A stretch of 64,000 nucleotides of DNA, from NCBI GenBank assembly GCA_002793855.1, contig PFET01000012.1:6222-70221 (forward strand). The letters run 5' to 3'. Below, one piece after another: positions 1 to 64,000 of the stretch. The notes below the pieces were generated by a model that was given only the letters and a program-made list of their open reading frames with translations, did not search any database and was not told where the DNA came from. Each line of letters starts with the position of its first letter. Positions within the stretch are counted from its first letter, which is position 1. Source of the stretch: Candidatus Uhrbacteria bacterium CG10_big_fil_rev_8_21_14_0_10_48_11 (GTDB lineage Bacteria; Patescibacteriota; Patescibacteriia; GWA2-46-9). The position numbers and the translations under genes were made by a program.

Positions 1-391
1 AAGGCCGCCAAGTGTTCAGGATTACTATGCGGACTTTCTGCGGTAGACAACAACCCCATCAAATGCAGCCGACCACCATTTTCTTGCGCGTGCTTGGCCG
101 CAACGTGCAATGCTTCGTTTTTAAAAAAAGTACCGTTTTGAATGTCGCTCGTAATGCGCCGCACCTGCTGCTCGACCACACGTCCAGCGCCAAGATTCAT
201 ATGACCAGCTTCGGAGTTGCCAGCTTCTCCGTCCAAAAGCCCAACCGCCGCGCCGGAAGCGTTAAGCTCTGTCGCAACTCCAGCGGCAGTAATTACTTCT
301 AGATTACTCATCTTCGCTTGAGCAACAACGTTACCGTCGTAAGTGGACGCTATGCCAAAGCCATCCAAGATTGCAATGACAAGCGGACGAC
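1..391 (-). CDS. gpmI: 2,3-bisphosphoglycerate-independent phosphoglycerate mutase, N-terminal part (gene continues upstream of window)
   Basis: Minus-strand translation from the ATG at 391 gives MSRPLVIAILDGFGIASTYDG...HMNLGAGRVVEQQ, the conserved iPGM N-terminus. It is open to the window edge and is preferred over the 12..302 plus-strand ORF. Confidence 0.65.
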
Positions 392-1561
392 TCATAGCTC
401 GTGACGATTGGCCAGTTCGAGCAGTCGATTGTACTTGGCAACATGTCCTCCACTTCCGAAACCACCTAGCTCTACATACTCTGCGCCGGTAGCAAAAGCA
501 AAATCAATGAGAAAATCATCGAGCGTTTCTTTTGCGGAGGTACGCAAAATGCGAGGCACGTTCATACCCCTTGCTTTCACTGCATAGGCAAGCGCATCGC
601 CAATCGTTCGAAAATGCCACAAGTCAATGGCAGCCGCGCCAACCGCATGATTGGTGACTGCTTCGGTAAGTGCTCCGGCGTCTCTGTTGGCAACGTCGTT
701 GCGAAGAAAAAGCACTTGGTCTCCATACGTACCCTGCGCGCGCACCAGCGTTTGCTCGTCACGAAACGAATTCTCTACCATACCAATCGGGTAGCGCCGA
801 ATTAGCATATGGCAAAGATGAAGCATTCCTGCTTCGTCGTCTGACGTATCGGCCTCTTGCTCTTGCTGCAATGTCCGACCAAAATCTATGCCGATACGCA
901 CATCGTTACGGCGCAAACCGGCAGCATGGGTACTCTGTAATAATTGTGTAAGGGTATTATTAAGACCATCAACCGTTATCACTTCGTCGCTATTTTGTAG
1001 CGGTGCATTTGCTGACGCGGTAAACGCAGCGAGTGTCTTTCTGGCAAGATTCAGCAACGTTCTTATAGAGCGACGAGGACCACGAGAGGCTCGGGGATTT
1101 ATCGCCATGCGAACAGACCGAAACGCTCCAGTGTCATCTGTATGCACCAAAATAATAGGCACCGGCATTGCCCACCCCGGTCCAGAAAAAGGAGCAAACT
1201 CTCGCAAGTGTTCATACAGCTCACGGCCTGAAGCGCTAGCACCAACGCGAGCTACTGCCATTGAAAGTGCCCGAGCAAAAGGCGCCCAAGAATCTTGGTC
1301 GTCAAATTGCTCACACAACAAATTGATTTTTCGATCCACATCTGCCTGCTCAACCGCATCAAGACCGCGCAATGCTTTGAGTGTTTTTTCGTTTGCAAAG
1401 GTCATCGCCTCGGCAAATTGCTTGTCATTCATCTCGGCACAAGAAGCAACTGCCTCAGCTCGCTGTCCGGCAATAGTACGCACCCACGCTGTGATCGCTC
1501 GTCCTCCGTGGGCATCAAATACCTCACGAAAAGTTACGCTGTGTATCGCCGTTACTCTCAT
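392..1561 (-). CDS. Enolase-like paralog with substituted catalytic residues
   Basis: Collinear with the true enolase at 41562..42761: REVFDAHGGRAITAWV vs RKIFDSRGEPTIEVVA, MPVPIILVHTDD vs MPVP..NGGEHA, LRTSAKETLDD vs SHRSGETDD, VAKYNRLLEL vs INKYNELIRL. The GGEH Glu, the IIKP Lys, the SHRS His and the VKIG Lys are all replaced. Confidence 0.6.
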   Translation of the reverse strand: MRVTAIHSVTFREVFDAHGGRAITAWVRTIAGQRAEAVASCAEMNDKQFAEAMTFANEKTLKALRGLDAVEQADVDRKINLLCEQFDDQDSWAPFARALSMAVARVGASASGRELYEHLREFAPFSGPGWAMPVPIILVHTDDTGAFRSVRMAINPRASRGPRRSIRTLLNLARKTLAAFTASANAPLQNSDEVITVDGLNNTLTQLLQSTHAAGLRRNDVRIGIDFGRTLQQEQEADTSDDEAGMLHLCHMLIRRYPIGMVENSFRDEQTLVRAQGTYGDQVLFLRNDVANRDAGALTEAVTNHAVGAAAIDLWHFRTIGDALAYAVKARGMNVPRILRTSAKETLDDFLIDFAFATGAEYVELGGFGSGGHVAKYNRLLELANRHEL

Positions 1562-1563
1562 AG

Positions 1564-2805
1564 CTACTGCTTGCGATAAAGCGGCGGCACGGCGGCCAGT
1601 TCTTTTCCGGCAAGCAAGGTTGTCATGGCGCCTCCTCCGGTTGAACGATAGTCGACGTACGACTCCATTCCCGTACTCTTCAATACTTCAAGTGTATCGC
1701 CGCCACCGACAACACCAAACGCCGGCCCCTCAGAACGGGCAGCAATAAGCCAACCAAGCGACCGACTGCCTTGCGCGAACACTGGTTTTTCAAACATACC
1801 AACCGGCCCATTCCAAACAATCGTCGCTGCCGCCTTAATGATAGTTGCGTACTCGAGAACTGTCTTTGGCCCAATGTCGTAAATAATTTCTCCGGCTTTT
1901 ACTTTTTCACCATTTTCTAAATCAACTAAGCGAGGCATTGCTGTTGGACTTTTGGCTACCACTACATCTTTTGGTAAATGAATCAGCGCCTTCATCCCGC
2001 GACCAAAAAAGCGTCGCTGCTCTTTCAACAGTTTACGCAGTAGCACCTTCGATACTTTTTCTCCGACCGCTGATTTCCCAACCGGTATTTTTTGAATTTG
2101 TAAAAAAGTATTCGCCAACCCACCGCCAAGAAGAATGGCGCTTGTGTGCGGTGCCAGATTGGTAAGCACGGGAAGCTTATCCATTTTGATACCACCCATA
2201 AGAAGCACAAATGGTTTTTTGGGGTGAGAACGAACGTCTTCAAGTACCTTCAGTTCTCGAGCAAGTTGCCAGCCAGCGTAAGCAGGCAGCAGCTTAGCTA
2301 CGCCAAGCATCGAGGCGTGCGCACGATGTGAATTAGAAAAGCACTCGTTGACATAAACGTCACCAAGCGACGCAAGTTGTTTTGCAAATGCCGGATTGTT
2401 TGCCTCTTCTCCCGAAAAGAACCGCAAATTTTCTAATGCCAAAATATGCCCCAGCTCAATTTTTTTTGACCGCTTAGCAAGCAACCCAAAGTCATGAAGT
2501 AGCGAAAACGAAATATCCCCCACCTCGGGTGGCAGTAGCTGCTGTAGGCGCGAGATAACCGGTCGAAGCGATAGACTGGCAACGCGGCGACCGTGTGGCC
2601 GCCCGATATGGCCAACCAGTACAATTCTTGCTCTGGCCTTTGCTAAACGAACAATAGTGGACACCAACTGTTGCAGGCGAAAGTCATCTGCTACGAGCAA
2701 ACCGCCACGAGCTGTTTTTTCTAGCGGCACGTCAAGCGCGCCACGAAGGAGTACTCGCTTACCTGCCAGCTTTGCGTCGTCAGTAATTGTACGAAGTGTA
2801 CCCAT
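1564..2805 (-). CDS. pgk: Phosphoglycerate kinase
   Basis: 413 aa with the VLLRxDLDVP N-terminus and a GGGD..L C-terminal motif, in the gap-pgk operon. Confidence 0.93.
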   Translation of the reverse strand: MGTLRTITDDAKLAGKRVLLRGALDVPLEKTARGGLLVADDFRLQQLVSTIVRLAKARARIVLVGHIGRPHGRRVASLSLRPVISRLQQLLPPEVGDISFSLLHDFGLLAKRSKKIELGHILALENLRFFSGEEANNPAFAKQLASLGDVYVNECFSNSHRAHASMLGVAKLLPAYAGWQLARELKVLEDVRSHPKKPFVLLMGGIKMDKLPVLTNLAPHTSAILLGGGLANTFLQIQKIPVGKSAVGEKVSKVLLRKLLKEQRRFFGRGMKALIHLPKDVVVAKSPTAMPRLVDLENGEKVKAGEIIYDIGPKTVLEYATIIKAAATIVWNGPVGMFEKPVFAQGSRSLGWLIAARSEGPAFGVVGGGDTLEVLKSTGMESYVDYRSTGGGAMTTLLAGKELAAVPPLYRKQ

Positions 2806-2892
2806 GCTGCTAAAGAGTGTAGCACTTTTCTCTCCTGCTCGTCAGCGCAACTTACCAAAATAACGTACCCGCTTTTGGCGGGTACGGAAGTC

Positions 2893-3906
2893 TTAAATTG
2901 TTTTACCTACCAATTCTGCCATTTCTACCAGTCTATTGGCATAGCCCCACTCGTTGTCATACCAAGCCATTAGTTTCACAAGGTCACCATCAACGACTTT
3001 TGTTAGGCCAAGATCAACTATGGCAGAGTGGCTGTTGCCAATAATATCGTGGGATACTAACGGTTCGTCAGTAACGTCAAGAATCCCCTTCCAGCGCTTT
3101 TCCGCGGCCGCTTTTCGAAAGAGTTCATTAACGGCTTCAACCGTGGTTGGTTTTTTTACCACAAAGGTAAAGTCGGTAAGTGAGCCAACTGGGGTAGGAA
3201 CCCGAACCGAAAGTCCGTCAAATTTGTCGGTCAGTTCAGGAATTGTCTTGGTGGTAGCCACGGCAGCCCCCGTTGTTGTCGGCACGATATTGACAGCGGC
3301 AGCGCGTGCACGGCGCAAATCTTTATGCAGTGGTGGCGTCGGCCCATCAACCAAATTTTGTTCTGCAGTGTAGGAGTGAATAGTGGTGATAGCGCCCTTG
3401 CTAATACCCAACGCTTCTTCGAGGACCGCGGTTACCGGACCAACGCAGTTTGTTGTACAGGAGGCGTTCGAAACCATGGCGTCACTATCGTACTGACCAT
3501 GATTAACACCAAGCAGATAAGTTTTTGTTTCGCCGCCTTTGGTTGGCGCCGAGACAACGACACGCTTTGCGCCAGCTGTCAGGTGCGCGTTTGCAGCGTC
3601 ATCCCGAGTAAAACGACCGGTGCACTCTAGCACCACATCAACTTCATGCTTTCCCCATGGCAAAGTTGCCGGATCTTTCTCGGCAAAAACCTGGTACGAA
3701 ATACCGTCGACAATCAACTCGTGTTCGCTGTGGGTGATAGAGAAGGGCGCTCTTCCGTACACTGAGTCGTATTTTAAGAGTTGCGCCAAGGTTTCTGTGT
3801 CAGTTAAATCGTTGATAGCGACAATCTTAATAGCTGGATTGTTGAGCGCGATTTTAAATGCCGCCCGCCCGATTCTACCAAAACCGTTAATGGCAACCTT
3901 CAACAT
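2893..3906 (-). CDS. gap: Glyceraldehyde-3-phosphate dehydrogenase
   Basis: NGFGRIGR Rossmann motif, ASCTTNC active-site motif, 337 aa. Confidence 0.95.
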   Translation of the reverse strand: MLKVAINGFGRIGRAAFKIALNNPAIKIVAINDLTDTETLAQLLKYDSVYGRAPFSITHSEHELIVDGISYQVFAEKDPATLPWGKHEVDVVLECTGRFTRDDAANAHLTAGAKRVVVSAPTKGGETKTYLLGVNHGQYDSDAMVSNASCTTNCVGPVTAVLEEALGISKGAITTIHSYTAEQNLVDGPTPPLHKDLRRARAAAVNIVPTTTGAAVATTKTIPELTDKFDGLSVRVPTPVGSLTDFTFVVKKPTTVEAVNELFRKAAAEKRWKGILDVTDEPLVSHDIIGNSHSAIVDLGLTKVVDGDLVKLMAWYDNEWGYANRLVEMAELVGKTI

Positions 3907-3925
3907 AACGTTAACCTTGGGGTGA

Positions 3926-4525
3926 TTACTGTCCTATTTCGTAGCGCGTGAAGCGCTTGATTTGTACATTCTCCCCCACTTTTGCCGTTATAGCAACCAG
4001 AAGGTCTTTTATTGTCTGCGATTCTTCTTTGATAGAGGACTGAGCAAGAAGCGCTTCTGCTTCTACAAACTTAGCAAAACTTCCCTCTAAAATCTTATCA
4101 ATAATTGTGGCATCTTTGCCGGCCAACTTACCCTCCTCCTCAAGACGCTCTTTTGCCAAACTAAGTTCTTTTGCTTTCACCTCTTCGGGAATGTCCTCGA
4201 CTGATAGGTAACGTGGATTTGTTGCGGCTACCTGCAAAGCAATGTCATGTACAAACGACTGAAAGTCTTCGTTGCGAGCGACAAAGTCGGTTTCGCAAGC
4301 AACTTCAATCAACACGCCAACACGTCCGTTCCCGTGAACGTAGGCGTGTACGATGCCCTCACTGGTCTCTCTGTCTTGCTTCTTCAATGCTTTGGCTTGT
4401 CCTCGTTTCTTCAAAAGCTCAAGCGCTTTTGCCTGGTCACCACCAGCTTCTTCGAGTGCTTTATGAATGTCGGAAATGCCCGCACCGGTTTCTCGGCGCA
4501 AGGCAACAATGGTTTCTTTTGTCAT
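3926..4525 (-). CDS. tsf: Elongation factor Ts (short form)
   Basis: N-terminal UBA-like LRxxTGAGxxDxKKAL motif, 199 aa, directly downstream of rpsB. Confidence 0.88.
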   Translation of the reverse strand: MTKETIVALRRETGAGISDIHKALEEAGGDQAKALELLKKRGQAKALKKQDRETSEGIVHAYVHGNGRVGVLIEVACETDFVARNEDFQSFVHDIALQVAATNPRYLSVEDIPEEVKAKELSLAKERLEEEGKLAGKDATIIDKILEGSFAKFVEAEALLAQSSIKEESQTIKDLLVAITAKVGENVQIKRFTRYEIGQ

Positions 4526-4576
4526 AGTACTAACGCTATTAAAATAAATCCCCCCTGACTTCGTGCCGCGCGGGCA

Positions 4577-5365
4577 CTAGACGCTTGCCTTAGTCGCCGC
4601 TGGTGGAACCGACGGACTACTAACGCGTCGGGCAGTGCCACGCTTTACGGCGGCGGCGGCTTCGTCAATCATAAGTTTTAGCGAACCAACGGCATCGTCG
4701 TTTCCCGCAATTGGATACTGAACCAGATCCGGATTGGTATTCGTGTCACAAACAGCAACAATCGGAACGCCAACTTTGTTTGCTTCACCAACGGCAGTGC
4801 GCTCTCGACGTACGTCGATAAGGAAAATTGCTTCCGGCATACGTTCTAGCTTTGCGATACCACCAATGACGCCTTCCAGTCTATTGTACTCTCGCTCCCG
4901 CTCTAGCCGCTCTTTCTTTGTCATATTTTCAAATGACTTCTGTTCAATCATCCGGCCAAGTTCTTTATGGCGTGCAATCATTTTACCGATAACCGCAAAG
5001 TTCGTAAGCATCCCACCAATCCACCGATCGTGTACGTAAGGCATAGCAACCGCCTCCGCGCTACTCTTCACGTAGTTCTGAATTTGTTTCTTGGTGCCTA
5101 CAAAAAGCACATTTCCACCCTTTACAACAATGTCCTCAATAAACTTCATTGCCTTATCCATCTGCTGCCGAGTCACTTCCAGATTGATGATGTGTATCCC
5201 TTGTCTTGCAGTAAAGATAAAAGGTCGCATTTTTGGATGCCACTTAGAAGTCAAATGTCCGAAATGAACACCCGCTTTTAGCATCTCTAAAATGCTCGGC
5301 GAGGAGTTCGCCTGCTTTTCTTTATCGGCAGTGGTGACGGGACTTGTTGCTGTAGGTTCAATCAT
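4577..5365 (-). CDS. rpsB: 30S ribosomal protein S2
   Basis: MPYVHDRWIGGMLTNF motif; rpsB-tsf synteny. Confidence 0.95.
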   Translation of the reverse strand: MIEPTATSPVTTADKEKQANSSPSILEMLKAGVHFGHLTSKWHPKMRPFIFTARQGIHIINLEVTRQQMDKAMKFIEDIVVKGGNVLFVGTKKQIQNYVKSSAEAVAMPYVHDRWIGGMLTNFAVIGKMIARHKELGRMIEQKSFENMTKKERLEREREYNRLEGVIGGIAKLERMPEAIFLIDVRRERTAVGEANKVGVPIVAVCDTNTNPDLVQYPIAGNDDAVGSLKLMIDEAAAAVKRGTARRVSSPSVPPAATKASV

Positions 5366-5463
5366 ACGTAAGATAATCCACGCTTAACGGCGTAGGGTAA
5401 GGAAAAATGCTCTAAAAATAGCAAACGCTCTCGCAATACATACGAGAGGAAAGAGCCTGAATG

Positions 5464-5492
5464 AGTATAACAGCTAGCAGAAATATTGGCAA
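5464..5492 (-). promoter_or_regulatory. Sigma70-like promoter for rpsB (TTGCCA-17-TATACT) followed by a roughly 100-nt structured leader
   Basis: Hexamers read on the minus strand. The leader contains a ctctcg..cgagag hairpin. Confidence 0.4.
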
Positions 5493-5526
5493 GCCATTCA
5501 AAAACTCTTACGCGGAACCCGTAGCC

Positions 5527-5555
5527 TTGCCAAACAGCAATGGCTTTGCTACTAT
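5527..5555 (+). promoter_or_regulatory. Promoter for rpmE (TTGCCA-17-TACTAT), giving a 5'UTR of about 9 nt
   Basis: Exact 17-nt spacer. The -10 ends 9 nt before the ATG at 5565. Confidence 0.45.
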
Positions 5556-5564
5556 CCTCACACT

Positions 5565-5891
5565 ATGAAAACAGCTATCCACCCAACCTATCACCCAAAG
5601 GCAACGGTTGTCTGCGCTTGCGGCAATACGTTTACTGTCGGTGCCACCGAACCTGAATTGCAGGTTGAACTTTGCAGTAATTGTCACCCCTTCTATACCG
5701 GCAAACAAAAACTTGTTGACACCGCACGAAGAGTTGATAAGTTTCAAAAACGTATTGAAGCACAAACAACCGCAGCAGAAGGTAAGCGCGGAAAAAAGGC
5801 AAAGCGAACGCTTCGCGCCTCTAAGCGTACACGAAAAGTTGACGAGTCGGCTAAAGTAACCGGCAAGAAACGTCCGCAAGCCGCAGCCTAG
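5565..5891 (+). CDS. rpmE: 50S ribosomal protein L31
   Basis: [10 protein letters not shown]...[13 protein letters not shown] zinc-ribbon L31 signature. Confidence 0.9.
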
Positions 5892-5930
5892 CTGCAACGG
5901 GGCGTCTTTGCCTGGTGGCAGACGATACCT

Positions 5931-7007
5931 GTGGTATCTCACATTGACCAGAAAAAGCTGAAAGAGCAAGTGCTTGCGCTTGAAGATCGGTTGGCTGCTT
6001 TGGGTGCTTCGCACGACCAAGCGGCATTTCGTCGTGTCTCCAAAGAATACCGAGAACAAAAAGAGCTCCTCGAGATGATGGAAGAGCATGATCAGTTGAC
6101 CACCGAACGAGACGGGGCAAAGCTCATGGCTCAACACGAAAAAGACGAAACACTACGAGCGCTTGCCGAAGAAGAGCTTACGTCGCTCAGTGAAAAAATA
6201 ATGACACTTGAACAGTCGCTGGATGAACTGCTACATCCTGCCGATCCGCTCGACAAAAAAAACATCATTATTGAAATTAGGGCCGCAGCCGGTGGTGACG
6301 AGGCAGCCCTTTTCGCCGCGCAGCTCTTTCGTATGTACGCACGCTATGCCGAAGATCATAAATGGAAAACCACGCTCATTAGCCAAAACAGAACCGGCAT
6401 TGGGGGCTACAAAGAAGTCATTTTTTCGATTGAGGGAGATAGAGTCTACAGTCGATTGCGCTACGAAAGTGGCGTTCACCGTGTACAACGTGTTCCGGAA
6501 ACCGAGAAGAGCGGTCGTGTTCATACCTCAACAGCAACCGTTGCCGTACTCCCTGAGGCGGATGAAGTTGATATTAAAATCGACCCGAAAGATTTGGATG
6601 TTAAAGCCTCTACCGCCGGCGGGCATGGTGGGCAGTCGGTAAACACTACTTACTCAGCTATTCGAATCGTACACCTACCTACCGGCATGGTGGTGCAGTG
6701 TCAGGACGAACGCAGTTTTCAGCAAAATAAGCTAAAAGCAATGGAAGTATTGCGCGCACGACTTCTGGCGATGGAACAAGAAAAACAAACCGCCTCAGAG
6801 GCAAGCAACCGCAAAGCGCAGGTAGGAAGCGGCGAACGGTCTGAAAAAATACGCACCTATAACATCCCACAAGATCGCGTTACCGATCACCGGCTGACAG
6901 AAAATTTCCACGATGTCCCGCACATTCTAGGCGGTAATCTTGACCCCATTATTGATAAACTTAAAACAGTTGAGCGTAGTAACCATGACCGTTCGGCAGC
7001 TCTGTAA
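5931..7007 (+). CDS. prfA: Peptide chain release factor 1 (GTG start)
   Basis: GGQ motif ([12 protein letters not shown]) and RF1-type PxT region; 358 aa. Confidence 0.93.
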
Positions 7008-7830
7008 CGAAAGCAAGCTAAGCTACCAAGACGCAGAATATCTACTGGCACACGTCCTTGGTCTACCAAGAGAAACACTGCTTACCCATCCGGAACAAAA
7101 AGTAGGCGTACTGCGAACAATGCTTTTTAAATGGCTTACAAAAAGACGTCGACGCCATACCCCTTTGACATACCTTACGCACAAATGCTACTTTTACAAT
7201 CACCAGTTCTTGGTCAATCGACACGTTCTTATCCCACGACACACTACCGAAATACTTGTTGAAAAAGCGCTCGCTATTATTAAAAAAGAGGGATCAATTC
7301 GGACGGTTGTCGATATTGGCACTGGAAGCGGGGCAATCATTATTTCGGTAGCGCTTGGCCTTAGCCGCGACGAGCAACAGCGTGTTAGCTTCCATGCCTC
7401 TGACCTCCACCGTACCGCGCTGCGGGTAGCCAAAAAAAATGCGCTGCGCCTAGGCATTAGCAATATTCACTGGCACTACGGTGATCTACTGCGGCCACTC
7501 CTCCCGACATTGCAGAAAGCTAGCGGCACAACACTGCTTACCGCTAACCTCCCCTATCTCGGAGATAGTGACTTTACAAGCACGAAGCCAGAAGTACAAA
7601 ATTTTGAGCCCGCAACCTCGCTGCGTAGCGGTTCCCTTGGTCTCGATCACAACCAGCGTCTTATCAACGAGCTTTCTTTGCTGCCTTCGCCACGACCAAA
7701 ACTACTCTTCGAAATGGACCCTTGTCACCAAGACGAGCTGGTAAAATACATCACCACGCGACTACCCAATGCGGCAATTGAAGTTATTGACGACGAAGCG
7801 AAGCACCCGCGTTTTATCTTTGTTTGCTAA
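6985..7830 (+). CDS. prmC: Release factor glutamine N5-methyltransferase (HemK/PrmC)
   Basis: [12 protein letters not shown] motif and NLPY (TANLPYL) motif. The start was chosen at MTVRQLCNE, overlapping the prfA stop; the track ORF begins at 6940. Confidence 0.85.
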
Positions 7831-7844
7831 CGGCTGGTAAAAAC

Positions 7845-7873
7845 AAAAAACCCGCCGCAGCGGGTTTTTTTTT
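7845..7873. terminator. Bidirectional intrinsic terminator between prmC(+) and rplY(-)
   Basis: aaaaaa-CCCGC-cgca-GCGGG-ttttttttt, with A-run and T-run flanks. Confidence 0.85.
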
Positions 7874-7887
7874 GACCAAAAAAGTTA

Positions 7888-8577
7888 TTATTTGTCTTCG
7901 GTCTTCTTTGTGTCTGCGTCTGACTTCTCTTCTCCTTCTGCGTCTTCAGTTTTGCCTTTCTTTTCAACCTCAACCTCTGACACATCAGCAGCCACAACAG
8001 GAGTTTCCTCTTCTTCCTTACGGGGTGGGTGTACGGCAACCACAACCGTTTCAGGATCATTAGTAATAGCAACACCATTTGGGGTTGGGACATCTTTTAC
8101 GTGCAGTGCGTCGTCGATATTCGCAAGCACCCCTAAATCAACGGTAAGCTCGTGAACCAGGTCAGAAGGCAGACATTCAATTTCAACGTGATCAAGCGCT
8201 TTTACTAGCACACCACCTTGTTCTTTGACTGCTGGTGATTCACCAGAAAATGCCAAAGCAACCGTAGCGGTAAGCGTTTTCTTCATGTTAACCCTATAGA
8301 AATCAACGTGCTCAATGTCACCAGTCACCGGTTGTCGCTGCACATCATGGATGAGCACGACAAAAGGGGCAGCGTCACCAACACTTAAATCAACAAGGCT
8401 GCTTTCTCCTGCTGCGTTGAAAAGCTTTTGAAACTGACCAAGAGTAATCGCTACATCTATATTTTTTTTACCCTGCCCATAGACAACGCCAGGAATGATC
8501 CCCTCGCTTCGCAACCCTTTATTCTTCTTACCAAAAACCGTCCGCTGTTGGACGGCCAAACTAAACTTTTGTGCCAT
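7888..8577 (-). CDS. rplY: 50S ribosomal protein L25 / general stress protein Ctc, with an acidic C-terminal tail
   Basis: L25 beta-barrel N-terminus (MAQKFSLAVQQRTVFGKKNKGLR...). Start placed at the internal Met so it does not overlap the upstream gene. Confidence 0.85.
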   Translation of the reverse strand: MAQKFSLAVQQRTVFGKKNKGLRSEGIIPGVVYGQGKKNIDVAITLGQFQKLFNAAGESSLVDLSVGDAAPFVVLIHDVQRQPVTGDIEHVDFYRVNMKKTLTATVALAFSGESPAVKEQGGVLVKALDHVEIECLPSDLVHELTVDLGVLANIDDALHVKDVPTPNGVAITNDPETVVVAVHPPRKEEEETPVVAADVSEVEVEKKGKTEDAEGEEKSDADTKKTEDK

Positions 8578-8587
8578 CTCGATTAAG

Positions 8588-8917
8588 TTATATGATCGTA
8601 AATGAACCGTCGGCAATCGCCTCGTGAAGGGCAAGTACGTCATCAGCCGTTACTGGCTGGCGCTCTTTAGCAAGTACTTCGTCACTTGCTAAATCGGTCA
8701 ATATCCCAACTGAGTTCACGCCGAACATGTTTGCAAAGATGAGCGCCACTACAGCGCTCTTGCACTTTACGCAGGGCACGTGCAAAAGGTACGCATCTTC
8801 CTTTTCAGCAATCACCTTGGCGGCGCTGGGCTGATACCGTGTCTGGCACAGCGGGCAGCGAGCCATAAGGCGAAAGCCTTCTTGGAAAAACGACCGATCC
8901 AAATCATGCATTGCCAT
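8588..8917 (-). CDS. Hypothetical CxxC..CxxC zinc-ribbon protein (about 109 aa)
   Basis: CPLCQ...CVKCKS motifs. A TTGACA-17-TATAGT promoter lies inside the longer track ORF, so the start was moved to MAMHDLDR. Confidence 0.45.
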   Translation of the reverse strand: MAMHDLDRSFFQEGFRLMARCPLCQTRYQPSAAKVIAEKEDAYLLHVPCVKCKSAVVALIFANMFGVNSVGILTDLASDEVLAKERQPVTADDVLALHEAIADGSFTII

Positions 8918-8933
8918 AATAAAGTACGGGCGA

Positions 8934-8962
8934 ACTATATCAGGTGAGAGAACAAGTGTCAA
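8934..8962 (-). promoter_or_regulatory. Promoter TTGACA-17-TATAGT driving the zinc-ribbon gene and rplY
   Basis: Near-consensus hexamers on the minus strand, with the 5'UTR running from about 8927 to 8918. Confidence 0.5.
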
Positions 8963-8967
8963 GAAAA

Positions 8968-9040
8968 TGAAATCGGGGCGGCCAGCTTGTAAGCCGTCCG
9001 CCCCGACAGTCTTTCCACTCCGTCCTCCTGAGGGAGTGGC
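8968..9040 (-). terminator. Two stem-loops downstream of leuA (putative terminator)
   Basis: ggggcgg..ccgcccc and ccactcc..ggagtgg inverted repeats immediately 3' of the leuA stop. Confidence 0.4.
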
Positions 9041-9046
9041 CGCTCT

Positions 9047-10618
9047 TCAGGGCACAGGATCGTTTGATCGTCGGTTCTTGGTCGTGACCAATCGCACAAG
9101 CTCAAGACGGTTTATGGCGTCAACGTAGGCCAACGCCGACGCCATTACCACATCGGTGTGATTACCCCTTCCGCGGACAGCAATCTCACCCGTCCGGATC
9201 AGTACACTGACCTCGCCAAGTGCATCGGTGCCGCCAGTCAATCCTTTCGCCTGATAGCCCTCCAGCACCGAATAAACATAAGTACTTTTTTTGATGGCCT
9301 CGTAGCAGGCGTCAATGAGGCCATCGCCCGTCGCTGTGGCAGACTGCGATTTACCATCAATACTAATGGTCACCGCTACCTCAGGGTCTCCGTGGAGGCT
9401 TGCGACAACCCGTACATCCTCCAGCACGAACCGCTGACTGGCATCGGACTCATCACCAATCGCCACCACAATCAGATCTTCCGAAAAGATCTGGCCCTTT
9501 TTGTCAGCCAGCAACTTAAAGCGAGTAAATGCATCGCTAAAGTTGATAACCCTGGGATCAAATCCCAACTCGCGCAATGCCTTACTAAAGGCATGTCGGC
9601 CGGAATGCTTACCAAGCACCAGCGTGTTGCTGATCCGACCGACATCTTCAGGCCGCATGATCTCGTAGGTCCTGACGTTCTTGAGCACGCCATCCTGATG
9701 AATGCCCGCCTCGTGCGCGAACGCATTCGCGCCAACGATTGGTTTCGTCGGTGCAATCGTCATCCCGATCATTTTCGAAAGTGTCTGACTCGCCAGATAG
9801 ATCTGCTTCGCATTGACACGGGTGTTAATGACAAAGTGATCGTATCGAGTATTGAGCGCCATCACCACCTCTTCCAGCGCGGTATTGCCGGCTCGCTCAC
9901 CGATCCCATTGATGGTGCACTCAACCTGCCGCGCTCCGCCCTCGACCGCGGCCAAGGAATTGGCAACCGCCAGCCCCAGGTCGTTGTGACAGTGCGTGCT
10001 CCAGATGACCTGATCCGCGCTCTCCGTGCGCGCACGCAGGGTCTCGAACATCTGCCGAATTTTATCAGGTACTCCGTAGCCCGTGGTGTCGGGAACGTTG
10101 CAGACGCGGGCGCCAGCACGAATTACCTCGCCAAAGACCTGGCACAGGTAGTCGGTGTCGCTGCGCGACGCGTCCTCTGCCGAGAACTCAATGTAATCGA
10201 CGTACCTGCTGGCACGCTCGACCGCCCAAGCCGCGGCGTCAATGACCTCCTGCCGGCTCATCCCCAGCTTGTACCGCAAATGGATGTCCGAGGTCGCGAT
10301 AAAGACATGGATCCCTGGGGACTTGGCGCCATCCACTGCTCTCAACGCCGTCTCGATATCGGCCTCGCGAGTGCGAGCCAAGCTCAAGACTACGGGCCCG
10401 TCGACGGCACGAGCTACCGCCTTCACAGACTCTAAATCCCCCGGAGACGCAGCCGCAAAGCCAGCTTCTATGACGTCGACTCCGAGCGCCTCAAGCTGCC
10501 GCGCAACGGCGAGCTTCTCATCAACGTTCATCGTGCAGCCCGGCGACTGCTCTCCGTCACGTAGGGTCGTATCGAAGATCCGAACCCAGTCATTACTTCC
10601 GTCCCTGTATTTTCCCAT
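9047..10618 (-). CDS. leuA: 2-isopropylmalate synthase (LeuA family, with C-terminal regulatory domain); GC about 58-60%
   Basis: [30 protein letters not shown], and a C-terminal GDGLIDA LeuA_dimer domain; 523 aa. GC and GC3 are clearly higher than in the flanking genes. Confidence 0.85.
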
Positions 10619-10856
10619 TTTCTTTCCTCGCCTCTAGCCGCCCAAAGGACGGGTTGTTCAGTTGTAAAGAACAAACAAAAAAGCTCACCACCTGTGGTGG
10701 AGAGCTTTCGTACGAGTATCTTAAAATAAGCTACGCGCGAGACAACTCTCCACCCCTGGTCGGGGTGAGCAACGGAAGAAGAAGGGAGATTGTACTCTGG
10801 TAGAACTTCATAACTAAAAATAGACTAACGCCAGCCATAATACCTGTCAAGTACTG
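10619..10856 (-). promoter_or_regulatory. Leucine leader-peptide transcription attenuator: leaderless 26-aa ORF (10731..10811) MKFYQSTISLLLPLLTPTRGGELSRA, then an antiterminator/terminator pair
   Basis: Five Leu codons in six (CTT CTT CTT CCG TTG CTC). The 1:2 hairpin is CTCACCCC/GGGGTGGAG. The 2:3 antiterminator pairs GGTGGAGAG with CTCTCCACC. The 3:4 terminator GCTC-T-CCACC-aca-GGTGG-T-GAGC plus T6 sits at about 10675..10710, and the leader stop codon lies just past region 2. Confidence 0.65.
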
Positions 10857-11990
10857 TTAGACGGTGGCCACTTTCGAAACTTGGTAACCACGCGAACCTT
10901 CCGAGCGAGCGATGTTCTGCACAATACCCAGAAGCGCTAGGTGAACCAACAGCGAACTGCCACCCGCCGAAACCAAAGGGAAAGGAATACCAACAACCGG
11001 CACCAAACCCATCGACATACCAGCATTTACAAAAATCTCCACCGAAAACAATATAATGCTGCCAAGAATAAGAAAAGCAGCAAACCAATCCTGACAACGA
11101 TTGAGCAGTATAAACATTCGCACGTACATAATACCAAAAACACCCAACAGCACGACGATACCCGCAAAACCTAACTGTTCGGCAATGACGGCAAAAATAA
11201 AATCTGTTTCCGCTTCTGGTAAAAAACGAAGCTGACTCTGTGAACCTTCACCCAGTCCCCTCCCAACAAGCTGTCCGGCACCAACGGCAATGGTTGCTTG
11301 TCGCACATTATACGTAGCTGAGGTGACTGCTGTCGGCGAGAAAAAAGTTGCAATGCGTTCTTTTTGGTACGGCTTAAATAAGAAAAACCAAGCAACGGCA
11401 AAAAGGACAACAGCGGTAATCGTCGCCACAATAAAATATTTTCGCTTTACGCCAATAACGAGAACTAAACCTGCCCACAACGCCAGCAGAAGCGCTGCCG
11501 AGCCAAAGTCTGGCTGAAAAAAAACGAGTGCTGCCAAAAAAGCGGCAACAAAAAAACTCTGTGCTAAATTGCTAAGAAGATCCAGTTCTCGCGAGCGCCT
11601 CGCAAAATAAGAAGCAAGCACAATAACACCAACTAGCTTTGCAAGCTCCACCGGCTGAAAACGAAGTGAACCTACACCAATCCATCCGCGCGTACCGTTT
11701 ACCACCTGTCCAAACACCAAGGTTACGGCAAGTAGCGCAAGCATCGCCACGTACAACCAACGGCTCATCGACTGCCAGCTATGAAAGTCAATAAAACTTA
11801 ACCCTAGGTAAAGAACAAAACCGACCGCTGCAATAATGAGCTGTTTCTGAAACGTGTAGAGGTCTCCCCCGCCTCGACCAATGGCAACACTGTAAAGCGT
11901 AACGAGGCCAATGCCGGATACCAAAACAGTACCGGCGAATAAAGGCCAGTCGAAGCGTCCGACAAAATCTCTGATCCGCCGTGCGGTCAT
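10857..11990 (-). CDS. SEDS-family cell-wall polymerase (FtsW/RodA)
   Basis: 377 aa polytopic membrane protein with FtsW/RodA-like composition; an mrdA-mreDCB cluster lies elsewhere in the window. Confidence 0.75.
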   Translation of the reverse strand: MTARRIRDFVGRFDWPLFAGTVLVSGIGLVTLYSVAIGRGGGDLYTFQKQLIIAAVGFVLYLGLSFIDFHSWQSMSRWLYVAMLALLAVTLVFGQVVNGTRGWIGVGSLRFQPVELAKLVGVIVLASYFARRSRELDLLSNLAQSFFVAAFLAALVFFQPDFGSAALLLALWAGLVLVIGVKRKYFIVATITAVVLFAVAWFFLFKPYQKERIATFFSPTAVTSATYNVRQATIAVGAGQLVGRGLGEGSQSQLRFLPEAETDFIFAVIAEQLGFAGIVVLLGVFGIMYVRMFILLNRCQDWFAAFLILGSIILFSVEIFVNAGMSMGLVPVVGIPFPLVSAGGSSLLVHLALLGIVQNIARSEGSRGYQVSKVATV

Positions 11991-12000
11991 CTAAAGACGA

Positions 12001-12879
12001 CTAAAAACGAATCTGGTCGGCTTGTCCTCGCATGAAGTTGTCAGCGTTGACGATGTCGACATTCGGCACTACTAAAACATCAGTCACTCCTAAAATGGTA
12101 TTGTAGAGATTTATAGTAACGGGGCGTTGCTCCCCCGCCTTTAATTGGTCAAGAGCAAGGGCTTGAGCAGCTACAGCACGTGACCCCTGCAGAAGTACCA
12201 CCGTAAAACCGGTCGACCAAAATCCATTAGCGCTCTCGTTTGCTACGGTAAATGACACCTGCCCGGGCAAACTCAAACCGGCACTATCAACCCCCCGACC
12301 AGAGGTAAATGAAACACCGCTAACTACAAAGTGCGGCTTCAAGGCGTTGAAAGCGTCAGGAATATGCAATCGCTGCCACTTGATGTTGTTTATACGAATC
12401 GGCAAATTCGCACTCGGTGAAGTAGCGGCACCAACGCTAACCGCAAATCGCTCCTCGTTGTTTAATACCAAAACCGTATCACTACCATTACTACCATCGC
12501 CAACCTGATACGTTACCCACGCTACCCAATTTGGATTTGGATTAAAAAATTTAACCAACGCGTCATATTTGCCATTGCGACCACTGCCTGCCAGTACCGT
12601 GCCGGTTGAAGTACTGATGGGATGCGGTGAAATAATACGATGCCAGTTCGCCGTATCAACACTGGTTGAGAGCGCGTACAGCACCTGTTGGTCTGCGACG
12701 CGAGAAAATACGTACAAATTAAGGAGCTGATAACCAGAATACAACAACACAACCGCTTCAACCGCCACCACAATACCGATGACCATAAGGCGAAATCGAC
12801 TATGATTCGTTATCCAAAATTGAGCCCAACGAAACCACGAGTCGTTCAGTACCGGGTTTACGTTTTCAGTGTCACGCAT
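12001..12879 (-). CDS. Hypothetical protein with N-terminal TM anchor and extracytoplasmic domain
   Basis: Single N-terminal hydrophobic helix (MVIGIVVAVEAVVLLY); no recognisable motif. Confidence 0.45.
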   Translation of the reverse strand: MRDTENVNPVLNDSWFRWAQFWITNHSRFRLMVIGIVVAVEAVVLLYSGYQLLNLYVFSRVADQQVLYALSTSVDTANWHRIISPHPISTSTGTVLAGSGRNGKYDALVKFFNPNPNWVAWVTYQVGDGSNGSDTVLVLNNEERFAVSVGAATSPSANLPIRINNIKWQRLHIPDAFNALKPHFVVSGVSFTSGRGVDSAGLSLPGQVSFTVANESANGFWSTGFTVVLLQGSRAVAAQALALDQLKAGEQRPVTINLYNTILGVTDVLVVPNVDIVNADNFMRGQADQIRF

Positions 12880-12938
12880 ATAGATTTTAGTGTAGCATAT
12901 CTGTAATAAAACCGTAGCGTGGCAAACCCTAAAAGACG

Positions 12939-12967
12939 TTTACCGCTAACCACATTCGTGCTACACT
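12939..12967 (+). promoter_or_regulatory. Promoter for gyrB (TTTACC-17-TACACT)
   Basis: 17-nt spacer; located 32 nt upstream of the gyrB ATG. Confidence 0.4.
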
Positions 12968-12998
12968 AAGCCCAGATTTTACCGACTAACCCACATCC

Positions 12999-15047
12999 AT
13001 GGCGAAAGAAAAATCGCAAGCAGCAAAGAAAGCTCAGGGAGCAAACGACTACACCGCAAAACAAATTACCGTCCTAGAAGGTCTCGACCCGGTCCGCAAA
13101 CGACCGGGTATGTATATCGGCAACACAGCCTCTGAAGGGCTACATCACCTTATCTGGGAAGTCGTCGATAACGGCATTGACGAGGCCATGGCCGGTTTTG
13201 CCACCGAGGTAACCGTGCGACTACTCCCCGGCAACGAGGTAGAGGTTACAGACAACGGCCGCGGTATTCCGGTTGATATTCATAAGCAGACAAAAAAATC
13301 GGCACTAGAAACAGTGCTTACTACTTTACACGCCGGTGGTAAATTCGGCGATGGTGGTTATAAGGTATCTGGTGGGCTGCACGGTGTTGGTGTCTCGGTG
13401 GTGAATGCCCTCTCTGTTCACCTGCGGGCCGAGGTAAAACGTGATGGCAAAGTGTACGCTCAAGAATACGAACGCGGCAAAGCAACCGGAAAAGTAAAAG
13501 AAGTAGGCAAAACCTCAAAACAGGACACTGGTACTGTCATTCGCTTTCGTCCGGACGATACTATTTTTACGGTTACCGAATTTTCTCTAAAAGAAGTTAT
13601 CAGTCACCTCCGGCAGCAAGCATATCTCACCAAGGGGGTGATGATTACAATCATTGATGATCGCTCGCCAGCAAACAAACAAGAAGACCCCTGCGCGCGT
13701 ACCTACCGCTTCTACTTTGAAGGTGGTGTCGCCTCCTACGTCCGGCACCTCAACCACCTCAAAAACCCAAAGCACGAAAACATTTTCTATATTGAAAAAG
13801 AAGAAGAAGAAGAAGTTCGTGTTGAGGTTGGGCTTCAATACAACGAAGAGTACCAGGAGACATTATTCGCTTTTGCTAACAACATTCATAACCCCGAAGG
13901 CGGTACGCACCTTGCCGGCTTTCGAACGGCACTGACCCGCACACTCAACGCCTACGCGCGTCGCAAGGGGTTGCTCAAAGAAAAAGACGAAAACCTAACG
14001 GGCGACGATGTGCGCGAAGGACTGACAGCGGTTATTAGTGTAAAGGTAAAGGAACCGCAGTTTGAAGGACAGACCAAGGCAAAACTTGGAAACGCTGAAG
14101 TGCGCTCTATTGTCGATACGGTTTTTGGTGACGCCTTCTCGGCGTTTCTCGAAGAACACCCACGGGATGCCGAGGCTATCATCAGTAAGGTTGCACTAGC
14201 TGCCCAAGCACGTCTGGCCGCACGCGCCGCGAGGGCATCTGTGCTGCGCAAAGGCGCACTCGAAGGCTTTATGCTTCCTGGTAAACTTGCCGACTGTTCC
14301 AGTAAAGACTCCTCACGGTCAGAGATATTTATCGTCGAGGGTGATAGTGCTGGCGGCAGTGCCAAGCAAGGTCGCAATCGAGAGTTCCAAGCTATCTTGC
14401 CACTACGTGGAAAAATTTTGAACGTTGAAAAAGCACGCCTTGACAAAATGCTCGCCAACAATGAAATTAAATCGCTTATCATTGCGCTAGGTACCAACGT
14501 CGGCGAACAGTTCGATATCGAAAAACTTCGCTACGACCGCATTGTTATTATGACCGATGCCGATGTCGACGGCGCGCACATTCGTACTTTGCTCCTCACG
14601 CTCTTCTACCGCTACTTCCCCGAGCTGGTACGGCAAGGTCACGTCTACATTGCGCAACCGCCACTTTATAAAATTAGTAAAGGGAAAGAATCTTACTACG
14701 CTTACAGTGATACTGAGCTTGATAACATTCGCAAAGAATTAAACGCTGAAAGTGTAGCCAAAAAATCTGCTAAAAAGCAAACGAAGAAAAAAGGTTCAGA
14801 TGACGAGGCGACGGAGGAAACTGAAATTAACCTTAACATTCAGCGCTACAAAGGTTTGGGTGAAATGAATGCCGATCAGCTCTGGGAAACAACCATGGAT
14901 CCCGACCGACGTATATTGAAAAAAGTTGCGGTAGACGATGCCGAAAAAGCGGATGCTACCTTTACCGTCTTGATGGGCAGCGAGGTTGCCCCGCGTAAAC
15001 ACTTCATTCAAACACACGCAAAAGCCGTAAAGAATTTGGACGTTTAA
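12999..15047 (+). CDS. gyrB: DNA gyrase subunit B
   Basis: GHKL ATPase (LHAGGKFGDGGYKVSGGLHGVGVSVVNALS), Toprim EGDSAGG, PLRGKILNVEKA; 682 aa. Confidence 0.95.
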   Translation: MAKEKSQAAKKAQGANDYTAKQITVLEGLDPVRKRPGMYIGNTASEGLHHLIWEVVDNGIDEAMAGFATEVTVRLLPGNEVEVTDNGRGIPVDIHKQTKKSALETVLTTLHAGGKFGDGGYKVSGGLHGVGVSVVNALSVHLRAEVKRDGKVYAQEYERGKATGKVKEVGKTSKQDTGTVIRFRPDDTIFTVTEFSLKEVISHLRQQAYLTKGVMITIIDDRSPANKQEDPCARTYRFYFEGGVASYVRHLNHLKNPKHENIFYIEKEEEEEVRVEVGLQYNEEYQETLFAFANNIHNPEGGTHLAGFRTALTRTLNAYARRKGLLKEKDENLTGDDVREGLTAVISVKVKEPQFEGQTKAKLGNAEVRSIVDTVFGDAFSAFLEEHPRDAEAIISKVALAAQARLAARAARASVLRKGALEGFMLPGKLADCSSKDSSRSEIFIVEGDSAGGSAKQGRNREFQAILPLRGKILNVEKARLDKMLANNEIKSLIIALGTNVGEQFDIEKLRYDRIVIMTDADVDGAHIRTLLLTLFYRYFPELVRQGHVYIAQPPLYKISKGKESYYAYSDTELDNIRKELNAESVAKKSAKKQTKKKGSDDEATEETEINLNIQRYKGLGEMNADQLWETTMDPDRRILKKVAVDDAEKADATFTVLMGSEVAPRKHFIQTHAKAVKNLDV

Positions 15048-15054
15048 GGTAAGG

Positions 15055-15287
15055 TAGCGCCTCCTCCGGTGGGGTGAAGGAGGCGCCGTGCGGTCGTTGT
15101 GCGCAGTCGATTCGGGTACGGCGATAGGGCCACCCATCACCGCAGCTAGTTAGCATCCGGTCTGCATACCGGACCCCGCAACGCACCATGCTCTTCCTCT
15201 TGTCGTGGCGTTGCGCCACGGCGGTTGAGGGAGAGCAAACAAACGCCCTGCAGTTTTAGCACAAGAATGTAGGCAAAACAAGTAGCC
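15055..15287 (+). other. GC-rich highly structured intergenic segment (candidate ncRNA or long leader), identity unresolved
   Basis: gcgcctcc..ggaggcgc, ccggt..accgg and cgtggcg-ttg-cgccacg hairpins; the CCCCGCAACG motif is repeated at about 15174 and 15330; no ORF. Confidence 0.25.
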
Positions 15288-15288
15288 C

Positions 15289-15317
15289 TTGCCAAATCAA
15301 ACCTAGTCTGGTAGGAT
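15289..15317 (+). promoter_or_regulatory. Promoter for secE (TTGCCA-17-TAGGAT) followed by a 5' stem-loop CCCCCG-caa-CGGGGG
   Basis: 17-nt spacer. The hairpin at 15330..15349 is followed by only four T, so it is more likely a 5'-stabilising hairpin than a terminator. Confidence 0.4.
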
Positions 15318-15363
15318 AGAGCCGTAAATCCCCCGCAACGGGGGCTTTTAAAATCCATGAATT

Positions 15364-15558
15364 ATGACGCTGACGAACAACCCCATAGCTAACTACCTTA
15401 AAACCTCCTACGAGGAGCTAAAGAAAGTAACCTGGCCAACAAGAGTTGAGGCAACCAAGCACTCGCTCTGGGTAATTGCCCTGAGTCTTCTAGTGGCAGC
15501 CTTTTTTGGTATTATCGACTTTTTCCTCTCCCGAGGACTTGAGTTATTACTGCGCTAA
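15364..15558 (+). CDS. secE: Preprotein translocase subunit SecE
   Basis: KKVTWPTRxE motif plus a single C-terminal TM segment; secE-nusG-rplK-rplA synteny. Confidence 0.85.
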   Translation: MTLTNNPIANYLKTSYEELKKVTWPTRVEATKHSLWVIALSLLVAAFFGIIDFFLSRGLELLLR

Positions 15559-15561
15559 GGT

Positions 15562-16107
15562 ATGCCTAAGCAGATTGGCGACCAGGGCCGACGCTGGTAT
15601 GTACTGCACACGTACTCTGGATATGAAGAAAATGTTGAACGCAACCTCAAGCAGCGCGTGGAAACACTTGGCATTGAAGACAAAATTTTCAATGTGCTTA
15701 TCCCGACCGAAAAAAAGATTAAAATTAGAAATGGTCGTCGTCGGGTCGTTACCGAAAAAATCTTCCCAGGCTACGTAATGATTGAAATGGTCGTAACCGA
15801 CGACTCTTGGTACGTTGTCCGCAACACACCAAACGTTACCGGCTTTATTGGCACGGGTACGACACCGACAGCACTTTCCGAAGATGAGGTAAAGCAGATA
15901 CAGAAACGGATGGGTATCGAAGAACCCAAGTACACCATTGACGTTACGCCAGATACGCCGGTCAAAATTGTTGACGGACCGTTCAAAGACTTTGAGGGTA
16001 AGGTGGCAAGCGTTGACGAGGTACGCGGCAAAGTTAAAGTATTAGTTTCTATGTTTGGGCGGGAAACTCCCGTAGAGCTCGACTTCTTACAAATCCAAAA
16101 AGCGTAA
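15562..16107 (+). CDS. nusG: Transcription termination/antitermination factor NusG
   Basis: NGN domain (WYVLHTYSGYE) and KOW motif (GPFKDFEGKV). Confidence 0.95.
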   Translation: MPKQIGDQGRRWYVLHTYSGYEENVERNLKQRVETLGIEDKIFNVLIPTEKKIKIRNGRRRVVTEKIFPGYVMIEMVVTDDSWYVVRNTPNVTGFIGTGTTPTALSEDEVKQIQKRMGIEEPKYTIDVTPDTPVKIVDGPFKDFEGKVASVDEVRGKVKVLVSMFGRETPVELDFLQIQKA

Positions 16108-16123
16108 CCGCTAGTTCAACCAT

Positions 16124-16546
16124 ATGGCAAAGAAAGTAAAGGCACTTATTAAACTTCAGATTCCTGCAGGCAAAGCCACTCCGGCGCAGCCTGTCGGGCC
16201 GGCGCTTGGTCAGCACGGACTTAACATTCAAGAGTTCTGCACAAAGTTTAATGCCGCAACCAAAGATCGCGGTGACGACATCACGCCGGTCATTATTACC
16301 GCCTATGAAGATCGCACCTACGATTTTATACTGAAAACCCCACCAGCATCAGTGCTCATCAAAAAGGCGGCTGGCATTGAAAAGGGTTCTGGTAAGCCCC
16401 TACAAGAGAAGGTCGGCAGCATCACCCGAGCTCAACTCAAAGAAATTGCCGAAAAGAAAATGCCCGACCTCAACGCAAACGATATTGAGGCAGCAATGAA
16501 CATTGTTGAAGGGACGGCAAAAAACATGGGTATCACTATTTCGTAA
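16124..16546 (+). CDS. rplK: 50S ribosomal protein L11
   Basis: [35 protein letters not shown]. Confidence 0.95.
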
Positions 16547-16605
16547 TTATTGTTTATTCTGTGGGACCTTCACCAGAAGGGCTAGTACCACGTAATGAAA
16601 AAGGC

Positions 16606-17289
16606 ATGCAAAAATTAGGCAAACGACACGCGACCAATATGGCCAAAATTGAAAAACGTATCTACGAGCCAAGCGAGGCCATCGCGACGCTGAAAGATCT
16701 CAAGCACGCGAAGTTTACCGAATCGGTAGAAATTCATCTTCGGCTCGGCATCGACCCAAAGCAGGGCGACCAGCAGGTACGAGGCACGGTTACCCTACCC
16801 CATGGCACCGGTCAGACAAAACTGGTCGCTGTATTTGCTGAGGGCGAGGCGGAAATCGAGGCAAAGAAAGCCGGCGCCGACCTCGTTGGTGGTAAGGAAT
16901 TGATAGACAAAATAAAAACTTCTGGTAAATGTGAGTTCGACGTTGCCGTAGCAACACCGGACATGATGGCGAGTCTAGCTAGCATTGCAAAAATCCTTGG
17001 TCCTCGCGGGCTGATGCCGTCTCCTAAAAACGAAACGGTAACTAAAAATGTTGGCGAAGCAGTTACTGAGCTCAAAAAGGGAAAGATTGCCTTTAAGAAT
17101 GACGACACGGCAAACCTACATCAGATAATTGGTAAGGTTGATCAAACTCCCGAACAACTGCTTGAAAACTTACAAGCCTTTATGGACGCTATTCGGCGCG
17201 CCAAACCTGCCTCAGCTAAGGGTATCTACATCAAAGGGGCAACATTAACGACCACCATGGGGCCTGGCCTTTTGGTTGGCGTAAACTAG
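16606..17289 (+). CDS. rplA: 50S ribosomal protein L1
   Basis: TLPHGTGQ and GPRGLMPSPK motifs. The start is uncertain; MQKLGKRH was chosen from length alignment to E. coli L1. Confidence 0.88.
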   Translation: MQKLGKRHATNMAKIEKRIYEPSEAIATLKDLKHAKFTESVEIHLRLGIDPKQGDQQVRGTVTLPHGTGQTKLVAVFAEGEAEIEAKKAGADLVGGKELIDKIKTSGKCEFDVAVATPDMMASLASIAKILGPRGLMPSPKNETVTKNVGEAVTELKKGKIAFKNDDTANLHQIIGKVDQTPEQLLENLQAFMDAIRRAKPASAKGIYIKGATLTTTMGPGLLVGVN

Positions 17290-17312
17290 CGTACCGAAAA
17301 ACGATTAGATGC

Positions 17313-17341
17313 TTTGTCTCAGCCGGCTGATTTGCTACAAT
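17313..17341 (+). promoter_or_regulatory. Promoter TTTGTC-17-TACAAT giving an essentially leaderless mRNA for the 17350 gene
   Basis: The -10 ends 8 nt before the ATG. Confidence 0.4.
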
Positions 17342-17349
17342 AGCAGTCT

Positions 17350-17940
17350 ATGGCGAGGCAATCACAAAAAAAAGTTATCGGACTTACTGGTCCAAAAGGC
17401 AGCGGCAAAGGGACCATTGCGAACTATCTTGCCGAACACTACGGCGCAACGGTTATCGCCGTCTCTACAATACTTAACGAAATATTGACACTCATTGGCG
17501 TTAAACGTGAGCGAGTCAATCAAATCGCTTTAGCGCAGGCTCTTCGCGCCACCTTTGGCAAAGAGGCAATGGGTCACGCTGTCGATGCTGCCCTTAATCG
17601 ACTGCCACCCACAAAGCAACGTCTAGTAGTTGTTGACGGCGTCCGTCCGCTTGCCGATTGGGATCCGTGGCGAAACAACAAAAACGCAACTCTTGTCGCC
17701 GTTACCGCTAGCGCAGAAATTCGTTACCAGCGTATTCGTAAACGCGGTAAGACAGCAGAAGAAAAGACCCTTACCCTTAAAAGGTTCAGGGCTGAAGAAA
17801 AAATGCCGACCGAGACAAAGACAATTGGCGAAACTAGTCGTCACGCGCGATTCACCATTGACACCAGCGACTCAAAAGCAGCTGTTTATCGTCAGGTAGA
17901 TTATGTCGCCGATAAACTCAACCTTAAACGCAAGCGGTAA
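17350..17940 (+). CDS. P-loop kinase, dephospho-CoA-kinase/NMP-kinase-like
   Basis: GLTGPKGSGKGT Walker A motif; VVDGV...SAEIRYQRIRKR resembles the CoaE lid region; 196 aa. Confidence 0.45.
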   Translation: MARQSQKKVIGLTGPKGSGKGTIANYLAEHYGATVIAVSTILNEILTLIGVKRERVNQIALAQALRATFGKEAMGHAVDAALNRLPPTKQRLVVVDGVRPLADWDPWRNNKNATLVAVTASAEIRYQRIRKRGKTAEEKTLTLKRFRAEEKMPTETKTIGETSRHARFTIDTSDSKAAVYRQVDYVADKLNLKRKR

Positions 17941-17941
17941 G

Positions 17942-19051
17942 ATGGCACTTCCCTACCAACAAATTAAACGTCTTGTCGAAAACGGAGGTATTCAAACTAC
18001 TGCTGAAATTACTGAAGCGCAGCTGCAACCAGCATCAATAGACTGTACGCTTGGACAAAAAGTGTACCGTATTTCTTCCGGTTTTCTGCCAAAAGAAAAC
18101 GAGACGGTCGCCGAACTTTTACGAGAGCGTACCCTTTACGAATTTGAACTTGAGCCCGGCACCATTCTTGAAACAAATACCCCCTACATTATACCGCTGA
18201 GGGAATCGCTTAACCTGCCGGCAACCCTAATCGCTATAGCCAGCCCCAAGAGTTCAATTGGCCGCGTTGATGTGTTTGTACGCGTCATGACCGATCACAA
18301 CCCGCAGTACGACGCTATCCCTGCCGGTTATCAAGGACCCTTATATCTCGAAATTATCCCGCTGACGTTTGCCGTACGGATTTCGCCAGCGCTGGCGATG
18401 ACACAGCTAAGGTTTAGAGATGAGCAAGAATGTTTTCCAACTACTGACGAGATGCGCACTATTCACGGCAGCGATCCGCTTATCTTGACCACTTCGGGCG
18501 AAGCGCTTCCCACAAAGGGTCTACGCTTAAAAGAGAACATCCTCTCCTTCACGGTTGATTTAACCGGTTCTGAAATTGTCGGCTATCGCGCGCGACACTA
18601 CGTGAACAAACTGCTGGATCTCACAAAAATAAACGCGCATGATCCCGCGCTTTTTTGGCACCCAATACCACGGCAAGCAAATGGTGAACTCATTCTTGAG
18701 CCAAACTCCTTTTACATCATTGCCACCAAAGAACGGGTACGTATACCCTCGCAGATGGCGGCAGAAATTATGCCCTACGACCCCTCAACGGGAGAACTGC
18801 GCTCCCACTATGCGGGGTTTTTCGACCCAGGCTTTGGCTGCGGCAATGACGAGAATATGCATGGTAACATTGTAGTACTTGAAGTCCGTGCCCACAGTGC
18901 CCCTTTCCGGCTGACAGATGGACAGGTAATATGTAAGATGATGTTTGAAAGACTAACGGAGGTACCCGAAAAAACCTACGGCGCAAACGTTGGCTCCACC
19001 TACACCGATCCTACTATTCGCTTAAGTAAATACTTTTCTTCGCATGTCTAA
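17942..19051 (+). CDS. Tandem dCTP-deaminase/dUTPase-fold protein (DCD family, about 370 aa)
   Basis: Two dUTPase-like halves: SIDCTLG resembles the Dcd SIDLRLG motif, and GFFDPGFGCGND resembles the Dcd GxxDPGF motif. Confidence 0.55.
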   Translation: MALPYQQIKRLVENGGIQTTAEITEAQLQPASIDCTLGQKVYRISSGFLPKENETVAELLRERTLYEFELEPGTILETNTPYIIPLRESLNLPATLIAIASPKSSIGRVDVFVRVMTDHNPQYDAIPAGYQGPLYLEIIPLTFAVRISPALAMTQLRFRDEQECFPTTDEMRTIHGSDPLILTTSGEALPTKGLRLKENILSFTVDLTGSEIVGYRARHYVNKLLDLTKINAHDPALFWHPIPRQANGELILEPNSFYIIATKERVRIPSQMAAEIMPYDPSTGELRSHYAGFFDPGFGCGNDENMHGNIVVLEVRAHSAPFRLTDGQVICKMMFERLTEVPEKTYGANVGSTYTDPTIRLSKYFSSHV

Positions 19052-20573
19052 TGCCGTAAAACCAGACGTCTTTGCTATTACCGGTTTACCGCCAGAGGTA
19101 CTGGCGGTCGCCATGGCAAAGTACAGCCGCTCAAAAAACCCAATTCGAGAAACGATTGATGAATTGACCGAGGAAAAATCCGCTGAGTTCCATGAAAAAT
19201 GGGTGCTTGGTTATGGTGACGCCTCTGTTGCCGATATGGCTATCATTGCGATTGCCTGCGAAAATGTTTCGATTATTGCCTCTAAAGCTATCGAAGACAC
19301 TCGGCTGGCTTCGTTTCAAGAAAAATCTACCCGCTACGTCGATTTCGACACTTCTAAATACTTTCGCCCACGTTCGGTTATGGAAAATAATGCCGAGCAA
19401 TATGAAAAAACCATCAATACCCTTTTTGAAAGCTATACCGGACTACTGGATAAAACCATTGCCTACCTGCGCCGGCGCTTGTCGCGTCCAGAAAAGTTAA
19501 GCAATAAGCTCTATGAAGCAAAGCTTAAGGCACGCTCGCTTGATGCGGTGCGCTACTTTTTGCCAGTTGCAACACTAACGAACTTTGGCATGATTATGAG
19601 CGCTCGCTCACTTCGCCACCTCATTGCAAAGTTAAAAGACAACCCCTACACGGAAGTTCGCGAACTCGCTGAAGCAATTCAAAATGCCGCACTTGAGCCG
19701 GCCTATAATCCTCAGGCAAAAAAAATTGAGGAACTTCTCGCCAGCCTTCGTGCTATGGGAGGCGAAGCCAACGAGTTAGCTGATCAGGTTGCCGCAACCG
19801 CAACACTGCAAATAAAAGGCGCGCCAACGTTGATTAAACACACTGAACCTTCACCCTACCAAAAACACACAAACGAGTATCTCTCTACATTTGAGGCAGA
19901 TCTACTTAAAAATGCACCAATTGCCGACGCGCCGCGTGTCGATTATCTTGAAAATCATTCGTACGAAGATGAACTGGTGACAACGTTACTCTATGGGGTT
20001 TCAATATTCTCCTACCGACAAATCTTGACTGCCGTTCAAGCGCTGGCGCCAGAAAAAAAACAGGTACTACTTCAAACGGTTGCTAGTTTCCGTGGTGACC
20101 ACGACCAACCGAGACGTGAATACGAGGCTGGAGGTCAGTTCGTCTTTGACGTTCTTATGGATTACGGCGCGTTCCGTGATCTTCAGCGTCACCGTATGTG
20201 CACGCAAATTAACCAACCACTGACGACCGTACATGGCTACGAGGTACCGTTCGAGCTACGGGATGCCGGCCTCGAACAAGAATTTAGAGCAATCATTGAT
20301 ACGACACTCGCCACTCATACAAAACTGAAAAAAGTGGTCGGCGCTGACGCTGACTATCTGATTCCGCTTGCCTGCAAAAAGAGAACACTCTTTAAGATGA
20401 ATCTGCGCGAGCTTTACCATATGGTAGAGTTACGATCTAAACCAGGTGGACATATGTCTTACCGTACGATTGTCACCGATATGTACGCCGCAGTTAAAGG
20501 CCGCCATCCGCTACTCGTAGAATCATTGCGCATTACGCCACTCGATTATGACAAAGATTTCTTCAAGCGTTAA
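19044..20573 (+). CDS. thyX: Flavin-dependent thymidylate synthase ThyX, tandem-domain form (509 aa)
   Basis: Second half carries RHRM and the ThyX C-terminal helices. First half is a ThyX-like domain (AMAKYSRSK, RYFLPVATLTNFGMIMSARSLRHL) with a degenerate RHR motif. Confidence 0.8.
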   Translation: MSNAVKPDVFAITGLPPEVLAVAMAKYSRSKNPIRETIDELTEEKSAEFHEKWVLGYGDASVADMAIIAIACENVSIIASKAIEDTRLASFQEKSTRYVDFDTSKYFRPRSVMENNAEQYEKTINTLFESYTGLLDKTIAYLRRRLSRPEKLSNKLYEAKLKARSLDAVRYFLPVATLTNFGMIMSARSLRHLIAKLKDNPYTEVRELAEAIQNAALEPAYNPQAKKIEELLASLRAMGGEANELADQVAATATLQIKGAPTLIKHTEPSPYQKHTNEYLSTFEADLLKNAPIADAPRVDYLENHSYEDELVTTLLYGVSIFSYRQILTAVQALAPEKKQVLLQTVASFRGDHDQPRREYEAGGQFVFDVLMDYGAFRDLQRHRMCTQINQPLTTVHGYEVPFELRDAGLEQEFRAIIDTTLATHTKLKKVVGADADYLIPLACKKRTLFKMNLRELYHMVELRSKPGGHMSYRTIVTDMYAAVKGRHPLLVESLRITPLDYDKDFFKR

Positions 20574-21261
20574 ACTTAAAAAAAAGAGAGCCGGCCGGCT
20601 CATCGTCATTGACGGAACAGACGGCACCGGCAAGGCAACACAAACAGCACTGTTGGTGAAAAAGTTACGTGCTGAAGGTAAAAAGGTTGCCATTGCAGAT
20701 TTTCCCCGTTACGGGCTTCCCTCCGCTTACTTTGTCGAGCAGTACCTTAACGGGCGCTACGGGAGCGCAAAAGACATTCCTCCACAAGCTGCCTCGCTCT
20801 TTTACGCCTTAGACCGTTTCGACGCAAAACAAAAAATGATTGATCAGTTGAACGATGGCTATATCATTGTGTCAAATCGTTTTGTTACGGCCAATATGGG
20901 GCACCAAGGTGGAAAAATTATCTCGCTTGCCGAACGTAAAAAATTTTTTTCTTGGCTAGACTGGCTAGAGCATGACTTACTAGGACTCCCCCGCCCCGAC
21001 CTTACCATTCTTCTTCACGTGCCTGCTGCACTTGCGCAACGTTTAATTGACCGCAAAGGGAGACGAGCGTACATTCAAGGAAAACGCGATCTTCACGAAG
21101 ATGATTTAGGGCACCTGAAAGCTGCCGAAAAAACGTACTTAGAAATTGCCAACTTGTTTCCAAAGTTTATTCTCGTCGAATGTCTTCGCAACAAATCACT
21201 GCTCAGCCCTGATGAGATACACCAAGCGATTTGGAAGAAAATTGAACGCTTAGTCTCCTAA
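20548..21261 (+). CDS. tmk: Thymidylate kinase
   Basis: LIVIDGTDGTGKATQ P-loop and the DRF/DxxQ motif. Confidence 0.9.
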   Translation: MTKISSSVKLKKKRAGRLIVIDGTDGTGKATQTALLVKKLRAEGKKVAIADFPRYGLPSAYFVEQYLNGRYGSAKDIPPQAASLFYALDRFDAKQKMIDQLNDGYIIVSNRFVTANMGHQGGKIISLAERKKFFSWLDWLEHDLLGLPRPDLTILLHVPAALAQRLIDRKGRRAYIQGKRDLHEDDLGHLKAAEKTYLEIANLFPKFILVECLRNKSLLSPDEIHQAIWKKIERLVS

Positions 21262-21269
21262 AAAATTTC

Positions 21270-22817
21270 ATGGCCAGCACAAAATACATTCCGGTTATCG
21301 GCATGGAGGTACATGCAGAACTTAAAACAACATCAAAAATGTTTTGTCGCTGCGTGAACGACTTTGGCCTTGAAGAAAGACCAAATGTCAACGTCTGTCC
21401 AGTTTGTTTGGGTCACCCAGGGGCTCTACCAACCGCTAACGTAGAAGCGATAAAAATGGTCATTAAGGTTGGGCTGGCGCTTGGCGCTGACATTGCACGC
21501 ATTTCAAAATTTGACCGCAAAAACTACTTCTACCCCGATCTCCCAAAAGGTTATCAGATTAGCCAATACGACCAGCCACTGACGGAGCACGGCAGTCTTG
21601 AAGCTAATGGTAAGCCTATCGCCATTACTCGTGTTCATCTCGAAGAAGACACAGGAAAACTTCAGCATCCAGAAGACGCACCCTACTCCCTTGTTGATTT
21701 TAACCGCTCTGGCGTCCCGTTGATGGAGCTCGTAACTGAACCTGACATCACCTCGTCAGTTGAGGCAAAAAAATTCTGCCAAGAATTGCAGCTTTTGCTT
21801 CGCACTCTTGATGTATCGGGAACGGATATGGAAAAAGGACAGATGCGTTGCGAGGCAAATATTTCACTAATGCAGGCTGACAAAGAACGTAAAGCGGAAA
21901 ACTACGGCACCAAAGTTGAGGTAAAAAACCTTAACTCGTTTAAGGCGGTTGAGCGTGCAATTGAGTACGAAATTAGTAGGCAAGAATCCTTGCTAGAAGC
22001 CGGAGAACCCGTGTTGCAAGAAACGCGAGGCTGGAATGATGCTCAGCAAAAAACATACGCCCAGCGCAGCAAAGAATCAGCGCACGACTACCGCTACTTC
22101 CCAGAGCCTGACTTGCCTCCACTCGTACTCGGAAGTCTTAACGAAGACAGCCCCAAGGGTGCGGTTGCTATTTCTGTCGATGCCATACGCGAAACGTTGC
22201 CGGAATTGCCGCAGCAGCGACGAGCACGCTTTATGGAAGAATTTTCGCTAAGTAACGAAGATGCGTACTTACTCACCGCCGACCCGGCACTCGCCTCTTT
22301 TACCGAGAGCGTATTTGCTGAAATGAAAGAGTGGGTAACAACGCTGGATAGTGTTGAGGGTAGCGCGGAAGAAATTTGGGGGCATGAAATTAAAAAGATA
22401 AGTAAACTCGTTGGTGGGTGGTTAACGAGTGAGCTCTTCAAGCTGATGAAAGAATCTAAAACGACGATAAGTGGGGTACAAATTACAGCCAGTAGTTTTG
22501 CGAACTTTTTAAAGCTTGTATATGAACGCCGCGCTAACAGTTCTGCTGCTCAAATTATACTGCGAGAAATGTTTTCAACTGGTAAGGATGCGCAAACTGT
22601 TCTTGAAGAAAAAGACCTTGGGCAGGTTGACGACAACGAGTCGCTCGACGCTGTTATTGAAAAAATTATTACTGCCAACCCCGATCCGGTTAAAGACTAC
22701 ATGAACGGAAAAGAGAATGCGCTTCAATATCTTGTTGGCCAAGGAATGAAACAGACAAAAGGAAAGGCAAACCCTGAAAAGCTCAGAGAACTCTTTAAGA
22801 AAAGGCTTTCGAGCTAA
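21270..22817 (+). CDS. gatB: Asp/Glu-tRNA amidotransferase subunit B
   Basis: VIGMEVHAEL N-terminus and C-terminal GatB/YqeY domain; 515 aa. Confidence 0.95.
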   Translation: MASTKYIPVIGMEVHAELKTTSKMFCRCVNDFGLEERPNVNVCPVCLGHPGALPTANVEAIKMVIKVGLALGADIARISKFDRKNYFYPDLPKGYQISQYDQPLTEHGSLEANGKPIAITRVHLEEDTGKLQHPEDAPYSLVDFNRSGVPLMELVTEPDITSSVEAKKFCQELQLLLRTLDVSGTDMEKGQMRCEANISLMQADKERKAENYGTKVEVKNLNSFKAVERAIEYEISRQESLLEAGEPVLQETRGWNDAQQKTYAQRSKESAHDYRYFPEPDLPPLVLGSLNEDSPKGAVAISVDAIRETLPELPQQRRARFMEEFSLSNEDAYLLTADPALASFTESVFAEMKEWVTTLDSVEGSAEEIWGHEIKKISKLVGGWLTSELFKLMKESKTTISGVQITASSFANFLKLVYERRANSSAAQIILREMFSTGKDAQTVLEEKDLGQVDDNESLDAVIEKIITANPDPVKDYMNGKENALQYLVGQGMKQTKGKANPEKLRELFKKRLSS

Positions 22818-22852
22818 CCGTAAATCAGCAATAATCTCCCTTTTTTTAAAGG

Positions 22853-22881
22853 TTGACCGCTCTAGTGCAAGCTGATAACAT
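22853..22881 (+). promoter_or_regulatory. Promoter TTGACC-17-TAACAT
   Basis: 17-nt spacer. It drives a roughly 80-nt hairpin-containing leader that ends at a terminator. Confidence 0.4.
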
Positions 22882-22944
22882 ACTTAAAGGTATGCCTATA
22901 CCAACGAATCAATTCGACGACATCAGCAGGGTTTAAAACGAGTC

Positions 22945-22964
22945 CCCTTCGGGGGCTTTTTTTT
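22945..22964 (+). terminator. Intrinsic terminator CCCC-ttcg-GGGG plus T8, 30 nt upstream of a strong SD
   Basis: GC stem with a UUCG loop and a U8 tract. Confidence 0.7.
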
Positions 22965-22995
22965 ACGCCCAAAATGGGAAAAGGAGGAAATCCTA

Positions 22996-23592
22996 ATGGC
23001 ACATTTACAAAATAATACTGAAACGCTCAACCCCTATGGAGCCTGCTCGGCTTATATTATAGGGTTTGCTATTGCCTGTAAGCATCTCTCTCTAAATTCT
23101 GCGGCAAAAATCTTCTGGTTTCTCGCAGAACACAAGCAGGAGCTCGACGAGGCACTTCCTTCAACGATGGAGGCAATAGAGCTTGGACGTACGTGTGAGC
23201 AAATCAACGCGTTTTTGGAGATCCAAGAGAGCCTCGGCGGAATGGTTCGGCACTCTATCGCGATACAGACACCATGGTGCGACACTATCGAGGAACTATG
23301 TACAAGGCTCTGCGAAGTGAGTGCCCCCCTCGTCTTCTGGGACGAATATCGCGCGCAGGCAATAATCGACCTGCTCCAACTCATCGCAAACTTGCCTGAG
23401 GGTAAAGCCCTACAGGCAATCCTTCGTCTTTACGAAGACGGAAGTCCATCATATTCGGATATTATCCGATACGGCTGGCTTGGAATGGAATCTGAAGCTG
23501 CGAGATCTGCTCTTGATGGTGTACTTGCCAGCGAAAAGTCCTTTCATCGTAATTATCAGACAACGCTTGTCACCGAGGCCGGTCAAACATGA
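22996..23592 (+). CDS. Hypothetical all-alpha protein (198 aa), monocistronic unit
   Basis: Strong AAGGAGG Shine-Dalgarno sequence 8 nt upstream; no recognisable motif; terminators on both sides. Confidence 0.55.
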   Translation: MAHLQNNTETLNPYGACSAYIIGFAIACKHLSLNSAAKIFWFLAEHKQELDEALPSTMEAIELGRTCEQINAFLEIQESLGGMVRHSIAIQTPWCDTIEELCTRLCEVSAPLVFWDEYRAQAIIDLLQLIANLPEGKALQAILRLYEDGSPSYSDIIRYGWLGMESEAARSALDGVLASEKSFHRNYQTTLVTEAGQT

Positions 23593-23608
23593 CCGGCCTC
23601 CCTCTTTT
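23575..23608. terminator. Bidirectional terminator with an 11-bp stem (GAGGCCGGTCA-aaca-TGACCGGCCTC)
   Basis: Perfect inverted repeat with T-rich flanks, between convergent genes. Confidence 0.8.
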
Positions 23609-24514
23609 CTAATTTGCAACCCATTTTTTTATGAAACGTTCGGCCTCATCTTTACCCTTAACCCAAATAATTTCTTTGTCTTTTTTCCACCACGTCATCT
23701 GTCGCTTGCTATACTGATACGTATGCGAAACAACTTTTTCTATACACTCTTGTTTTGTCAATGTACCCTTAAGGTATTCACTAACCTCCGGATACCCAAT
23801 ACCGCTCATTGAGGGTCGTGACGAAGGATACTTACTGAGTAGCTTTTTTGTTTCATCAACCAAACCGCTTTGAAACATTTTTTCAACTCGTTTTTTCATT
23901 CTTTCCCGTAGTATCTCTGTGTCTACAGTAATACCAATCTTTAAACTATCGTAATGCGTACGACCTTTTTTTCTTGCCTGCAGAAACCAGTTTCCAATTG
24001 CGCTTGCCACTTCAATAGCACGAATGACACGCCGAGCATTTTTTACATCGATACCTGCAACCGCCAGTGGGTCTAGTTTTTCTAACTGCTTAACCAAAAA
24101 CGGCAACCCCCGTTTTTGTAAATCTGCCGTAAGCTGTTTTCGCAATGTTTCATTTGGCGGCACTTCTGGTAATTTCCAATTTTGGACAACTGCATAAATA
24201 AAAAGAGCAGTTCCACCAACCAGTATAGGCAGCTTCCCTCGCGCATGAGCGCTCGTAATGGCTTCGCGAGCATCAAGCTTAAACTGCTGAACAGAATAAA
24301 GTTCATCCGGATTAACAACATCAACTAAATGCTGACGAATAGGTGCTGGCGGATAAAGTTTTGCGGTAGCGACGTCCATTCCGCGATAAACCTGACGAGA
24401 GTCTGCAGAAACAAGCTCTCCATCAAACATACGCGCAAGATGAACGGCAAGATCAGACTTTCCGGATGCTGTCGGGCCAACAATGGTCAACAGCAGTGGT
24501 AAACGTTTACTCAT
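23609..24514 (-). CDS. miaA: tRNA dimethylallyltransferase
   Basis: GPTASGKS P-loop and the DSRQVYRGMDVATAK motif. Confidence 0.92.
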   Translation of the reverse strand: MSKRLPLLLTIVGPTASGKSDLAVHLARMFDGELVSADSRQVYRGMDVATAKLYPPAPIRQHLVDVVNPDELYSVQQFKLDAREAITSAHARGKLPILVGGTALFIYAVVQNWKLPEVPPNETLRKQLTADLQKRGLPFLVKQLEKLDPLAVAGIDVKNARRVIRAIEVASAIGNWFLQARKKGRTHYDSLKIGITVDTEILRERMKKRVEKMFQSGLVDETKKLLSKYPSSRPSMSGIGYPEVSEYLKGTLTKQECIEKVVSHTYQYSKRQMTWWKKDKEIIWVKGKDEAERFIKKWVAN

Positions 24515-24540
24515 TCGGTCATTCTACCCTACTTCAAGAC

Positions 24541-24566
24541 AAACAAAAAAGGTGCCCTTGGGCACC
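24541..24566 (-). terminator. Intrinsic terminator (GGTGCCC-ttg-GGCACC plus T6 on the minus strand)
   Basis: Hairpin followed by TTTTTTGTTTG on the minus strand; it ends the small transcript at 24587..24742. Confidence 0.6.
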
Positions 24567-24586
24567 TAGAGGTTAACGGTAACGTA

Positions 24587-24742
24587 TTATATATTTGCCC
24601 AGAGAACCAATGATACAAATAACGTTGCGGCGCTCGCTAGAACCATCAAATGATCATCAATAAACTCTAGCCAGTTTTGTACGCCAGTTGTTTTTAAAAC
24701 AGGAACAAAAACGCCAAACGTGCTTGCAAGAAGCTCTCGCAT
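24587..24742 (-). CDS. Small hydrophobic protein, 51 aa (MRELLASTFGVFVPVLKTTGVQNWLEFIDDHLMVLASAATLFVSLVLWANI), absent from the ORF track
   Basis: Bracketed by its own promoter (24778..24806) and terminator (24541..24566); two hydrophobic segments. Confidence 0.4.
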   Translation of the reverse strand: MRELLASTFGVFVPVLKTTGVQNWLEFIDDHLMVLASAATLFVSLVLWANI

Positions 24743-24777
24743 ACTTTTATTTTTTTTTATTTTACAAACTTTACTGT

Positions 24778-24806
24778 AGTATAGCGTATTTCTATCAAAA
24801 AATCAA
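24778..24806 (-). promoter_or_regulatory. Promoter TTGATT-17-TATACT for the small ORF
   Basis: Exact 17-nt spacer on the minus strand. Confidence 0.45.
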
Positions 24807-24822
24807 GTTCGTAAATTGGAAC

Positions 24823-24853
24823 GGCGCGCGAGATCCTCCTTATCTCGCGCGCC
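24823..24853 (-). terminator. Perfect 12-bp inverted repeat (GGCGCGCGAGAT-cctcctt-ATCTCGCGCGCC) just 3' of the 24865 gene
   Basis: Located 10 nt downstream of the stop codon. Confidence 0.65.
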
Positions 24854-24864
24854 ACATACTAACC

Positions 24865-25422
24865 TCATTCAATCCGCTCCCCTGCAAGGTGCGCAAATTC
24901 GTAGGCATCTACCATGGCTAGCCAGCTTGCCTCAGTGACGCTTCTCGCTGTCGCCACGGTTCGGAAGTCCCAGCCATGGAACGTCCAGTCCACGACAACC
25001 TTGACCCGTGCCGCAGAGCCGCCACTACCAACCTTAAAAACGTGGTAATCACCGAGCTCCAAGCCCAAAGCTTTGACTTCAGCAACTTTGTTCATTGCGT
25101 TATCAAGCGCATTGATGGGCCCGTCTCCACGACCGGCCACATGGTCTTCTTGCCCTGTTTCCAGACGAAGCATGATTGTTGCTTCGGCAGGCTCTGCAGT
25201 TCCATCATCACCGCTTCGATGTAATTCACATACTCGGTACCACTCGACAAAAACAAAGGAGCAATTTGATCCATTCTCTCGAAACTGCGCCATTGCAATC
25301 GAAACAGCCTCCTCGCGTACGTATTCGCCATTCATTAAAAAAACCGCGATACGTACACCCCTTTCTCCGCTAAGATCCAAAAGACCCAACTCGCTGAGTT
25401 TCGCGAAATCAATTTTTTTCAT
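24865..25422 (-). CDS. Stand-alone LeuA regulatory (LeuA_dimer-like) domain protein, 185 aa
   Basis: GRGDGPINALDNAMNKV and VGSGGSAARVKVVVD...VTEASWLAMVDAYEF align with the C-terminal R-domain of the leuA product in this window ([15 protein letters not shown]...[11 protein letters not shown]...[13 protein letters not shown]). Strong GGGGAGGAAGGG Shine-Dalgarno sequence. Confidence 0.55.
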   Translation of the reverse strand: MKKIDFAKLSELGLLDLSGERGVRIAVFLMNGEYVREEAVSIAMAQFRENGSNCSFVFVEWYRVCELHRSGDDGTAEPAEATIMLRLETGQEDHVAGRGDGPINALDNAMNKVAEVKALGLELGDYHVFKVGSGGSAARVKVVVDWTFHGWDFRTVATARSVTEASWLAMVDAYEFAHLAGERIE

Positions 25423-25515
25423 TTCCCTTCCTCCCCACTCGTTGGTGGTGTGTCATGAAGTTGTCAAAGAGCGGGTTGCCCCCTTCTCGAGTCGATATCC
25501 GTTTCTCGACGGATA

Positions 25516-25546
25516 GAAAACGCCAGCCCCGATGAAGGGCTGGCGT
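25516..25546 (-). terminator. Hairpin ACGCCAGCCC-cgatgaa-GGGCTGGCGT followed by TTTCT
   Basis: 10-bp stem, 140 nt downstream of the disrupted gene's stop. Confidence 0.5.
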
Positions 25547-25681
25547 TGAAACTCAAGAGATACTTTAGCTACAACGTAAACCTTCCACCGCAAGTGGGCT
25601 GGCTAATAATGCTAATAATCTGAATTGCGCGAAGGTCCATATCGCTAAAATAGTAACAAGGCAGCTATTCCCGGTCAAGTC

Positions 25682-26910
25682 CTAGTGCGTCGGTCCAGCT
25701 GGTGTAAACAAATCCGTTTCGAAACGAGCTACTTCTGTACCCGTAGGATAATTATCAGCTGTAGGATCAACCTGTTTAACTAGGTAGTGGGTACTAAAAT
25801 TATTTTCCTTAAAACCTTCTTTGGTAAGTAATCGTTTTTCTCCATTCATAATAAGGTAACGTTCGTTCGATTTCTTGTACTGGATAATAGTACCGTCCGG
25901 ATGTACGTCGCTTGACGTAATAGGCGCCCCGACAGAAAAGGAAACAAAGTACCCATCTGGGATTGTTATTGCATTTTTTCCCAGTGCTTACCATAGAGTG
26001 CCTCACCAATTTCGTTCGTTGTAATTTCTCGAAGGTAACCATTGGGCGTTACTGCGTAAATTTTTGAATCGTTCTCAATTTTTACCAACGTTGTACCGGG
26101 ACGAATAAGCACATTGCCAGCAGTCGGCAATGAAGCAATAAAATCAAATGACACATCTACAACGTTCGACTGGTTTGGGTACCAGGTACGAAAAATATCT
26201 TTGTACAAAACGTCCTTACCTTTGGCGTCGTCATGCAGCGCAAAAAACGCATAGCGCTTGAGGTCGTTTCCAATATAGTAGTAAAGCTCATTACCTGAAT
26301 GGTCAGTATAACGAATAACCGAACCAGCCCCGATTACTGGACGCTGTTTGGTAACAGCGTGTCGTACGTTTACGGACTATTTAGCTCCGGCATTGGTAAC
26401 AGTAAGGTCAGTGAGGTGAGCCCGCAGTGTCGCTTTGATAGGCACAGTGTCCAAAATTGTTCCATAAACAGAAAGAGTTGTAGTGCTACCAGATGAAACC
26501 AAGAAAGGGCTCGGCATCGTAAAATCAACGATACGAACATTATTATTTTCTTTGACTACTGCTATGTCGCTTGCTGATGTCGTCGTACAGTTACTTTCAA
26601 TACACGTTCTGATTACAACATATACATTGTCACCGACAGCAGTGACACCATTATTTCGATCATCTATTTTTACTGTTCCCTTTATTGTTTCAATCTCCCC
26701 ATTTATTGGTGCGTGGACGTAAAAACTAGCAATTTCCAGATTGGCACCCGGCGCTAGCTCGTTGGGCTGAGGCGCCGCCTCTCCTAACCCTACGCCTACA
26801 ATTATCGTATTAGCCTTGCGCGCATAACTTACCGTAGGCAGCAACGTTAGTGCCAAAACAATTGAAAAAACGGTAATAATGGTTCGATTTCGCATAGAAA
26901 ATAACGGCAA
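25682..26910 (-). pseudogene. Disrupted secreted repeat protein (about 409 codons): signal peptide, in-frame TAG at 26377..26379, and a +1 shift needed in the A6 tract at 25974..25979
   Basis: A non-random protein frame continues straight through the TAG for 136 codons. Adding one A to GGGAAAAAATG restores the frame into IPDGYFVSF...PTH. The C-terminal repeats resemble those of the 974-aa protein. Confidence 0.55.
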
Positions 26911-26984
26911 TAATTAAGAGGCAAACCTTAACCCCTAAGGCCGTTTTTGTCAACCAAAACGCCTCCCTACCCTCTGTCACTACG

Positions 26985-28793
26985 TTAGTTCTGGCGAGTA
27001 GCAATTTGTGCTTGTACTCGAGAAATAAAATCAGCCAAGGTAATTTGCAATAACTCTTTTTCTCCGCGAACCCGCACAGAGAGTTGTGTACCGTCATCCC
27101 ATTTTCCCTCTTTAGGCGCCTCTTTGTCGCCAATCACCAATGCGTACGGCAGTTTCTCCGAAGCTGTTCGCCGTATCTTATTACCAACCGTGTCACCACT
27201 TTGATCAATGCTTACTCGTATACCTTCCGCTTCAAATTTTTCTGCAAGCATCAAGACGGCATCAAGATGCCCTTCGCCAACTGGCACCAAGCCAACCTGC
27301 ACCGGTGAAAGCCAAACCGGAAATGCTCCGGCAAAGTGCTCGATGATAATACCAATGAAGCGCTCCATTGAGCCGTAAATAACTCGATGGATGGCAACCG
27401 GCGTTTGTTTTTTTCCCTCTGCGTCAGTGTAATGCAAGTTAAAACGGCGCGGTTGCTGGAAGTCTAACTGAATGGTGCCCATCTGCCACTCCCTACCAAG
27501 GATGTCGCGCATAAGAATATCCACCTTCGGCCCATAGAAGGCACCATCACCATCAAGGACGGTAAATGCCTTACCACTCTTCAGTAGTATTTCTTTTAGT
27601 GTTCCCTCAGCACGATCCCACGTCTCACTATCTCCCATAAACTTTTCCGGCCGCGTTCCCATTCGGTACGAGTACTTGAGTCCAAAAATAGAGTAGAAGC
27701 GATCGACAATTTCAAAGACCCTAGCGTACTCATCACCGATCATATCCTCAGAAACAAAAATATGCGCATCGTCTTGGCGAAATTCACGAACCCTAAACAA
27801 CCCATTTAACGTACCCGAAAGTTCATTGCGATGAATCGGATCAGTGTCCGAAAAACGTAGTGGTAAATCACGATAGCTTCTTCCGCGCGAACCAAACACC
27901 ACCATGGCGTTTGGACAGTTCATGGCTTTAACCCCATACTCTTCCTCTTCGTCGGTTTTTGCCACAAACATATCCCCCCAATAATGTTCGCAATGACCAG
28001 AAGTGATGTAGAGTTCACGCTTATTAAGAAGCGGAGAAACAATTTCTTGGTAGCCGCGACGTCGATGCTCATCTCGCCAAAACTGGATAAGTTCGTTGTA
28101 GAGAACAACTCCCTTCGGTAGCCAGTACGGCATCCCAGGGGCGGTTTCGTGAAACATAAATAAATCAAGCTCTTGACCAAGTTTCCGGTGGTCACGCTTC
28201 TTTGCCTCTTCTATCATTGCAAGATGTTGAGAAAGGTCGCGTTCGGTTTCAAAAGCTACCCCATAGACACGTTGCAGCATTTTGTTCTTTTCGCTTCCTC
28301 TCCAGTACGCACCGGCAAGCTTAGTCAACTTGAACGCGCCTATTGCTTCGGTGCTTTTTACATGAGGTCCTCGACACAAATCGACAAAAGCCCCCGTTTC
28401 GTAAACTGAGGTAATCTCCTTTGCAGCCGGATCGATATCAAAAGACTCATCGGCCTCTACTTTTGTTGTCCCTTTATCGCGCAGCGCCTCTAATAGCTCA
28501 ACCTTATAGGGCTGCTTTTTCTCCTTAAAAAAGGCAATTGCTTCTCCAATTGGCATTTCTCTACGAACAAACGCTTCGTTTCGTTTTTTAATCTCCTCCA
28601 TTTTTTCTTCAATAGTCGACAGATTGTCGACCGAAAGCGACACGGGAAGATCAACGTCGTAGTAAAAACCATTTTCTACAACGGGACCGACACCAAATTG
28701 CGCGGTCGGGTAAAGCTCTTGCAATGCGGCGGCAAGTAGGTGCGCTGCTGAGTGGCGCATTGTTTCGACGGCTGAAAGTTTTGGTTCATTCAT
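26985..28793 (-). CDS. thrS: Threonyl-tRNA synthetase
   Basis: Class II motifs and anticodon-binding domain; 602 aa. Confidence 0.95.
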   Translation of the reverse strand: MNEPKLSAVETMRHSAAHLLAAALQELYPTAQFGVGPVVENGFYYDVDLPVSLSVDNLSTIEEKMEEIKKRNEAFVRREMPIGEAIAFFKEKKQPYKVELLEALRDKGTTKVEADESFDIDPAAKEITSVYETGAFVDLCRGPHVKSTEAIGAFKLTKLAGAYWRGSEKNKMLQRVYGVAFETERDLSQHLAMIEEAKKRDHRKLGQELDLFMFHETAPGMPYWLPKGVVLYNELIQFWRDEHRRRGYQEIVSPLLNKRELYITSGHCEHYWGDMFVAKTDEEEEYGVKAMNCPNAMVVFGSRGRSYRDLPLRFSDTDPIHRNELSGTLNGLFRVREFRQDDAHIFVSEDMIGDEYARVFEIVDRFYSIFGLKYSYRMGTRPEKFMGDSETWDRAEGTLKEILLKSGKAFTVLDGDGAFYGPKVDILMRDILGREWQMGTIQLDFQQPRRFNLHYTDAEGKKQTPVAIHRVIYGSMERFIGIIIEHFAGAFPVWLSPVQVGLVPVGEGHLDAVLMLAEKFEAEGIRVSIDQSGDTVGNKIRRTASEKLPYALVIGDKEAPKEGKWDDGTQLSVRVRGEKELLQITLADFISRVQAQIATRQN

Positions 28794-28803
28794 AGCGTAA
28801 AAT

Positions 28804-28965
28804 TAAAAAAACCCAAAATCACAAATCGTGATTTTGGGACTTCGGTAAAATACCAAAGCGGTTCCACCCAAATTCCCCAACTGGGGCACTCATACAAACA
28901 GGCTTAGTCCTAGCGGAACGCATATACTGCGTACGGCGTTGGTAGCGCCGTCAGTTACCTGACTA
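28804..28965 (-). promoter_or_regulatory. T-box riboswitch leader (Thr specifier ACC) with antiterminator and terminator
   Basis: The T-box sequence AATTTGGGTGGAACCGC resembles the AAUUAGGGUGGUACCGCG consensus. The specifier hairpin ACGGCG-cuACCAa-CGCCGU carries an ACC codon followed by A. Antiterminator helices are UUUGGG/CCCAAA and GCUUUGG/CCGAAGU. The terminator CCCAAAATCAC-gattt-GTGATTTTGGG plus U7 shares CCCAAA with the antiterminator. Confidence 0.7.
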
Positions 28966-28966
28966 C

Positions 28967-28995
28967 ACTATACGCCATCACCAATGCAGCGTCAA
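28967..28995 (-). promoter_or_regulatory. Promoter TTGACG-17-TATAGT for the thrS leader
   Basis: Near-consensus hexamers with a 17-nt spacer. Confidence 0.55.
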
Positions 28996-28996
28996 G

Positions 28997-30124
28997 CTAC
29001 TGAAAGCGCAGCTCTATTTTGCTCGGCAGCCTTGGTAAATGCTGCTGCCAGTAAGGAATAAGCTGCACCTCAACACTATCTATGCCTTCAAAGTGCGACA
29101 AAAATTGCTTGACCTCTGTCGGTGTCGCGCCTACAAAGTTGATTGGTGAGAAAACTGAGCTTGTGGTATCAAGCGCTGCGCCTACGGTAGCGATACCGCT
29201 AATGAGCGCTGTCCGCGCAATGGGATCATAGTCAGCGATAGTGTACTGCCAGTTATTCCCAACCATGCTCACTTGTCCACCGGCAGCATTTTTTACCACA
29301 TCGTTTAGCGCCTCTTTGCTAAAGGCGACTGCAATAACCCTTACGCGTAGTGTAGCCGTCAACGCCGCAGCACTATCCCCTGTCTTGCTCGAATAGTCTT
29401 CACTTAACGCGGTCGTAATAAAATCTGCATCGGTAAGATCACCACTAGCAACATGCGCACCGTCCGTACGCTTAACCGCATCAAGGGCACGACGCAACAA
29501 CGTCTGTTTAGCATTCTCAATGTCTTGATCGGTAACCTCGCGCACTACCGCACCACCGCGCACCATAGCAACCGAAGAGGTGGCGTAGATGTCCTTTTGT
29601 AAATTTGGCGACAAGCCTGGTATCGTAAAGTGGCTCGGCCCGACGAGGTAGCTATCTTCTGAACCGTCCGCTTCGACAACCGCACTAACCTGCCCACCGG
29701 CGGGAACCCGGACAGCTTGTGTCAAACGGAACAGGATATTGTCGGGTGTCAGCAATCGCGTTGTTTCAACCAATGGCTGCGCACGGTCACTAGTATTAAT
29801 AATAGTTACGATACCTCCAGCTTTCGCGGTTGGCTCAGGATTTTGCTGTAATAAAAACGTGTCTGATTCGTCCTTTGTGGTTTCTAAAAAGGTCGCAGAA
29901 ATGGCACCGTCTGGCAGCGTCTTTCCTATTGTTTCTTCTGCTAGCGTTGCCTTGTACGAAACATCCCGTTCAACCGGATGACGATGCACAACAATAACCG
30001 CTCGTGAAAGCGTTGTGTACGCAATAAACCCAAGCAAAATAACTGTTAACACCACGAAAGAAATCGCAATGTTTCTTAGTAGTTTCGCTTTCGTTGGTAG
30101 TAGTTCTAAATCCCCCATAGACAT
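28997..30124 (-). CDS. Hypothetical membrane-anchored protein with extracytoplasmic domain (375 aa)
   Basis: N-terminal TM helix (IAISFVVLTVILLGFIAYTTL); no motif recognised. Confidence 0.45.
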   Translation of the reverse strand: MSMGDLELLPTKAKLLRNIAISFVVLTVILLGFIAYTTLSRAVIVVHRHPVERDVSYKATLAEETIGKTLPDGAISATFLETTKDESDTFLLQQNPEPTAKAGGIVTIINTSDRAQPLVETTRLLTPDNILFRLTQAVRVPAGGQVSAVVEADGSEDSYLVGPSHFTIPGLSPNLQKDIYATSSVAMVRGGAVVREVTDQDIENAKQTLLRRALDAVKRTDGAHVASGDLTDADFITTALSEDYSSKTGDSAAALTATLRVRVIAVAFSKEALNDVVKNAAGGQVSMVGNNWQYTIADYDPIARTALISGIATVGAALDTTSSVFSPINFVGATPTEVKQFLSHFEGIDSVEVQLIPYWQQHLPRLPSKIELRFQ

Positions 30125-30150
30125 AGCATAGCAAACTGTTAGAAAAGGTA

Positions 30151-33100
30151 CTAGACAAGCGACTCTTCTTCGTTTGACTCGGTGGTTGGTTCTGGCTCAC
30201 GGCGCTGAAAACGTAGCCGCTCCCATCGTTTGACGGTATCAGGAAACTGCTCCATCTCAAGAACCTCAACCGCGTCCGCAATAATTTGCACTTCGCCTTC
30301 GTGCCTTGCCACCTTTCCAGCTACCAGTACGATGTTGTCAGGCTCCCAGACCGTTGGTGACTTTTGGTACGTACTCGGAAACACGATAATCTCGGCACTA
30401 GCTGTAGCGTCAGACACTTTCACAAAACACATTAAGTCACCCTTCTTTGTAGTAATGCGCCGTACCGTATCAATAACCGCGCCCACACCAATAACGTCAT
30501 CGCTGCGATAAAACGGAAGATGGCCGACAGGAATGGTGAAAGGAGCAATACCGGAGGCAAATGCCTGAAGCGGGTGCTCTGTTACGTAAAGCCCAAGCAA
30601 CTCCCGCTCCCAGGTAAGACATTGCTTTGTATCCGCTGGCGGGACCTCTTCTAGTATTAATGGTAGGGGTGCGTTCATTGCTTCGCCAAACAGGGTCGCC
30701 TGTCGGCTCGCCGCGGCGGTTGCGGCCGCTCGATTGTAACGCAACATAGCTTCCGTCCCATTAAGTAATTGCTGCCGCTCTCCCCACTCGTCAAGACAGC
30801 CTGACTTAATTGCGCTCTCAAGAAACCGCTTGTTAAAATTCTTCGTCTGCATTCGTAAAAGAAAATCTTCTAACGAGGCGAACGGACCATTCTCTTTGCG
30901 CTCTTCAATAAGCGCGCGCGCTACATCCTCGCCAACGTTTTTAATAGCCAAAAGACCAAAGCGAATGTGCTGCTCGTCAAGCCAGGTAAAATGTTCGTAA
31001 CTCTCGTTGACGTTAGGCGGCAATACTTCGATACCCATGCGGCGACATTCGGCAACAATTTCCCCAACCTTATCTAGGTTGTGACTCTCGGCACGCAGGA
31101 CCGCCGTCATATACGCGCAAGGGTAGTTTGCTTTAAGGTACGCGGTTTGGTAGGCAACAATGCCGTAGCTGGCGGCGTGGCTCTTGTTGAACCCATAGGC
31201 GGCAAACGGCTCAATCAGTTTCCAAAGCTCTTCCGCTTTGGGACCGGTAAGTTTACTGGTGTTCATACAGCCACTAATAAAGCGCTCTTTTTCTGCCGCC
31301 ATCACTGCCGGAATTTTTTTACCCATCGCTCTACGCAGCGTGTCGGCCTCCTCCCAACTATAGCCAGCAATCTCAATCGCAATTAACAGTACGTCATCCT
31401 GATAGGTAACAATACCGTACGACCGCTCTAGGATAGACTTTAACCGCGGGTCAAGGTAGGTAATTTTGCGCGCATTGTGTTTGCGCTCAATATACTGAGG
31501 AATGTTACTCATCGGCCCCGGACGAAAAAGTGCAACCATGGCCATAATATCGTGAATGGTTGTTGGTCGTAGCTCTTTAAGATACCGAGTCATACCAGAA
31601 CCTGACAGCTGGAAAAGACCTATGGTTTCACCTCTGGCCAAAAGCTCATACGTTTTTTTGTCGTCTAGAGGTAAGTCGTTAATATTAATCTCAACGTTGT
31701 ATATCTTTTTGATGAGTTTGACCGCGCCCCCCAAAATAGCCAAGTTGCGAATACCAAGAAAATCCATTTTCAGTATGCCAATATCTTCTACGGCGTGCAT
31801 TTCATATTGAGTGATTACTTTTTCACCGCCGGCTTCCCGCTGTAATGGCATAAAATCAACCAATGGACCGGGAGTAATAACAACTCCGGCGGCATGCACC
31901 GACGCGTGGCGAACACACCCCTCAACCTTACGCGCCAAATCAAGCAGCCTGCCAACTTCCGGATCGGTTTCGTACCTCCTTCTTAGCTCCGGCTCAATCT
32001 CAAGAGCTTTATCAATCGACATTGGAAAACCCTGTGAACCAACGGGTATCGTTTTTGCTACCTTGTCGCAAAGAGCGTAAGGGTAGCCAAGCACGCGGCC
32101 GATATCTCGAACGGCGGCTCTTGCTTGCATTGTTCCGAAGGTAACAATTTGTGCTACCCGATCTTCGCCATACTTCTCTTTGACGTGGGCGATAACTTCG
32201 TCTCGCCGATCATCGGCAAAATCCATATCGATATCCGGCGGCGTCGGACGCCACTCGTTCAAAAATCGTTCGAAAGGAAGCCGATAGATTAACGGGTCTA
32301 CCGTGGTAATGCCCAGACTAAAAGCTACTAGTGAACCTGCGGCCGAACCTCTAGTGGTTGCCACAATACCTTCAGCTCTTGTCCAGTTTGCAAAATCGGC
32401 GACCACCAAAAAATAGGTCGCGTAACCTTTCTTCTTAATGATGCCAAGCTCATAGCGTAAGCGCTCTTCGGTCTCCGGAGCAATAGTGCCAAAATGATTT
32501 GTGAGACCTTGGTGCGCTAACGCATCAAGGTATTCATCTGCAGTCTTCCCTGTTGGTATGGCAAAGTCTGGAAAAATCCAGGTACCAAGTTTTAGCTCGA
32601 CATTGCAGCGGTCAGCAATCTCAGCAGACCGCTCAACTGCGGCAAGGTCATCAGGAAAGGCGGCGACCATTTCTTCCGGACTTGCAAAATGCAAATCGGT
32701 TGCGGTCATGCGCAGTCGATTGGTATCGCTAATTAACTTCCCTGTCTGCACGCAGAGCAATGCATCCTGCGCCTCGGCGTCCTCCTTATCTAAATAGTGA
32801 CTGTCTTTGGTAGCCACAAGAGAGATACCCGTTTCTTCAGCTAAACGATGCAGTCCACTGTTTGTTTTTACCTGTTCAGTAAGCGAAGGGTGACTCTGAA
32901 TTTCAAAATAAAAATTTTGCTCACCAAAGATAGAACGATAGACCAGCGCCACCTTACGCGCCGCTTCGTAGTCGTCTGCTAGCAATGCCTGTGCAACCTC
33001 TCCGCCAAGACAACCAGAAAGCGCGATGAGACCGCCAGAGTAACGGCGCAATACCTCGTGGTCAACCCTCGGCTTATAGTAAAACCCCTCAAGATGCGCC

Positions 33101-33423
33101 AAGGTAACTAATTTTAGTAGGTTGTGGTAACCCTCCTGATTTTCGGCGAGCAAGGTTAGATGATAGCTGCTGTCGTCAATCCGCGCACGTTTATCGGTTA
33201 AACGATTTGTGGCAACATAGGCCTCTACACCAATGATAGGCTTAATCCCCGCCTTCTTTGCCGCCTTGTAAAATTCAACCACTCCGTAGAGAACGCCATG
33301 GTCAGTAATTGCTAACGCTTCCATACCACGTTTTTTGGTCGCCGCTACCAGCTGGGGAATCTTCGGAAGCCCATCAAGCAAACTATAATGACTGTGCGTA
33401 TGCAGATGAACAAATCTTGCCAT
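30151..33423 (-). CDS. dnaE: DNA polymerase III alpha subunit
   Basis: PHP domain (HLHTHSHYSLLDG) and polymerase core; 1090 aa. Confidence 0.95.
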   Translation of the reverse strand: MARFVHLHTHSHYSLLDGLPKIPQLVAATKKRGMEALAITDHGVLYGVVEFYKAAKKAGIKPIIGVEAYVATNRLTDKRARIDDSSYHLTLLAENQEGYHNLLKLVTLAHLEGFYYKPRVDHEVLRRYSGGLIALSGCLGGEVAQALLADDYEAARKVALVYRSIFGEQNFYFEIQSHPSLTEQVKTNSGLHRLAEETGISLVATKDSHYLDKEDAEAQDALLCVQTGKLISDTNRLRMTATDLHFASPEEMVAAFPDDLAAVERSAEIADRCNVELKLGTWIFPDFAIPTGKTADEYLDALAHQGLTNHFGTIAPETEERLRYELGIIKKKGYATYFLVVADFANWTRAEGIVATTRGSAAGSLVAFSLGITTVDPLIYRLPFERFLNEWRPTPPDIDMDFADDRRDEVIAHVKEKYGEDRVAQIVTFGTMQARAAVRDIGRVLGYPYALCDKVAKTIPVGSQGFPMSIDKALEIEPELRRRYETDPEVGRLLDLARKVEGCVRHASVHAAGVVITPGPLVDFMPLQREAGGEKVITQYEMHAVEDIGILKMDFLGIRNLAILGGAVKLIKKIYNVEININDLPLDDKKTYELLARGETIGLFQLSGSGMTRYLKELRPTTIHDIMAMVALFRPGPMSNIPQYIERKHNARKITYLDPRLKSILERSYGIVTYQDDVLLIAIEIAGYSWEEADTLRRAMGKKIPAVMAAEKERFISGCMNTSKLTGPKAEELWKLIEPFAAYGFNKSHAASYGIVAYQTAYLKANYPCAYMTAVLRAESHNLDKVGEIVAECRRMGIEVLPPNVNESYEHFTWLDEQHIRFGLLAIKNVGEDVARALIEERKENGPFASLEDFLLRMQTKNFNKRFLESAIKSGCLDEWGERQQLLNGTEAMLRYNRAAATAAASRQATLFGEAMNAPLPLILEEVPPADTKQCLTWERELLGLYVTEHPLQAFASGIAPFTIPVGHLPFYRSDDVIGVGAVIDTVRRITTKKGDLMCFVKVSDATASAEIIVFPSTYQKSPTVWEPDNIVLVAGKVARHEGEVQIIADAVEVLEMEQFPDTVKRWERLRFQRREPEPTTESNEEESLV

Positions 33424-33495
33424 ATTACTCTACCAAGAGACGAAAGCCCCGACGAGCGGGGCAATAGATAACAACACCGTGGCTTGGCGAAACGT

Positions 33496-33807
33496 TCATG
33501 TCGCAGAATTTCGTTTACGTTTTGCACTGCTACGTGGTCGTTCGGCCTTTCGCCCAATAAAAAAGGTTGCCACTCTGGTCACCCCTTCAACGAGCAGCTG
33601 CAATGAGGTGGATGCGTGCTCTGCTTTTTCGCTTACCAATGAAATAAAGCGATCAATTACTGCCAACCGCTCACGAAGTTCGGTAAACGTTCGATGGGCA
33701 TCACGAAGTAACATCACGACGTAGTACAGCATCCAGGCAATAAATACCGTTAGCCAAAGCGTGCAGAACGCAAGAATGAAATTAAGAATATCGTGGCTTG
33801 TATACAT
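33496..33807 (-). CDS. Hypothetical small membrane protein (103 aa)
   Basis: One TM segment plus a basic C-terminal tail. Confidence 0.35.
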   Translation of the reverse strand: MYTSHDILNFILAFCTLWLTVFIAWMLYYVVMLLRDAHRTFTELRERLAVIDRFISLVSEKAEHASTSLQLLVEGVTRVATFFIGRKAERPRSSAKRKRNSAT

Positions 33808-33816
33808 AGTTGAATG

Positions 33817-36192
33817 TTAGCGAATACGAATCTGCTGCTTATTTAGTGCCTTCTCAATTTTCTTCTCCACCTCGGCAACCTCTTCGGTGGTTAGCGTCCT
33901 GTCGTTACTGCGCAACGTGAAGTGCAAACTATAGCTGTACTCTCCTGCCTTTAGTCGGTCACCCTTGTAAATATCAAAAAGCTCTATCTCGGTAACCAAT
34001 GGAGAAACGCTACGAATACTATCCACCATATCACTATAGCTAATGTTGCCCCCCATCACAAGGCTCATATCTCGTTTAACTGCAGGAAATTTTGGAACCG
34101 CCTGAAAAGGCATTTGCCCCTTTCTTGCTGTAATGTCGTCAAGTTTTAAATCAAACGCCGCAGCTGACAGTGAAACGCCAAGTGCTTTCAAAAAAGGTGG
34201 CAACAAAATACCCAAGGTACCAATTTGTTTTCCTGCGGCCACGACTCGAACTGCGGCACCGGGCGCAAAAGGATACGGTGCATCTGCTAAAAAGGACGGT
34301 TCTATTCCTCGCTGGCGCAATACTGTTTCCACTGTTCCTTTCGCTATTTGATAGAGGCGTTCAGTGCTCGCTCCTGATTCTGAAACAAGCCCTGAGAGGT
34401 GCACTTCTTCTGTACGGTAACGATCAATTGCCTCTTTCCCTTTGCCGCCCGGAACGTACACTTTCGCCATTTCAAAAATGTTAACGGTGTCATAGGCGCT
34501 CATATTTTTTTCAACGACATCTACCAGAGAAGCAAGAAGGCTCGGGCGCATAACTGCAAGGTCGTTATTGAGCGGGTTAGCAACTCGCAGTGAAGAAGCC
34601 TCGTTTATATTGAGCGCGCTAAGCATTTTTTTGCTAATGAGCGAGTAGCTGTATGTTTCGGTAAACCCCATTGCGCGTAATTCCTCCTTTATTTCTGCCT
34701 CGTTACTAAACCGCAGGTCAGAAAAATCTCTGCCAATCGATGAGCTCGGCGGCAAAAGACCGGCAATGTTGTGGTAACCGTACAAGCGAGCCACTTCTTC
34801 GACCACGTCTTCGGACGCTACAACATCTTGATCACGCCAGTAAGGAACGCTTACCTTTACCACCGAACCGCTACCGCTAACCCCAAAACCCAAGCGCTGA
34901 AGTAGCTGGCGGACACGGGAGGTAGGAATGTGCACACCAAGAAGTCGAACCAAGTCGACAACGGGGAAATGGATAGCTACCTGTTTCTGTTTCTGCTTTC
35001 CCCACACATCAACAACCGCACCTCGCTGATCCCCTCCACACAAGGTACGACACAAGGCGACAGCTCGAGCAAGGGCCTCTTCAGGCGCCACCGGAGAAAG
35101 CCCTTTTTTAAACAACCGTGACGCGTCGGAATCAAGCTGCAACTTACGGCTTGTTTTTCGAACATCGACGGCATCCCATGTTGCCGCTTCAAAAAGTATG
35201 TTCTTCGTTTTTGTCGTAACACCTGACAGCTCGCCACCCATAATGCCGGCAATATCAACAGGACCATCATCGTCTGCGTTCACCAGCTCACCTCCAGCCA
35301 AACTATGGGTTCTGCCATCCAAGGTTAAGATTTTTTCTCCTTTCTCTGCCGGACGAATAACCAAAGCACCCTTTAGCTTATCGGCATCGAACGCATGTAA
35401 TGGTTGTCCATACTCGAGCATGACATAGTTGGTAATATCGACAATGGTATTAATAGGTCGAACACCAGAGCGAATCAATCGTTCTTGCATCCATAGGGGC
35501 GCATTGCCAACACTAATCCCTTCAACGTAGGTCGCCATAAAACGACGACAGCGTACGCGATCTTGAACGTGAATTGATAACGGTAACTTGCTACGACCAG
35601 TGCTGCGAGCAGTCTTCGGCAACCTTAGGGGCTTACCAGTAATGGCGCTAAGTTCTCGCGCAACACCAATGACCGAAGCGATGTCCGGACGATTGGTTGT
35701 CGGTTCAACCTCTAAAAGATCGTCTTCCTCTTTACCCTCAGAAACGATTGACGCTCCTAAAATGGCAGACGGATGGAGCACTAAAATAAGATTATCGTGT
35801 TCACGAAGGCCAAGCTCACTTGAAGCGCAGAGCATCCCCTCTGACTGAACACCGCGAACACTTCTAGCTTCAATAGTGAGCCCGTTCGGCAATACTGCTC
35901 CGGGTAGCGCTAAGGGTACTTTTTGACCAACGGCAATGTTAGGGGCGCCACAAACAATAGTTTTCACTTTGCCTGTTCCTGTTTGCACTTTTGCAATTTG
36001 CAACTTGTCGGCGTTTGGATGCGGTTCGACGCTTACTATTTGCGCAACCACTACATTGCTAAACTCGTAACGAGCATGTTCGATTCGGTCAATGGTCACC
36101 CCGTGCAAAGACAGCAAGGAAGCCGCCTCTTTTGGGTCTTTGGGGACGTCAAGGTAATCGCTAAGCCAGTGGTAAGGTAGAGTAAACTGCAT
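33817..36192 (-). CDS. pheT: Phenylalanyl-tRNA synthetase beta subunit
   Basis: tRNA-binding N-terminal domain, B3/B4 and B5 domains; 791 aa; downstream of pheS. Confidence 0.93.
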   Translation of the reverse strand: MQFTLPYHWLSDYLDVPKDPKEAASLLSLHGVTIDRIEHARYEFSNVVVAQIVSVEPHPNADKLQIAKVQTGTGKVKTIVCGAPNIAVGQKVPLALPGAVLPNGLTIEARSVRGVQSEGMLCASSELGLREHDNLILVLHPSAILGASIVSEGKEEDDLLEVEPTTNRPDIASVIGVARELSAITGKPLRLPKTARSTGRSKLPLSIHVQDRVRCRRFMATYVEGISVGNAPLWMQERLIRSGVRPINTIVDITNYVMLEYGQPLHAFDADKLKGALVIRPAEKGEKILTLDGRTHSLAGGELVNADDDGPVDIAGIMGGELSGVTTKTKNILFEAATWDAVDVRKTSRKLQLDSDASRLFKKGLSPVAPEEALARAVALCRTLCGGDQRGAVVDVWGKQKQKQVAIHFPVVDLVRLLGVHIPTSRVRQLLQRLGFGVSGSGSVVKVSVPYWRDQDVVASEDVVEEVARLYGYHNIAGLLPPSSSIGRDFSDLRFSNEAEIKEELRAMGFTETYSYSLISKKMLSALNINEASSLRVANPLNNDLAVMRPSLLASLVDVVEKNMSAYDTVNIFEMAKVYVPGGKGKEAIDRYRTEEVHLSGLVSESGASTERLYQIAKGTVETVLRQRGIEPSFLADAPYPFAPGAAVRVVAAGKQIGTLGILLPPFLKALGVSLSAAAFDLKLDDITARKGQMPFQAVPKFPAVKRDMSLVMGGNISYSDMVDSIRSVSPLVTEIELFDIYKGDRLKAGEYSYSLHFTLRSNDRTLTTEEVAEVEKKIEKALNKQQIRIR

Positions 36193-36202
36193 ATCGCAAA
36201 AC

Positions 36203-37219
36203 TTAGAATTGCTGAAGGAAACGCATATCGTTTTCGTAGAGTATGCGTATATCTGGAATGCTAAGACCGCTACGCATAAGCATGGTTCGCTCTACGCCCC
36301 AACCAAAAGCGAGGCCGGAAATTTTTTTCGGATTTAGCTTGGCGGCCTTAAGCACATTTGGATGCAGCATACCGGCGCCGCCAAGCTCCACCCAACCTTG
36401 TTTACAGAGTCGGCAGCCCTTCCCGTTGCAGACCCCACAGCTAATATCAACCTCAAAACTCGGTTCGGTAAAACGAAAATGGTAGGGTCGGAGGCGAACC
36501 TCACGTTCTGTGCCAAAGTAAGCTTTTACGAAAAACTCGAGAACACCTTTGAGGTGTTGAAACGTAACACCCTCGGCGGCATAGACCCCGTCAAACTGGT
36601 GAAAGACGGGTGTGTGTGACGCATCTGATTGGCGTCGGTAGCATTTTTGTATATTGATGGAGCGGACCGGTAGGGGCAGCGTCGCCAGCGACCGTGCTGT
36701 TCCTGAGGTACCATGCGGCGTAAGCATAAAACGATAGTCACCACTTGGTTTCGCGTCCATAAAGAATGTCTCCCACTCATCTCGGGCAGGATGGTCTGCC
36801 GGCATATTAAGCGCTTCAAAAGGAAACCATTCGGTTTCAATATCAGGATGGCGAACCCGCGTAAACCCAATCTGTTTAAAAATAGCGGCAATTTCTTCTA
36901 TCGCTTTGGTTACCAAATGAAGATGTCCGGTCTCGGGAGAAATGCCGGGTAACGTCGTATCGATGGCAATTTCGCCGCCTTCGATACGGTCTACCGCGTC
37001 GCTTAACAACTGTTCTATTTCTTGGCGCGCACTATTGGCCGCACCACCAACCTGTGGTCGCTCCCTAACTGGTAACTCTTTCACGCCACGCAGAAGTGTT
37101 GTCAATTTTCCTTGCCTGCCAAGATACTCAAGACGAATCGACTCTATGACATTACTGGTTTTTGCTTCTTGGATTGCTAAGCGTGCTTCCGACAAAAGCG
37201 TGTCAATTTGCTTTATCAT
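36203..37219 (-). CDS. pheS: Phenylalanyl-tRNA synthetase alpha subunit
   Basis: Class II core motifs; 338 aa. Confidence 0.95.
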   Translation of the reverse strand: MIKQIDTLLSEARLAIQEAKTSNVIESIRLEYLGRQGKLTTLLRGVKELPVRERPQVGGAANSARQEIEQLLSDAVDRIEGGEIAIDTTLPGISPETGHLHLVTKAIEEIAAIFKQIGFTRVRHPDIETEWFPFEALNMPADHPARDEWETFFMDAKPSGDYRFMLTPHGTSGTARSLATLPLPVRSINIQKCYRRQSDASHTPVFHQFDGVYAAEGVTFQHLKGVLEFFVKAYFGTEREVRLRPYHFRFTEPSFEVDISCGVCNGKGCRLCKQGWVELGGAGMLHPNVLKAAKLNPKKISGLAFGWGVERTMLMRSGLSIPDIRILYENDMRFLQQF

Positions 37220-37605
37220 ACGTTCCGTCCTCGTCCTTGATAAGCAATCACCGCAAATTCAAGAAACGTAAGCGCGGCAATCAAGAAAAACATATTCCAC
37301 CAAGTCAATAATTGCTTGCTTTGCAAAAAAAGAGCGGCAATGACTAAAAAAGAAAAGGAGAAAGCCTGCCGAAAAGAAATAGTGACCTGCCGATATACCA
37401 GTTCGTTTTTAAAAAAAAGACGACGCAATAATAACCCCAGTAGAGAAAACGTGCCAGTCAGCGCCAAGTAAAGTGCAAGGTAGAAGACACTAAATCCTAA
37501 CCAACCAGCGGTCAATGGATCTAAAAAAAGAACAACTAAAATCCAGGCCGCCCAAGTCAGAACCGTACCAATGAACATTAACGTTGCGTATTGTTTCAGT
37601 GCCAT
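37216..37605 (-). CDS. Hypothetical polytopic membrane protein (129 aa)
   Basis: Four hydrophobic segments. Confidence 0.4.
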   Translation of the reverse strand: MALKQYATLMFIGTVLTWAAWILVVLFLDPLTAGWLGFSVFYLALYLALTGTFSLLGLLLRRLFFKNELVYRQVTISFRQAFSFSFLVIAALFLQSKQLLTWWNMFFLIAALTFLEFAVIAYQGRGRNV

Positions 37606-37665
37606 AAAGCAAAGTAATCTGTATACACACGATACCAGAATTTCTCCCGTTACTCAACGCATCTA

Positions 37666-37992
37666 TTACTCCGGTTGTGGATAGCGTCCCCTGTTAGCGG
37701 TCGGACGAACTCGCAAGCGCTTAATCCCCTGCTTCGGAAAGGTTGACCTGAGCGCTTCAAGCAGCGCATCAGCGCGTAACTTTAACTCTTGTCCTACTGC
37801 AGTATTTGCCGCGCCTATCGTTATTGTTCCGTGCGCAAATGACACCACCGAAAGGTCGGCTGGATGTAAGTCAGGAAGCATCTGTCGAATAATCAGTTCG
37901 GCATTTTCTACCACGACCGCGGCACTGACTGCTCGATCTGCTCCGGTTCGGTTAAGCGCTCCTTGTAGATAATCTCCTATTGATTTCAGCAT
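37666..37992 (-). CDS. DUF721-like small protein (108 aa)
   Basis: Size and composition typical of DUF721 proteins found next to replication/repair genes; weak call. Confidence 0.35.
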   Translation of the reverse strand: MLKSIGDYLQGALNRTGADRAVSAAVVVENAELIIRQMLPDLHPADLSVVSFAHGTITIGAANTAVGQELKLRADALLEALRSTFPKQGIKRLRVRPTANRGRYPQPE

Positions 37993-37996
37993 ACGG

Positions 37997-40954
37997 TTAG
38001 GCTTGCGAGAACGGACATATAGCTTTAAAGTCGCAATGTCCGCAGGTGTGCTTTGACGGTTTGGGCGGGAACTTGCCGTTATGAATAGTGGCTATGGTCT
38101 CGGTCACTTTTTGCTCAAGTTTATTTAAATCCGCTTCACTCCCTTTGAATGAAAGCGGTTTATTCTCGTTAAGATAATAAAACGTCAGCTGCAACGGTTC
38201 ATCGTGCCAAACTTTCTTAGCGGCGAGCTGGTAGATGAGAAGCTGATCTTTATCGACCTCAGCAAGGCTTGCCGGCACCCTTCCTGTTTTGTAGTCAATA
38301 ATTTCTATGCCACCCTCCACTGCATCAATGCGATCTATTTTTCCGCGTAACGTATAGGGGCCAATTTTTAACACAAAACCTTTTTCTACTGCTGTAGTGT
38401 CAGGCCAGTTACCATCGTGCAGTTTATAAAATGTTTTAAGCGACTGCTTGCCTTTCGCATAATACTCGTCATGCATTTTTCTGCTTGGGTACCATTCGTC
38501 TATCCACGCTTCATCAAAAAAGGCGATAAGATCCGTTAGCGTCGGCATCCCCTCTTGTTTCACCACTTGCTTTTCGTCGGAGAACAACCCTTCTTGCTTC
38601 TTTGCTTTGGCAGCAATGACCCGTTCAAAAAAACGTTCAAGGGCAAGGTGCATCGACTGACCAAAGCTGAAGGTGTGCCGTCCCCAGACCGGTACTTTCA
38701 AAACGTGAGCGTAGCGATACTGTAGCGGGCAGGTGGTAAATGCTTTTAGCGCCGTGTAGCTAAAGTGTTCTGGAATTGGTTCGGGAAATACCACCGGCCA
38801 CATTTCCGGCGCCGTTGCCATCGGAAAGGCGCGGGCACCGTCAGAGCTTAGCGGTGGAGAAAGCGGGATACCGAGCTCTACTAAAAAACGAGAAAGTTTT
38901 TTCTTGCGTACCCCGCCGTAATCTTCCGCTGAGGTAAAATAGAGTCCTTGTTTGGCACGGGTCATCGCCACGTAAAAAAGCCGTCGCTCTTCTTCGAGAT
39001 GAATGTCACCTTCTGGCAAAATTTCTTTCAATAACTCATCAGGCAACACAATGGGTTCGCTTCTCTCGGTCGACGGAAACCTGCGATCGACCAGCCCAAC
39101 AATAAACACATAAGGAAACTCGAGGCCTTTAGCCGCGTGCACGGTCATTAGCTTGACGACATCGGGACCTAGCTCTGGGTCAACAGTAATTGCTCCTGTT
39201 TCTCCTGACTCCATCTCAAAGGCAATCGTCTCCAAAAAATCTCGCAGGCGCGGGTCGTCCTGAGTTACCTCCCACTGCCGAATGCGCTGATAAAACTGGT
39301 TGAGATAACTAAAAGCAACCCGAGCATACTCATCTCCCGCTGCCTCAACCATTTTGGTATAGCCGATATCGGTAAGCGCACTCACTAACAATTCGCTAGG
39401 CGGACGGGAACTAGCCGCTTCGGTGTGTCGCCTGAGCTGCGCAAGCAGCTCATCAATGCTTTTCAACGTCGCCGTTGTCAGGTTCGGTACGACACGAGCA
39501 GAAGTGAGCGCCTGATAAAGCGATAGCGATTTCCGTTTTGCATAATGGCTAAGCTGAATAGCATCCTCTCCAGAAACATTCACTGCTGGGATGCTCAGTA
39601 CCCGCCACAGACTTGGACTCTCGTGGTAGTTATCAAGCAGCCGAAAGTATGACAACACATCAACAATGACCGGCGTTCGATAGAGTCCCCGATTGGAAAA
39701 TGAATGATGCGGAATCCCAGCTCGAACTAGTGCGGAGCTAAACTCGTTAGCCTGATCGTTCGACCGCGAGAGTATGGCAATATCTCCCCAATTCACTTTC
39801 TCTTTCTTGCGAAGCTCGGCAATCTTTTTAACAATGAGCGCCTGCTCATCAGCCAAACTAACGCCATTAAAATGCATTATTTCCCCTTTTGTTTTATTGG
39901 CCGCCCGCAACTTTTTACTTAGCGTCATACCATTAAGCAGGCTAAGCTGATCCTCTAATCTATTTGGATTATTTTGACAGATAAACGTATACGCAAGATC
40001 AAGAATTGATTGAGCAGAACGATAGTTTGTTACCAAAACAACGCTTTTTGCTTTTGGAAAATCTTTTTTGAATTGTAAAATATTACTCATTGACGCTCCG
40101 CGGAAGCGATAAATTGCTTGGTCATCGTCCCCCACAACGGTCAAGTTAGCTCGCTCGCCCGCTAACAATTTAACGAGTTCATACTGCGCCGAGTTAGTGT
40201 CTTGAAACTCATCAACTAATAAATAGCGGAACTGTCGGCGGTAGGTTTCGAGAGTGTCAGGGTGTGCTCTAAATAATCGCAGGGCGTAAACAATGAGATC
40301 GCCAAAATCAAGGGCGCTATGCTCCAGCAAGAGCTGCTGGTACGTATGGTAGGCGCCTGCCACTTCTTCAAGCCGCGCAGATTCGTCTTCTTCGGTATTT
40401 TTTTTGCGCTTGGCCTTTTTTGTGCGCTCGGTATCCTCAGCTAAGCGTTTCTCCTCCGCAAAAGACAGGTACGCTTCCGGATAAATCTCTTCATCTTTGG
40501 CGCGAGAGAAATGACGAACGAGCGCGTGTATAAATTTTGTCGGGTTGCCTAACGGTCGGTAGTAGTTAAGCGTAAAGCGATCCAAATTTTTTCGAACAAG
40601 CAGCCACTGCTCAGTTTCGGTAAGCACTTTGAAATCATACGGTACACCAATAGCTAAAGCGTGTCGCTCGAGTATGCGCTGACAAAAAGAGTGGAAGGTC
40701 GATACCCAAAGATCGGTATAGCCATAGGGAAGGAGTTTATCAACGCGCTCTTCTATTTCTCCTGCAGCTTTATCGGTAAAAGTCAGAGCCAAAATTTCGT
40801 CCGGCTTAGCCAATTTTTTATTAATGAGCCAGGCAAGGCGCTTGGTAATAACGGTGGTCTTCCCAGTGCCCGCGCCGGCAACAATCAGAAGTGGTCCGTC
40901 TCCGTGCGTTACCGCTTGCTCCTGTTCGGTATTTAAATCCTTTAATAACTCCAT
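37997..40954 (-). CDS. UvrD/PcrA-family helicase fused to a C-terminal PD-(D/E)XK nuclease carrying a Cys cluster (AddA/AddB-like in one chain)
   Basis: AGAGTGKT Walker A and UvrD motifs. The C-terminus has GKIDRIDAVEGGIEIIDYKTG and CPLQY...CGHCDFKAIC (RecB/Cas4-like Fe-S nuclease). Confidence 0.8.
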   Translation of the reverse strand: MELLKDLNTEQEQAVTHGDGPLLIVAGAGTGKTTVITKRLAWLINKKLAKPDEILALTFTDKAAGEIEERVDKLLPYGYTDLWVSTFHSFCQRILERHALAIGVPYDFKVLTETEQWLLVRKNLDRFTLNYYRPLGNPTKFIHALVRHFSRAKDEEIYPEAYLSFAEEKRLAEDTERTKKAKRKKNTEEDESARLEEVAGAYHTYQQLLLEHSALDFGDLIVYALRLFRAHPDTLETYRRQFRYLLVDEFQDTNSAQYELVKLLAGERANLTVVGDDDQAIYRFRGASMSNILQFKKDFPKAKSVVLVTNYRSAQSILDLAYTFICQNNPNRLEDQLSLLNGMTLSKKLRAANKTKGEIMHFNGVSLADEQALIVKKIAELRKKEKVNWGDIAILSRSNDQANEFSSALVRAGIPHHSFSNRGLYRTPVIVDVLSYFRLLDNYHESPSLWRVLSIPAVNVSGEDAIQLSHYAKRKSLSLYQALTSARVVPNLTTATLKSIDELLAQLRRHTEAASSRPPSELLVSALTDIGYTKMVEAAGDEYARVAFSYLNQFYQRIRQWEVTQDDPRLRDFLETIAFEMESGETGAITVDPELGPDVVKLMTVHAAKGLEFPYVFIVGLVDRRFPSTERSEPIVLPDELLKEILPEGDIHLEEERRLFYVAMTRAKQGLYFTSAEDYGGVRKKKLSRFLVELGIPLSPPLSSDGARAFPMATAPEMWPVVFPEPIPEHFSYTALKAFTTCPLQYRYAHVLKVPVWGRHTFSFGQSMHLALERFFERVIAAKAKKQEGLFSDEKQVVKQEGMPTLTDLIAFFDEAWIDEWYPSRKMHDEYYAKGKQSLKTFYKLHDGNWPDTTAVEKGFVLKIGPYTLRGKIDRIDAVEGGIEIIDYKTGRVPASLAEVDKDQLLIYQLAAKKVWHDEPLQLTFYYLNENKPLSFKGSEADLNKLEQKVTETIATIHNGKFPPKPSKHTCGHCDFKAICPFSQA

Positions 40955-40969
40955 ATTTTAATTATAGCA
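40955..40969 (-). promoter_or_regulatory. Extended -10 promoter (TGcTATAAT) 6 nt upstream of the helicase ATG, giving a leaderless mRNA
   Basis: Consensus TATAAT with an upstream TG; no -35 element. Confidence 0.45.
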
Positions 40970-40974
40970 CGCTC

Positions 40975-41013
40975 AAAAAAGGAGCCCGGCGTCGCTGGTA
41001 GCGAACGCCGGGC
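40975..41013 (-). terminator. Strong intrinsic terminator (GCCCGGCG..CGCCGGGC with nested TCGC/GCGA, then T6) ending the 41000-41560 transcript
   Basis: On the minus strand the hairpin is followed by CTTTTTTG. Confidence 0.7.
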
Positions 41014-41222
41014 ACTGTGTGCGGATACAACCGTAACATCGCCTAGTCGTAGGCGATAAATTTGATCCGCGCGATTATCTGGGAAAGACGAGCAATAGTC
41101 GCTATGCCCCGTGTTCCCTGCCGCTTACGCAGCTCCTCCTCAAGCTGCAGCACAGCAGAACGAAGCGCATGCGGCTAAAAACCTGCTCTTTCGACGTGGT
41201 GTGTACCCTCCTTGACTACCCC

Positions 41223-41366
41223 CTAGTCGGAGTAGTCATCGGGATCCATGCTTTGGTAATAATCCTCCTTTGCCTTTCTGTCCTCGCACGGGAGGACAAA
41301 ATGCCACGGGCGGATCTCTTCTCGAACTCCCTCCGCCACCTCTAACTCTTCAGTTTCCATTCGCAT
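41223..41366 (-). CDS. Candidate small acidic protein, 47 aa (MRMETEELEVAEGVREEIRPWHFVLPCEDRKAKEDYYQSMDPDDYSD)
   Basis: AGGAGAAGG Shine-Dalgarno sequence 6 nt upstream, and a TTGACG-16-TATGAT promoter at 41531..41558. It is followed by about 210 nt of GC-rich structured RNA and the 40975..41013 terminator. Confidence 0.3.
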   Translation of the reverse strand: MRMETEELEVAEGVREEIRPWHFVLPCEDRKAKEDYYQSMDPDDYSD

Positions 41367-41561
41367 ATCCTTCTCCTATGACAAACAACCCCGACGTATG
41401 CCGGGGTGGTTTGGTCTCTATGAATGAACTAGGACCTCAAACTACCCCGTCGTCGACGACGACAATACCACCGACAAGCTTAATGCCGGTAAAATTAAAA
41501 TAGTTTGAGGTAATGCATTGCATTGCTAAAATCATAGCACCAATATAAAACCCGTCAAGGG

Positions 41562-42761
41562 CTATTCGTCGTAGAGACGAATGAGCTCGTTGTACTTGTT
41601 GATTCTCTCGTTTCTCGGAGCCCCAATTTTAACCGCATCCGCGCTGCCGGCCTTTGCTAGCTCGATAATAAAGGGATCATCCGTCTCTCCTGAACGATGA
41701 GAGACAATAGTGGTGAGTTTATGCTGGCGAGCGATTTCTAGCGCCCTACACGACTCACTTACCGTTCCTACCTGATTCGGCTTAATGATAACCCCGCTAA
41801 TGCAAGCACGCTCGGCAAACCCCTCAATACGCTTTGGGTTTGTTACCGTAAGATCGTCACCAACAACCGAAAGATTAGGCAATGCCTCCAAAAGAGCGGC
41901 AAACCCCTCAGCGTCATCTTCAGCAAAAGGATCCTCGATACTAATAAGCCTAGGGATTTCGGTAGTAAATTTCTTGTACACTTCAACCATTTCCCCCGCA
42001 TTTATTGTTTTGCCACCAAATCGGTAACTCCCGTCATGATAAAAACTAGAAGCTGCGGCATCAAGCGCCAAGGATAAGCGATCCGAAAGCGACGACTCTT
42101 CTATGAGCGAGCTAAGTATTTTTAATGGTTCTTCATTGTTTTTAAAATCTACACAGTAGCCAGCTTCGTCACCAACCGGCAGTGCTTCCAGCTTACGGGA
42201 AGTGCGGAGCTGTTCCCCCAAAGTTCGGTAGAGAGCCACCAGTTCTTGTGTTAGTTCGGCGTAGGATATTTTTGGAGCAGCCACGAGCATATACTCTTGA
42301 ATAGCAAGATTGTTAGCAGCATGCTCGCCACCATTAATGACATTACTGTAAATGCGCGGACGAACGGCACCACTAACGTGGGCAAAAAACTCTTCGTGCA
42401 GTACCTCTGAAAGTTGCCTTGACTGTTCGGCGGCTAACGCGCGAGAGAGGGCAACAGAAATCGCAAGCGTAATGTTGCCGCCAAGTATAGCCTTGGTATC
42501 TGTTGTATCAATCCCTAGCAGTAGCTCGTCAACTTCATGAACGGAGCCGTACTCTCTGCCGAGCATTGCCTTTCGAAGCGCCTCAATTGACTGTTCGGCT
42601 TCATGGTACGAAAACACTTTTGCCTCTGCACTACCACGACTTTTACCTGAGGGCACCGCAGCACGATGAGAAACACGAGCGCCGTCGAGTGCTACAACTT
42701 CGATGGTCGGCTCACCACGAGAGTCAAAAATTTTTCTGACGCGTAGATCGTCTAACTTCAT
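41562..42761 (-). CDS. eno: Enolase
   Basis: SHRSGETDD, IIKPNQVGT and NGGEHA motifs; 399 aa. Confidence 0.95.
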   Translation of the reverse strand: MKLDDLRVRKIFDSRGEPTIEVVALDGARVSHRAAVPSGKSRGSAEAKVFSYHEAEQSIEALRKAMLGREYGSVHEVDELLLGIDTTDTKAILGGNITLAISVALSRALAAEQSRQLSEVLHEEFFAHVSGAVRPRIYSNVINGGEHAANNLAIQEYMLVAAPKISYAELTQELVALYRTLGEQLRTSRKLEALPVGDEAGYCVDFKNNEEPLKILSSLIEESSLSDRLSLALDAAASSFYHDGSYRFGGKTINAGEMVEVYKKFTTEIPRLISIEDPFAEDDAEGFAALLEALPNLSVVGDDLTVTNPKRIEGFAERACISGVIIKPNQVGTVSESCRALEIARQHKLTTIVSHRSGETDDPFIIELAKAGSADAVKIGAPRNERINKYNELIRLYDE

Positions 42762-43774
42762 TGCTGTGGTACTACATGCTCCGGCTTACCTGCTAAAAAA
42801 GCACGAAGATTGCCATAGGTAACGTCCATAATTCTTTCCATTGCCTCTTGGCTGTTAAACGCATTGTGTGGACTTACCAGAACGTTTGGCATTGTAATAA
42901 GCACCCTATTTTCTAGCGCGAGTTTTACTGCTTCTGGATCAGCGTCAGCGTGGCGCAAGAGCGCCGTTTCGTCACCGATTTCGCCTTCCCCTTCAAGCAC
43001 GTCAAGCGCCGCGCCGGCAACCGTACCGTCTTGTAATGCCGTTACTAACGCATCGGTTTCGATAAGCCCACCGCGCGCTGTGTTTACAATAAATACCCCG
43101 CGTTTAATCTGCTTGAGATTTTTTGCATTCAACAAATGATGCGTCGCCTCACTGTACGGTGCATGCAAGGTGACTACATCAGAGTTAGCCAAAAGTTCGT
43201 CCAGACTAACATAGCGGTAACCAAGCTCCGCTGCCGTTTCTTCTTTCGGATAAGGGTCGTAAGCTAGTACCCGCATATCGAACCCGAGAGCTATGTTGAC
43301 GGATACCATCCCGATACGACCGGTACCAATAATACCAATTGTTTTTCCACTAAGATCAGTACCGCGTAGTTCTTCGGGAGAAAATGGACCAGATTCTTTA
43401 ATACGATCTAGCGCCGTGTATACTTTGCGGGTAAGACTAAGCAGTAATCCAAACGCATACTCGGCAACCGTATGGTCGCCGTACCCAGGGACATAAGAAA
43501 CAATAATTCCGCGCTCTTTACATGCCGCAAGCGCCAGATGATCAAAACCCGTTGAACGGGTCGAAATGAACTTGAGCGCCGGCATCTTAAGCAACTCTTC
43601 CTTGGTCACTTTGGAACTAACAAAAACAGATAGCACCTCTAGCTTTGCCTTGTCTTCGTCGCTGATTTCGGCGAGTGATTTTTTTGCCAAAAACAGCTCC
43701 TCGTCAGGAAATTCTTTTCTAATCCGTTCTTCTTCCCACCCCTCGAGATCGATAAATCCAACAGTGTGCGCCAT
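42758..43774 (-). CDS. D-isomer-specific 2-hydroxyacid (D-lactate) dehydrogenase
   Basis: GIIGTGRIG NAD-binding motif and a catalytic R..E..H triad; 338 aa. Confidence 0.8.
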   Translation of the reverse strand: MAHTVGFIDLEGWEEERIRKEFPDEELFLAKKSLAEISDEDKAKLEVLSVFVSSKVTKEELLKMPALKFISTRSTGFDHLALAACKERGIIVSYVPGYGDHTVAEYAFGLLLSLTRKVYTALDRIKESGPFSPEELRGTDLSGKTIGIIGTGRIGMVSVNIALGFDMRVLAYDPYPKEETAAELGYRYVSLDELLANSDVVTLHAPYSEATHHLLNAKNLKQIKRGVFIVNTARGGLIETDALVTALQDGTVAGAALDVLEGEGEIGDETALLRHADADPEAVKLALENRVLITMPNVLVSPHNAFNSQEAMERIMDVTYGNLRAFLAGKPEHVVPQQ

Positions 43775-43780
43775 ACGAAT

Positions 43781-46222
43781 TTACCGTTTCTTTTTACTGA
43801 CCTTCTCAACCGTCTTCTTTCCGAAAGCGAGCAACATAGGAATGACGGCGTCAGGATTAAGTGAGATACTCTCAATACCTTTACTGATTAAGAACTTGCC
43901 AAAGTCTAGATAGTCAGACGGCGCCTGCCCACAAATACCGATATACTTTTTGCGTCGAAGACAAGCGGCAATTGCCATAGCAACCATTTGCTTCAAGGCT
44001 GGCTCGCGCTCGTTAGCGACGTGCGCAACGATACCGCTATCCCTATCAAGACCAAGCGTGAGCTGCGTAAGGTCATTCGAACCAATTGACATACCATCAA
44101 ACACATCCAGAAAGGCATCTGCCTCCATAACGTTTGAAGGTATTTCGCACATAACGTATACCTTCAATTTTTTATCATTGGCGCGATCCAGCTTGTGTTG
44201 TGCCATTACCGCCCGAACCTTACGGCCCTCATCTGGTGTTCGACAAAACGGCACCATCGGCACAACATTAACCATCCCTAGTTTGGTTCGGACACGGCGC
44301 ATTGCCTCGCACTCTAAGCCAAATGCTTTCGTAAACTTTTCGTCGTAGTAGCGTGACGCACCGCGCCACCCAAGCATCGGGTTTTCTTCTACTGGCTCGT
44401 ACCGCTCGCCACCAAGCAATGTTCGATACTCGTTCGTTTTGAAATCAGAAAAACGAATAATGACATCGTGCGGCCAAAAGGTCGCCGCAATTTTTGCGAT
44501 GCCTTCAGTAAGCTTCGCGACGTAGTATTCTCGCTTGTCGCTGTACCCAACGGTTAACTGGTCAATGGCCGCCACTAATTTTTCTGTCTTTTTGTTGTGT
44601 TGCGCCTCTTTTTGTAATTTCGCGTAGTCGATAAGCGCGTTTGGATGAACACCAACGTGTCCGGCAATAATAAACTCAAGCCGTCCAAGACCGACACCCT
44701 CCACCGGAAGCGCATGTAGACGAAACACGTCATCTGGCGAACCAATGTTTACCATAATGTGCGTCTTCATCTTTGGTAGCTTAGGCAAAGAATGACGTTT
44801 GACCACAAACGGTACCTTACCTGCATAGATGTTACCGACTTCTCCTGATGAGCAATCGATGGTAATGAGCTGTCCATTTTTAAGCACTGTTGTTGCTTGA
44901 CTTGTACCGACAATACACGGAATACCAAGTTCTCTTGATACAATTGCCGCATGGCTTGTCCTGCCACCCTTGTCCGTGATAATCGCCGAAGCTATTTTCA
45001 TAATTGGCTCCCAGTCTGGATCGGTTATTTGCGTAACCAGCACTTCTCCTTTTTTGAAACTTCCCATCTGTGAGGCAGATTGAATAGCACGAACCTTCCC
45101 GCTACCAATCGTAGACCAAACGGCAACTCCGCTAAGTAGCGTCTTTCCTTGACCCTTAAGCGCGTACTCGGTGTAGACCGTTTTGTCCGTTAGCGCCTGC
45201 ACGGTTTCTGGTCTGGCCTGAACAATATAGAGCGTGTTGGTCTTGCCGTCTTTTGCCCATTCGATATCCATTGGCTGGTAGTGCCCATGTTTTTTTGAAA
45301 AGTAGCGCTCTATCTCTACGCACCATCGAGCAAGCGTTGTCACTTCTTTGTCGGTTAGGCAGTAAACCGTTTCGTCCTCTTTTTTTACCGAAACCTGCCG
45401 AATGCCAGTTTTTGCATAAATCATTTTTTGCTTTTTCTTACCTAGCGTCCGTTCGATAATTGCCTGCTTGCCAGCCGCCAACGTCGGTTTAAAAACAATA
45501 AACTCATCAGGAATAACTTTACCCTGCACAATCATCTCGCCCAAACCGTACGAACCGGTAACCACGACAACATTTGAAAAGCCGGTTTCGGTGTGTACGG
45601 TAAACACCACCCCGCTTGTCGCGAGGTCAGAACGAACCATAATTTGAACACCAACCGAGAGAGCGACCTTCGTGTGAGAAAAGCCCTTATCGGCCCGGTA
45701 CGAAATGGCACGATCGGTAAAGAGAGAAGCAAAGCAGCGACGAGTCGCGTCAAGAACTGCCTCAGCCCCTTCGATATTAAGAAACGTTTCTTGCTGTCCG
45801 GCAAATGATGCCCCTGGCAAATCCTCTGCCGTCGCGGACGAGCGAACCGCGACCCCAATGCGCTTCCCAAAACGTTTTTCAAGCTCCCCGTAAGAGCGCA
45901 CTATTTCCCTCTCCATGTCCGCAGGAAATGCTGTTTTCAAAAAAAGGTCCCGTACCTGCTTTCCTCGACGTTGTAAATCAGCAACCTTTTTTGTTTTCAA
46001 CACCTTTAAAATACTGGCAATTTTCTTATCAATGGCGTTGTGCGTCACAAACTCTCGGTAGGCATGCGCAGTAATCGCATAACCGTCCGGTACGTTAATA
46101 CCTTTCCGGACGAGTACCTGAAAAAGCTCCCCTAGCGCCGCGTTCTTTCCGCCAACCAGCGGCACGTCTTCAATGTGTAGTTCCCGAAAAGGGATAGTCA
46201 GGCGGTCGGTCTTCTTTGCCAT
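43781..46222 (-). CDS. ppsA: Phosphoenolpyruvate synthase / PEP-utilising dikinase
   Basis: N-terminal LVGGKNAALGE ATP-grasp domain, central phospho-His domain and C-terminal PEP-utilising TIM barrel; 813 aa. Confidence 0.8.
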   Translation of the reverse strand: MAKKTDRLTIPFRELHIEDVPLVGGKNAALGELFQVLVRKGINVPDGYAITAHAYREFVTHNAIDKKIASILKVLKTKKVADLQRRGKQVRDLFLKTAFPADMEREIVRSYGELEKRFGKRIGVAVRSSATAEDLPGASFAGQQETFLNIEGAEAVLDATRRCFASLFTDRAISYRADKGFSHTKVALSVGVQIMVRSDLATSGVVFTVHTETGFSNVVVVTGSYGLGEMIVQGKVIPDEFIVFKPTLAAGKQAIIERTLGKKKQKMIYAKTGIRQVSVKKEDETVYCLTDKEVTTLARWCVEIERYFSKKHGHYQPMDIEWAKDGKTNTLYIVQARPETVQALTDKTVYTEYALKGQGKTLLSGVAVWSTIGSGKVRAIQSASQMGSFKKGEVLVTQITDPDWEPIMKIASAIITDKGGRTSHAAIVSRELGIPCIVGTSQATTVLKNGQLITIDCSSGEVGNIYAGKVPFVVKRHSLPKLPKMKTHIMVNIGSPDDVFRLHALPVEGVGLGRLEFIIAGHVGVHPNALIDYAKLQKEAQHNKKTEKLVAAIDQLTVGYSDKREYYVAKLTEGIAKIAATFWPHDVIIRFSDFKTNEYRTLLGGERYEPVEENPMLGWRGASRYYDEKFTKAFGLECEAMRRVRTKLGMVNVVPMVPFCRTPDEGRKVRAVMAQHKLDRANDKKLKVYVMCEIPSNVMEADAFLDVFDGMSIGSNDLTQLTLGLDRDSGIVAHVANEREPALKQMVAMAIAACLRRKKYIGICGQAPSDYLDFGKFLISKGIESISLNPDAVIPMLLAFGKKTVEKVSKKKR

Positions 46223-46284
46223 AAAATAGTTTTGCTAGTAGTGAATGAGTATAGTATAGCAAACGAAAGTGCTGAAACGAAATG

Positions 46285-47139
46285 TTACGCTTCAATGCCA
46301 AATAGTCGTTTAGCGTTTTTTGCCGTGATACTGCCAACTTCGTCGAATGAGAGTCCTTTAATTTTTGCGAGGTGCGCTGCGGTGTAGGCAACATAGGCCG
46401 GTTCGTTACGTTTTCCACGATGGGGCACCGGTGTCAAATAGGGGCAGTCGGTTTCTACCAGCAATCGCTCAAGCGGTGTACGACGAATGAAGGCGTCCCA
46501 CTGTCCAGAAAAGGTAATGATACCCGAAAAAGAAATTGAAAAACCTAAACTTAGATGCTTTTCAGCTTCTGCTTCGGTACCGGTAAAGCAGTGAATAACC
46601 CCTCGAACGCGATCACCGCGTCTCTGCTGGGCACTTTTGAGCATACGATACACATCGTCATGCGCATCCCGACAATGAATACATAACGGTAAATTAAGAT
46701 CGGCTGCCAGTTCAATCTGCTGCTGAAAAACTTCCTGCTGCTTCTCTCGTACCGCCGTTTGTTCGCTTGGGCTGCCTTCTAACCGATAATAATCAAGGCC
46801 GACTTCACCAATGGCGACTACTTTATCTGATGCTGCCGCAATTGCGCGATAGCGGTCAGAGTCAAAATGTTCTGCTCGGCGCTGAAAACCATCTCCAGAC
46901 GGCGCTCCATTCTCTTCGTTTGGGTCAAAGTATCCGAGAGTGGTATGGATTGGATGAAGACCTATTGCCGCCCAGACGCCAGCGTAGCGCTCAGCAGTTG
47001 TAGCAGCGGCACTACTGGTATCCAGCTGGGTACCAACAAGTAACATCTCAACCTTAGCGGCCAGCGAACGCTTAATCACTTCGTCGCTGTCATGGCGAAA
47101 GGCATTAAAATGGGCGTGAGCGTGAGAATCGAAAAGCAT
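46285..47139 (-). CDS. tatD: TatD-family metal-dependent hydrolase
   Basis: MLFDSHAHAHF N-terminus and His/Asp/Glu metal ligands. Confidence 0.8.
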   Translation of the reverse strand: MLFDSHAHAHFNAFRHDSDEVIKRSLAAKVEMLLVGTQLDTSSAAATTAERYAGVWAAIGLHPIHTTLGYFDPNEENGAPSGDGFQRRAEHFDSDRYRAIAAASDKVVAIGEVGLDYYRLEGSPSEQTAVREKQQEVFQQQIELAADLNLPLCIHCRDAHDDVYRMLKSAQQRRGDRVRGVIHCFTGTEAEAEKHLSLGFSISFSGIITFSGQWDAFIRRTPLERLLVETDCPYLTPVPHRGKRNEPAYVAYTAAHLAKIKGLSFDEVGSITAKNAKRLFGIEA

Positions 47140-47666
47140 TAGAAATACGATTGCAGTTGACGAAGCGCTTCAGGGAACAGTGGACGCAATATGCTTGATG
47201 CGGATAGTAAATACTGGGCAAGTTGTGAGGCAATAACAGCATCGTTAAAGCCAGTCCATATTGAATACTTACCAGCAATGTAGAGCAATGTACCAAGAAC
47301 AAGTACGCCAAGAATTAAACCAAAAAGAGCGCCGGCAAGATGATTGATACTTTTAAGAAACGGGAGAAAAGCCAAAAAATCAAAAGCCCGTTCAGCAATG
47401 AGCACCACGAAACCAAATAGTCGCCCAACAAGTAAAAAGAGGAGAGCGAAAGAAGCGATGCGTGCTACGCCCTGAAAAGGACCAAATACCCTACCAACAA
47501 GGTCAGCCAATGGCAAATAAAAATGCCCAGCGACAAAGGCAGCAATAATAATGCCGACGATGCCGCCGACGGCCCGAATAAAACCATTGCCAAATCCCCA
47601 AGCCGCAAACCCTAAGAGGAAAATCAGTAAAATAATGTCGAGCGTAAAAAAATGGAAAAGCTCCAT
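47139..47666 (-). CDS. cvpA: CvpA-family membrane protein
   Basis: Four TM segments; 175 aa; CvpA-like N-terminus. Confidence 0.6.
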   Translation of the reverse strand: MELFHFFTLDIILLIFLLGFAAWGFGNGFIRAVGGIVGIIIAAFVAGHFYLPLADLVGRVFGPFQGVARIASFALLFLLVGRLFGFVVLIAERAFDFLAFLPFLKSINHLAGALFGLILGVLVLGTLLYIAGKYSIWTGFNDAVIASQLAQYLLSASSILRPLFPEALRQLQSYF

Positions 47667-47669
47667 ACG

Positions 47670-49175
47670 CTAGGCGGTTAATCGGGGGAAAAGTGGGTCA
47701 GTAGTGGCGACCACTGGTCCGTGCGTTTGTGCACCCCAAACGCTCGCCTCCGTAAGCGAACGTTTAAGCTCATCTTGCCACCCGAGAGAAGTAAAGATTT
47801 TCATTGCCGTTTCCGGCATAAATGGCGTTAAGAGCCAAGCGAGCTGACGCAGGCTTTCAATAAGCGTCCCCAATACAACAGCCAACTCATCCGTTTTCTC
47901 GGCATCTTTCTTCAGTGCCCAAGGAGCACATTCGTCAATGTAACGATCTCCTTCCTTTAACACCTGCCAAATTACCTCAAGGACTCGCCCAGGTTCATTT
48001 GCCGCAAAATGCCGATGGTACGATTTCCATGTTTCGTCGAAGACCACCTTTAAATCGTTGCCAACGGTCAGCATCTCTACACCCTTAGTCAAAGCTAGGA
48101 TGCGGCTCACGTAGTTTCCGAGACCGCTCGCAAGGTCGCTGTCATAGCGCCCGGCCAATCGTTCAATAGAAAAATCACCATCGCCTCCAAACGGAATTTC
48201 ACGCAGCAAAAAGTAACGCAAAGCATCTACGCCGTACGTTTCCACAAGATCGCGCGGATCAATTGCGTTACCGAGTGACTTAGAAATTTTTTCTTCTGAA
48301 ATAGTAAAAAAACCATGGGCAAATACCTGCGCTGGTAACGGTAAACCGGCGGAAAGCAACATTGCCGGCCATAAGGCGCAGTGAAACTTGATAATATCTT
48401 TGCCAACCAGATGCATATCCGCTGGCCACCACTTCGCGAATGTTTCGTCGTCCGTGCCATAACCGACCGCAGTAAGATAGTTAATGAGTGCATCAAACCA
48501 AACATAGATGACCTGCGAGGCGTCCCCCGGAACCGGTATCCCCCACCCTTTGGCTGTTCTCGAAATGCTGACGTCTTCTAGATGATCGGTAATGTAGCGC
48601 AACACCTCTTGACGTCGCGAGGCGGGCGCAGCAAAAGTCGGATGCTCGTTGTGATAACGAAGCAGGGCATCTTTATACTTTGAAACTCGGAAGAAATAAT
48701 TTTCTTCTTTTACCAGTTCAGGTTTCCGTTTGTGGAGTGGGCAGAGTCCTTCGGGAGTTAAATCGCTCTCTCGATAAAAAGCCTCGCAGCCAATACAATA
48801 CAACCCTTCATACTGCCCTTTGTAAATATCTCCCGACTGTTCTACTGCCTGCCAAAATTTTTCGACGCCTCGCAGGTGCCGCTCTTCGGTGGTTCGAATA
48901 AAGTCATCATTAGAGATACCAAGCTCATCCCACGTTACCTGCCACAATGCAGACATACGGTCAATGTAGTGCTGCACGTCCGTTTCTCCGGCGGCAGTTG
49001 CTGACTCAACATTTTTTTCCGCATTCTCGTCGGTACCAGTAAGAAACATTGTCGGCTCCCCGATAAGCCGATGATAGCGAGCAATAGTGTCCGCGGAAAA
49101 AGTCGCGTAAGCGTGACCAATGTGCGGACGATCGTTTACGTAATAGATTGGGGTCGTGATATAAAACTTTCTCAT
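47670..49175 (-). CDS. metG: Methionyl-tRNA synthetase
   Basis: HIGH (PHIGHAY) and KMSKS (KISKS) motifs; 501 aa. Confidence 0.95.
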   Translation of the reverse strand: MRKFYITTPIYYVNDRPHIGHAYATFSADTIARYHRLIGEPTMFLTGTDENAEKNVESATAAGETDVQHYIDRMSALWQVTWDELGISNDDFIRTTEERHLRGVEKFWQAVEQSGDIYKGQYEGLYCIGCEAFYRESDLTPEGLCPLHKRKPELVKEENYFFRVSKYKDALLRYHNEHPTFAAPASRRQEVLRYITDHLEDVSISRTAKGWGIPVPGDASQVIYVWFDALINYLTAVGYGTDDETFAKWWPADMHLVGKDIIKFHCALWPAMLLSAGLPLPAQVFAHGFFTISEEKISKSLGNAIDPRDLVETYGVDALRYFLLREIPFGGDGDFSIERLAGRYDSDLASGLGNYVSRILALTKGVEMLTVGNDLKVVFDETWKSYHRHFAANEPGRVLEVIWQVLKEGDRYIDECAPWALKKDAEKTDELAVVLGTLIESLRQLAWLLTPFMPETAMKIFTSLGWQDELKRSLTEASVWGAQTHGPVVATTDPLFPRLTA

Positions 49176-49225
49176 AGTAGTACTGAAATCCTAGCGCGAC
49201 CAAAGCATTTGGTAAAGGCGAGACA

Positions 49226-49263
49226 AATTAACGAACAAAAAGAAAACCACTTCGACGTGGTAC
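49226..49263 (-). terminator. Intrinsic terminator (CCACTTCGACG-tggta-CGTCGAAGTGG plus T-run) after hup
   Basis: 11-bp stem; TTTTCTTTTT follows on the minus strand. Confidence 0.75.
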
Positions 49264-49293
49264 GTCGAAGTGGTTTTCGCCAAAAAACTAGCT

Positions 49294-49575
49294 TTAAAGG
49301 ACAGCGTCCTTCGCGGCTTTAGCGACGCGGAACTTGACTACCGTCTTTGCCGGAATCTGAATTTCCTCGCCGGTTGCCGGGTTGCGCCCCATACGGGCGT
49401 TCCGGTGAACCTTTACCAGCTTCCCGATGCCAGGCACCAGGAACTCTCCGTTGACCTTAACTTCGCGGTACGCGAGGTCAGTGTAGGCCTCTACGAACGC
49501 AACGACCTCTTTCTTGCTCATACCGGTCTTCTCGGCGAGCGCCTGGAGGACTTGCGATTTTGTCATCTTCGCCAT
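49294..49575 (-). CDS. hup: DNA-binding protein HU
   Basis: 93 aa; the RNPxTG arm motif (GRNPATGEEIQIPA). Confidence 0.92.
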   Translation of the reverse strand: MAKMTKSQVLQALAEKTGMSKKEVVAFVEAYTDLAYREVKVNGEFLVPGIGKLVKVHRNARMGRNPATGEEIQIPAKTVVKFRVAKAAKDAVL

Positions 49576-49710
49576 AGGCGATAATGGTTAGTTAGTAAAT
49601 GAACAAAGGTATCGGTTGGGCGTAATCTGCTTGGGTGCAAAATTACCTTTCCCCAACTTGAAAACAGTATACAGTAAAGCAAAATAGCCCGCAAATACTA
49701 GCAACCCCAC

Positions 49711-50385
49711 CTAGCGCTCTGGACCAACGACGACCGTGTACTCTCCTCTTGGCGATTCCTCCTTGGCTGCTGCCAATATTTCCGAAGCAGCACCTCGTCT
49801 AATCGTTTCAAATTGCTTTGTCAGCTCTCGACAAATCACTAACTGCCTGTTAGGGCAGCGTTCGGCTAACGAAACGAGCGCCTTTAAAATACGATGCGGG
49901 GCTTCGTAAAAAATAACTGAATCTTTGCTGTCAGCAACGCGATCGAAGAACGTTTTTCTCCCTTTCTTGTGTGGCGGATAGCCCAAAAAAAGAAACGAAT
50001 CCATAGGAAAACCACAGACTGATGCCGCCGCCGCCATGGCGCTCGGTCCGGGAATCGGCGTAATTGAAATAGTGGAGCCAAATCGTGCAAATGCTTCGGC
50101 AACAAACAAGCCACCAGGATCACTAATGCCTGGGGTGCCAGCGTCGGTAACTAGCGCCACGTCACCGTTCGCGAGATACTCAAGCAATCGTTCTCTTTTT
50201 TGTTTTACCGTATGCTGATGGTACGAAATAACGGTTGGATTTGCGCCAATGTGTTGCAATAAAATCCTTGTCCGGCGGGTGTCTTCTGCGAGTACAACTG
50301 GAACCGTGCTGAGAACGAAACGCGCGCGACCGGTAAGATCGTCCAGGTTGCCAATAGGCGTCGCAACGACAAACAGCGTACTCAT
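49711..50385 (-). CDS. rsmI: 16S rRNA (cytidine1402-2'-O)-methyltransferase
   Basis: VATPIGNLDD N-terminus; tetrapyrrole-methylase fold. Confidence 0.88.
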   Translation of the reverse strand: MSTLFVVATPIGNLDDLTGRARFVLSTVPVVLAEDTRRTRILLQHIGANPTVISYHQHTVKQKRERLLEYLANGDVALVTDAGTPGISDPGGLFVAEAFARFGSTISITPIPGPSAMAAAASVCGFPMDSFLFLGYPPHKKGRKTFFDRVADSKDSVIFYEAPHRILKALVSLAERCPNRQLVICRELTKQFETIRRGAASEILAAAKEESPRGEYTVVVGPER

Positions 50386-51305
50386 GCCGCAACCTCTTCA
50401 AGATACTCTTCCGCTTGCATTGCCGCCTTGCAACCCATACCTGCAGCAGTAACCGCCTGGCGATAGGTTCTATCATGTACATCTCCAGCAACAAACACAC
50501 CCTCGACAGAAGTATGAACTCCATCTTTACTCTCAATGTAGCCTTGATCGTCGAGGGCAAGACTGCCAACAAACGGCTTCGTGTTCGGTATATGCCCAAT
50601 GGCAACAAAAAGTCCGGCAACCGCTAGCTTTTCCGCATCTCCCGCCTCAGCAGGAGCTAACCGTAGACCAGAAACCACCATTTCACCAAGCACCTCTTCT
50701 ACTGCCCAGCCAAGTTTTAACGTAATGTTTTCTGCTGACCGTAAACGATCCTGTAGTATCTTTTGAGCGCGTAGTTCTGTACGACGGTGAATAAGCGTAA
50801 CGTGACTGGCAAGTTTAGCAAGGTAGAGCGCCTCCTTGGCAGCACTATCCCCACCCCCCACAATGGCAACGTCTTTACCCTTAAAAAAATAACCGTCGCA
50901 CACCGCACAGCTTGACACCCCTTTGCCGATGAGACGTTGCTCAGAAGGCAAATCTAGCCAACGGGCGCTAGCCCCCGTAGCAACGATAATACTTCTTGCG
51001 CTATATTCTGTACTGCCAGCCATCATGGTAAATGGTCGATTGGCAACATTAATACTAGCAACGGATGCACTGAGAAATTCTGCACCAAACCGTTCTGCCT
51101 GTGCCCGCATTTTTTCCATCAAGTCCTGACCTAACACCCCTTCCGGAAAACCAGGATAATCCTCAACCTCAGAAGTTAGGGTAAGTTGTCCCCCTGGCTC
51201 TGGCCCGCTAATCACAAGTGGTGAAAGCGAAGCACGACTGGCATAAATGGCTGCCGTCAAACCTGCCGGACCAGAACCGATGATGATAAGATTGCGTTTA
51301 TTCAT
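50382..51305 (-). CDS. trxB: Thioredoxin reductase
   Basis: GSGPAG FAD motif and CAVCDG redox centre. Confidence 0.92.
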   Translation of the reverse strand: MNKRNLIIIGSGPAGLTAAIYASRASLSPLVISGPEPGGQLTLTSEVEDYPGFPEGVLGQDLMEKMRAQAERFGAEFLSASVASINVANRPFTMMAGSTEYSARSIIVATGASARWLDLPSEQRLIGKGVSSCAVCDGYFFKGKDVAIVGGGDSAAKEALYLAKLASHVTLIHRRTELRAQKILQDRLRSAENITLKLGWAVEEVLGEMVVSGLRLAPAEAGDAEKLAVAGLFVAIGHIPNTKPFVGSLALDDQGYIESKDGVHTSVEGVFVAGDVHDRTYRQAVTAAGMGCKAAMQAEEYLEEVAA

Positions 51306-51352
51306 AATGATACCGATAGATGACTAAACTAACGCTAGTGTACCTCGCTACC

Positions 51353-52363
51353 CTACTGCCGTAAACCGCTTCGTATAAACGATGGGTCGATGATATCACG
51401 CACCACCTGTCCTATAGGCTTAGTCAAGTACCCAGCCCTAAAATCAATAAACTCCTGACTGCTGCGATAAAGAGAGAGTAAATCGTCAGTATAGGTAAAA
51501 GCAATTGCATTATCGTTAAAATTGTACAGCTTAATACTGGTGAGAGAACGCTCAACATCGGTTATCGTAGTACCACCCACAACGGCAATTACCGCCAACA
51601 TCTCGCGCCTCGAATGACTGTCTTTTTTTAGTTCAGCAATACCATCAAACCATGCGCCAAGAAAGGTCTGCACTGCCGAACGATTATTTTCAATGGCATC
51701 CTCCCGAAAGGCAATAACATCTGGTATGAATCCGGGGAGCGAGGCAGAAGAAAAAAGTACGGTACTCTCTGGTCTTCGCAAGGCCTGATCGAGAAAGGGT
51801 TGAAAACTTACGACCGCATCCACCTCTCCCTTTAGAAATGCCTGTGGTACCGCCTCAGCCATTGTTGGAACACTGATAACGTCAGCAATGCTAAGGTTAT
51901 TTTCCTGTAACACCTCGCGCAATAAAAGCTCATCGTAACTCCCCGCCTCATAGGCTACCCGTTTCCCTTTTAAGTCCGCCACTGAAATGATACCCGATGC
52001 CGCGACAATGCCATCTGCTCCTGATGAATAGTCCACACCAGCAACCACGCGCATTGGAAACCCACTAAGCGTTAGTTTAATGGGTGCTGAAAGCGGAAAC
52101 ACTCCCCCGTCTGCCTCTCCGGTTTGCACGGCACGTAATGCAGCTTCGTAATCTTCACCTACGTTTATAATTTTCACATTCAATCCGCGACCAGCAAAAA
52201 AATTACGCGAAGCTACCGCCGAGACTAATTGCGCTGTCGTCCAGGAGGTTACAACGAATTTCAAGGCTACCGGTTGACGATACTGTTGGTATGATTGCCA
52301 ACCAAAAACGGCAAGCAAGCCAACAATCACCAGTGTGGCAAAACTGCCAACAAGTCGCATCAT
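51353..52363 (-). CDS. Membrane-anchored NMT1/SsuA-like substrate-binding protein
   Basis: N-terminal TM anchor followed by a periplasmic-binding-protein type-2 fold; no adjacent ABC permease or ATPase. Confidence 0.5.
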   Translation of the reverse strand: MMRLVGSFATLVIVGLLAVFGWQSYQQYRQPVALKFVVTSWTTAQLVSAVASRNFFAGRGLNVKIINVGEDYEAALRAVQTGEADGGVFPLSAPIKLTLSGFPMRVVAGVDYSSGADGIVAASGIISVADLKGKRVAYEAGSYDELLLREVLQENNLSIADVISVPTMAEAVPQAFLKGEVDAVVSFQPFLDQALRRPESTVLFSSASLPGFIPDVIAFREDAIENNRSAVQTFLGAWFDGIAELKKDSHSRREMLAVIAVVGGTTITDVERSLTSIKLYNFNDNAIAFTYTDDLLSLYRSSQEFIDFRAGYLTKPIGQVVRDIIDPSFIRSGLRQ

Positions 52364-52368
52364 AGTAG

Positions 52369-54009
52369 CTACACAATATCTTCCCGTTTTTCACGGAAGA
52401 AACCAAGTACGTCCTCAGATACTAACAAAAAAGCTTTGATAGGAGCTTCGAGAAAATAATCAAAAAAGTAGAGAAACACATTAAAGCGGGAGGAAGTAAG
52501 GGCAATCCACCGCCCCACTTTCAAAATAGGTAATGACAATAAATCAACAAGCGACGTAAGAAAAGTGTCTCGCCGTCGTTCCACAAACAAATCACGGACA
52601 GGCTGACGAATGCGAAGGGCAAAGAAAGAAACGATACTAAGAAAGAAAAGAAAAAAGAGAACACCCACCAAAGTGAAGCCGAAGGTGCTGAGTGTTGCGG
52701 TAATAAAACCAAACGTCAAAGCAAAAGCGATACTATAGATAAAGGTCAGTGCTCCCGTCGATACCGCAGAGGCGCGCCGAGGCGCCCGTAATTCGGGGAA
52801 AATTCTTCCGGCACCCCCGTATTTTATTGTCTCTGAAAGTCGGAGAACGACTTCGGTATTCTTTTCCTGAGGGAATCGCATCGTCAACGTCAATAGAAAC
52901 ATAAGAATTGGAGGAAATGACAAGTTCGTAATGAGTGGTGTCGTTGCTATTGCCCCATAAAGTAATGCCTCGATAGGTGCTTCCAGAAGAAGTGCTACCA
53001 AAATTTTTGTAAGAAAAATATATATTATGGCGCGCAAAGCGCTAGTATAAAGTCGTCCACGGGCCGCGCGATAATAACGCGTACAAATCTCCCTAACGGT
53101 TGTTTCAAATCGATTAGTATCACTAAGTAATAATTCGGCGCTAGAGAGATCATCCTTGATGACATCGTAGAGTGCATGGAAAATAAGTGATCGACGCCGA
53201 AGAGCACGATAAAACCGATCACTCGCTGGGTGAGTAATGGCTCGCTCAATTTCTTTGTGATGATGAAGCAATTCGGGAACGATACGCTCTGCGTCTGCAG
53301 GGGAAAATTGATGCCAGTTTTTCATGCGACGCCGTAGCAAAAGAAATCTAATTTTTGGCAAATCAAGTGAAAAGAGCGCCCGATAGGCAGCAACATATTC
53401 TAACGTTGCTCTGTCTTCGTCGCTGAGTCGCCACGCTGCCAAAGGACGGTCTCGGTCAAGTGAAGCACGGACAAGATTTACCAATGCTTCCTCTTCTGGT
53501 GTCGGCACCAAAAAAGCATCGAGTTCTGCTGCTGCCACGCCGGTCAACCACTGTAAAATTTCAGCACAATTATTGATCGGCGTTTGATTGATGACAGCAA
53601 ACAACGATGCGTAGCGGTCAAGAATAATCTGCACCCTAGGAATTACTGATTCTGAAACTGCATCGTTCTTTAAGTACTGAGCATGCACGAATTCAACCAA
53701 CAACGATCTTGCTGACCCATTAATTTCGCCGGAAGAAAACCGACGACGTAATATGCGCTGAAAAGCGTGCCGACGAAGAAGGTGCTCCTCGTGGTAGTCA
53801 ACACTGTAACGAAGTCGTTCGTAAAAATGTGCCGCGTGAGACACTGCGCTCGAAACATGTATAACCGGCTCACCTTCCGTTACTTCGTAAGGTGCCTTTC
53901 CTTGCCGCAAGGTTTGTATAAAATCCTGAACCGGCCGCGCTAACTGGCGGTCAGAAAATGGCTCTTCGTTTGGCGTCTCGCCCTTCTTGGTAAACGCTGA
54001 GATAGGCAT
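52369..54009 (-). CDS. Hypothetical protein: about 320-aa cytoplasmic helical domain plus 5-6 C-terminal TM helices (546 aa)
   Basis: Hydrophobic segments in the C-terminal third; no catalytic motif recognised. Confidence 0.45.
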   Translation of the reverse strand: MPISAFTKKGETPNEEPFSDRQLARPVQDFIQTLRQGKAPYEVTEGEPVIHVSSAVSHAAHFYERLRYSVDYHEEHLLRRHAFQRILRRRFSSGEINGSARSLLVEFVHAQYLKNDAVSESVIPRVQIILDRYASLFAVINQTPINNCAEILQWLTGVAAAELDAFLVPTPEEEALVNLVRASLDRDRPLAAWRLSDEDRATLEYVAAYRALFSLDLPKIRFLLLRRRMKNWHQFSPADAERIVPELLHHHKEIERAITHPASDRFYRALRRRSLIFHALYDVIKDDLSSAELLLSDTNRFETTVREICTRYYRAARGRLYTSALRAIIYIFLTKILVALLLEAPIEALLYGAIATTPLITNLSFPPILMFLLTLTMRFPQEKNTEVVLRLSETIKYGGAGRIFPELRAPRRASAVSTGALTFIYSIAFALTFGFITATLSTFGFTLVGVLFFLFFLSIVSFFALRIRQPVRDLFVERRRDTFLTSLVDLLSLPILKVGRWIALTSSRFNVFLYFFDYFLEAPIKAFLLVSEDVLGFFREKREDIV

Positions 54010-54048
54010 AACTACAGTATACGTGAATATGGCTTCTGAAGAAACTGA

Positions 54049-55956
54049 CTAAGTTTCATATCGATTTTCTGCCCACCAATTAATAATATCATGCGCCACT
54101 GGCACAGCGTAGGTGCTACCTTCACCAGCCTCTTCCAGCAACACAACGACGACAATTTGCGGCTTGTCGTAAGGAGCAAACCCGGTAAACCACGCATGCG
54201 GCTTATGGTCACCTCCGAGTTCAGCCGTTCCAGTTTTTCCGGCAACCGCTACTGGCAAACTATTTAGGTAGCGCGCGCTACCACTGGTAACCGCTGCCCG
54301 CAATCCGCCACGTACGGCTGCGATGGTTGCCGCCGAAACAACATTCTCGGCAACTTTTGGGTCAGGAAATGCTACAGGATTAGGTCCAGCGCTATCGAGT
54401 AACAGATGGGGACGATAAAGAGTGCCTCCATTTGCAAGCACAGAAAGTGCCGCCGCCATTTCAATAGGAGTGACGAGAATATCTCCCTGTCCAATCGCCG
54501 CGTGGTATGTGTCACCGATGTACCACCGCTCGCCCTTCACTGACTGTTTCCATGCTGGATCAGGTATCAAACCAGAAACTTCACCTGGTAAATCAATACC
54601 AGTCGGCGACCCGAGTCCAAATTTACGAGCGTACTCGCCAATTTTTTCAATGCCGAGTCCTGTAAAATCTTGATAACCACCACCGATAATATAGAAAAAA
54701 GTATTCACGGAATCGGCCAACGCCTTGGTGACGTTCGTAATGCCATGACCTCCCGCCTTCCAATCGGGAAAGAACCACTGCCCGACTCGAATACCACCCG
54801 TACTGAGGAAACTCGTCTTTGGAGTAATGATGCCTTCCTCGAGTGCGCCAGCGGCTATAACCGGCTTAATAATAGAACCCGATGGGTAGCGACCCTGAAT
54901 GGCTCTATTAAACAATGGGCGGTCGGGATTGGTTAAGAGATCTTGGTACGCCGTCGGCGATAAACCAAGGGTGAACTGATCAGCATCAAACGATGGCTCA
55001 CTAACCATAGTCAGCACCTGACCGTTGCGTGGGTCGAGAACAATCACTGCGCCCTTCGTTACCTTGGCACGCGCCAAACCTTTTTTAAATGAAGCCTCCG
55101 CTACGTTCTGTAAATCGGTATCAATTGTTAACCAGCTATTCGTTCCCGGTGTTGGTTCTACTTGTGCAAATTTTTTCTGCTCTGCTCCAAGCGCGTCCAC
55201 TTCAACCTCCTTGTACCCGTCGCTACCGCGAAGCGTCTCATCGTAAACAGCTTCAATACCACTCTTACCGATAACGTCTTCAATGGCATAACGACCGGTT
55301 GTCAAATCTTTGTCAGTTACATCCGCAACGTAGCCAACGACGTGACTCAAGCTCACCGCCGAACCGTCATCGTTTGGATACGCTCGACGCGGCGTTGTAA
55401 GTACCCGTACCCCCGGTAGCGAGCGCGTTACGAGGTCTATCGTCTGCCCTTCTTCGGTTGGCACATTTGCGCGAATAATAACTGGCTCGATGCCATTCTT
55501 CTTGGCCGTAGAGAGCTGCCCCCAAGAAGTCTCTAGTGCGTCGGCGCTCTGCTGCGCGGGACCGGCAATTTTTTCAAATAGCGCGCGCCGTTCTGTGCCG
55601 TCACGTGGTACATCAAAAGGAATGAGCGCTAGAGATAGCTGCGGCACGTTTTGCGTTAACAATCTTCCGTAGCGATCATGGACGATGCCGCGTGGCGCCG
55701 GAAGCGTGTAATGCCGAATACGGTTGCCCTCAGCCAGCGCTAAGTAGTGACTACCATTGAGAATCTGTAGGGTGCCCGCTCGAAACAGCAGTGCTAGCAA
55801 GCTAACAAAAACAGCAACAACAGCGATGGTCAGCTGTCGTTTATTTAGTGGCCGACCTACGTAATGCGCTAAAGACGGCCGATCAACGTAGTCAACCCAC
55901 GAGACCTTCCGTCGTTCAACGGGGATGCCAGAATCAAAGTCAGGAAAAGGATTCAT
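54049..55956 (-). CDS. mrdA: Penicillin-binding protein 2 (elongasome transpeptidase)
   Basis: N-terminal TM, SIIK (SxxK) motif and transpeptidase motifs; adjacent to mreBCD. Confidence 0.85.
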   Translation of the reverse strand: MNPFPDFDSGIPVERRKVSWVDYVDRPSLAHYVGRPLNKRQLTIAVVAVFVSLLALLFRAGTLQILNGSHYLALAEGNRIRHYTLPAPRGIVHDRYGRLLTQNVPQLSLALIPFDVPRDGTERRALFEKIAGPAQQSADALETSWGQLSTAKKNGIEPVIIRANVPTEEGQTIDLVTRSLPGVRVLTTPRRAYPNDDGSAVSLSHVVGYVADVTDKDLTTGRYAIEDVIGKSGIEAVYDETLRGSDGYKEVEVDALGAEQKKFAQVEPTPGTNSWLTIDTDLQNVAEASFKKGLARAKVTKGAVIVLDPRNGQVLTMVSEPSFDADQFTLGLSPTAYQDLLTNPDRPLFNRAIQGRYPSGSIIKPVIAAGALEEGIITPKTSFLSTGGIRVGQWFFPDWKAGGHGITNVTKALADSVNTFFYIIGGGYQDFTGLGIEKIGEYARKFGLGSPTGIDLPGEVSGLIPDPAWKQSVKGERWYIGDTYHAAIGQGDILVTPIEMAAALSVLANGGTLYRPHLLLDSAGPNPVAFPDPKVAENVVSAATIAAVRGGLRAAVTSGSARYLNSLPVAVAGKTGTAELGGDHKPHAWFTGFAPYDKPQIVVVVLLEEAGEGSTYAVPVAHDIINWWAENRYET

Positions 55957-56456
55957 AGAAGACGAAAAGGAAATGAAAGTTGGTGCGGGTGCGGTCGCCG
56001 TCTAATAAAACCAGCGAACAATGCGGCGACTAGCATACCCAGTAGCCAATTTAGCAAACTCATCGAATACGTAATTTCTGCTGGATTTAATTGCGCCATC
56101 AAGTTGCTTACCAAGAGTACGGTACCAATATAGGCCGCGTAGGCAAGACTACCGGAAACCACATCTACAATCAACGAACGGTTTGTTAAAAAAAAGAGTA
56201 GACCACCATAAAGAAGTGCAAAAATAAAAGAGGCGGAGAGTGAGGACAGAACTGGGGCGAGTAGCACGCTGTCGTGCCACATACCACCCAGCAAGGTAAT
56301 GACGGCTCCCTGCCACCAAGGAAAAACACTAAACACCAGCAGAAGAACCAGCGGATAGAACGCAATCGAGGCAACTGATGAGGGAAACATACCAAGCACC
56401 GCCGACTCAAAATACGGCGTCAATAGCACCAGTGCGATAGTGAGACTACGCTCCAT
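55953..56456 (-). CDS. mreD: Rod shape-determining protein MreD
   Basis: 167-aa polytopic membrane protein between mreC and mrdA. Confidence 0.6.
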   Translation of the reverse strand: MERSLTIALVLLTPYFESAVLGMFPSSVASIAFYPLVLLLVFSVFPWWQGAVITLLGGMWHDSVLLAPVLSSLSASFIFALLYGGLLFFLTNRSLIVDVVSGSLAYAAYIGTVLLVSNLMAQLNPAEITYSMSLLNWLLGMLVAALFAGFIRRRPHPHQLSFPFRLL

Positions 56457-57264
56457 CGTTAAGCACGATTACGCTAACAATATCCGGCGCTCCGCTTGTT
56501 GCAAATGGTTGCAGCGTTGCTTTTTGCCATAATTCTTCGGGCGTCGAACGAACCGAACTGATACTGCCAATCGGAATATTTGGGGCTAAGCCTGGAAAAC
56601 CAATACCGGTAACAACGACATCCCCTTCGGTAACGGTAGCCGTCTTTGGAATTTGCTGCACCGTAAGCGACAACCCCTCTGGGCTCGCCAATATGCCAAA
56701 GGCTCCATCATGTGCTGGTACTCTAGCCGGAATTTGCAGGTCGGAACCGCTCAATAAACGAAAGACGCTGCTCTGCTCTCCAACGTCGGCAATCACCCCA
56801 ATCAAATTACCATTGATAGTAACAACAGCAGAACCTTCTGCAATTCCCCGCTGACGTCCACCGTCCAAGCGCAACAAATCTTTAGGCGCGCGCGGATCAA
56901 AACCAATCACCTGCAATGGCACCACCGTACCGAGAATGGTTGACTGGAAACCAGTAATCGAGCGTAGTTCGTCGTTCTCTGCCGTTAGTTGCTCGAATCG
57001 TGCTCTATCAATAGCCAAGCGCGCTACCTCCCCTTCAAGGCTAGCTATCTTATCTGCTACCTCACCACCAACGAGCAAATGGTAGAATGTACCTCGCACG
57101 GTTGAGCTCATAACGTAAAGTCCCCGTTCAATTGGCTGCGTCAACCCGACAACGCGTGCGCTCATCTGTTTCCCCACGGGCGTCAGCTCAATAGCCACCA
57201 GTAAGACACAAAGGAGGAGGAAAAGTGCCATTCGCTGTCGCAGTCGAAACCGCATAGAAGGCAA
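56446..57264 (-). CDS. mreC: Rod shape-determining protein MreC
   Basis: N-terminal TM, coiled coil and beta domains; synteny. Confidence 0.8.
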   Translation of the reverse strand: MPSMRFRLRQRMALFLLLCVLLVAIELTPVGKQMSARVVGLTQPIERGLYVMSSTVRGTFYHLLVGGEVADKIASLEGEVARLAIDRARFEQLTAENDELRSITGFQSTILGTVVPLQVIGFDPRAPKDLLRLDGGRQRGIAEGSAVVTINGNLIGVIADVGEQSSVFRLLSGSDLQIPARVPAHDGAFGILASPEGLSLTVQQIPKTATVTEGDVVVTGIGFPGLAPNIPIGSISSVRSTPEELWQKATLQPFATSGAPDIVSVIVLNDGA

Positions 57265-58326
57265 CTACGAACCGTACGGTAATTCTTGCGCTGAAGGAAT
57301 GGCAACTTCTTCTAAAAGTTCTATGCTGTCGAGCAAAATACCGGTTCCGCGCACCACGCAGGTTAACGGGTCATCGGCAACCCGCACTGGAATTTGGGTA
57401 GCATCTGAAATAGCGCGGTCAAGATTGCGCAGTAATGCTCCGCCACCAAGCAATACAATACCGCGCTCGTAAATATCGGCAACGAGTTCGGGTGGAGTTA
57501 TCTCGAGAATGCCCCGAATGTGTTCAATAATCGTTTTTACTGACCGGGCCATGGCTTGCCTGACCTGCGTATCATTGACGGTCACTTCTTTTGGTAAACC
57601 GCTCACCAAATCACGGCCCCGCATACTGGTCTCTAGCGGCTCCTCAAGTGGCGCTGCTGAACCAACGGCAATTTTAATGTCCTCAGCAATACGCTCGCCG
57701 AGCAGCAGATTAAACTGATCTCTAGCAAACTGAATAATATTTTTGTTAAGTTCGTCACCGGCCAATCGAAGCGATTTTGCCGTCACAATGCCCCCAAGTG
57801 AAATAACGGCAATTTCCGTTGTGCCCCCGCCAATGTCAACCACCATGTTTGCAGTCGGCTCTTGCACAGCAAGACGCGTACCAATAGCTCCCGCCATAGG
57901 CTCTTCGATGAGGTAGACCGCCCGAGCGCCGCTCGCCCGAACCACATCCTCTACTGCTTTGCGTTCGACCTCGGTTACCTCGGTCGGGATAGAAATAACG
58001 ACCCGTGGACGATTTAAAAGGGAAAAGCTTTCTTGCTGCACCTTATCCATAAAGTAGCGCAGCATTTTCTCGGTTACCTCGTAGTCAGAAATAATCCCGT
58101 CCACAAGCGGTCTCGTTGCTACGATGTGTGCCGGCGTTTTACCTACCATGCGCTCTGCTTCGTGCCCAACGGCAACAATCTGATCGGTGCGAAGATTAAC
58201 TGCGACAACCGACGGCTCATTAATGACAATGCCACGATCTTTCACATACACAAGGGTATTCGCGGTACCAAGATCGATACCGATATCTTTCGTTAGTCGA
58301 CCAAGTGCTCGTCCAAAAATGGTCAT
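57265..58326 (-). CDS. mreB: Rod shape-determining protein MreB
   Basis: Actin-fold motifs (IGIDLGTANT, DIGGGTTE). Confidence 0.95.
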   Translation of the reverse strand: MTIFGRALGRLTKDIGIDLGTANTLVYVKDRGIVINEPSVVAVNLRTDQIVAVGHEAERMVGKTPAHIVATRPLVDGIISDYEVTEKMLRYFMDKVQQESFSLLNRPRVVISIPTEVTEVERKAVEDVVRASGARAVYLIEEPMAGAIGTRLAVQEPTANMVVDIGGGTTEIAVISLGGIVTAKSLRLAGDELNKNIIQFARDQFNLLLGERIAEDIKIAVGSAAPLEEPLETSMRGRDLVSGLPKEVTVNDTQVRQAMARSVKTIIEHIRGILEITPPELVADIYERGIVLLGGGALLRNLDRAISDATQIPVRVADDPLTCVVRGTGILLDSIELLEEVAIPSAQELPYGS

Positions 58327-59570
58327 AAGTACTGTGCTACTAGTGCTTCAAGGCCATCAACCAAGTTCGATTCTTCTTCGATCCTACGCTTAACTTCAAT
58401 CTTCCCTGCACTCATTGTTTTTTCGCTAACCACTACCCGCAGCGGCAGACCGATTAAGTCAGCATCTTTCAATTTGATACCAGCAGAAAGATCGCGATCG
58501 TCGTAGAGAGGGCTCACGTTCTTTTTTCGCAAGTCGGCGTAAAGTGTGTCGGCGGCAGCAACGACAGAAGGTGAATCACCAAGTCGCACCACATGAACAT
58601 CGTAAGGAGCAATTGCTTTAGGCCACGCGATACCCCGATCGTCATGGTGCACTTCAACAACGGTCCCCATAACTCTCCCGAGTCCGATACCGTAGCAACC
58701 CATGAGGACGGGCATTTCCGTTCCACTTTCATCCTTGAAGGTAAGGCCGAACGGCGCTGAGTATTTTGTTTTCAAAGAAAAAATGTTACCAACCTCTATC
58801 GCTTTTTGTTCTATAAGCTTTCCTCGATCCGCCTTGCACTGCGGACAGTTTGGTTGCTCGGCAATAATTTCATCATTGATAGCAATTCGGCAGGTAGGAC
58901 AGAGGTAGATAGTATCTTCGCCAGCGGCAGTAAGCGTCTGAAACTCGTGCGAGTACTTAGCAAACGAACCGCCAGAAGCAAAAGTGAGAACGGTCTCTTC
59001 ACCAATGCCACAGCGTTTAAAAATTTTTACATAGGCCTCTTTGACGACGTCGTAGTAACGCGCTAGGTCAGCCTCATCACGATGAAACGAGTACAAATCT
59101 TTCATAATAAACTCACGCCCTCTAAGCATACCGGACTTGGCACGGAGCTCTGCTCTAAACTTTGTCTGAAACTGATAGAGCGCAAGCGGCAAATCTCGAT
59201 ACGAATGTACGTCGCGCTTAACGAGCGGCGTAATAATTTCCTCGTGGGTAGAGCCAAGGGCATAGGCGTGACCACTTTCATCTTCAAGTTTGTACAACGG
59301 GTCGGGACCATCCCAGCGACCAGTAACCATCCAGTTCTCTTTTGGATGAAGCGCTGGCAACAGCAATTCTTGTCCTCCAATCTCAGTGAGCTCTTCTCGA
59401 ATAATATGTTCAATGTTCTTTAGTACCCGATACCCAAGGGGTAGATACGAGTAAACACCCGCCATCAACTTATCAACGTAGCCTGCCTGCTGCAGCAACT
59501 GAGCATTCGTGCTCTGGTCATCGCGAGGCGGCTCTCGGAGAGTTTTACCAAATAAAGTAGATTGCAGCAT
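58323..59570 (-). CDS. proS: Prolyl-tRNA synthetase, short form (415 aa)
   Basis: Class II motifs and a ProRS-type N-terminus (AGYVDKLMAGVYSYLPLGYRVL); lacks the bacterial INS editing domain. Confidence 0.8.
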   Translation of the reverse strand: MLQSTLFGKTLREPPRDDQSTNAQLLQQAGYVDKLMAGVYSYLPLGYRVLKNIEHIIREELTEIGGQELLLPALHPKENWMVTGRWDGPDPLYKLEDESGHAYALGSTHEEIITPLVKRDVHSYRDLPLALYQFQTKFRAELRAKSGMLRGREFIMKDLYSFHRDEADLARYYDVVKEAYVKIFKRCGIGEETVLTFASGGSFAKYSHEFQTLTAAGEDTIYLCPTCRIAINDEIIAEQPNCPQCKADRGKLIEQKAIEVGNIFSLKTKYSAPFGLTFKDESGTEMPVLMGCYGIGLGRVMGTVVEVHHDDRGIAWPKAIAPYDVHVVRLGDSPSVVAAADTLYADLRKKNVSPLYDDRDLSAGIKLKDADLIGLPLRVVVSEKTMSAGKIEVKRRIEEESNLVDGLEALVAQYL

Positions 59571-59597
59571 AGTCGTAAAGTTGTCTTATTGTACGAG

Positions 59598-59626
59598 AAA
59601 AAAAGACCGTCGTCAAAGCGGCGGTC
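59598..59626 (-). terminator. Terminator (GACCG..CGGTC plus T7) after the 974-aa gene
   Basis: On the minus strand the hairpin is followed by TTTTTTT. Confidence 0.6.
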
Positions 59627-59646
59627 AAAAGCCAATGACAAGCTGA

Positions 59647-62571
59647 TTAGAAGGTCACGCTGCCTGTTGCTAGTGGTACTCCGGCAACCTCGGCTGCAAT
59701 TCGAGAATCACGACCAATGGTTTCGACACTTAAGAGCTGGAGCGCAATGGTATCCCCAGTAACACCGTCCGTTGTATTAACGTAAACCCGCAAGCGCATG
59801 ACTTGACCAGGCGCAAGGGTCGGTCCGGTTACTCGATTACCACCGCTACCGCTTACGGGTGAACTTATGGTTGAGCCACGTGTGTACCCAGTTGTCGCAT
59901 CCACTAACCGCATACTCGCATAGCCACGGGTGACCGATAGGCCACTCGAACCTGGTGCATCAATAAAGGTAAGTCCGCTTAACTGAATATCCTCGGCGCC
60001 AGAGGCAGTAACGGTAAAGCCGGCAACTGGCACATTTCTTCCGGTGGTTGCCGTGCCGCCAGTGAAAGTTGTGTCGGGTGAAACCGTAAGCACACTTCGC
60101 TCTACTACCACCGCTGTTGTTTGTTCATTTCCATAAGTCACACTGATGAGCGCGCCCGATGTTTTGCCGTGCGCGGTAATGCCGCCAATCGTAAACTGTG
60201 CCACCGAACCGTCGCTGGCAAACGAGGAATCAACCAGCAGGTCGTACCCGTACTCGCGATTAGCGGGAATAGTCACGCTCAATGGAAAACGATAGGATCC
60301 ACCACTTGGTGAGACAATGGTTACATTGCCAAGTTTCAAATTAGAAAAGCCGTGGCTGTAAATAACCGGAGACGAACCGATAGGCTCCAGCACCACTTCG
60401 TCTATTTTGATATCCTCTCCCGGGCTTGCTTTCAAGAGCAATCGTCCAATTTTCGCTCTCACTTTACCGGCCGGTATTGAGGCGGCAGTGAACCGCGGGT
60501 CGTTTCTGACAAAGAGAGAAATTTCCTGTGTTGCACGAACAGGTCCAGCAACAACCGTTGCAAAAGTAACCGTGTTTGTCTCTCCGCTTACGGTAAAATG
60601 AAAATTAGAAAAATTAACTTGATACGAGTCGCTTGCCTGGACGGCATCGCTTAGGCTCCCTACTAATTCATACGTATAGGTTTTACCGTTTACTAATATG
60701 GGCGCTGTCGATAGATAGGTGGTAACTGAATGGTCGGTCACCGTATCGGCATCAACGGTGGCTATGCGATCTCCTCCTTTTAGTCGCAAAGAAAGCGAGC
60801 CAAGAAATTTTGTGTGTGGTGCAGTTGTTGCAACTTCGATAGTCAATCGATCCCAGCGCAGGTTTTGTCCACTTGGTCGAATATCGATACTAGCAAGTAC
60901 GGTGTCGCTTGCCCCCTTTGTTAATGGACCACTCGGACTATTGGTAGACAGCGCCACAACAACACTTCCGCCAATAATATGCAGGGCATTAACGCCCGTC
61001 AGTAAGGTACTACCGACGGGAAAACTGCCGCCAATACCCGCAGACACAGCAGAAACTGCATAACCGAAACTGTTTCCCACGGCATAGATATCATAGTCGT
61101 TTTCAATAATAAACTGTGCCTGACGGTCGTTACCCGATATAATATCGCCGCGTAAAATAAATTCCTGACTCTGTCCGGCACTTATACTGTACGGCGAAGT
61201 AAACCGAAGAGCGACCGTGTTACCACTCGTTGAACCAGCTACAGCGACTGACCTACTGCTGCTATCAACCAGTTTCAGATGTGCAAAATCATCAATTGAC
61301 CCATTGCCAACCATCGTCAGCACAAGCCGTTCAACGCTTACGGACTCTCGTCCAGTCTGCACGGTAAACTTAAAACGGTTGAGGTCTTGGTTGATTTCGC
61401 CTACACGAATATCGCGTGCACCACTGGAGAGCTGCACAACGGAAACCTGCAGCGAACCTATAAGTGCCGTGCTATTCAACACGGTGTAGGTCCTACTGAG
61501 AAGCGGAAAGGAACCCGTTATGGTTCCTCCGGTCGACTCTATATCAGCCGCGTTCTCTAATGAAAATGTAACCGTACTTTGACTACCGGTTGCTAACGTT
61601 GTGGCAAAGTTTGCCGTTAGGGTCAGTGACTGTGTTTGGTTGGCGGCAACCGAAACTGGTTTTAGAAAAGTAAAATGCACAGCTCCGTTCACAAATTGCT
61701 GCGGTCGGGTGAGCGCAAAGCCGCTCTCGTCAAACACGAGTAAGCTGGTAACGTCCCGATCTTGCAGGAAACCACGTCTGGTAATAGTGATAGCCTCCAC
61801 ACTAGCCGTACTGTCTCCTCCGTGGAGCACAATCTTTGCTACCTCATTTCTGGTTGTTCCAGAGGGTACCGCTACGGGAAGGCTAGTCACCGCGAGGCTG
61901 ACAGATAACGCAGCGCTTGGTGGTGCTGTCGGTGGTTCGGGTGGTGCAGGCAAGGTGTCTAAACTTAACGGATCGATTTGCTGATAGCCGTCAAGCAGTG
62001 GCTGGGGAACAGTAAGAACGTCAGACCAACGAAAGCCCGCTGCAGTAAAAAGATCGGGGGACGGAATAAGCGCTCTCGTCTGTGCGGTGTAATCCAGATA
62101 ATAAATGTTTGGATCGTCTGCTATTTTCACCAGCCGACCATTTCGTAATGTTCGACTATCGTCTCCACTTATATGCACTATATCCTTCCACTGCTCTCCA
62201 GAATCAAGGAAGCTTTTTTCTGTCGGAAACCAGACCTTCTGTCCACTTAACTGGTCTAAAAGATAAACGCGAGGACCCAACGATGACTTAATAAGTCGTA
62301 AAGGAGTAAACGCTTGCAACGTCGAACTACTGACGTCTTTAATATGAATGAACCGATAGGCATAAGACTGCAATACATCGAAATTTGGAATATAATGCCG
62401 AATCCCGTCAATTACCGCATAAATCTTTTTTGTACTTTGGTCGCGCAAAAGCTGAACGTCTGCATCAAAATAAGAAGTTGCGTGCGCCTGTGATGCACCA
62501 AACAAACACACTAGAGTAAAGAGTGCCGAGAAAAGTATTTTGCTCTGTTTTTTAGGCGTCATTCGCTTCAA
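59647..62571 (-). CDS. Large secreted Thr/Ser/Val-rich beta-repeat protein (974 aa) with N-terminal YxxxDGxRxxIP repeats
   Basis: Signal peptide MKRMTPKKQSKILFSALFTLVCLFGASQAHA. The repeats KIYAVIDGIRHYIPNFDVL and NIYYLDYTAQTRALIPSPDLF are also present in the disrupted gene at 25682..26910. Confidence 0.7.
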   Translation of the reverse strand: MKRMTPKKQSKILFSALFTLVCLFGASQAHATSYFDADVQLLRDQSTKKIYAVIDGIRHYIPNFDVLQSYAYRFIHIKDVSSSTLQAFTPLRLIKSSLGPRVYLLDQLSGQKVWFPTEKSFLDSGEQWKDIVHISGDDSRTLRNGRLVKIADDPNIYYLDYTAQTRALIPSPDLFTAAGFRWSDVLTVPQPLLDGYQQIDPLSLDTLPAPPEPPTAPPSAALSVSLAVTSLPVAVPSGTTRNEVAKIVLHGGDSTASVEAITITRRGFLQDRDVTSLLVFDESGFALTRPQQFVNGAVHFTFLKPVSVAANQTQSLTLTANFATTLATGSQSTVTFSLENAADIESTGGTITGSFPLLSRTYTVLNSTALIGSLQVSVVQLSSGARDIRVGEINQDLNRFKFTVQTGRESVSVERLVLTMVGNGSIDDFAHLKLVDSSSRSVAVAGSTSGNTVALRFTSPYSISAGQSQEFILRGDIISGNDRQAQFIIENDYDIYAVGNSFGYAVSAVSAGIGGSFPVGSTLLTGVNALHIIGGSVVVALSTNSPSGPLTKGASDTVLASIDIRPSGQNLRWDRLTIEVATTAPHTKFLGSLSLRLKGGDRIATVDADTVTDHSVTTYLSTAPILVNGKTYTYELVGSLSDAVQASDSYQVNFSNFHFTVSGETNTVTFATVVAGPVRATQEISLFVRNDPRFTAASIPAGKVRAKIGRLLLKASPGEDIKIDEVVLEPIGSSPVIYSHGFSNLKLGNVTIVSPSGGSYRFPLSVTIPANREYGYDLLVDSSFASDGSVAQFTIGGITAHGKTSGALISVTYGNEQTTAVVVERSVLTVSPDTTFTGGTATTGRNVPVAGFTVTASGAEDIQLSGLTFIDAPGSSGLSVTRGYASMRLVDATTGYTRGSTISSPVSGSGGNRVTGPTLAPGQVMRLRVYVNTTDGVTGDTIALQLLSVETIGRDSRIAAEVAGVPLATGSVTF

Positions 62572-62603
62572 GTATAGGGAAGAGTACGCCTAAACTCAAC
62601 CAC

Positions 62604-63704
62604 CTACCACAAATGAGGAACCGCAAGGTGTAAGCGAGAAATATCAAAAAAGGTCACCACTAAGACCAAGAGAAGTAGAAATGAAAACCCAATCTGATGA
62701 ATTCTCGATTCAACGTGCGACGGAACCGGCTTTCTACGAACTGCCTCAATAAGGATAAAGAGTAGCCGTCCACCATCGAGCGCCGGCAACGGCAAAAGGT
62801 TTACGAACGAAAGGTTGATAGACAAAAGCGCAACAAATTGCAAAAGGTACAAAAAACCAAGATGCACCACGTTGCCGGTTACCACTGCAATGCCGACTGG
62901 TCCGGCAATATCGATGCCAGCGGGTGATCCGCGGACGAGATTACCAAGGGCATTACCTAGGGTAGTTACAATAAGCACAAAACTTTCGCCAGTCATCTTT
63001 AACCCCTCCACGGGTGCTTGATACCAAGGGTAACGCACAATACCGATAGTGCTAAGCTGCACGCCAAAACCAATAACCGGTTCAGCTGTACCTTCTATTG
63101 CTAAAGCGGTTGGTGTCAGTGTCACTGTTCGCTGGGTTCCTTCTTTACTAATCGTTACGGCAACTGGCTGGTCTGCATGTGCGCGTACATAGCCCTGCAA
63201 ATCTTGCAGACTGGAAAAAGTATGCCCGTCCAGTGCTACCATGCTGTCACCATCAGCAATAACACCATCTGCTGGGGCATCTGGCACTACCGCCATAACT
63301 CGGTGCGTCGCGCTCGTAACAGTCGTTGCTGCTGGCGCGCCATCCGTAATGTCTTGCGGCATGCCAATACCAAAACCAATACTGAATAGTGCGACGGCAA
63401 CCAGTGCATTCATGATAACTCCAGCAGCGATAATGAGTGCGCGTTTGTACACAGGCTGAACAGAAAAACTGTCAGGAGAACGATCGTTCTCGTCTTCACC
63501 CTTAATACGAACGAATCCTCCTAGCGGAATCCAGTTTAAAGAAATTACTGTTTTTCCTTTGGCCCAACGAGCAATAGCTGGTGGAAAACCGATACCAAAC
63601 TCTTCAACCCCCACCTTAAAGAAACGAGCGGTCGCGTAATGACCGTACTCGTGTACAAGTACCAAAAGAAACAAGGTTAAAATAAAAACCAGTACGCCTA
63701 ACAT
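62604..63704 (-). CDS. rseP: RseP-like site-2 protease (M50)
   Basis: HEYGHY zinc motif in TM1, PDZ domain and LDGG motif. Confidence 0.85.
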   Translation of the reverse strand: MLGVLVFILTLFLLVLVHEYGHYATARFFKVGVEEFGIGFPPAIARWAKGKTVISLNWIPLGGFVRIKGEDENDRSPDSFSVQPVYKRALIIAAGVIMNALVAVALFSIGFGIGMPQDITDGAPAATTVTSATHRVMAVVPDAPADGVIADGDSMVALDGHTFSSLQDLQGYVRAHADQPVAVTISKEGTQRTVTLTPTALAIEGTAEPVIGFGVQLSTIGIVRYPWYQAPVEGLKMTGESFVLIVTTLGNALGNLVRGSPAGIDIAGPVGIAVVTGNVVHLGFLYLLQFVALLSINLSFVNLLPLPALDGGRLLFILIEAVRRKPVPSHVESRIHQIGFSFLLLLVLVVTFFDISRLHLAVPHLW

Positions 63705-64000
63705 TAAATGGTATTAATTTCTTTCTCCTTACGATTACCTATATCTTCTATTTTCCCAAGATACTGACGGGTTAACTCGTCGAGCTCCTTAATGGCATCA
63801 AACCGATCGTCTTCAGTTATTTCCTTTGCCTTTTCTGCCCGCTGAATTGATTCTTTGATTCGTTCGCGCACTTGACGAACCTGCACCCTTCCCTGCTCCA
63901 GCTTTTGGCCTAATACCTTCAAAAGATTCATCCTCGTTTCCTGGGTCAACGATGGCAACGTCAAATGAAGAAGCTGACCATCATTTTTAATGCCAACATT
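63704..64000 (-). CDS. frr: Ribosome recycling factor, C-terminal part (start lies beyond window end)
   Basis: RRF C-terminus pattern VRQVRERIKE...ITEDD...DELTRQY; frr-rseP synteny. Confidence 0.75.
   Translation of the reverse strand, partial: NVGIKNDGQLLHLTLPSLTQETRMNLLKVLGQKLEQGRVQVRQVRERIKESIQRAEKAKEITEDDRFDAIKELDELTRQYLGKIEDIGNRKEKEINTI

What the first reader, a model, noticed from the sequence alone, without database searches (positions are those of the whole stretch)
392..1561. Catalytically degenerate enolase paralog in the tpiA slot of the gap-pgk operon
The ORF between pgk and gpmI, where triose-phosphate isomerase normally sits, is collinear with enolase over its full length. Every canonical catalytic residue is replaced: GGEHA becomes HTDDT, IIKPNQ becomes AIDLWH, SHRSGETDD becomes LRTSAKETLDD, and VKIG becomes VELG. 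A true eno lies 40 kb away. It may be a pseudoenzyme, a moonlighting protein, or a non-orthologous replacement for an activity such as TIM or 2-PG handling. No tpiA was seen in this window.
Basis: partly seen in the sequence, partly recalled or inferred. Interest (0 to 1): 0.65.

Follow-up and report, generated by a model that had tools for sequence, protein, structure and literature searches.

The report
Dead enolase copy kept in glycolysis operon
A tiny-genome groundwater bacterium (Candidatus Uhrbacteria) keeps, inside its pgk-gpmI glycolysis operon, an enolase-fold gene that has lost the enolase active site but is still under selection, while a second, intact enolase elsewhere does the chemistry; it is a rare pseudo-enolase of unknown role, not a triose-phosphate isomerase substitute.

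Summary
The ORF at 392-1561 (minus strand, 389 aa) is real. It is a full-length enolase homologue (TIGR01060 71 bits against a cut-off of 300; AlphaFold pLDDT 90; Foldseek TM 0.85 to solved enolases). It lies between pgk and gpmI. Of 15 canonical active-site positions, 11 are replaced or deleted. Only D246, E295, D321 and perhaps H159 remain, so the Mg(I) triad is broken (D320 to N).

An intact enolase lies at 41562-42761 in a conserved ppsA-dehydrogenase-eno cluster. No tpiA is in the window.

The "tpiA slot" framing is wrong. In another Uhrbacteria genome the same rpsB-tsf-gap-pgk-[ ]-gpmI slot holds a canonical enolase. The ORF is therefore the positional descendant of the operon's own enolase.

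It is not a pseudogene. Against its 51%-identical orthologue, pN is 0.32 while pS is saturated at 0.80. Related degenerate copies sit directly after pgk in three other lineages.

The former active site is no better conserved than the rest of the protein. The best-conserved parts are two family-specific surface loops (FAPFSGPGW and NPRASRGPRRS).

Most likely it is a non-catalytic pseudo-enolase kept for a binding or assembly role. That role is inferred, not shown. The family is very rare, and the interest is moderate.

The parts
392..1561 (-). X: a 389-aa enolase-fold protein with a degenerate active site. NCBI names it hypothetical protein COV04_03440, Candidatus Uhrbacteria bacterium CG10_big_fil_rev_8_21_14_0_10.
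1172..1198 (-). Codons for FAPFSGPGW (aa 122-130). This family-specific loop lies in the linker between the N-terminal domain and the barrel and is invariant in X, P0002 and P0036. It aligns with Tyr135-Asn140 of S. aureus enolase, the centre of the octamer dimer-dimer interface.
   Evidence: PMC4667285.
1067..1099 (-). Codons for NPRASRGPRRS (aa 155-165). This Arg-rich loop follows the second, antiparallel barrel strand. It is the best-conserved segment between X and P0002 (10 of 11 residues). R157 is invariant in the five family members aligned.
884..886 (-). D226, equivalent to yeast D246 (Mg-I ligand). It is kept, and is the only active-site residue invariant in all 7 family members.
773..775 (-). 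E263, equivalent to yeast E295 (Mg-I ligand). It is kept in X and P0002, is Q in P0036, and is I in the second clade.
695..700 (-). N288-D289, equivalent to yeast D320-D321. The Mg-I ligand D320 is replaced by Asn (His in P0002). D321 is kept.
623..625 (-). D313 in place of the general base K345.
533..541 (-). T341-S342-A343 in place of H373-R374-S375, the residues that bind the substrate phosphate.
470..472 (-). E364 in place of K396 (K in P0002).
1..395 (-). 5' part of gpmI (2,3-bisphosphoglycerate-independent phosphoglycerate mutase). Its ATG overlaps the stop codon of X as ATGA. The full gene is 517 aa on the contig and scores 540 bits on TIGR01307.
1564..2805 (-). pgk (phosphoglycerate kinase). 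Its stop codon lies 2 nt before the ATG of X.
2864..2886 (-). GC-rich hairpin followed by a T-rich tail, between gap and pgk. It looks like a terminator or attenuator. A promoter-like site lies at 2786-2813.
   Evidence: These are consensus scans only.
2893..3906 (-). gap (glyceraldehyde-3-phosphate dehydrogenase).
41562..42761 (-). eno2: an intact 399-aa enolase with all 15 catalytic positions canonical. It scores 292 bits on TIGR01060.
42758..43774 (-). D-isomer-specific 2-hydroxyacid dehydrogenase. It overlaps eno2 by 4 nt.
43781..46222 (-). ppsA (phosphoenolpyruvate synthase). It heads the conserved ppsA-dehydrogenase-eno2 cluster.

Best explanation
X is the vertically inherited operon copy of enolase (gap-pgk-eno-gpmI) of an Uhrbacteria lineage. 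It lost enolase chemistry once a second, intact enolase (eno2, in the ppsA-dehydrogenase-eno2 cluster) was present.

What X keeps and what it has lost:
- It keeps the two-domain enolase fold.
- It has lost the general base (K345 to D), the acid side (E211 and E168), the Mg(II) Ser39 loop, one Mg(I) ligand (D320 to N), and the phosphate and carboxylate binders (H373, R374, S375, K396).
- It therefore cannot be a phosphopyruvate hydratase.

X is nevertheless kept by purifying selection and is translationally coupled to pgk and gpmI. Selection acts on two new, spatially adjacent surface loops on the face of the barrel opposite the catalytic mouth (FAPFSGPGW and the Arg-rich NPRASRGPRRS), not on the old active site.

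The most likely mode of action is therefore non-catalytic. X would be a pseudo-enolase that uses the enolase scaffold and this new patch to bind a partner or assemble into an oligomer. Likely partners are the lower-glycolysis enzymes it is made with (Pgk, GpmI) or the live enolase.

Shown: homology, fold, loss of catalytic residues, synteny-based origin, selection, and the conservation pattern.
Inferred: the absence of any catalysis, the binding role, and the identity of the partner.
For: Homology and fold:
-.

Loss of active-site residues:
- 11 of 15 positions are lost, with the alignments agreeing across.

Origin:
- A canonical enolase, P0324, sits in the same rpsB-tsf-gap-pgk--gpmI-...-YceG slot in GCA_964513275.1 and GCA_016209265.1.
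- The intermediate P0036 sits in the same slot. It scores 282 bits on TIGR01060. Its best relatives are ordinary Patescibacteria enolases at 35-38% identity, against 26% to eno2.
- The rare GWx[LM]P signature is shared only with P0324-type enolases: 2 of 119, 0 of 62 and 0 of 62 in the three comparison sets.

Selection:
- Against P0002, pN is 0.32 while pS is 0.80 (saturated). The ORF is intact in X, P0002, P0036 and P0043, and in each it lies directly after pgk.

Relaxed active site:
- Active-site columns show 0.25-0.46 pairwise identity against 0.26-0.50 overall in the family. Canonical enolases show 1.00 against 0.54.
- Barrel-mouth windows show 0.49 identity against 0.51 overall.
- Each member breaks the Mg site differently: D-E-N, D-E-H, D-Q-D or D-I-x.

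New conserved surface:
- The linker (residues 111-133) shows 0.83 identity and the loop (155-165) shows 0.91.
- The linker loop maps onto the octamer interface of S. aureus enolase.
- Strands 134-141 and 149-154 form a hairpin, so the two loops lie at the same end of the barrel.

Other:
- An intact enolase is on the same contig.
- The gene junctions are coupled.
Against: - No experiment and no complex prediction was possible, so no partner has been identified.
- D226, E263 and D289 persist in X and P0002, and Asn or His at position 288 could still ligate a metal. A metal-dependent activity is therefore not excluded.
- Coexistence with a second intact enolase is shown only for this genome. It is not shown for P0002, P0036 or P0043.
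- The NJ tree does not place the family inside the resident CPR enolase clade. All degenerate sequences cluster together, probably through long-branch attraction. Origin therefore rests on synteny, best hits and one rare motif.
Confidence: 0.55

Rival explanations
1. X is a neofunctionalised enzyme. It would use the remaining carboxylates (D226, E263, D289, plus the new D313 and N288) and a metal for a different reaction on a small phosphorylated or carboxylated metabolite of lower glycolysis.
For: - D226, E263, N264, D289 and D313 are identical in X and P0002 at 51% overall identity.
- The operon context with pgk and gpmI is conserved.
- The enolase superfamily is known for changing chemistry on a conserved metal site (established knowledge).
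Against: - Residues at the barrel mouth are no more conserved than average (0.49 against 0.51).
- The putative new residues are not shared with P0036 (Q292, Q344) or with the P0038/P0043 clade.
- No candidate general base is conserved.
- The lid loops (Ser39 loop, E211 loop) are deleted or variable, with 0.15-0.29 identity.
Confidence: 0.2
2. X is a prozyme-like partner. It would form heterodimers with the live enolase eno2 and modulate it. This is a specific sub-case of the non-catalytic reading.
For: - A dead and a live enolase are on one contig.
- The elements used for enolase dimerisation (beta1-3, alpha5, alpha12 in S. aureus enolase) are retained at average or better conservation.
- One metagenomic protein, P0037, is a tandem fusion of a dead enolase and a canonical enolase.
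- There is precedent in trypanosomatid AdoMetDC and DHS prozymes (PMC5201418 and PMC3663545, listed).
Against: - X is co-transcribed with pgk and gpmI, not with eno2, which lies 40 kb away in another operon.
- X and eno2 are only 23% identical.
- The fusion is a single instance from a different clade and could be a gene-calling artefact.
- No interface analysis was possible.
Confidence: 0.12
3. X is a non-orthologous replacement for triose-phosphate isomerase, or another missing glycolytic step.
For: - No tpiA is found in the 64-kb window or in the 6.7 kb downstream to the contig end.
- X lies in a glycolytic operon.
Against: - The slot is the enolase slot in this lineage. Uhrbacteria with a canonical operon enolase also have no tpiA nearby.
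- X has no similarity to TIM.
- No active site is conserved in the family.
- The rest of the genome was not searched, so absence of tpiA is unproven.
Confidence: 0.02
4. X is a decaying relic with no function, that is, a pseudogene in progress.
For: - It evolves faster than its neighbours: dN is 0.42, against 0.25 for pgk and 0.16 for gap.
- Its active site is destroyed.
Against: - pN (0.32) is far below the saturated pS (0.80).
- Full-length ORFs are kept in at least four divergent lineages, with blocks that are 83-91% conserved.
- The confident AF2 fold indicates a well-packed protein.
- CPR genomes are streamlined (general knowledge).
Confidence: 0.05

Closest known systems
Canonical enolase / phosphopyruvate hydratase (EC 4.2.1.11; TIGR01060; Pfam PF03952 + PF00113). 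Examples are E. coli Eno (PDB 1E9I, 6D3Q) and the Uhrbacteria operon enolase P0324.
   Same: - The same two-domain fold (TM 0.82-0.86).
- Collinear over the full length.
- The same operon position as P0324.
- D246, E295 and D321 are kept, as are the ET-DD and YNRLL structural motifs.
   Different: - 71 bits against the 300-bit equivalog cut-off.
- K345, E211, E168, Q167, D320, D296, H373, R374, S375 and K396 are replaced.
- The Ser39 lid loop is deleted.
- There are new conserved surface loops.
Catalytically dead paralogues that partner with live enzymes ("prozymes"). Examples are trypanosomatid AdoMetDC prozyme and DHS (PMC5201418, PMC3663545).
   Same: A dead homologue is kept under selection alongside a live enzyme of the same family.
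   Different: - No complex or activation is shown here.
- X is encoded with other pathway enzymes, not with the live enolase.
- The organism is bacterial (CPR).
Other degenerate enolase-family proteins: vertebrate ENO4 (P0209-P0212), the archaeal enolase-like family PRK08350/NF006223, and the many degenerate metagenomic enolases seen.
   Same: They are divergent enolase-family members that fall below the equivalog threshold or have altered active sites.
   Different: - X does not match NF006223.
- X is only remotely related to ENO4.
- The X clade is defined by its own motifs and by its position directly after pgk.
- What is known of ENO4 function is from memory and was not tested here.
Mechanistically diverse enolase superfamily (the mandelate racemase and muconate lactonising enzyme subgroups).
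   Same: A capping domain plus a barrel, with carboxylate metal ligands at the ends of strands 3-5.
   Different: - All 50 best structural hits belong to the enolase subgroup itself.
- No KxK, Lys or His-Asp base motifs were identified.
- One metal ligand is lost.

Membership tests
Enolase (phosphopyruvate hydratase, EC 4.2.1.11, TIGR01060) | Two-domain fold: an N-terminal alpha+beta capping domain plus a bbaa(ba)6 barrel. | tested here: met
   The AF2 model has pLDDT 90.1 and pTM 0.90. Foldseek TM is 0.82-0.86 to solved enolases, best E=2.6e-26.
Enolase (phosphopyruvate hydratase, EC 4.2.1.11, TIGR01060) | Score above the curated equivalog cut-off (300 bits). | tested here: not met
   X scores 71.3 bits. 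For comparison, P0324 scores 612 and eno2 scores 292.
Enolase (phosphopyruvate hydratase, EC 4.2.1.11, TIGR01060) | General base Lys345 and acid-side Glu211/Glu168 (yeast numbering). | tested here: not met
   K345 is replaced by D313, E168 by S149, and E211 is deleted or unaligned.
Enolase (phosphopyruvate hydratase, EC 4.2.1.11, TIGR01060) | Mg(I) ligands Asp246, Glu295 and Asp320. | tested here: not met
   D226 and E263 are kept, but D320 is replaced by N288 (H in P0002).
Enolase (phosphopyruvate hydratase, EC 4.2.1.11, TIGR01060) | Mg(II) and lid loop carrying Ser39 (SGASTG). | tested here: not met
   The loop is deleted in X and P0002.
Enolase (phosphopyruvate hydratase, EC 4.2.1.11, TIGR01060) | Substrate phosphate and carboxylate binders His373, Arg374, Ser375 and Lys396. 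| tested here: not met
   They are replaced by T341, S342, A343 and E364.
Enolase (phosphopyruvate hydratase, EC 4.2.1.11, TIGR01060) | 2-PG to PEP activity. | not testable with these tools
   This needs an enzyme assay or complementation.
Pseudoenzyme (a catalytically deficient homologue kept by selection) | Clear homology to an enzyme family together with loss of essential catalytic residues. | tested here: met
Pseudoenzyme (a catalytically deficient homologue kept by selection) | Maintained by purifying selection, so not a pseudogene. | tested here: met
   pN is 0.32 against a saturated pS of 0.80. Intact syntenic copies exist in 4 lineages.
Pseudoenzyme (a catalytically deficient homologue kept by selection) | The former active site is not under catalytic constraint. 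| tested here: met
   Active-site columns are as variable as average columns in the family.
Pseudoenzyme (a catalytically deficient homologue kept by selection) | Demonstrated lack of any catalysis, and a defined non-catalytic role. | not testable with these tools
   This needs biochemistry and interaction studies.
Triose-phosphate isomerase (tpiA, PF00121) | Sequence or profile similarity to TIM (about 250 aa, with Lys12, His95 and Glu165). | tested here: not met
   The Pfam scan of X at E<=1 lists only Enolase_N and Enolase_C. A validated TpiA query finds nothing in the window.
Triose-phosphate isomerase (tpiA, PF00121) | Occupies the tpiA position of the operon in related genomes. | tested here: not met
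   Related Uhrbacteria have a canonical enolase in this position.
Enolase superfamily, non-enolase subgroups (MR, MLE and others) | Closest structural or sequence relatives lie in those subgroups, with their acid/base motifs. | tested here: not met
   All top hits are enolases proper.

The most novel reading that the evidence does not exclude
The dead enolase is an obligatory non-catalytic subunit in these ultra-small CPR bacteria. It would act as a scaffold or regulator that uses its new aromatic and Arg-rich surface patch to organise or control Pgk, GpmI and/or the live enolase. This would be a bacterial "prozyme" or metabolon organiser born from the pathway's own enzyme. Less likely, it is an enzyme with new chemistry on the remnant metal site.
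Probability: 0.3. Interest if true: 0.6.

Novelty: new variant of a known kind. Interest (0 to 1): 0.42.

Why it matters
- **Annotation.** Candidate Phyla Radiation genomes are used to infer minimal metabolism from gene presence. Here a Pfam "enolase" call (JGI names the orthologue "enolase") marks a protein that cannot be an enolase, while the working enzyme is a divergent copy that itself falls just under the NCBI cut-off. Pathway reconstructions could therefore be wrong in both directions.
- **Evolution.** It is a clean natural example of in-place functional displacement. The operon copy of a core glycolytic enzyme lost its chemistry yet was kept under selection across several lineages of streamlined genomes. 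That argues for a non-catalytic role of the enolase scaffold.
- **Testability.** The two conserved loops give concrete mutagenesis targets.
- **Limit.** The family is very rare: one of 185,579 species representatives carries the motif. Its general importance is therefore limited.

Tried and rejected
1. **Mg(I) triad.** I first scored the Mg(I) triad as fully retained. Checking against yeast numbering showed that my scripts had labelled D321 as D320. Corrected, D320 is replaced by N288 (corrected).
2. **Charge swap at the dimer salt bridge.** I considered a charge swap at E20/R414 as evidence that X is insulated from eno2. I rejected it because most CPR enolases already have E at the "R414" column.
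3. **NJ phylogeny for origin.** The seven degenerate sequences are monophyletic (93% bootstrap), but all degenerate sequences cluster together. This is probably long-branch attraction, so the tree was not used to infer origin.
4. **Metagenome scan with eno2.** I used it to test whether P0002's contig also carries eno2. Neither this contig nor P0002's contig is in that collection (best hit 50%). It did reveal the conserved ppsA-dehydrogenase-eno2 cluster.
5. **Genome scan for the family motifs.** Only P0002's genome was found.
6. **afdb50 fold search.** The library was not available.
7. **Literature.** Searches for bacterial or CPR pseudo-enolases and for Uhrbacteria glycolysis found nothing relevant.
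8. **Composition.** GC and GC3 give no sign of recent transfer for either X or eno2.
9. **Family searches.** The alignment-based search did not return P0036 or P0038 because of its word-index limit. P0036 was recovered by a direct search. P0038, P0108 and P0125 could not be looked up for genomic context.
Full report
**What is at the coordinates.** The window carries, on the minus strand, rpsB (4577-5365), tsf (3926-4525), gap (2893-3906), pgk (1564-2805), a 389-aa ORF here called X (392-1561), and the start of gpmI (ATG at 395). The pgk stop lies 2 nt before the ATG of X, and the TGA of X overlaps the gpmI ATG as ATGA. X cannot have its own promoter and is presumably translationally coupled on both sides. 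A strong hairpin with a T-rich tail lies between gap and pgk (consensus scan only). The exact protein is in NCBI as [quoted passage not shown] on a 104,992-bp contig.

**Is X an enolase homologue?** Yes, well beyond chance.
- Pfam gives Enolase_N (34 bits) plus Enolase_C (30 bits).
- NCBIfam TIGR01060 gives E=6e-20, with residues 8-384 matching profile positions 3-407 of 425. The score is only 71 bits against a cut-off of 300.
- phmmer against PDB sequences gives enolases only.
- An AlphaFold2 model built on a 59-sequence alignment has pLDDT 90.1 and pTM 0.90.
- Its 50 best Foldseek matches in the PDB are all enolases, at TM 0.82-0.86 and about 19% identity.

**State of the active site.** I mapped 15 canonical positions using yeast numbering. 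My recalled yeast sequence reproduced every numbered residue. The mapping used a 313-sequence alignment, and it agrees with the HMMER and MAFFT alignments.

| Yeast position | In X |
|---|---|
| Ser39 lid loop | deleted |
| H159 | H140 (F in the orthologue, so probably fortuitous) |
| Q167 | R |
| E168 | S |
| E211 | deleted or unaligned |
| D246 | D226, kept |
| E295 | E263, kept |
| D296 | N |
| D320 | N288 |
| D321 | D289, kept |
| K345 | D313 |
| H373 / R374 / S375 | T / S / A |
| K396 | E364 |

"Every" catalytic residue is an overstatement, since two of the three Mg(I) ligands survive.
- An earlier version of my own table wrongly scored the triad as intact, because I had labelled D321 as D320. 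This is corrected.
- From established enzymology (from memory), single K345A, E168Q or E211Q substitutions in yeast enolase reduce activity by about five orders of magnitude. X therefore cannot be a working phosphopyruvate hydratase.

**The true enolase.** ORF 41562-42761 (399 aa, eno2) has all 15 positions canonical and 44 of 48 of the columns that are at least 95% conserved in enolases. It is itself divergent, at 292 bits on TIGR01060, just under the cut-off. It overlaps a D-2-hydroxyacid dehydrogenase gene by 4 nt and follows ppsA. The same ppsA-dehydrogenase-eno arrangement recurs on several metagenomic contigs at 39-50% enolase identity (L013, L014, L016 and L019; also L038 and L046 at about 36%).

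**The "tpiA slot".** No tpiA is in the window, in the 6.7 kb downstream to the contig end, or in the related loci. The E. coli TpiA query was validated against PDB, and it found TIM genes at E of about 1e-30 in unrelated loci, which serves as a positive control.

The premise is nevertheless wrong for this lineage. In two other Candidatus Uhrbacteria assemblies (GCA_964513275.1 and GCA_016209265.1) the order is L31 | rpsB-tsf-gap-pgk-ENO-gpmI-...-YceG. The enolase there (P0324, 417 aa) scores 612 bits and has 48 of 48 conserved columns. X therefore occupies the enolase position. Lack of tpiA in the operon is the norm in this group. Whether tpiA exists elsewhere in this genome could not be tested.

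**Relatives.**
- An exhaustive profile search of 1.84 billion representative proteins found only two hits below 1e-30.
- The family comprises X; P0002 (51% identity, a Patescibacteria MAG); P0036 (about 31-35%); and a second clade of P0038, P0043, P0108 and P0125 (about 23-28%).
- Every member whose context could be read lies directly after pgk. P0002 sits in rpsB-tsf-gap-pgk-X-gpmI. P0036 sits in rpsB-tsf-gap-pgk-X'-fpg..., without gpmI. P0043 sits in pgk-X''-(truncated iPGM).
- Among 185,579 species-representative genomes, only P0002's genome carries the family motifs.
- TIGR01060 scores fall stepwise: P0324 612, P0036 282, P0043 124, P0038 100, P0002 96, X 71.
- P0036's nearest relatives are ordinary Patescibacteria enolases at 35-38% identity, against 26% to eno2.
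- The signature GWx[LM]P just before the first barrel strand is shared by X, P0002 and P0036 with P0324-type enolases. It occurs in only 2 of 119 other CPR enolases, and in 0 of 62 and 0 of 62 in the other comparison sets.
- Together with synteny, this makes X the decayed positional descendant of the operon enolase, not an inserted paralogue.
- A neighbour-joining tree supports monophyly of the seven (93%). It lumps all degenerate sequences together, so I do not use it for origin.

**Is X functional?**
- Against P0002, synonymous sites are saturated (pS 0.80) while pN is 0.32. The corresponding pN is 0.21 for pgk and 0.15 for gap.
- X therefore evolves faster than its neighbours but under clear purifying selection.
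- Composition (GC3 0.44) matches the genome.
- Intact, syntenic ORFs in four divergent lineages rule out a pseudogene.

**Where selection acts.**
- In canonical enolases the 15 active-site columns are invariant (1.00 pairwise identity against 0.54 overall).
- In the X family they are no better conserved than average: 0.46 against 0.50 for X and P0002, 0.36 against 0.32 for the three-member clade, and 0.25 against 0.26 for all seven.
- Windows at the C-terminal ends of the barrel strands show 0.49 identity against 0.51 overall.
- Each lineage breaks the metal site differently: D-E-N, D-E-H, D-Q-D or D-I-x.
- The best-conserved parts of X and P0002 are the domain linker at 111-133 (0.83, containing FAPFSGPGW, which is invariant also in P0036) and the loop at 155-165 (0.91, NPRASRGPRRS; R157 is invariant in the five members aligned).
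- In the model, strands 134-141 and 149-154 form a hairpin. This matches the known antiparallel second strand of the enolase barrel. The two loops therefore lie side by side at the end of the barrel opposite the catalytic mouth.
- The linker loop aligns with Tyr135-Asn140 of S. aureus enolase, the centre of the dimer-dimer interface of the octamer (PMC4667285; alignment; my recalled S. aureus sequence reproduced all residue numbers quoted in the paper).

**Interpretation.** The pattern is an active site in free decay, a preserved scaffold, and a new conserved surface patch. It is what is expected of a pseudoenzyme retained for binding or assembly, not of an enzyme with new chemistry. I therefore favour a non-catalytic pseudo-enolase (confidence about 0.55). 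Its partner is unknown. The enzymes it is made with (Pgk, GpmI) and the live enolase are the obvious candidates.

The rivals, with my estimates, are:
- a new metal-dependent activity using D226, E263, D289 and D313 (0.2);
- a prozyme-like heterodimer with eno2 (0.12), hinted at by one tandem dead-plus-live enolase fusion, P0037;
- functionless decay (0.05);
- TIM replacement (0.02).

**Comparison with what is known.** X belongs to the enolase structural family but fails the defining tests for phosphopyruvate hydratase: score, base, acid, one metal ligand, lid loop and substrate binders. It meets the testable criteria for a pseudoenzyme. I found no description of such a bacterial pseudo-enolase in the paper library, though that search was limited. 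Degenerate enolases are not unique to this clade. Of 134 full-length hits to the X profile, 41 have at least 4 of 14 catalytic positions replaced.

**Verdict.** X is a real feature and a new variant of a known kind. It is useful as a warning for metabolic reconstruction of CPR genomes and as a tidy case of in-place displacement. It is very rare and has no demonstrated function, so interest is moderate (0.42).

Noticed in passing
L004 3233-4051 (contig logan:SRR24075713_149546): A 272-aa iPGM-like gene lies directly after the degenerate enolase P0043. It matches TIGR01307 only at profile positions 4-72 and 371-499, so the phosphotransferase domain is missing. It reads GNYRAGYH where iPGM has GNSEVGH, so the catalytic Ser is lost. 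In that lineage both genes after pgk look degenerate.
   Followed up: partly
P0037 (888 aa, representative-library hit): This is a tandem fusion. The first half (aa 60-411, 222 bits) is an enolase with K345 replaced by M and with H159, E168 and the Ser39 loop lost. The second half (aa 430-867, 466 bits) is a canonical enolase. It may be a Rosetta-stone hint that dead and live subunits work together. It is a single instance and could be a gene-calling artefact.
   Followed up: partly
Representative-library hits P0036-P0183: Of 134 full-length hits to the X profile, 41 have at least 4 of 14 catalytic positions replaced, and 19 lack K345. Degenerate enolase homologues therefore recur in metagenomes. 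Their genomic contexts could not be looked up.
   Followed up: partly
window 41562-46222; loci L013, L014, L016, L019, L038, L046: A ppsA, D-2-hydroxyacid dehydrogenase and enolase cluster is conserved. The enolase is a short (about 399 aa), divergent but catalytically complete form. It scores 292 bits, just under the NCBI equivalog cut-off of 300, so automatic annotation may miss the working enzyme.
   Followed up: partly
L011 9430-12643: In another Patescibacteria contig, two full-length gpmI copies lie in tandem after a canonical enolase.
   Followed up: no
window 24865-25422: A 185-aa ORF matches only the LeuA allosteric/dimerisation domain, without the catalytic HMGL-like domain. A full leuA-like gene lies at 9047-10618.
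   Followed up: no
window 12001-12879 and 22996-23592: ORFs of 292 aa and 198 aa have no Pfam match at E<=0.001.
   Followed up: no
window 2864-2886 (minus strand): A 9-bp GC-rich hairpin followed by TTATTTTGG lies between gap and pgk, and a promoter-like site overlaps the pgk start (2786-2813). This may be partial termination that separates rpsB-tsf-gap from pgk-X-gpmI.
   Followed up: no
window 1557-1566 and 390-399: The pgk/X and X/gpmI junctions both read GCTATGAG around the downstream ATG.
   Followed up: no
L006 7675-8728: In the P0036 genome, gap and pgk are separated by a 97-aa ORF with no family match and about 760 nt of apparently non-coding DNA. gpmI is absent after the degenerate enolase.
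   Followed up: no

Follow-up and report, generated by a model that had tools for sequence, protein, structure and literature searches.

The window, by which we mean the entire 64-kb stretch of DNA analyzed here, comes from a CPR bacterium, Candidatus Uhrbacteria, and carries a leuA gene with a putative promoter, a leader-peptide attenuator, and a terminator of its own (Table 1). This set of features (hereafter, the cassette) is flanked by a RodA/FtsW-family gene, whose relatives are all from CPR bacteria, and by a 109-amino-acid ORF followed by an L25/Ctc gene, in agreement with the first-pass annotation, which had placed leuA between rplY and ftsW/rodA. The 109-amino-acid ORF had been passed over in that annotation. 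It is 78 to 93% identical in two further CPR lineages that carry leuA (L104 and L162; the window copy is referred to as W) and also occurs in relatives without leuA (L017 and L018).

In contrast to the bacterial LeuA systems closest to it, the window leuA is solitary and not accompanied by ilv/leu genes. Pfam and NCBIfam scans of all 52 ORFs identified no leuB, leuC, leuD, or ilv genes in the window, as had been claimed earlier, and there were no leuB, leuC, leuD, ilvE, or ilvD genes in the ~6 kb of contig preceding the window. Likewise, neither leuB nor leuCD was found in the 17 to 21 kb surrounding leuA in L159 and L162. A stand-alone LeuA_dimer protein encoded elsewhere in the window (positions 24865 to 25422) was considered as a duplicated leuA regulatory domain and rejected (27% identity only; native composition). 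ARAGORN detected no tRNA in the window, so an integration-site marker of that kind is absent, and no direct repeats bracketing positions 8964 to 10856 were found. The sole integrase fragment is located ~9.6 kb beyond the window start, ~19 kb away from leuA.

Table 1. Features of the leuA locus and its flanks in the window
Feature	Position	Strand	Evidence or description
L25/Ctc gene	8577-7888	(-)	Follows the small ORF; Pfam/NCBIfam
Native downstream flank	8588..8962	(-)	Promoter and 109-aa ORF
109-aa CxxC...CxxC ORF	8917-8588	(-)	Between leuA and L25
Downstream-flank promoter	8962-8934	(-)	TTGACA-17-TATAGT; 11/12 consensus positions
leuA intrinsic terminator	8964..9005	(-)	CGGGGCGGACGG...GGCCGCCCCG, then T-rich tail; inverted repeat I2
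leuA, 2-isopropylmalate synthase	9047..10618	(-)	523 aa; Pfam, NCBIfam, 3RMJ alignment
LeuA domains	~10-290, 291-375, 376-505 (aa)		Catalytic TIM barrel, subdomain II, regulatory LeuA_dimer
Attenuator RNA	10675..10770	(-)	Folding, z = -3.6 versus shuffles
Attenuator regions	10770-10762, 10756-10746, 10705-10696, 10692-10677		Regions 1, 2, 3, and 4 + U6 tract
Leader peptide ORF	10731..10811	(-)	26 codons, MKFYQSTISLLLPLLTPTRGGELSRA, then stop
Promoter-like site of the cassette (putative)	10822..10850	(-)	TTGACA 10850-10845, 17-nt spacer, TAGTCT 10827-10822
rodA/ftsW-family gene (native upstream flank)	10857..11990	(-)	Pfam/NCBIfam; GC3 0.447

As judged from its sequence, the encoded enzyme is a 2-isopropylmalate synthase (IPMS) rather than a citramalate synthase (CimA) or a homocitrate synthase (HCS). 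Three Pfam domains (HMGL-like PF00682, residues 12 to 278; HCS_D2 PF22617, 294 to 374; and LeuA_dimer PF08502, 376 to 505) cover the entire protein, and its scores exceed the cutoffs of two NCBIfam IPMS equivalogs, NF002086 (689 bits; cutoff, 532) and TIGR00973 (612 bits; cutoff, 599), as expected from the earlier description of a full-length IPMS including its regulatory domain. The same annotation had also suggested a citramalate or homocitrate synthase; this part is not supported, since the scores of the CimA models (TIGR00977, 199 against a cutoff of 450; NF042433, 170 against 950) and of the HCS models (NifV TIGR02660, 291 against 463; fungal/archaeal TIGR02146, 261 against 414) are far below their cutoffs and the pocket residues are IPMS-like. 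In the alignment with the Neisseria meningitidis IPMS 3RMJ (418 bits; catalytic and accessory domains), the motifs LRDGEQ, HCHNDLG, IH(V/T)F, EFS.ED, and N.PDT are the same in both proteins; the three-domain architecture and the metal and substrate motifs are those of bacterial LeuA (3RMJ; NF002086 and TIGR00973). The pocket positions H104, S146, N174, and P176 are also those of the N. meningitidis enzyme, and we take them to correspond to H97, S139, N167, and P169 of Escherichia coli LeuA. Canonical IPMS enzymes share four pocket residues that were identified in E. coli LeuA, and in CMS/MAM these residues are changed (PMC7826400). The enzyme would accordingly be predicted to condense 3-methyl-2-oxobutanoate and acetyl-CoA into 2-isopropylmalate.

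The two ends of the protein have evolved at different rates. The catalytic domain retains 131 of 133 near-invariant columns, and the regulatory domain, which contains a GDGxxDA loop, has diverged much faster: its identity to the donor-type proteins described below is ~52% versus the ~65% expected, it is just 27% identical between W and L162, and 7 of its 39 near-invariant columns are altered. Judging from these changes, feedback control of the enzyme may be altered.

Upstream of leuA, the promoter-like site begins 6 nt past the rodA stop codon. Its -35 hexamer is perfect, and the layout TTGACA-N17-TA(G/A)(T/C)(C/T)T is kept in L162 and L104; the site is missing from the list of the consensus scanner because its -10 hexamer matches at only three of six positions. 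We infer that it acts as the promoter of the cassette. The Leu leader noted in the first-pass annotation proved to be real, comprising, in this order, the leader ORF, alternative hairpins, and a terminator. Its control codons (CTT CTT CTT CCG TTG CTC at positions 10784 to 10767) place five Leu among codons 10 to 15, and homologous leader ORFs, each ending in a stop codon, are present in L162 (MYRLQSLTLLPLSLLTPRKGEELSCA; seven Leu) and L104 (MHKLSNNLLLLNLLLLTKDGELTCA; eight Leu in a nine-codon row). The predicted energies of the 1:2 hairpin, the 2:3 antiterminator, and the 3:4 terminator are -12.8, -27.0, and -17.0 kcal/mol in the window, -12.1, -22.2, and -15.1 kcal/mol in L104, and -8.8, -28.6, and -21.4 kcal/mol in L162, respectively. 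A terminator-like site and an inverted repeat (I1) were also detected in the attenuator. Across the three lineages, 96.8% of the cells of the 21-bp antiterminator are paired, compared with 34 to 48% in slid controls, and the stem shows one compensatory and four one-sided changes, a count from three sequences, at which number the shuffle control is uninformative.

The leader resembles the classical leu attenuation systems (E. coli/Salmonella leuL; Rfam Leu_leader RF00512) in its short ORF containing Leu codons in succession, in the three hairpins (1:2, 2:3, and 3:4) that exclude one another, and in the intrinsic terminator that precedes the structural gene. Unlike leuL, it serves a lone leuA in a CPR host and has no Rfam match: no leader, T-box, or riboswitch family was hit in the whole window at gathering thresholds or in positions 8900 to 11000 at an E value of ≤10. 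These features suggest that attenuation operates in vivo, in which case read-through into leuA would need ribosomes stalled at the leader Leu codons, i.e., scarce charged tRNA-Leu. That the Leu attenuator has been conserved speaks for a link between the product and leucine supply.

The nucleotide composition of leuA sets it apart from its surroundings. Its GC content is 57.3% (~62% in the N-terminal half and ~54% in the C-terminal half), compared with 48.3% in the remainder of the window; the figure of about 60% given in the first-pass annotation is slightly high, and its contrast with a background of ~48% stands. The GC3 of leuA is 66.4%, versus 0.456 ± 0.042 in the 51 other ORFs of ≥100 amino acids (z = 5.0), and the highest GC3 among the 28 ORFs of ≥300 amino acids is 0.493. 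The 3' spacer of leuA has a GC content of 54%, and the leader region (46.6%) matches the non-ORF DNA of the window (46.7%); both the elevated GC3 and the native-like leader were thus correctly recognized at first reading. In the other two lineages, the GC3 of leuA is likewise above that of the host (0.60 versus ~0.30 in L104 and 0.71 versus ~0.45 in L162).

The closest LeuA homologs belong to GC-rich, Binatia-like bacteria (72 to 73% identity overall and 80 to 82% in the catalytic domain). NCBI assigns the exact protein to Ca. Uhrbacteria, and the matches ranking next (73% and below) come from Binatia, "Limnocylindrales," and Deltaproteobacteria MAGs, none of them CPR. The L104/L162 allele is 89 to 91% identical to Binatia-like LeuA in the catalytic domain. 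In the neighbor-joining tree, the window LeuA lies inside the Binatia-like radiation, with the longest terminal branch (0.244; median, 0.07). The donor-type genomes have GC contents of 63 to 69% and leuA GC3 values of 0.78 to 0.92, and their leuA genes, in contrast to that of the window, have pathway neighbors, with the gene order ilvN-ilvC-psd-pssA-leader-leuA-truA (P0002 and P0004 to P0008). Upstream of leuA, these loci likewise have a terminator and a leader peptide of similar design that contains a run of Leu, but the peptides differ in sequence (...LLLLRCPSGA.AVV in the donor type versus ...LLT..GEL..A in the CPR type, each followed by a stop). P0019, the best match to the regulatory domain of the window, was examined as an extra CPR copy and rejected, as its context is that of a donor (psd-pssA-leuA). 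In a survey of 80 CPR rodA loci, none had leuA at rodA, and nine syntenic CPR loci (L008 to L013 and L016 to L018) display the empty site, where the small ORF and/or L25 comes within 70 to 500 bp after rodA.

The GC-rich, non-CPR closest relatives of a LeuA in a CPR host, the empty sites, and the 5-sigma deviation in composition together strongly support horizontal acquisition of leuA. The first-pass annotation had proposed such an acquisition of a single gene; the GC3 comparison and the phylogeny, in which LeuA is nested among Binatia-like sequences and discordant with the host, bear out the transfer itself, but the locus appears to be a regulated cassette whose coding part was exchanged more than once and not a bare one-off gain. 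A survey of transfers into Patescibacteria/CPR found few amino-acid-biosynthesis genes among them (PMC12455944). As in the transfers described there, a non-CPR metabolic gene is found among core genes and a co-occurring donor is plausible; unlike those transfers, the present one involves a regulated cassette that three lineages have retained and whose coding part was apparently replaced repeatedly.

The cassette (i.e., promoter, Leu leader-peptide attenuator, leuA, and terminator) lies at the identical junction in W, L104, and L162, and synteny around this junction extends over >20 kb in L159 and ~17 kb in L162. The junctions and DNA of the W locus are identical in three separate assemblies (ENA and Logan), and the order rodA-leader-leuA-small ORF-L25 recurs in the two other lineages, from other samples (JGI and Logan assemblies). 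Gene and host histories disagree across this trio. Host proteins pair W with L162 (RodA, 80% versus 65%; L25, 80% versus 56%; PrfA, 79% versus 60%; host tree from eight flanking proteins, with all trees built by neighbor joining). LeuA identity, in contrast, is 62% between W and L162 and 73% between L162 and L104, and the LeuA tree recovers L162 and L104 as sisters in 100 of 100 bootstrap replicates and W with L162 in none; the regulatory domain alone likewise gives L162 and L104 as sisters. Synonymous-site similarity is kept between the L162 and L104 leuA genes (z = 3.7 to 3.9), whereas the genes flanking them have reached saturation (z = 1.1). Leader identities (0.70, 0.57, and 0.55 across the trio) are in line with the host tree, and the 3' spacer (0.75 between L162 and L104) follows the coding-region tree against it. 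The discordance between the leader tree and the trees of the coding region and 3' spacer suggests that the cassette was inserted once and that its coding part was replaced at least twice afterwards, which would also explain why a leader of native GC content stands beside a gene of foreign GC content. Simple amelioration of one old transfer was rejected because it cannot account for W and L104, whose leuA genes are saturated at synonymous sites and nonetheless both GC-rich; L162 favors replacement of the coding part.

We regard it as likely that the locus is a self-contained, horizontally acquired leuA cassette that was inserted once, had its coding part replaced later, and encodes a leucine-regulated IPMS. 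The cassette would have entered at the junction of rodA and the small ORF-L25 pair in a common ancestor of three or more CPR lineages. The coding part and the 3' spacer would since have undergone two or more exchanges or replacements, ultimately from GC-rich, Binatia-like bacteria, leaving an old leader of host composition ahead of a gene that is still GC rich.

Several other histories of the locus were weighed against this one. If the gene had been acquired once and then inherited strictly vertically, the discordance between LeuA and host would be an artifact of unequal rates, such as the long branch of W; the insertion point and homologous leader common to all three lineages fit this idea, as do the outlying terminal branch of the window LeuA and the reliance on neighbor joining. 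It is nevertheless improbable, given the unanimous bootstrap grouping of L162 with L104 (also for the regulatory domain alone), their synonymous similarity beside saturated flanks, and a 3' spacer that groups the same two lineages; moreover, the flanking proteins of W and L104 are equidistant from outgroups, which argues against a lineage-wide shift in rate. A misjoined GC-rich fragment in a chimeric assembly or bin would produce the abrupt GC step at one gene, but with identical junctions in three assemblies, the same arrangement in two other lineages from other samples, and an upstream leader that is CPR specific and of host composition, we give this explanation virtually no weight.

The remaining alternatives concern what the gene does. 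Amino-acid-biosynthesis genes are reported to be consistently missing in CPR bacteria (PMC12455944), and a strongly foreign composition and the absence of pathway partners from the 64 kb would also suit a stray gene that arrived recently in a one-off, selectively neutral transfer and goes unused by the cell. Such a gene would hardly be expected to persist at one junction in three lineages that diverge by 20 to 45% in their housekeeping proteins, with an intact ORF, nearly all invariant catalytic positions retained, and attenuator stems maintained with a compensatory change, and the fully ameliorated leader indicates that the locus is old; we consider this explanation extremely unlikely. That three lineages keep the cassette at one spot suggests instead that the lone enzyme is useful and not accidental. 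In vivo, the protein might instead condense acetyl-CoA with another 2-oxoacid, for example as a citramalate or homocitrate synthase recruited for a different purpose; this is conceivable in a family (LeuA/CimA/HCS) that changes substrates easily, the more so with a strongly diverged regulatory domain and no leuBCD seen nearby. This too is very unlikely, because only the IPMS equivalogs, and none of the CimA, NifV, or HCS models, are passed, the catalytic domain is 80 to 82% identical to LeuA proteins from ilv/leu contexts, the pocket is that of the N. meningitidis IPMS, and control through Leu codons suits an enzyme of the leucine pathway.

On the preferred reading of a leucine-regulated IPMS cassette, the product probably serves leucine supply, either by way of leuBCD encoded at another place in the genome or by way of a partner organism. 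CPR/Patescibacteria are thought to obtain their amino acids from hosts, few of which are known. A literature search combining Uhrbacteria, Patescibacteria, or CPR with isopropylmalate or leucine biosynthesis returned nothing specific. One further, speculative and rather doubtful proposal is that the cassette supplies an orphan step for metabolic interplay and that Binatia-like bacteria are the hosts of this Uhrbacteria-like clade. A leucine-starved symbiont would then turn on its own IPMS and pass 2-isopropylmalate to the pathway of the host, bypassing the only feedback-controlled step of the host and yielding more leucine for the symbiont; on this view, the rapid evolution of the regulatory domain would stem from a retuned feedback sensitivity. 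The Binatia-like bacteria, the apparent repeated suppliers of the coding sequence, co-occur with the clade in the same metagenomes.

These findings suggest that leucine supply is under selection in these CPR cells, and they make Binatia-like bacteria candidate partners or hosts. The locus also appears to be a clean natural example in which the regulatory region is resident, the coding region is replaceable, and the two differ in age; attempts to date gene transfers by composition can be misled by such a difference.

The protein encoded by leuA comprises HMGL-like (residues 12-278), HCS_D2 (294-374), and LeuA_dimer (376-505) domains in Pfam and passes both NCBIfam equivalogs for 2-isopropylmalate synthase (IPMS), i.e., NF002086 (689 bits; cut-off, 532) and TIGR00973 (612 bits; cut-off, 599). 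The gene is thus a full-length IPMS with its regulatory domain, as the first-pass annotation had proposed; that annotation had also offered citramalate or homocitrate synthase as an identity, which is not supported, as the NCBIfam models for these enzymes score far under their cut-offs. The closest solved structure is the Neisseria meningitidis IPMS (3RMJ; 418 bits), with which the LRDGEQ, HxH, IH.F, EFS.ED, and N.PDT segments are identical. The protein keeps 131 of 133 catalytic-domain columns conserved at ≥95% among the 119 closest homologues. The catalytic machinery is intact, and the enzyme probably makes 2-isopropylmalate from 2-ketoisovalerate and acetyl-CoA.

Coordinates of leuA, its flanks, and other features in the window
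Feature	Position	Strand	Basis
Enolase-family gene beside pgk/gap	392-1561	-	
L25/Ctc gene, downstream flank	7888-8577	-	Pfam/NCBIfam
Small ORF, 109 aa	8588-8917	-	
leuA, 2-isopropylmalate synthase, 523 aa	9047-10618	-	ORF, Pfam, and NCBIfam
Leader peptide ORF, 26 codons, encoding MKFYQSTISLLLPLLTPTRGGELSRA*	10811-10731	-	Sequence
Promoter-like site TTGACA-17-TAGTCT	6 nt past the rodA stop codon	-	Sequence
RodA/FtsW-family gene, upstream flank	10857-11990	-	Pfam/NCBIfam
ThyX (Thy1 domain), 509 aa	19044-20573	+	
Stand-alone LeuA_dimer ORF, 185 aa	24865-25422	-	
ORF, 375 aa	28997-30124	-	
Normal enolase gene	41562-42761	-	
ORF, 104 aa	49270-49584	+	
ORF, 546 aa	52369-54009	-	
ORF, 974 aa	59647-62571	-	

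The GC content of leuA is 57.3% (0.62, 0.44, and 0.66 by codon position), versus 48.3% for the remaining window. Its GC3 lies at z = 5.0 relative to the 51 other window ORFs of ≥100 aa (0.456 ± 0.042), and the highest value among the other ORFs of ≥300 aa is 0.493. The foreign composition noted at first pass therefore stands, although its figure for leuA (about 60%) was slightly overstated. The raised-GC segment spans the leuA start to the terminator, including a 3' spacer of 54% GC; the 238-nt leader region (46.6%) is native-like, as also claimed earlier, matching all non-ORF window sequence (46.7%). Just one further ORF has a raised GC3 (0.60; GC, 0.556), the 104-aa ORF flanked by metG and a methyltransferase gene; no family matches it, and it may be spurious or a second small foreign piece.

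The placement of leuA between rplY and ftsW/rodA was confirmed, with the small ORF intervening on the L25/Ctc side. This ORF, immediately upstream of the L25 gene, has two CxxC pairs, no family match, and its own strong promoter (TTGACA-17-TATAGT). Gene callers shorten it to 46 or 92 aa, yet it is 78 to 93% identical at full length in two further CPR lineages (L104 and L162) and also occurs in relatives without leuA (L017 and L018); its GC3 in the three lineages (0.54, 0.47, and 0.47) is somewhat higher than that of its neighbors. All window ORFs of ≥100 aa were scanned with Pfam/NCBIfam, which revealed translation, replication, glycolysis, nucleotide, and cell-wall genes; neither leuBCD nor an ilv gene was among them, so that leuA is indeed solitary within the sequence read.

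An identical protein is recorded as a 2-isopropylmalate synthase of Candidatus Uhrbacteria bacterium (CG10_big_fil_rev...), and the second-best match among 5.8 billion clustered proteins is merely 73% identical. The named top matches are MAGs of Candidatus Binatia, "Limnocylindrales," Deltaproteobacteria, and Hyphomicrobiaceae. In a neighbor-joining (NJ) tree of the 120 best matches, the window LeuA is sister to an 18-member Binatia-like clade and has the longest terminal branch (0.244 versus a median of 0.07). The fetched donor-type loci (L004, L005, L007, and L155-L158) have 63 to 69% GC and a leuA GC3 of 0.78 to 0.92, and every one shows the order ilvN-ilvC-psd-pssA-[240-320 nt]-leuA-truA. 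RodA relatives are found only in CPR, and tblastn detected no LeuA at 80 CPR rodA loci. In nine syntenic CPR loci (L008-L013 and L016-L018), the small ORF and/or L25 follows rodA after 70 to 500 bp; this junction is the empty site. An assembly chimera was ruled out because three assemblies of the window locus share identical leuA junctions. The gene is thus foreign in origin, and the horizontal acquisition suggested at first pass is upheld by the GC3, the Binatia-like relatives, and the nine empty sites. Neither a tRNA nor a direct repeat brackets the insert. The sole integrase fragment seen (155 aa, phage-integrase domain; L089, 16633-17100) lies on the same contig about 9.6 kb past the window start, near the end of the 105-kb contig; about 19 kb separates it from leuA, too far for a link to the insertion.

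The leader has the textbook geometry of a leucine attenuator. Region 1 starts at the final Leu codon of the run, and region 2 is followed 12 nt later by the stop codon of the leader. Folding gave three hairpins: 1:2 (-12.8 kcal/mol); 2:3, the antiterminator, in which GGUGGAGAG pairs with CUCUCCACC (-27.0 kcal/mol); and 3:4, the terminator, which carries U6 (-17.0 kcal/mol). A ribosome stalled at the Leu codons would leave region 2 free, and the antiterminator would form; a ribosome at the leader stop codon would mask region 2, and the terminator would form. leuA would then be expressed when charged tRNA-Leu is low. The leader matches no Rfam family. Binatia-like loci carry an identically designed leader (...LLLLRCPSGA.AVV*) and, after it, a GC-rich terminator.

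The same cassette occurs in L104/L100, found by scanning metagenome contigs with LeuA, and in L162, found by RodA search. The L104/L100 contig is of low GC (native-gene GC3, 0.27 to 0.34; leuA, 0.60) and reads hyp-rodA-leader-leuA-small ORF-L25-prmC-prfA-L31; synteny of the L104/L159 lineage with the window exceeds 21 kb. P0005-type donor contigs were found alongside L104/L159 contigs in JGI metagenomes 3300013125 and 3300013137. L162, the closest relative (RodA 80% identical to that of the window; leuA GC3, 0.71), is arranged as in the window. It carries an extra low-GC ORF between rodA and the leader (9200-9964, +; 254 aa; GC3, 0.33; no Pfam match), and the rodA-leuA junction has therefore gained genes more than once. 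Promoters and leader peptides (MYRLQSLTLLPLSLLTPRKGEELSCA* in L162 and MHKLSNNLLLLNLLLLTKDGELTCA* in L104) are homologous in all three lineages, and the three alternative hairpins are present in each. Across the lineages, 96.8% of cells in the 21-bp antiterminator are paired, versus 34 to 48% in slid controls, and one pair is fully compensatory. Cassette and attenuator are thus conserved. The retention of an intact enzyme and switch while housekeeping proteins differ by 20 to 45% argues for a function.

The flanking proteins group the window with L162: identities for window-L162 and L162-L104 are 80% and 65% (RodA), 80% and 56% (L25), 79% and 60% (PrfA), and 93% and 76% (small ORF). LeuA shows the opposite pattern (62% and 73%; regulatory domain, 27% and 52%). 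L162 and L104 were sisters in 100/100 NJ bootstrap replicates for both the whole protein and the regulatory domain, whereas the window-L162 pair appeared in 0/100; for residues 1-390, L162 and L104 grouped with the donor-type sequences P0004 and P0005 to the exclusion of the window in 90/100. Window and L104 flanking proteins are equally distant from outgroups, and therefore there was no lineage-wide rate shift. At four-fold sites, tested against a within-codon-family permutation null, L162 and L104 leuA retain similarity (0.41 observed versus 0.31 expected; z = 3.7-3.9), whereas the pooled genes flanking them have reached saturation (z = 1.1). In their catalytic part, both alleles are likewise still similar to P0004 (z = 3.4-3.5); for the window allele, similarity was not significant with any of the donors sampled. 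Leader identity tracks the host tree (0.70, 0.57, and 0.55), and the 3' spacer tracks the gene tree (L162-L104, 0.75; other pairs, about 0.50). The most economical reading is one cassette insertion and at least two later exchanges of coding region plus 3' spacer, each either from donor to CPR or between CPR. Such a history accounts for the native-GC leader before a foreign-GC gene, as noted at first pass, and for the high GC3 in all three lineages.

The window LeuA is 80 to 82% identical to the donors in the catalytic domain and only about 52% in the regulatory domain, versus 62 to 67% for donor pairs with comparable catalytic divergence; 7 of 39 near-invariant regulatory columns are altered, versus 2 of 133 catalytic ones. 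For regulatory versus catalytic conservation among 120 sequences, the L104 allele (P0062) is the strongest outlier (z = -3.5; window, z = -1.9). The GDG(L/I)(I/V)DA loop, a site of feedback-resistance mutations such as Escherichia coli G462D, is retained in the window and L104; in L162 it reads GDGIVNV, with the D-A pair altered. Because of this pattern, feedback control may have been retuned rather than lost.

Several other window genes deserve mention. The 185-aa ORF is essentially a free-standing LeuA_dimer allosteric domain (PF08502) of native composition (GC3, 0.48), with a citramalate synthase C terminus as its best partial NCBIfam match and only 27% identity to the LeuA regulatory domain. 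An exhaustive search found 382 relatives, mostly short stand-alone proteins (one of the same length, 48% identical); the protein may sense a small molecule (branched-chain amino acid?). The enolase-family gene beside pgk/gap matches enolase domains weakly (34 and 30 bits), and the gene after pgk in L159 is a normal-looking 421-aa enolase; the second window copy, a normal enolase, adjoins D-2-hydroxyacid dehydrogenase and pyruvate phosphate dikinase genes. ThyX has two matched stretches and about twice the usual length (the same in L159), which suggests internal duplication or fusion of a flavin-dependent thymidylate synthase. The ORFs of 974, 546, and 375 aa, amid cell-wall and translation genes, have no Pfam match; lineage-specific proteins of this kind are typical of CPR genomes.

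No leuB, leuCD, or 2-ketoisovalerate-source genes were found in the 64-kb window, the approximately 6 kb read past its start on the contig, or the 17 to 21 kb around the L104/L159 and L162 copies. Patescibacteria are reported to lack genes for amino acid biosynthesis consistently and to have few such genes among their transfers (PMC12455944). leuA could belong to a patchwork leucine pathway built by transfers, or it could be an orphan step, its product being exchanged between the cell and a partner; a switch that senses Leu is compatible with either. The enzyme, the regulator type, and the acquisition process are already known. What is unusual is the CPR host, the maintenance of a solitary, regulated leuA in three lineages, and a coding part that appears to have been repeatedly replaced from one donor lineage.

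Follow-up and report, generated by a model that had tools for sequence, protein, structure and literature searches.

A probable leucine-codon attenuator before leuA in Candidatus Uhrbacteria and its isoleucine-codon paralogue

Introduction

Is the lone leuA gene of this Candidatus Uhrbacteria DNA regulated by the supply of charged tRNA-Leu, and what would such a lineage do with the gene? To our knowledge, CPR/Patescibacteria are mostly described as incapable of amino-acid synthesis and as dependent on partners, and we know of almost nothing about gene regulation in these organisms. No report of a leader-peptide attenuator in CPR/Patescibacteria was found in the literature searched. The window, which is the whole stretch of DNA analysed (64 kb), carries leuA behind a short leucine-rich open reading frame. 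An initial annotation had remarked on a reduced genome with no other amino-acid biosynthesis nearby, and both remarks held. The flanking genes were patescibacterial, and the exact proteins were deposited as Candidatus Uhrbacteria. Neither leuB, leuCD nor any ilv gene, nor any other intact amino-acid biosynthesis gene, was found in the 64-kb window. Our analysis suggested that the leuA locus is probably a ribosome-mediated transcription attenuator that sets leuA expression by the supply of charged tRNA-Leu.

Results

Promoter, leader ORF and leuA

The features of the locus are collected in Table 1. The predicted promoter of the leader transcript started 7 nt after the rodA stop codon. It was not listed by a simple promoter scan because the -10 box TAGTCT matched the consensus at only 3 of 6 positions. 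The promoter was called because the -35 box fits the consensus perfectly, the spacer is 17 nt long and relatives have conserved this arrangement. The pattern TTGAC[AG]-16/17-TAnnnT lay 6-15 nt 5′ of the leader ATG in all seven CPR loci compared and in most Binatia-type loci (both sets are defined below); in the Uhrbacteria window, the distance from the end of the -10 box to the ATG was 10 nt.

The 26-aa ORF with LLLPLL that had been annotated before leuA was recovered on the minus strand. It had no Shine-Dalgarno (SD) sequence, and the predicted 5′ UTR was about 0-4 nt. The native genes of this genome mostly lacked SD sequences as well, and in the window -10-like boxes were found near AUG codons. 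A leaderless transcript with a predicted start site at or near the AUG is thus plausible. CTT was the commonest Leu codon in the genes of the window (30%), which ruled out a rare-codon design as in E. coli leuL.

leuA itself was preceded by a strong SD, GAGGAAAG (10629-10622). LeuA, deposited as PJE75635.1, scored 689 bits against NCBIfam NF002086 (cut-off 532) and 612 against TIGR00973 (cut-off 599), and its catalytic motifs were invariant in the alignment. Since a terminator was read 3′ of leuA, the promoter, leader and leuA appear to form a self-contained monocistronic unit.

Table 1. Features of the leuA locus and of the second, Ile-codon locus (window coordinates)
Feature	Position	Strand	Details
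Predicted sigma-70-type promoter of the leader transcript	10822..10850	(-)	-35 TTGACA 10850-10845, 17-nt spacer, -10 TAGTCT 10827-10822
Leader ORF	10731..10811	(-)	26 codons + TAG; MKFYQSTISLLLPLLTPTRGGELSRA; ATG 10811, TAG 10733-10731
Regulatory codon run	10767..10784	(-)	CTT CTT CTT CCG TTG CTC; 5 of 6 codons Leu
Region 1	10768-10762	(-)	UCACCCC; shares nucleotides with the last Leu codon and the two codons after it
Region 2	10756-10744	(-)	GGGGUGGAGAGUU
Region 3	10706-10696	(-)	AGCUCUCCACC
Helix 1:2	10750..10768	(-)	UCACCCC / GGGGUGG; -12.8 kcal/mol
Antiterminator 2:3	10696..10754	(-)	outer helix of GGUGGAGAGUU (10754-10744) with AGCUCUCCACC (10706-10696)
Intrinsic terminator 3:4	10677..10705	(-)	GCUCUCCACC-ACA-GGUGGUGAGC 10705-10683, then U6 10682-10677
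Small hairpin	10638..10653	(-)	CCCGUCC-UUU-GGGCGG; lies 3′ of the terminator and 5′ of the leuA ribosome-binding site
leuA, 2-isopropylmalate synthase	9047..10618	(-)	523 aa; ATG 10618; C-terminal LeuA allosteric domain
Post-leuA terminator	8961..9005	(-)	CGGGGCGG ... CCGCCCCG + T-rich tail; read directly in the sequence
Promoter for the next gene after leuA	8962-8934	(-)	TTGACA-17-TATAGT
Paralogous attenuator	25509..25678	(-)	same scaffold, about 14 kb from the leuA leader; promoter, leader and terminator read in the sequence
Ile leader promoter	25678-25650	(-)	TTGACC 25678-25673, 17 nt, TACTAT 25655-25650, then 9 nt to ATG
Ile leader ORF	ATG 25640 to TAG 25569	(-)	MDLRAIQIISIISQPTCGGRFTL; 5 Ile ATT codons in 7
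Ile leader terminator	25545-25537 / 25529-25521	(-)	CGCCAGCCC / GGGCUGGCG, then UUUU
Stand-alone LeuA/CimA allosteric-domain protein after the Ile leader	24865..25422	(-)	185 aa; strong SD GGGGAGGAAGGGAA

Alternative helices of the leader RNA

Three mutually exclusive helices followed by a T6 tract had been proposed for this leader. Folding of the alternative structures bore this out: stable pairings were found for all three, and helix 2:3 shares nucleotides with helix 1:2 and is mutually exclusive with the terminator 3:4. The folding energy of the antiterminator 2:3 was -27 to -28.4 kcal/mol, and it encloses a conserved inner hairpin (10742-10708) that holds the leader stop codon. The terminator, which has a central U.U mismatch, gave -17.0 kcal/mol. 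The fold of the whole leader had a z score of -3.66 against 200 dinucleotide shuffles, none of which folded as well.

Region 1 resembles region 3, and region 2 resembles region 4. Because of these near-repeats, helix 2:3 is enclosed by a 1:4 helix in the equilibrium fold of the free full-length leader (-48.3 kcal/mol). The free RNA at equilibrium therefore favoured this antiterminated fold, with a termination probability, P(term), of 0.00. From this preference, termination would strictly need a translating ribosome, unlike in the trp paradigm. As a separate observation, a simple scan across the region gave about twice as many terminator-like sites as in shuffles.

Modelled effect of ribosome position

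The position of the ribosome was modelled in silico by masking its footprint on the leader RNA. For a ribosome placed at each of the five Leu codons in turn, P(term) was 0.00, 0.52, 0.03, 0.00 and 0.00; for one placed at the stop codon, it was 1.00. In the control, the Leu run and the terminator were fixed and the spacer was shuffled (n = 300). The observed switch value was 0.886 compared with 0.04 ± 0.16 in the shuffles, and 3 of the 300 shuffles matched it. A kinetic test, in which the RNA was folded before the 3′ arm of the terminator was made, gave the same tendency: the 5′ arm of the terminator was captured by upstream RNA with a probability of 0.81-1.0 for stalled ribosomes and 0.08 for a ribosome at the stop. 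The geometry of ribosome-mediated attenuation claimed in the initial annotation was thus supported by a modelled, position-dependent switch, together with the comparative data below.

Conservation in CPR relatives

The CPR comparison set consisted of the Uhrbacteria window and the loci L067, L077, L069, L071, L134 and L136. All six further CPR-lineage loci kept the promoter, the Leu-run ORF, the three helices and the terminator, and the syntenic LeuA proteins were 50-67% identical where leuA was present. Among the seven leaders, 86% of the cells of helix 1:2 were paired, compared with 37-65% in slid controls. The values were 85% (90% in the main helix) against 36-46% for helix 2:3, and 93% against 43-52% for the terminator. 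Pairs changed on both sides numbered 2, 4 and 2 in the three helices of these seven related sequences, and shuffle controls were not decisive. The covariation is therefore modest, supportive but not decisive. The hairpin and T-run were found at the equivalent place in 22 of 22 leaders examined.

Some relatives had lost or lacked parts of the unit. L136 kept the leader and terminator with leuA absent, LeuA of L134 was truncated and without its regulatory domain, and the whole unit was absent from L135 and L137. The synteny rodA-leader-leuA-hyp-L25 recurred in independent Patescibacteria contigs of other samples. When a metagenome collection was scanned with a degenerate DNA pattern for CPR-type leaders, 61 matches were obtained, and just three of these (L077, L111 and L127) proved genuine.

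Leucine leaders at Binatia-type loci

Analogous Leu leaders with terminators preceded leuA at 16 of 16 Binatia-type loci (L001-L013, L043, L058 and L063, on MAG contigs that carry mixed taxonomic labels), with helix sequences unrelated to those of the CPR leaders. A covariance model of the CPR leaders did not detect them. The two types had in common a TTGAC-type promoter near the AUG (at most loci), an ORF of 24-32 codons that contains LLL(L), and a terminator, and the ORF end ...GTAGCT was common to the 'Binatia A' and CPR leaders. The Binatia-type terminators differed in being much stronger and GC-rich, and some of these loci had 5′ UTRs of 19-97 nt. The Leu run, whose loss from homologous loci had been named beforehand as evidence against attenuation, was present in every related leader, both CPR and Binatia-type. 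At equilibrium, the Binatia-type terminator won in every ribosome state, so that only the kinetic test was informative for these leaders; its result for the 'Binatia A' group was weak.

A second attenuator with isoleucine codons

A covariance model built from the Leu leaders only gave one other significant match in the window, at 21.1 bits (E ~1e-4). This was a paralogous leader with Ile codons in place of the Leu run. A ribosome modelled at Ile codons 6-9 gave a terminator probability of 0.00, compared with 0.99 for one modelled at the stop, and the energies of its 2:3 helix and terminator were -20.0 and -19.8 kcal/mol. The gene that follows encodes a 185-aa protein (deposited as PJE75650.1) that matched Pfam LeuA_dimer with E = 1.3e-17. 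Its best NCBIfam match was citramalate synthase TIGR00977, over positions 388-516 of 526 (E = 5.7e-12), and a homologue search returned the protein itself as the sole match. Leu codons thus stand before leuA and Ile codons before a citramalate-synthase-like gene, so that the regulatory codons appear to track the pathway. Read from the two sequences, this agreement between codons and downstream gene argues strongly for ribosome-mediated attenuation.

Origin of leuA

The closest relatives of LeuA were the Binatia-type enzymes, with 60-73% identity. In a neighbour-joining tree without bootstrap support, the CPR and Binatia-type sequences grouped together, and two CPR sequences lay on long branches. 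In one sublineage of Patescibacteria, rodA and a small conserved gene flank the unit of promoter, leader, leuA and terminator. Given the affinity of its LeuA to Binatia-type enzymes, this unit was probably acquired horizontally as a whole. The synteny in independent Patescibacteria contigs ruled out that the Binatia-like leuA stemmed from contamination of the bin or from a chimeric contig. The two loci without the unit might be taken as empty sites that prove an insertion, but this proof fails on the locus with a leader and no leuA. Loss thus occurs too, which leaves the direction and timing of the transfer presumptive.

Discussion

Proposed mechanism

From these results we infer the in vivo steps of the leuA attenuator, namely the transcription start, the translation of the leader, its coupling to transcription and the response. 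Transcription would begin at the leader AUG or a few nucleotides before it, and a ribosome would load without an SD and trail the polymerase. With an ample supply of Leu-tRNA, the ribosome would reach the UAG, cover the 3′ half of region 2 and melt the inner hairpin. Region 3 would then be free for region 4, and the GC-rich hairpin with U6 would end transcription before leuA. A shortage of Leu-tRNA would stall the ribosome within CUU-CUU-CUU-CCG-UUG-CUC, leaving region 2 exposed to capture region 3. This much stronger 2:3 helix would block the terminator, and the polymerase would enter leuA, whose mRNA would be translated from its own strong SD.

Alternative explanations

One alternative sees in the hairpin nothing more than an intrinsic terminator or insulator that separates rodA from leuA, with a short ORF and alternative pairings that arose by chance. 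A terminator after rodA would be unremarkable, alternative helices arise readily from CU-rich and GA-rich repeats, and the excess of terminator-like sites in the region points in the same direction. However, the site lies downstream of a conserved promoter and not directly after rodA, and conservation of the ORF, the Leu run and the stop position extended to 7 CPR and 16 Binatia-type loci. The few shuffles that reproduced the switch and the Ile codons of the paralogue also speak against chance, and we regard this explanation as close to refuted. It is also very unlikely that the leader binds a ligand, a tRNA or a protein, as a T-box, a riboswitch or a translational control of the LEU-element kind would. 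The minimum free energy fold of the long leader did pair the CUU run with the purine-rich SD of leuA, and such a pairing of the Leu run with the leuA SD has been proposed for the actinobacterial LEU element (PMC1262725). The duplex was, however, no better than composition-matched shuffled SDs, 210 of 300 of which were as good in the window, and the relatives gave mixed results; the clear, canonical terminator has no counterpart in LEU elements. Identity with a LEU element was rejected on these grounds. A T-box was rejected as well, since no Rfam family, T-box included, matched even at E = 10 and what is conserved is an ORF that can be translated, with its start, codon run and stop. The exchange of Leu for Ile codons in the paralogue also fits a sensor based on decoding and not a ligand pocket.

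Decay deserves more weight, although it too is unlikely. Here the attenuator came with leuA by horizontal transfer and is still recognisable, but it regulates nothing useful because the rest of the leucine pathway is missing. The lack of other leu or ilv genes in the 64 kb is in line with this, as are the relatives that lack leuA, its regulatory domain or the whole unit. The sister leader with Ile codons, moreover, is followed by no more than a fragment-like protein of 185 aa. On the other hand, the helices, promoter, Leu run and frame were kept, with some compensatory changes, while LeuA diverged to 50-67% identity. LeuA is full length and above the curated cut-offs, and the switch of the window was cleaner than 99% of the shuffles. 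The absence of the pathway was also seen for the 64-kb window, which does not establish it genome-wide. A ribosome-mediated attenuator of leuA is thus the reading that we prefer.

Comparison with known systems

The search of Rfam suggested in the initial annotation returned no leu leader family: with Rfam 15, there were 0 matches at gathering thresholds in the whole window and no leader family at E ≤ 10 in 10500-11000. The Rfam Leu_leader family, which we take to be RF00512, describes the attenuator of the enterobacterial leu operon with its leuL leader peptide. Like that attenuator, the locus combines a short Leu-run ORF and alternative helices (1:2, 2:3 and 3:4) with an intrinsic terminator that precedes the first leucine gene, and in both the position of the ribosome would report on the supply of Leu-tRNA. 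An SD and rare CUA codons are features of the enterobacterial leader, whereas the Uhrbacteria leader has no SD, its promoter abuts the AUG and the codon that it uses, CUU, is the commonest Leu codon in the genes of the window. It would also control a lone leuA, not leuABCD; its free RNA prefers the antiterminated fold; and it matches no Rfam model. The mechanism is textbook, and the host lineage is unexpected.

Leaderless Leu leader peptides 5′ of leuA have already been described in Actinobacteria, with experimental precedent (PMC8079986, PMC5784534). Examples are LeuL1 of Streptomyces lividans, MRFGLLLLSCRGEGL, and the peptide of Corynebacterium diphtheriae, MNRANLLLLRRGGSQA (PMC8079986, PMC5784534). 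A short Leu-run ORF at the 5′ end of the transcript (predicted in Uhrbacteria) and a monocistronic leuA are common to both, and the peptides are similar, with LLLL-RR-GG in Actinobacteria and LLLPLLTPTRGG in Uhrbacteria. In contrast to the Uhrbacteria leader, with its canonical hairpin and U6 terminator, its strong antiterminator and its different phylum, the actinobacterial leaders have no typical intrinsic terminator, and a pseudoknot or SD pairing was proposed for them. The LEU element of Seliverstov et al. (2005) has a base stem between the Leu-codon run and the leuA SD, a pseudoknot and no terminator (PMC1262725). The part of that article that discusses Streptomyces coelicolor reports that Leu-codon mutations in the leuA leader did not act as classical attenuation predicts (PMC1262725).

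Implications

The lone leuA poses a metabolic question, the use that a CPR cell makes of 2-isopropylmalate synthase. The Leu attenuator and its Ile sister would mean that at least one Uhrbacteria-like lineage kept, or acquired and maintained, regulation by amino-acid supply. More tentatively, it is possible that a CPR lineage monitors the charging of both tRNA-Leu and tRNA-Ile through a private family of leaderless attenuators diversified by codon swapping. One member would drive the intact, horizontally acquired leuA; the other would drive a stand-alone CimA/LeuA-type allosteric domain, perhaps a free isoleucine-binding regulator and not a dead fragment. On this reading, the CPR cell would have retained a branched-chain amino-acid pathway or share one complemented by a partner, or 2-isopropylmalate synthase would have a new role there. 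The Leu/Ile pair amounts to a swap of specificity that nature has made on a single RNA scaffold. Outside Actinobacteria, the locus also provides a defined case in which the coupling of leaderless translation to transcription termination can be tested. The CPR element and its Binatia-type counterparts, both absent from Rfam, could seed new families. The small hairpin of Table 1, which was part of the minimum free energy fold, was identical in sequence in L067 and L077, and different hairpins stood at the equivalent place in L069 and L071.

Leader elements and folding

All elements that the initial annotation had described in front of leuA were present when the minus strand was read over 10400-11100: the ORF, the Leu codons, three helices and the terminator. 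The alternative structures were stable on folding, and the leader overall folded with z = -3.66 against dinucleotide shuffles. The attenuation reading was supported by the switch in the footprint model, by conservation at CPR and Binatia-type loci and by a sister attenuator with Ile codons. These results indicated that the Leu attenuator is real, while its function as a switch is predicted from modelling.

Features of the Leu and Ile attenuators and leader peptides of CPR relatives
Feature	Position	Strand	Details
rodA stop codon	10857	minus	sequence reading of 10400-11100
Predicted promoter	10850-10845 (TTGACA); 10827-10822 (TAGTCT)	minus	17-nt spacer; sequence reading
Leader ORF	ATG 10811 to TAG 10733-10731	minus	26 codons, MKFYQSTISLLLPLLTPTRGGELSRA; ATG 10 nt after -10 box
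Leu codons	10784-10767	minus	CTT CTT CTT (CCG) TTG CTC
Helix 1:2			UCACCCC/GGGGUGG, -12.8 kcal/mol
Helix 2:3			GGUGGAGAGUU/AGCUCUCCACC, enclosing inner hairpin with leader stop codon, -28.4 kcal/mol
Terminator 3:4	U6 10682-10677	minus	GCUCUCCACC-ACA-GGUGGUGAGC, -17.0 kcal/mol, then U6
leuA	9047-10618	minus	2-isopropylmalate synthase, full length; scores exceed the curated NCBIfam cut-offs
185-aa stand-alone protein	24865-25422	minus	LeuA allosteric domain
Second attenuator	25509-25678	minus	TTGACC-17-TACTAT, then 9 nt, then ATG 25640
Ile leader	ATG 25640		MDLRAIQIISIISQPTCGGRFTL; five ATT Ile codons in seven
3' of Ile leader	25545-25517 (terminator/U-run)		GTAGCT motif, inner hairpin, terminator and U-run
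Leader peptide, L067			MYRLQSLTLLPLSLLTPRKGEELSCA
Leader peptide, L069			MHKLSNNLLLLNLLLLTKDGELTCA
Leader peptide, L071			MIIRFQNNLLLSLPLPLTLTQGGVLNGV
Leader peptide, L134			MQKQSINLNNLLLFNGEE
Leader peptide, L077			MYRLPSLTLLTVSLLTLRKGGELSCA
Leader peptide, L136			MQKQMNNLHLALLLRLPGGRFTCV

Downstream of the attenuator terminator and ahead of the leuA SD lay a small hairpin (CCCGUCC-UUU-GGGCGG, 10638-10653, minus). L067 and L077 had the identical hairpin, L069 and L071 had different hairpins in this position, and the window hairpin was similar in sequence to the GCCCGTCCGGGG/GCGGGCGGG helix found in 'Binatia A' leaders.

Ribosome position and the modelled switch

The ribosome was represented by masking -15 to +12 around the A-site codon, and the terminator stem was scored by its probability in the ensemble. 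For the five Leu codons, P(terminator) was 0.00, 0.52, 0.03, 0.00 and 0.00; for the stop codon it was 1.00. When the spacer was shuffled with dinucleotides preserved and the Leu run and terminator kept fixed (n = 300), only 3/300 shuffles matched the switch of the window (0.886 observed vs 0.04 ± 0.16). In a kinetic model in which the 3' arm was not yet made, the terminator 5' arm was captured by upstream RNA with P 0.81-1.0 for a stalled ribosome vs 0.08 at the stop.

Region 1 resembled region 3 and region 2 resembled region 4 as near-repeats (10677-10768, minus), and the MFE structure of the free full-length leader was a 1:4 helix nested around 2:3 (-48.3 kcal/mol). Because of these near-repeats, and since 2:3 was far stronger than 1:2, untranslated RNA favours the antiterminated nested fold. 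Termination is predicted to require a ribosome arriving at the leader stop codon. Untranslated RNA would read through, the opposite of 'superattenuation' in the trp paradigm.

Predicted leaderless initiation

The predicted -10 box ended 10 nt 5' of the leader AUG, implying a 5' UTR of about 0-4 nt, and no SD preceded the Leu leader ORF. Similar -10/AUG spacing was found in the CPR relatives and in the Ile leader. Only 5/34 window genes carried an SD-like tetramer, two of them being leuA and the 185-aa gene with strong, transcript-internal SDs. In addition, -10-like boxes were enriched 0-12 nt before start codons, as at pgk (2805), hyp292 (12879), the addA-like gene (40954) and miaA (24514). 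Judging from promoter and SD geometry, SD-independent, probably leaderless, initiation seems to be usual in this genome, and the leaderless Leu leader predicted from its promoter is therefore plausible.

An Ile-codon sister attenuator

In NCBIfam, the 185-aa protein best matched citramalate synthase TIGR00977 in its C-terminal regulatory region (E = 6e-12; positions 388-516 of 526), and a word-indexed search gave no homologues. LeuA has citramalate synthase as its paralogue in the isoleucine pathway. When ribosome positions on the Ile leader were masked, P(terminator) came to 0.00 for Ile codons 6-9 and to 0.99 for the stop. A covariance model was built from six CPR Leu leaders only, with L134 left out. 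It gave 37 bits for the L134 leader and matched the Ile attenuator at 21.1 bits (E about 1e-4); the significant matches in the window were the Leu leader, its mirror image and the Ile attenuator only. A single RNA scaffold is used with Leu codons ahead of leuA and with Ile codons ahead of the cimA-like gene. Such a swap is predicted for a decoding-based sensor, and not for a ligand- or protein-binding RNA.

The near-repeat trait was also seen in the Ile leader, where GCCAGCCC stood in region 1 and again in region 3. Successive ORFs of about 177, 80, 77 and 55 aa, several overlapping in different frames, were found at 25682-26910 (minus). They look like one frameshift-broken secreted-protein gene, with one break at an A-run near 25975, and represent either a pseudogene or an assembly error.

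Conservation and origin of the leader-leuA unit

leuA had a strong SD and a terminator (about 9005-8961) of its own, so that promoter, leader, leuA and terminator form a self-contained unit. The remark in the initial annotation on a reduced genome was right as far as visible: the remaining annotated genes of the 64-kb window encoded ribosomal proteins, aminoacyl-tRNA synthetases, replication, cell-shape or lower glycolysis functions, or had no assignment, and no leuB, leuCD or ilv genes were annotated there. Database entries identical to LeuA, RodA and other window proteins (PJE75635.1 and others) carry the name Candidatus Uhrbacteria bacterium CG10_big_fil_rev_8_21_14_0_10_48_1x.

Each leader of the six CPR relatives had a TTGAC[AG]-16/17-TAnnnT promoter ending 6-15 nt 5' of the AUG, and likewise three alternative helices and a terminator. 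In the seven-sequence CPR alignment, 93% of terminator, 85% of antiterminator and 86% of 1:2 cells were paired, vs 36-65% with slid partners. Pairs changed on both sides numbered two, four and two, respectively, so the covariation suggested by this alignment is supportive but modest. LeuA of these relatives was only 50-67% identical to that of the window, and the leader was thus retained across considerable divergence. The unit turns over among more distant CPR relatives. L135 and L137 had rodA-hyp-L25 without leader or leuA, and L136 (4162-4290) retained leader and terminator with no leuA. L134 (4111-5438) encoded a 386-aa LeuA without the allosteric domain; the leader ahead of it had 18 codons, with a TATAAT box ending 6 nt before the AUG. 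In L077 (165-1200), a near-identical leader stood ahead of a 270-aa ORF that was unrelated and matched nothing in Pfam.

The window LeuA was nearest to enzymes on contigs mostly labelled Binatia/Binataceae (60-73% identity), vs only about 43% for gammaproteobacterial or streptococcal LeuA; the relatives of RodA were Patescibacteria throughout (80%, 66%, 61% and lower). The lone leuA was probably acquired horizontally. At 16/16 Binatia-type leuA loci a short ORF encoded an LLL(L) run, as in MIRAAQITRSLLLLRRPSGALAVV or MSRNLHLGLLLSLALIRAHGRCVEVQI, counting the L005 leader MIFDSSRLTHSLLPGLSLSIPSGVGGCER that the ORF filter had missed. All 15 loci run through the terminator test (L005 left out) had a strong terminator ahead of leuA, and the promoter abutted the leader AUG in most. 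The helices of these leaders had no sequence relationship to those of CPR leaders, and the leaders went undetected by the CPR covariance model. In the kinetic capture test, the Binataceae-type group behaved as the window did (0.5-0.9 vs 0.00-0.11), and the 'Binatia A' group was less clear. A joint transfer of gene and leader, in a direction that we can only infer, is suggested by the common LeuA clade, the common architecture and the ORF end ...GTAGCT found in CPR as well as 'Binatia A' leaders.

Alternatives and known systems

A binning artefact would place a foreign leuA unit in a CPR contig. The gene order gyrB-hyp-rodA-[leader-leuA]-hyp-L25-prmC-prfA was common to independent Patescibacteria contigs from other samples (L067, L069/L070, L071/L072), which encode their leaders in the spacer from rodA to leuA, and this synteny rules it out. 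In the actinobacterial 'LEU element', the Leu run was proposed to pair with the leuA SD (PMC1262725). In the window, such pairing was no better than in shuffled controls, and a canonical terminator was present, whereas actinobacterial leuA leaders have no typical terminator (PMC8079986, PMC5784534). The ribosome-mediated attenuation predicted for the window follows the same logic as the classical enterobacterial leu attenuator. This type is already well known and the window element adds to it, although no Rfam family matched the Leu leader.

In Streptomyces lividans, RNA-seq has shown leaderless Leu leader peptides before monocistronic leuA; Corynebacterium has comparable leader ORFs for leu, with start sites not always mapped (PMC8079986, PMC5784534). 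In full-text literature searches, leuA of CPR genomes received passing mention only (PMC9938205, PMC11608272), and nothing came up on leader peptides or attenuation in CPR. The notable points are the CPR host, the apparently leaderless leader, the lone, probably horizontally acquired leuA and the sister attenuator with swapped codon specificity.

Other observations in the window

Neither a tRNA gene nor any Rfam match at gathering thresholds was found in 1-64000, which is nonetheless dense in ribosomal-protein and aminoacyl-tRNA synthetase genes. Such genes carry known leaders in many bacteria. A conserved ORF of 109 aa, with cysteine pairs in CPLC...CVKC, lay between leuA and the L25 gene (8588-8917, minus) and had its own promoter (TTGACA-17-TATAGT, 8934-8962). 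It had no Pfam or NCBIfam match, and an ORF of similar size held this position in every CPR relative, whether or not leuA was present. Of two enolase-like genes (392-1561 and 41562-42761, both minus), one was clearly an enolase (Enolase_C, E = 1e-63) and the other was very divergent, with both enolase domains weakly matched (E about 1e-7 to 1e-8).
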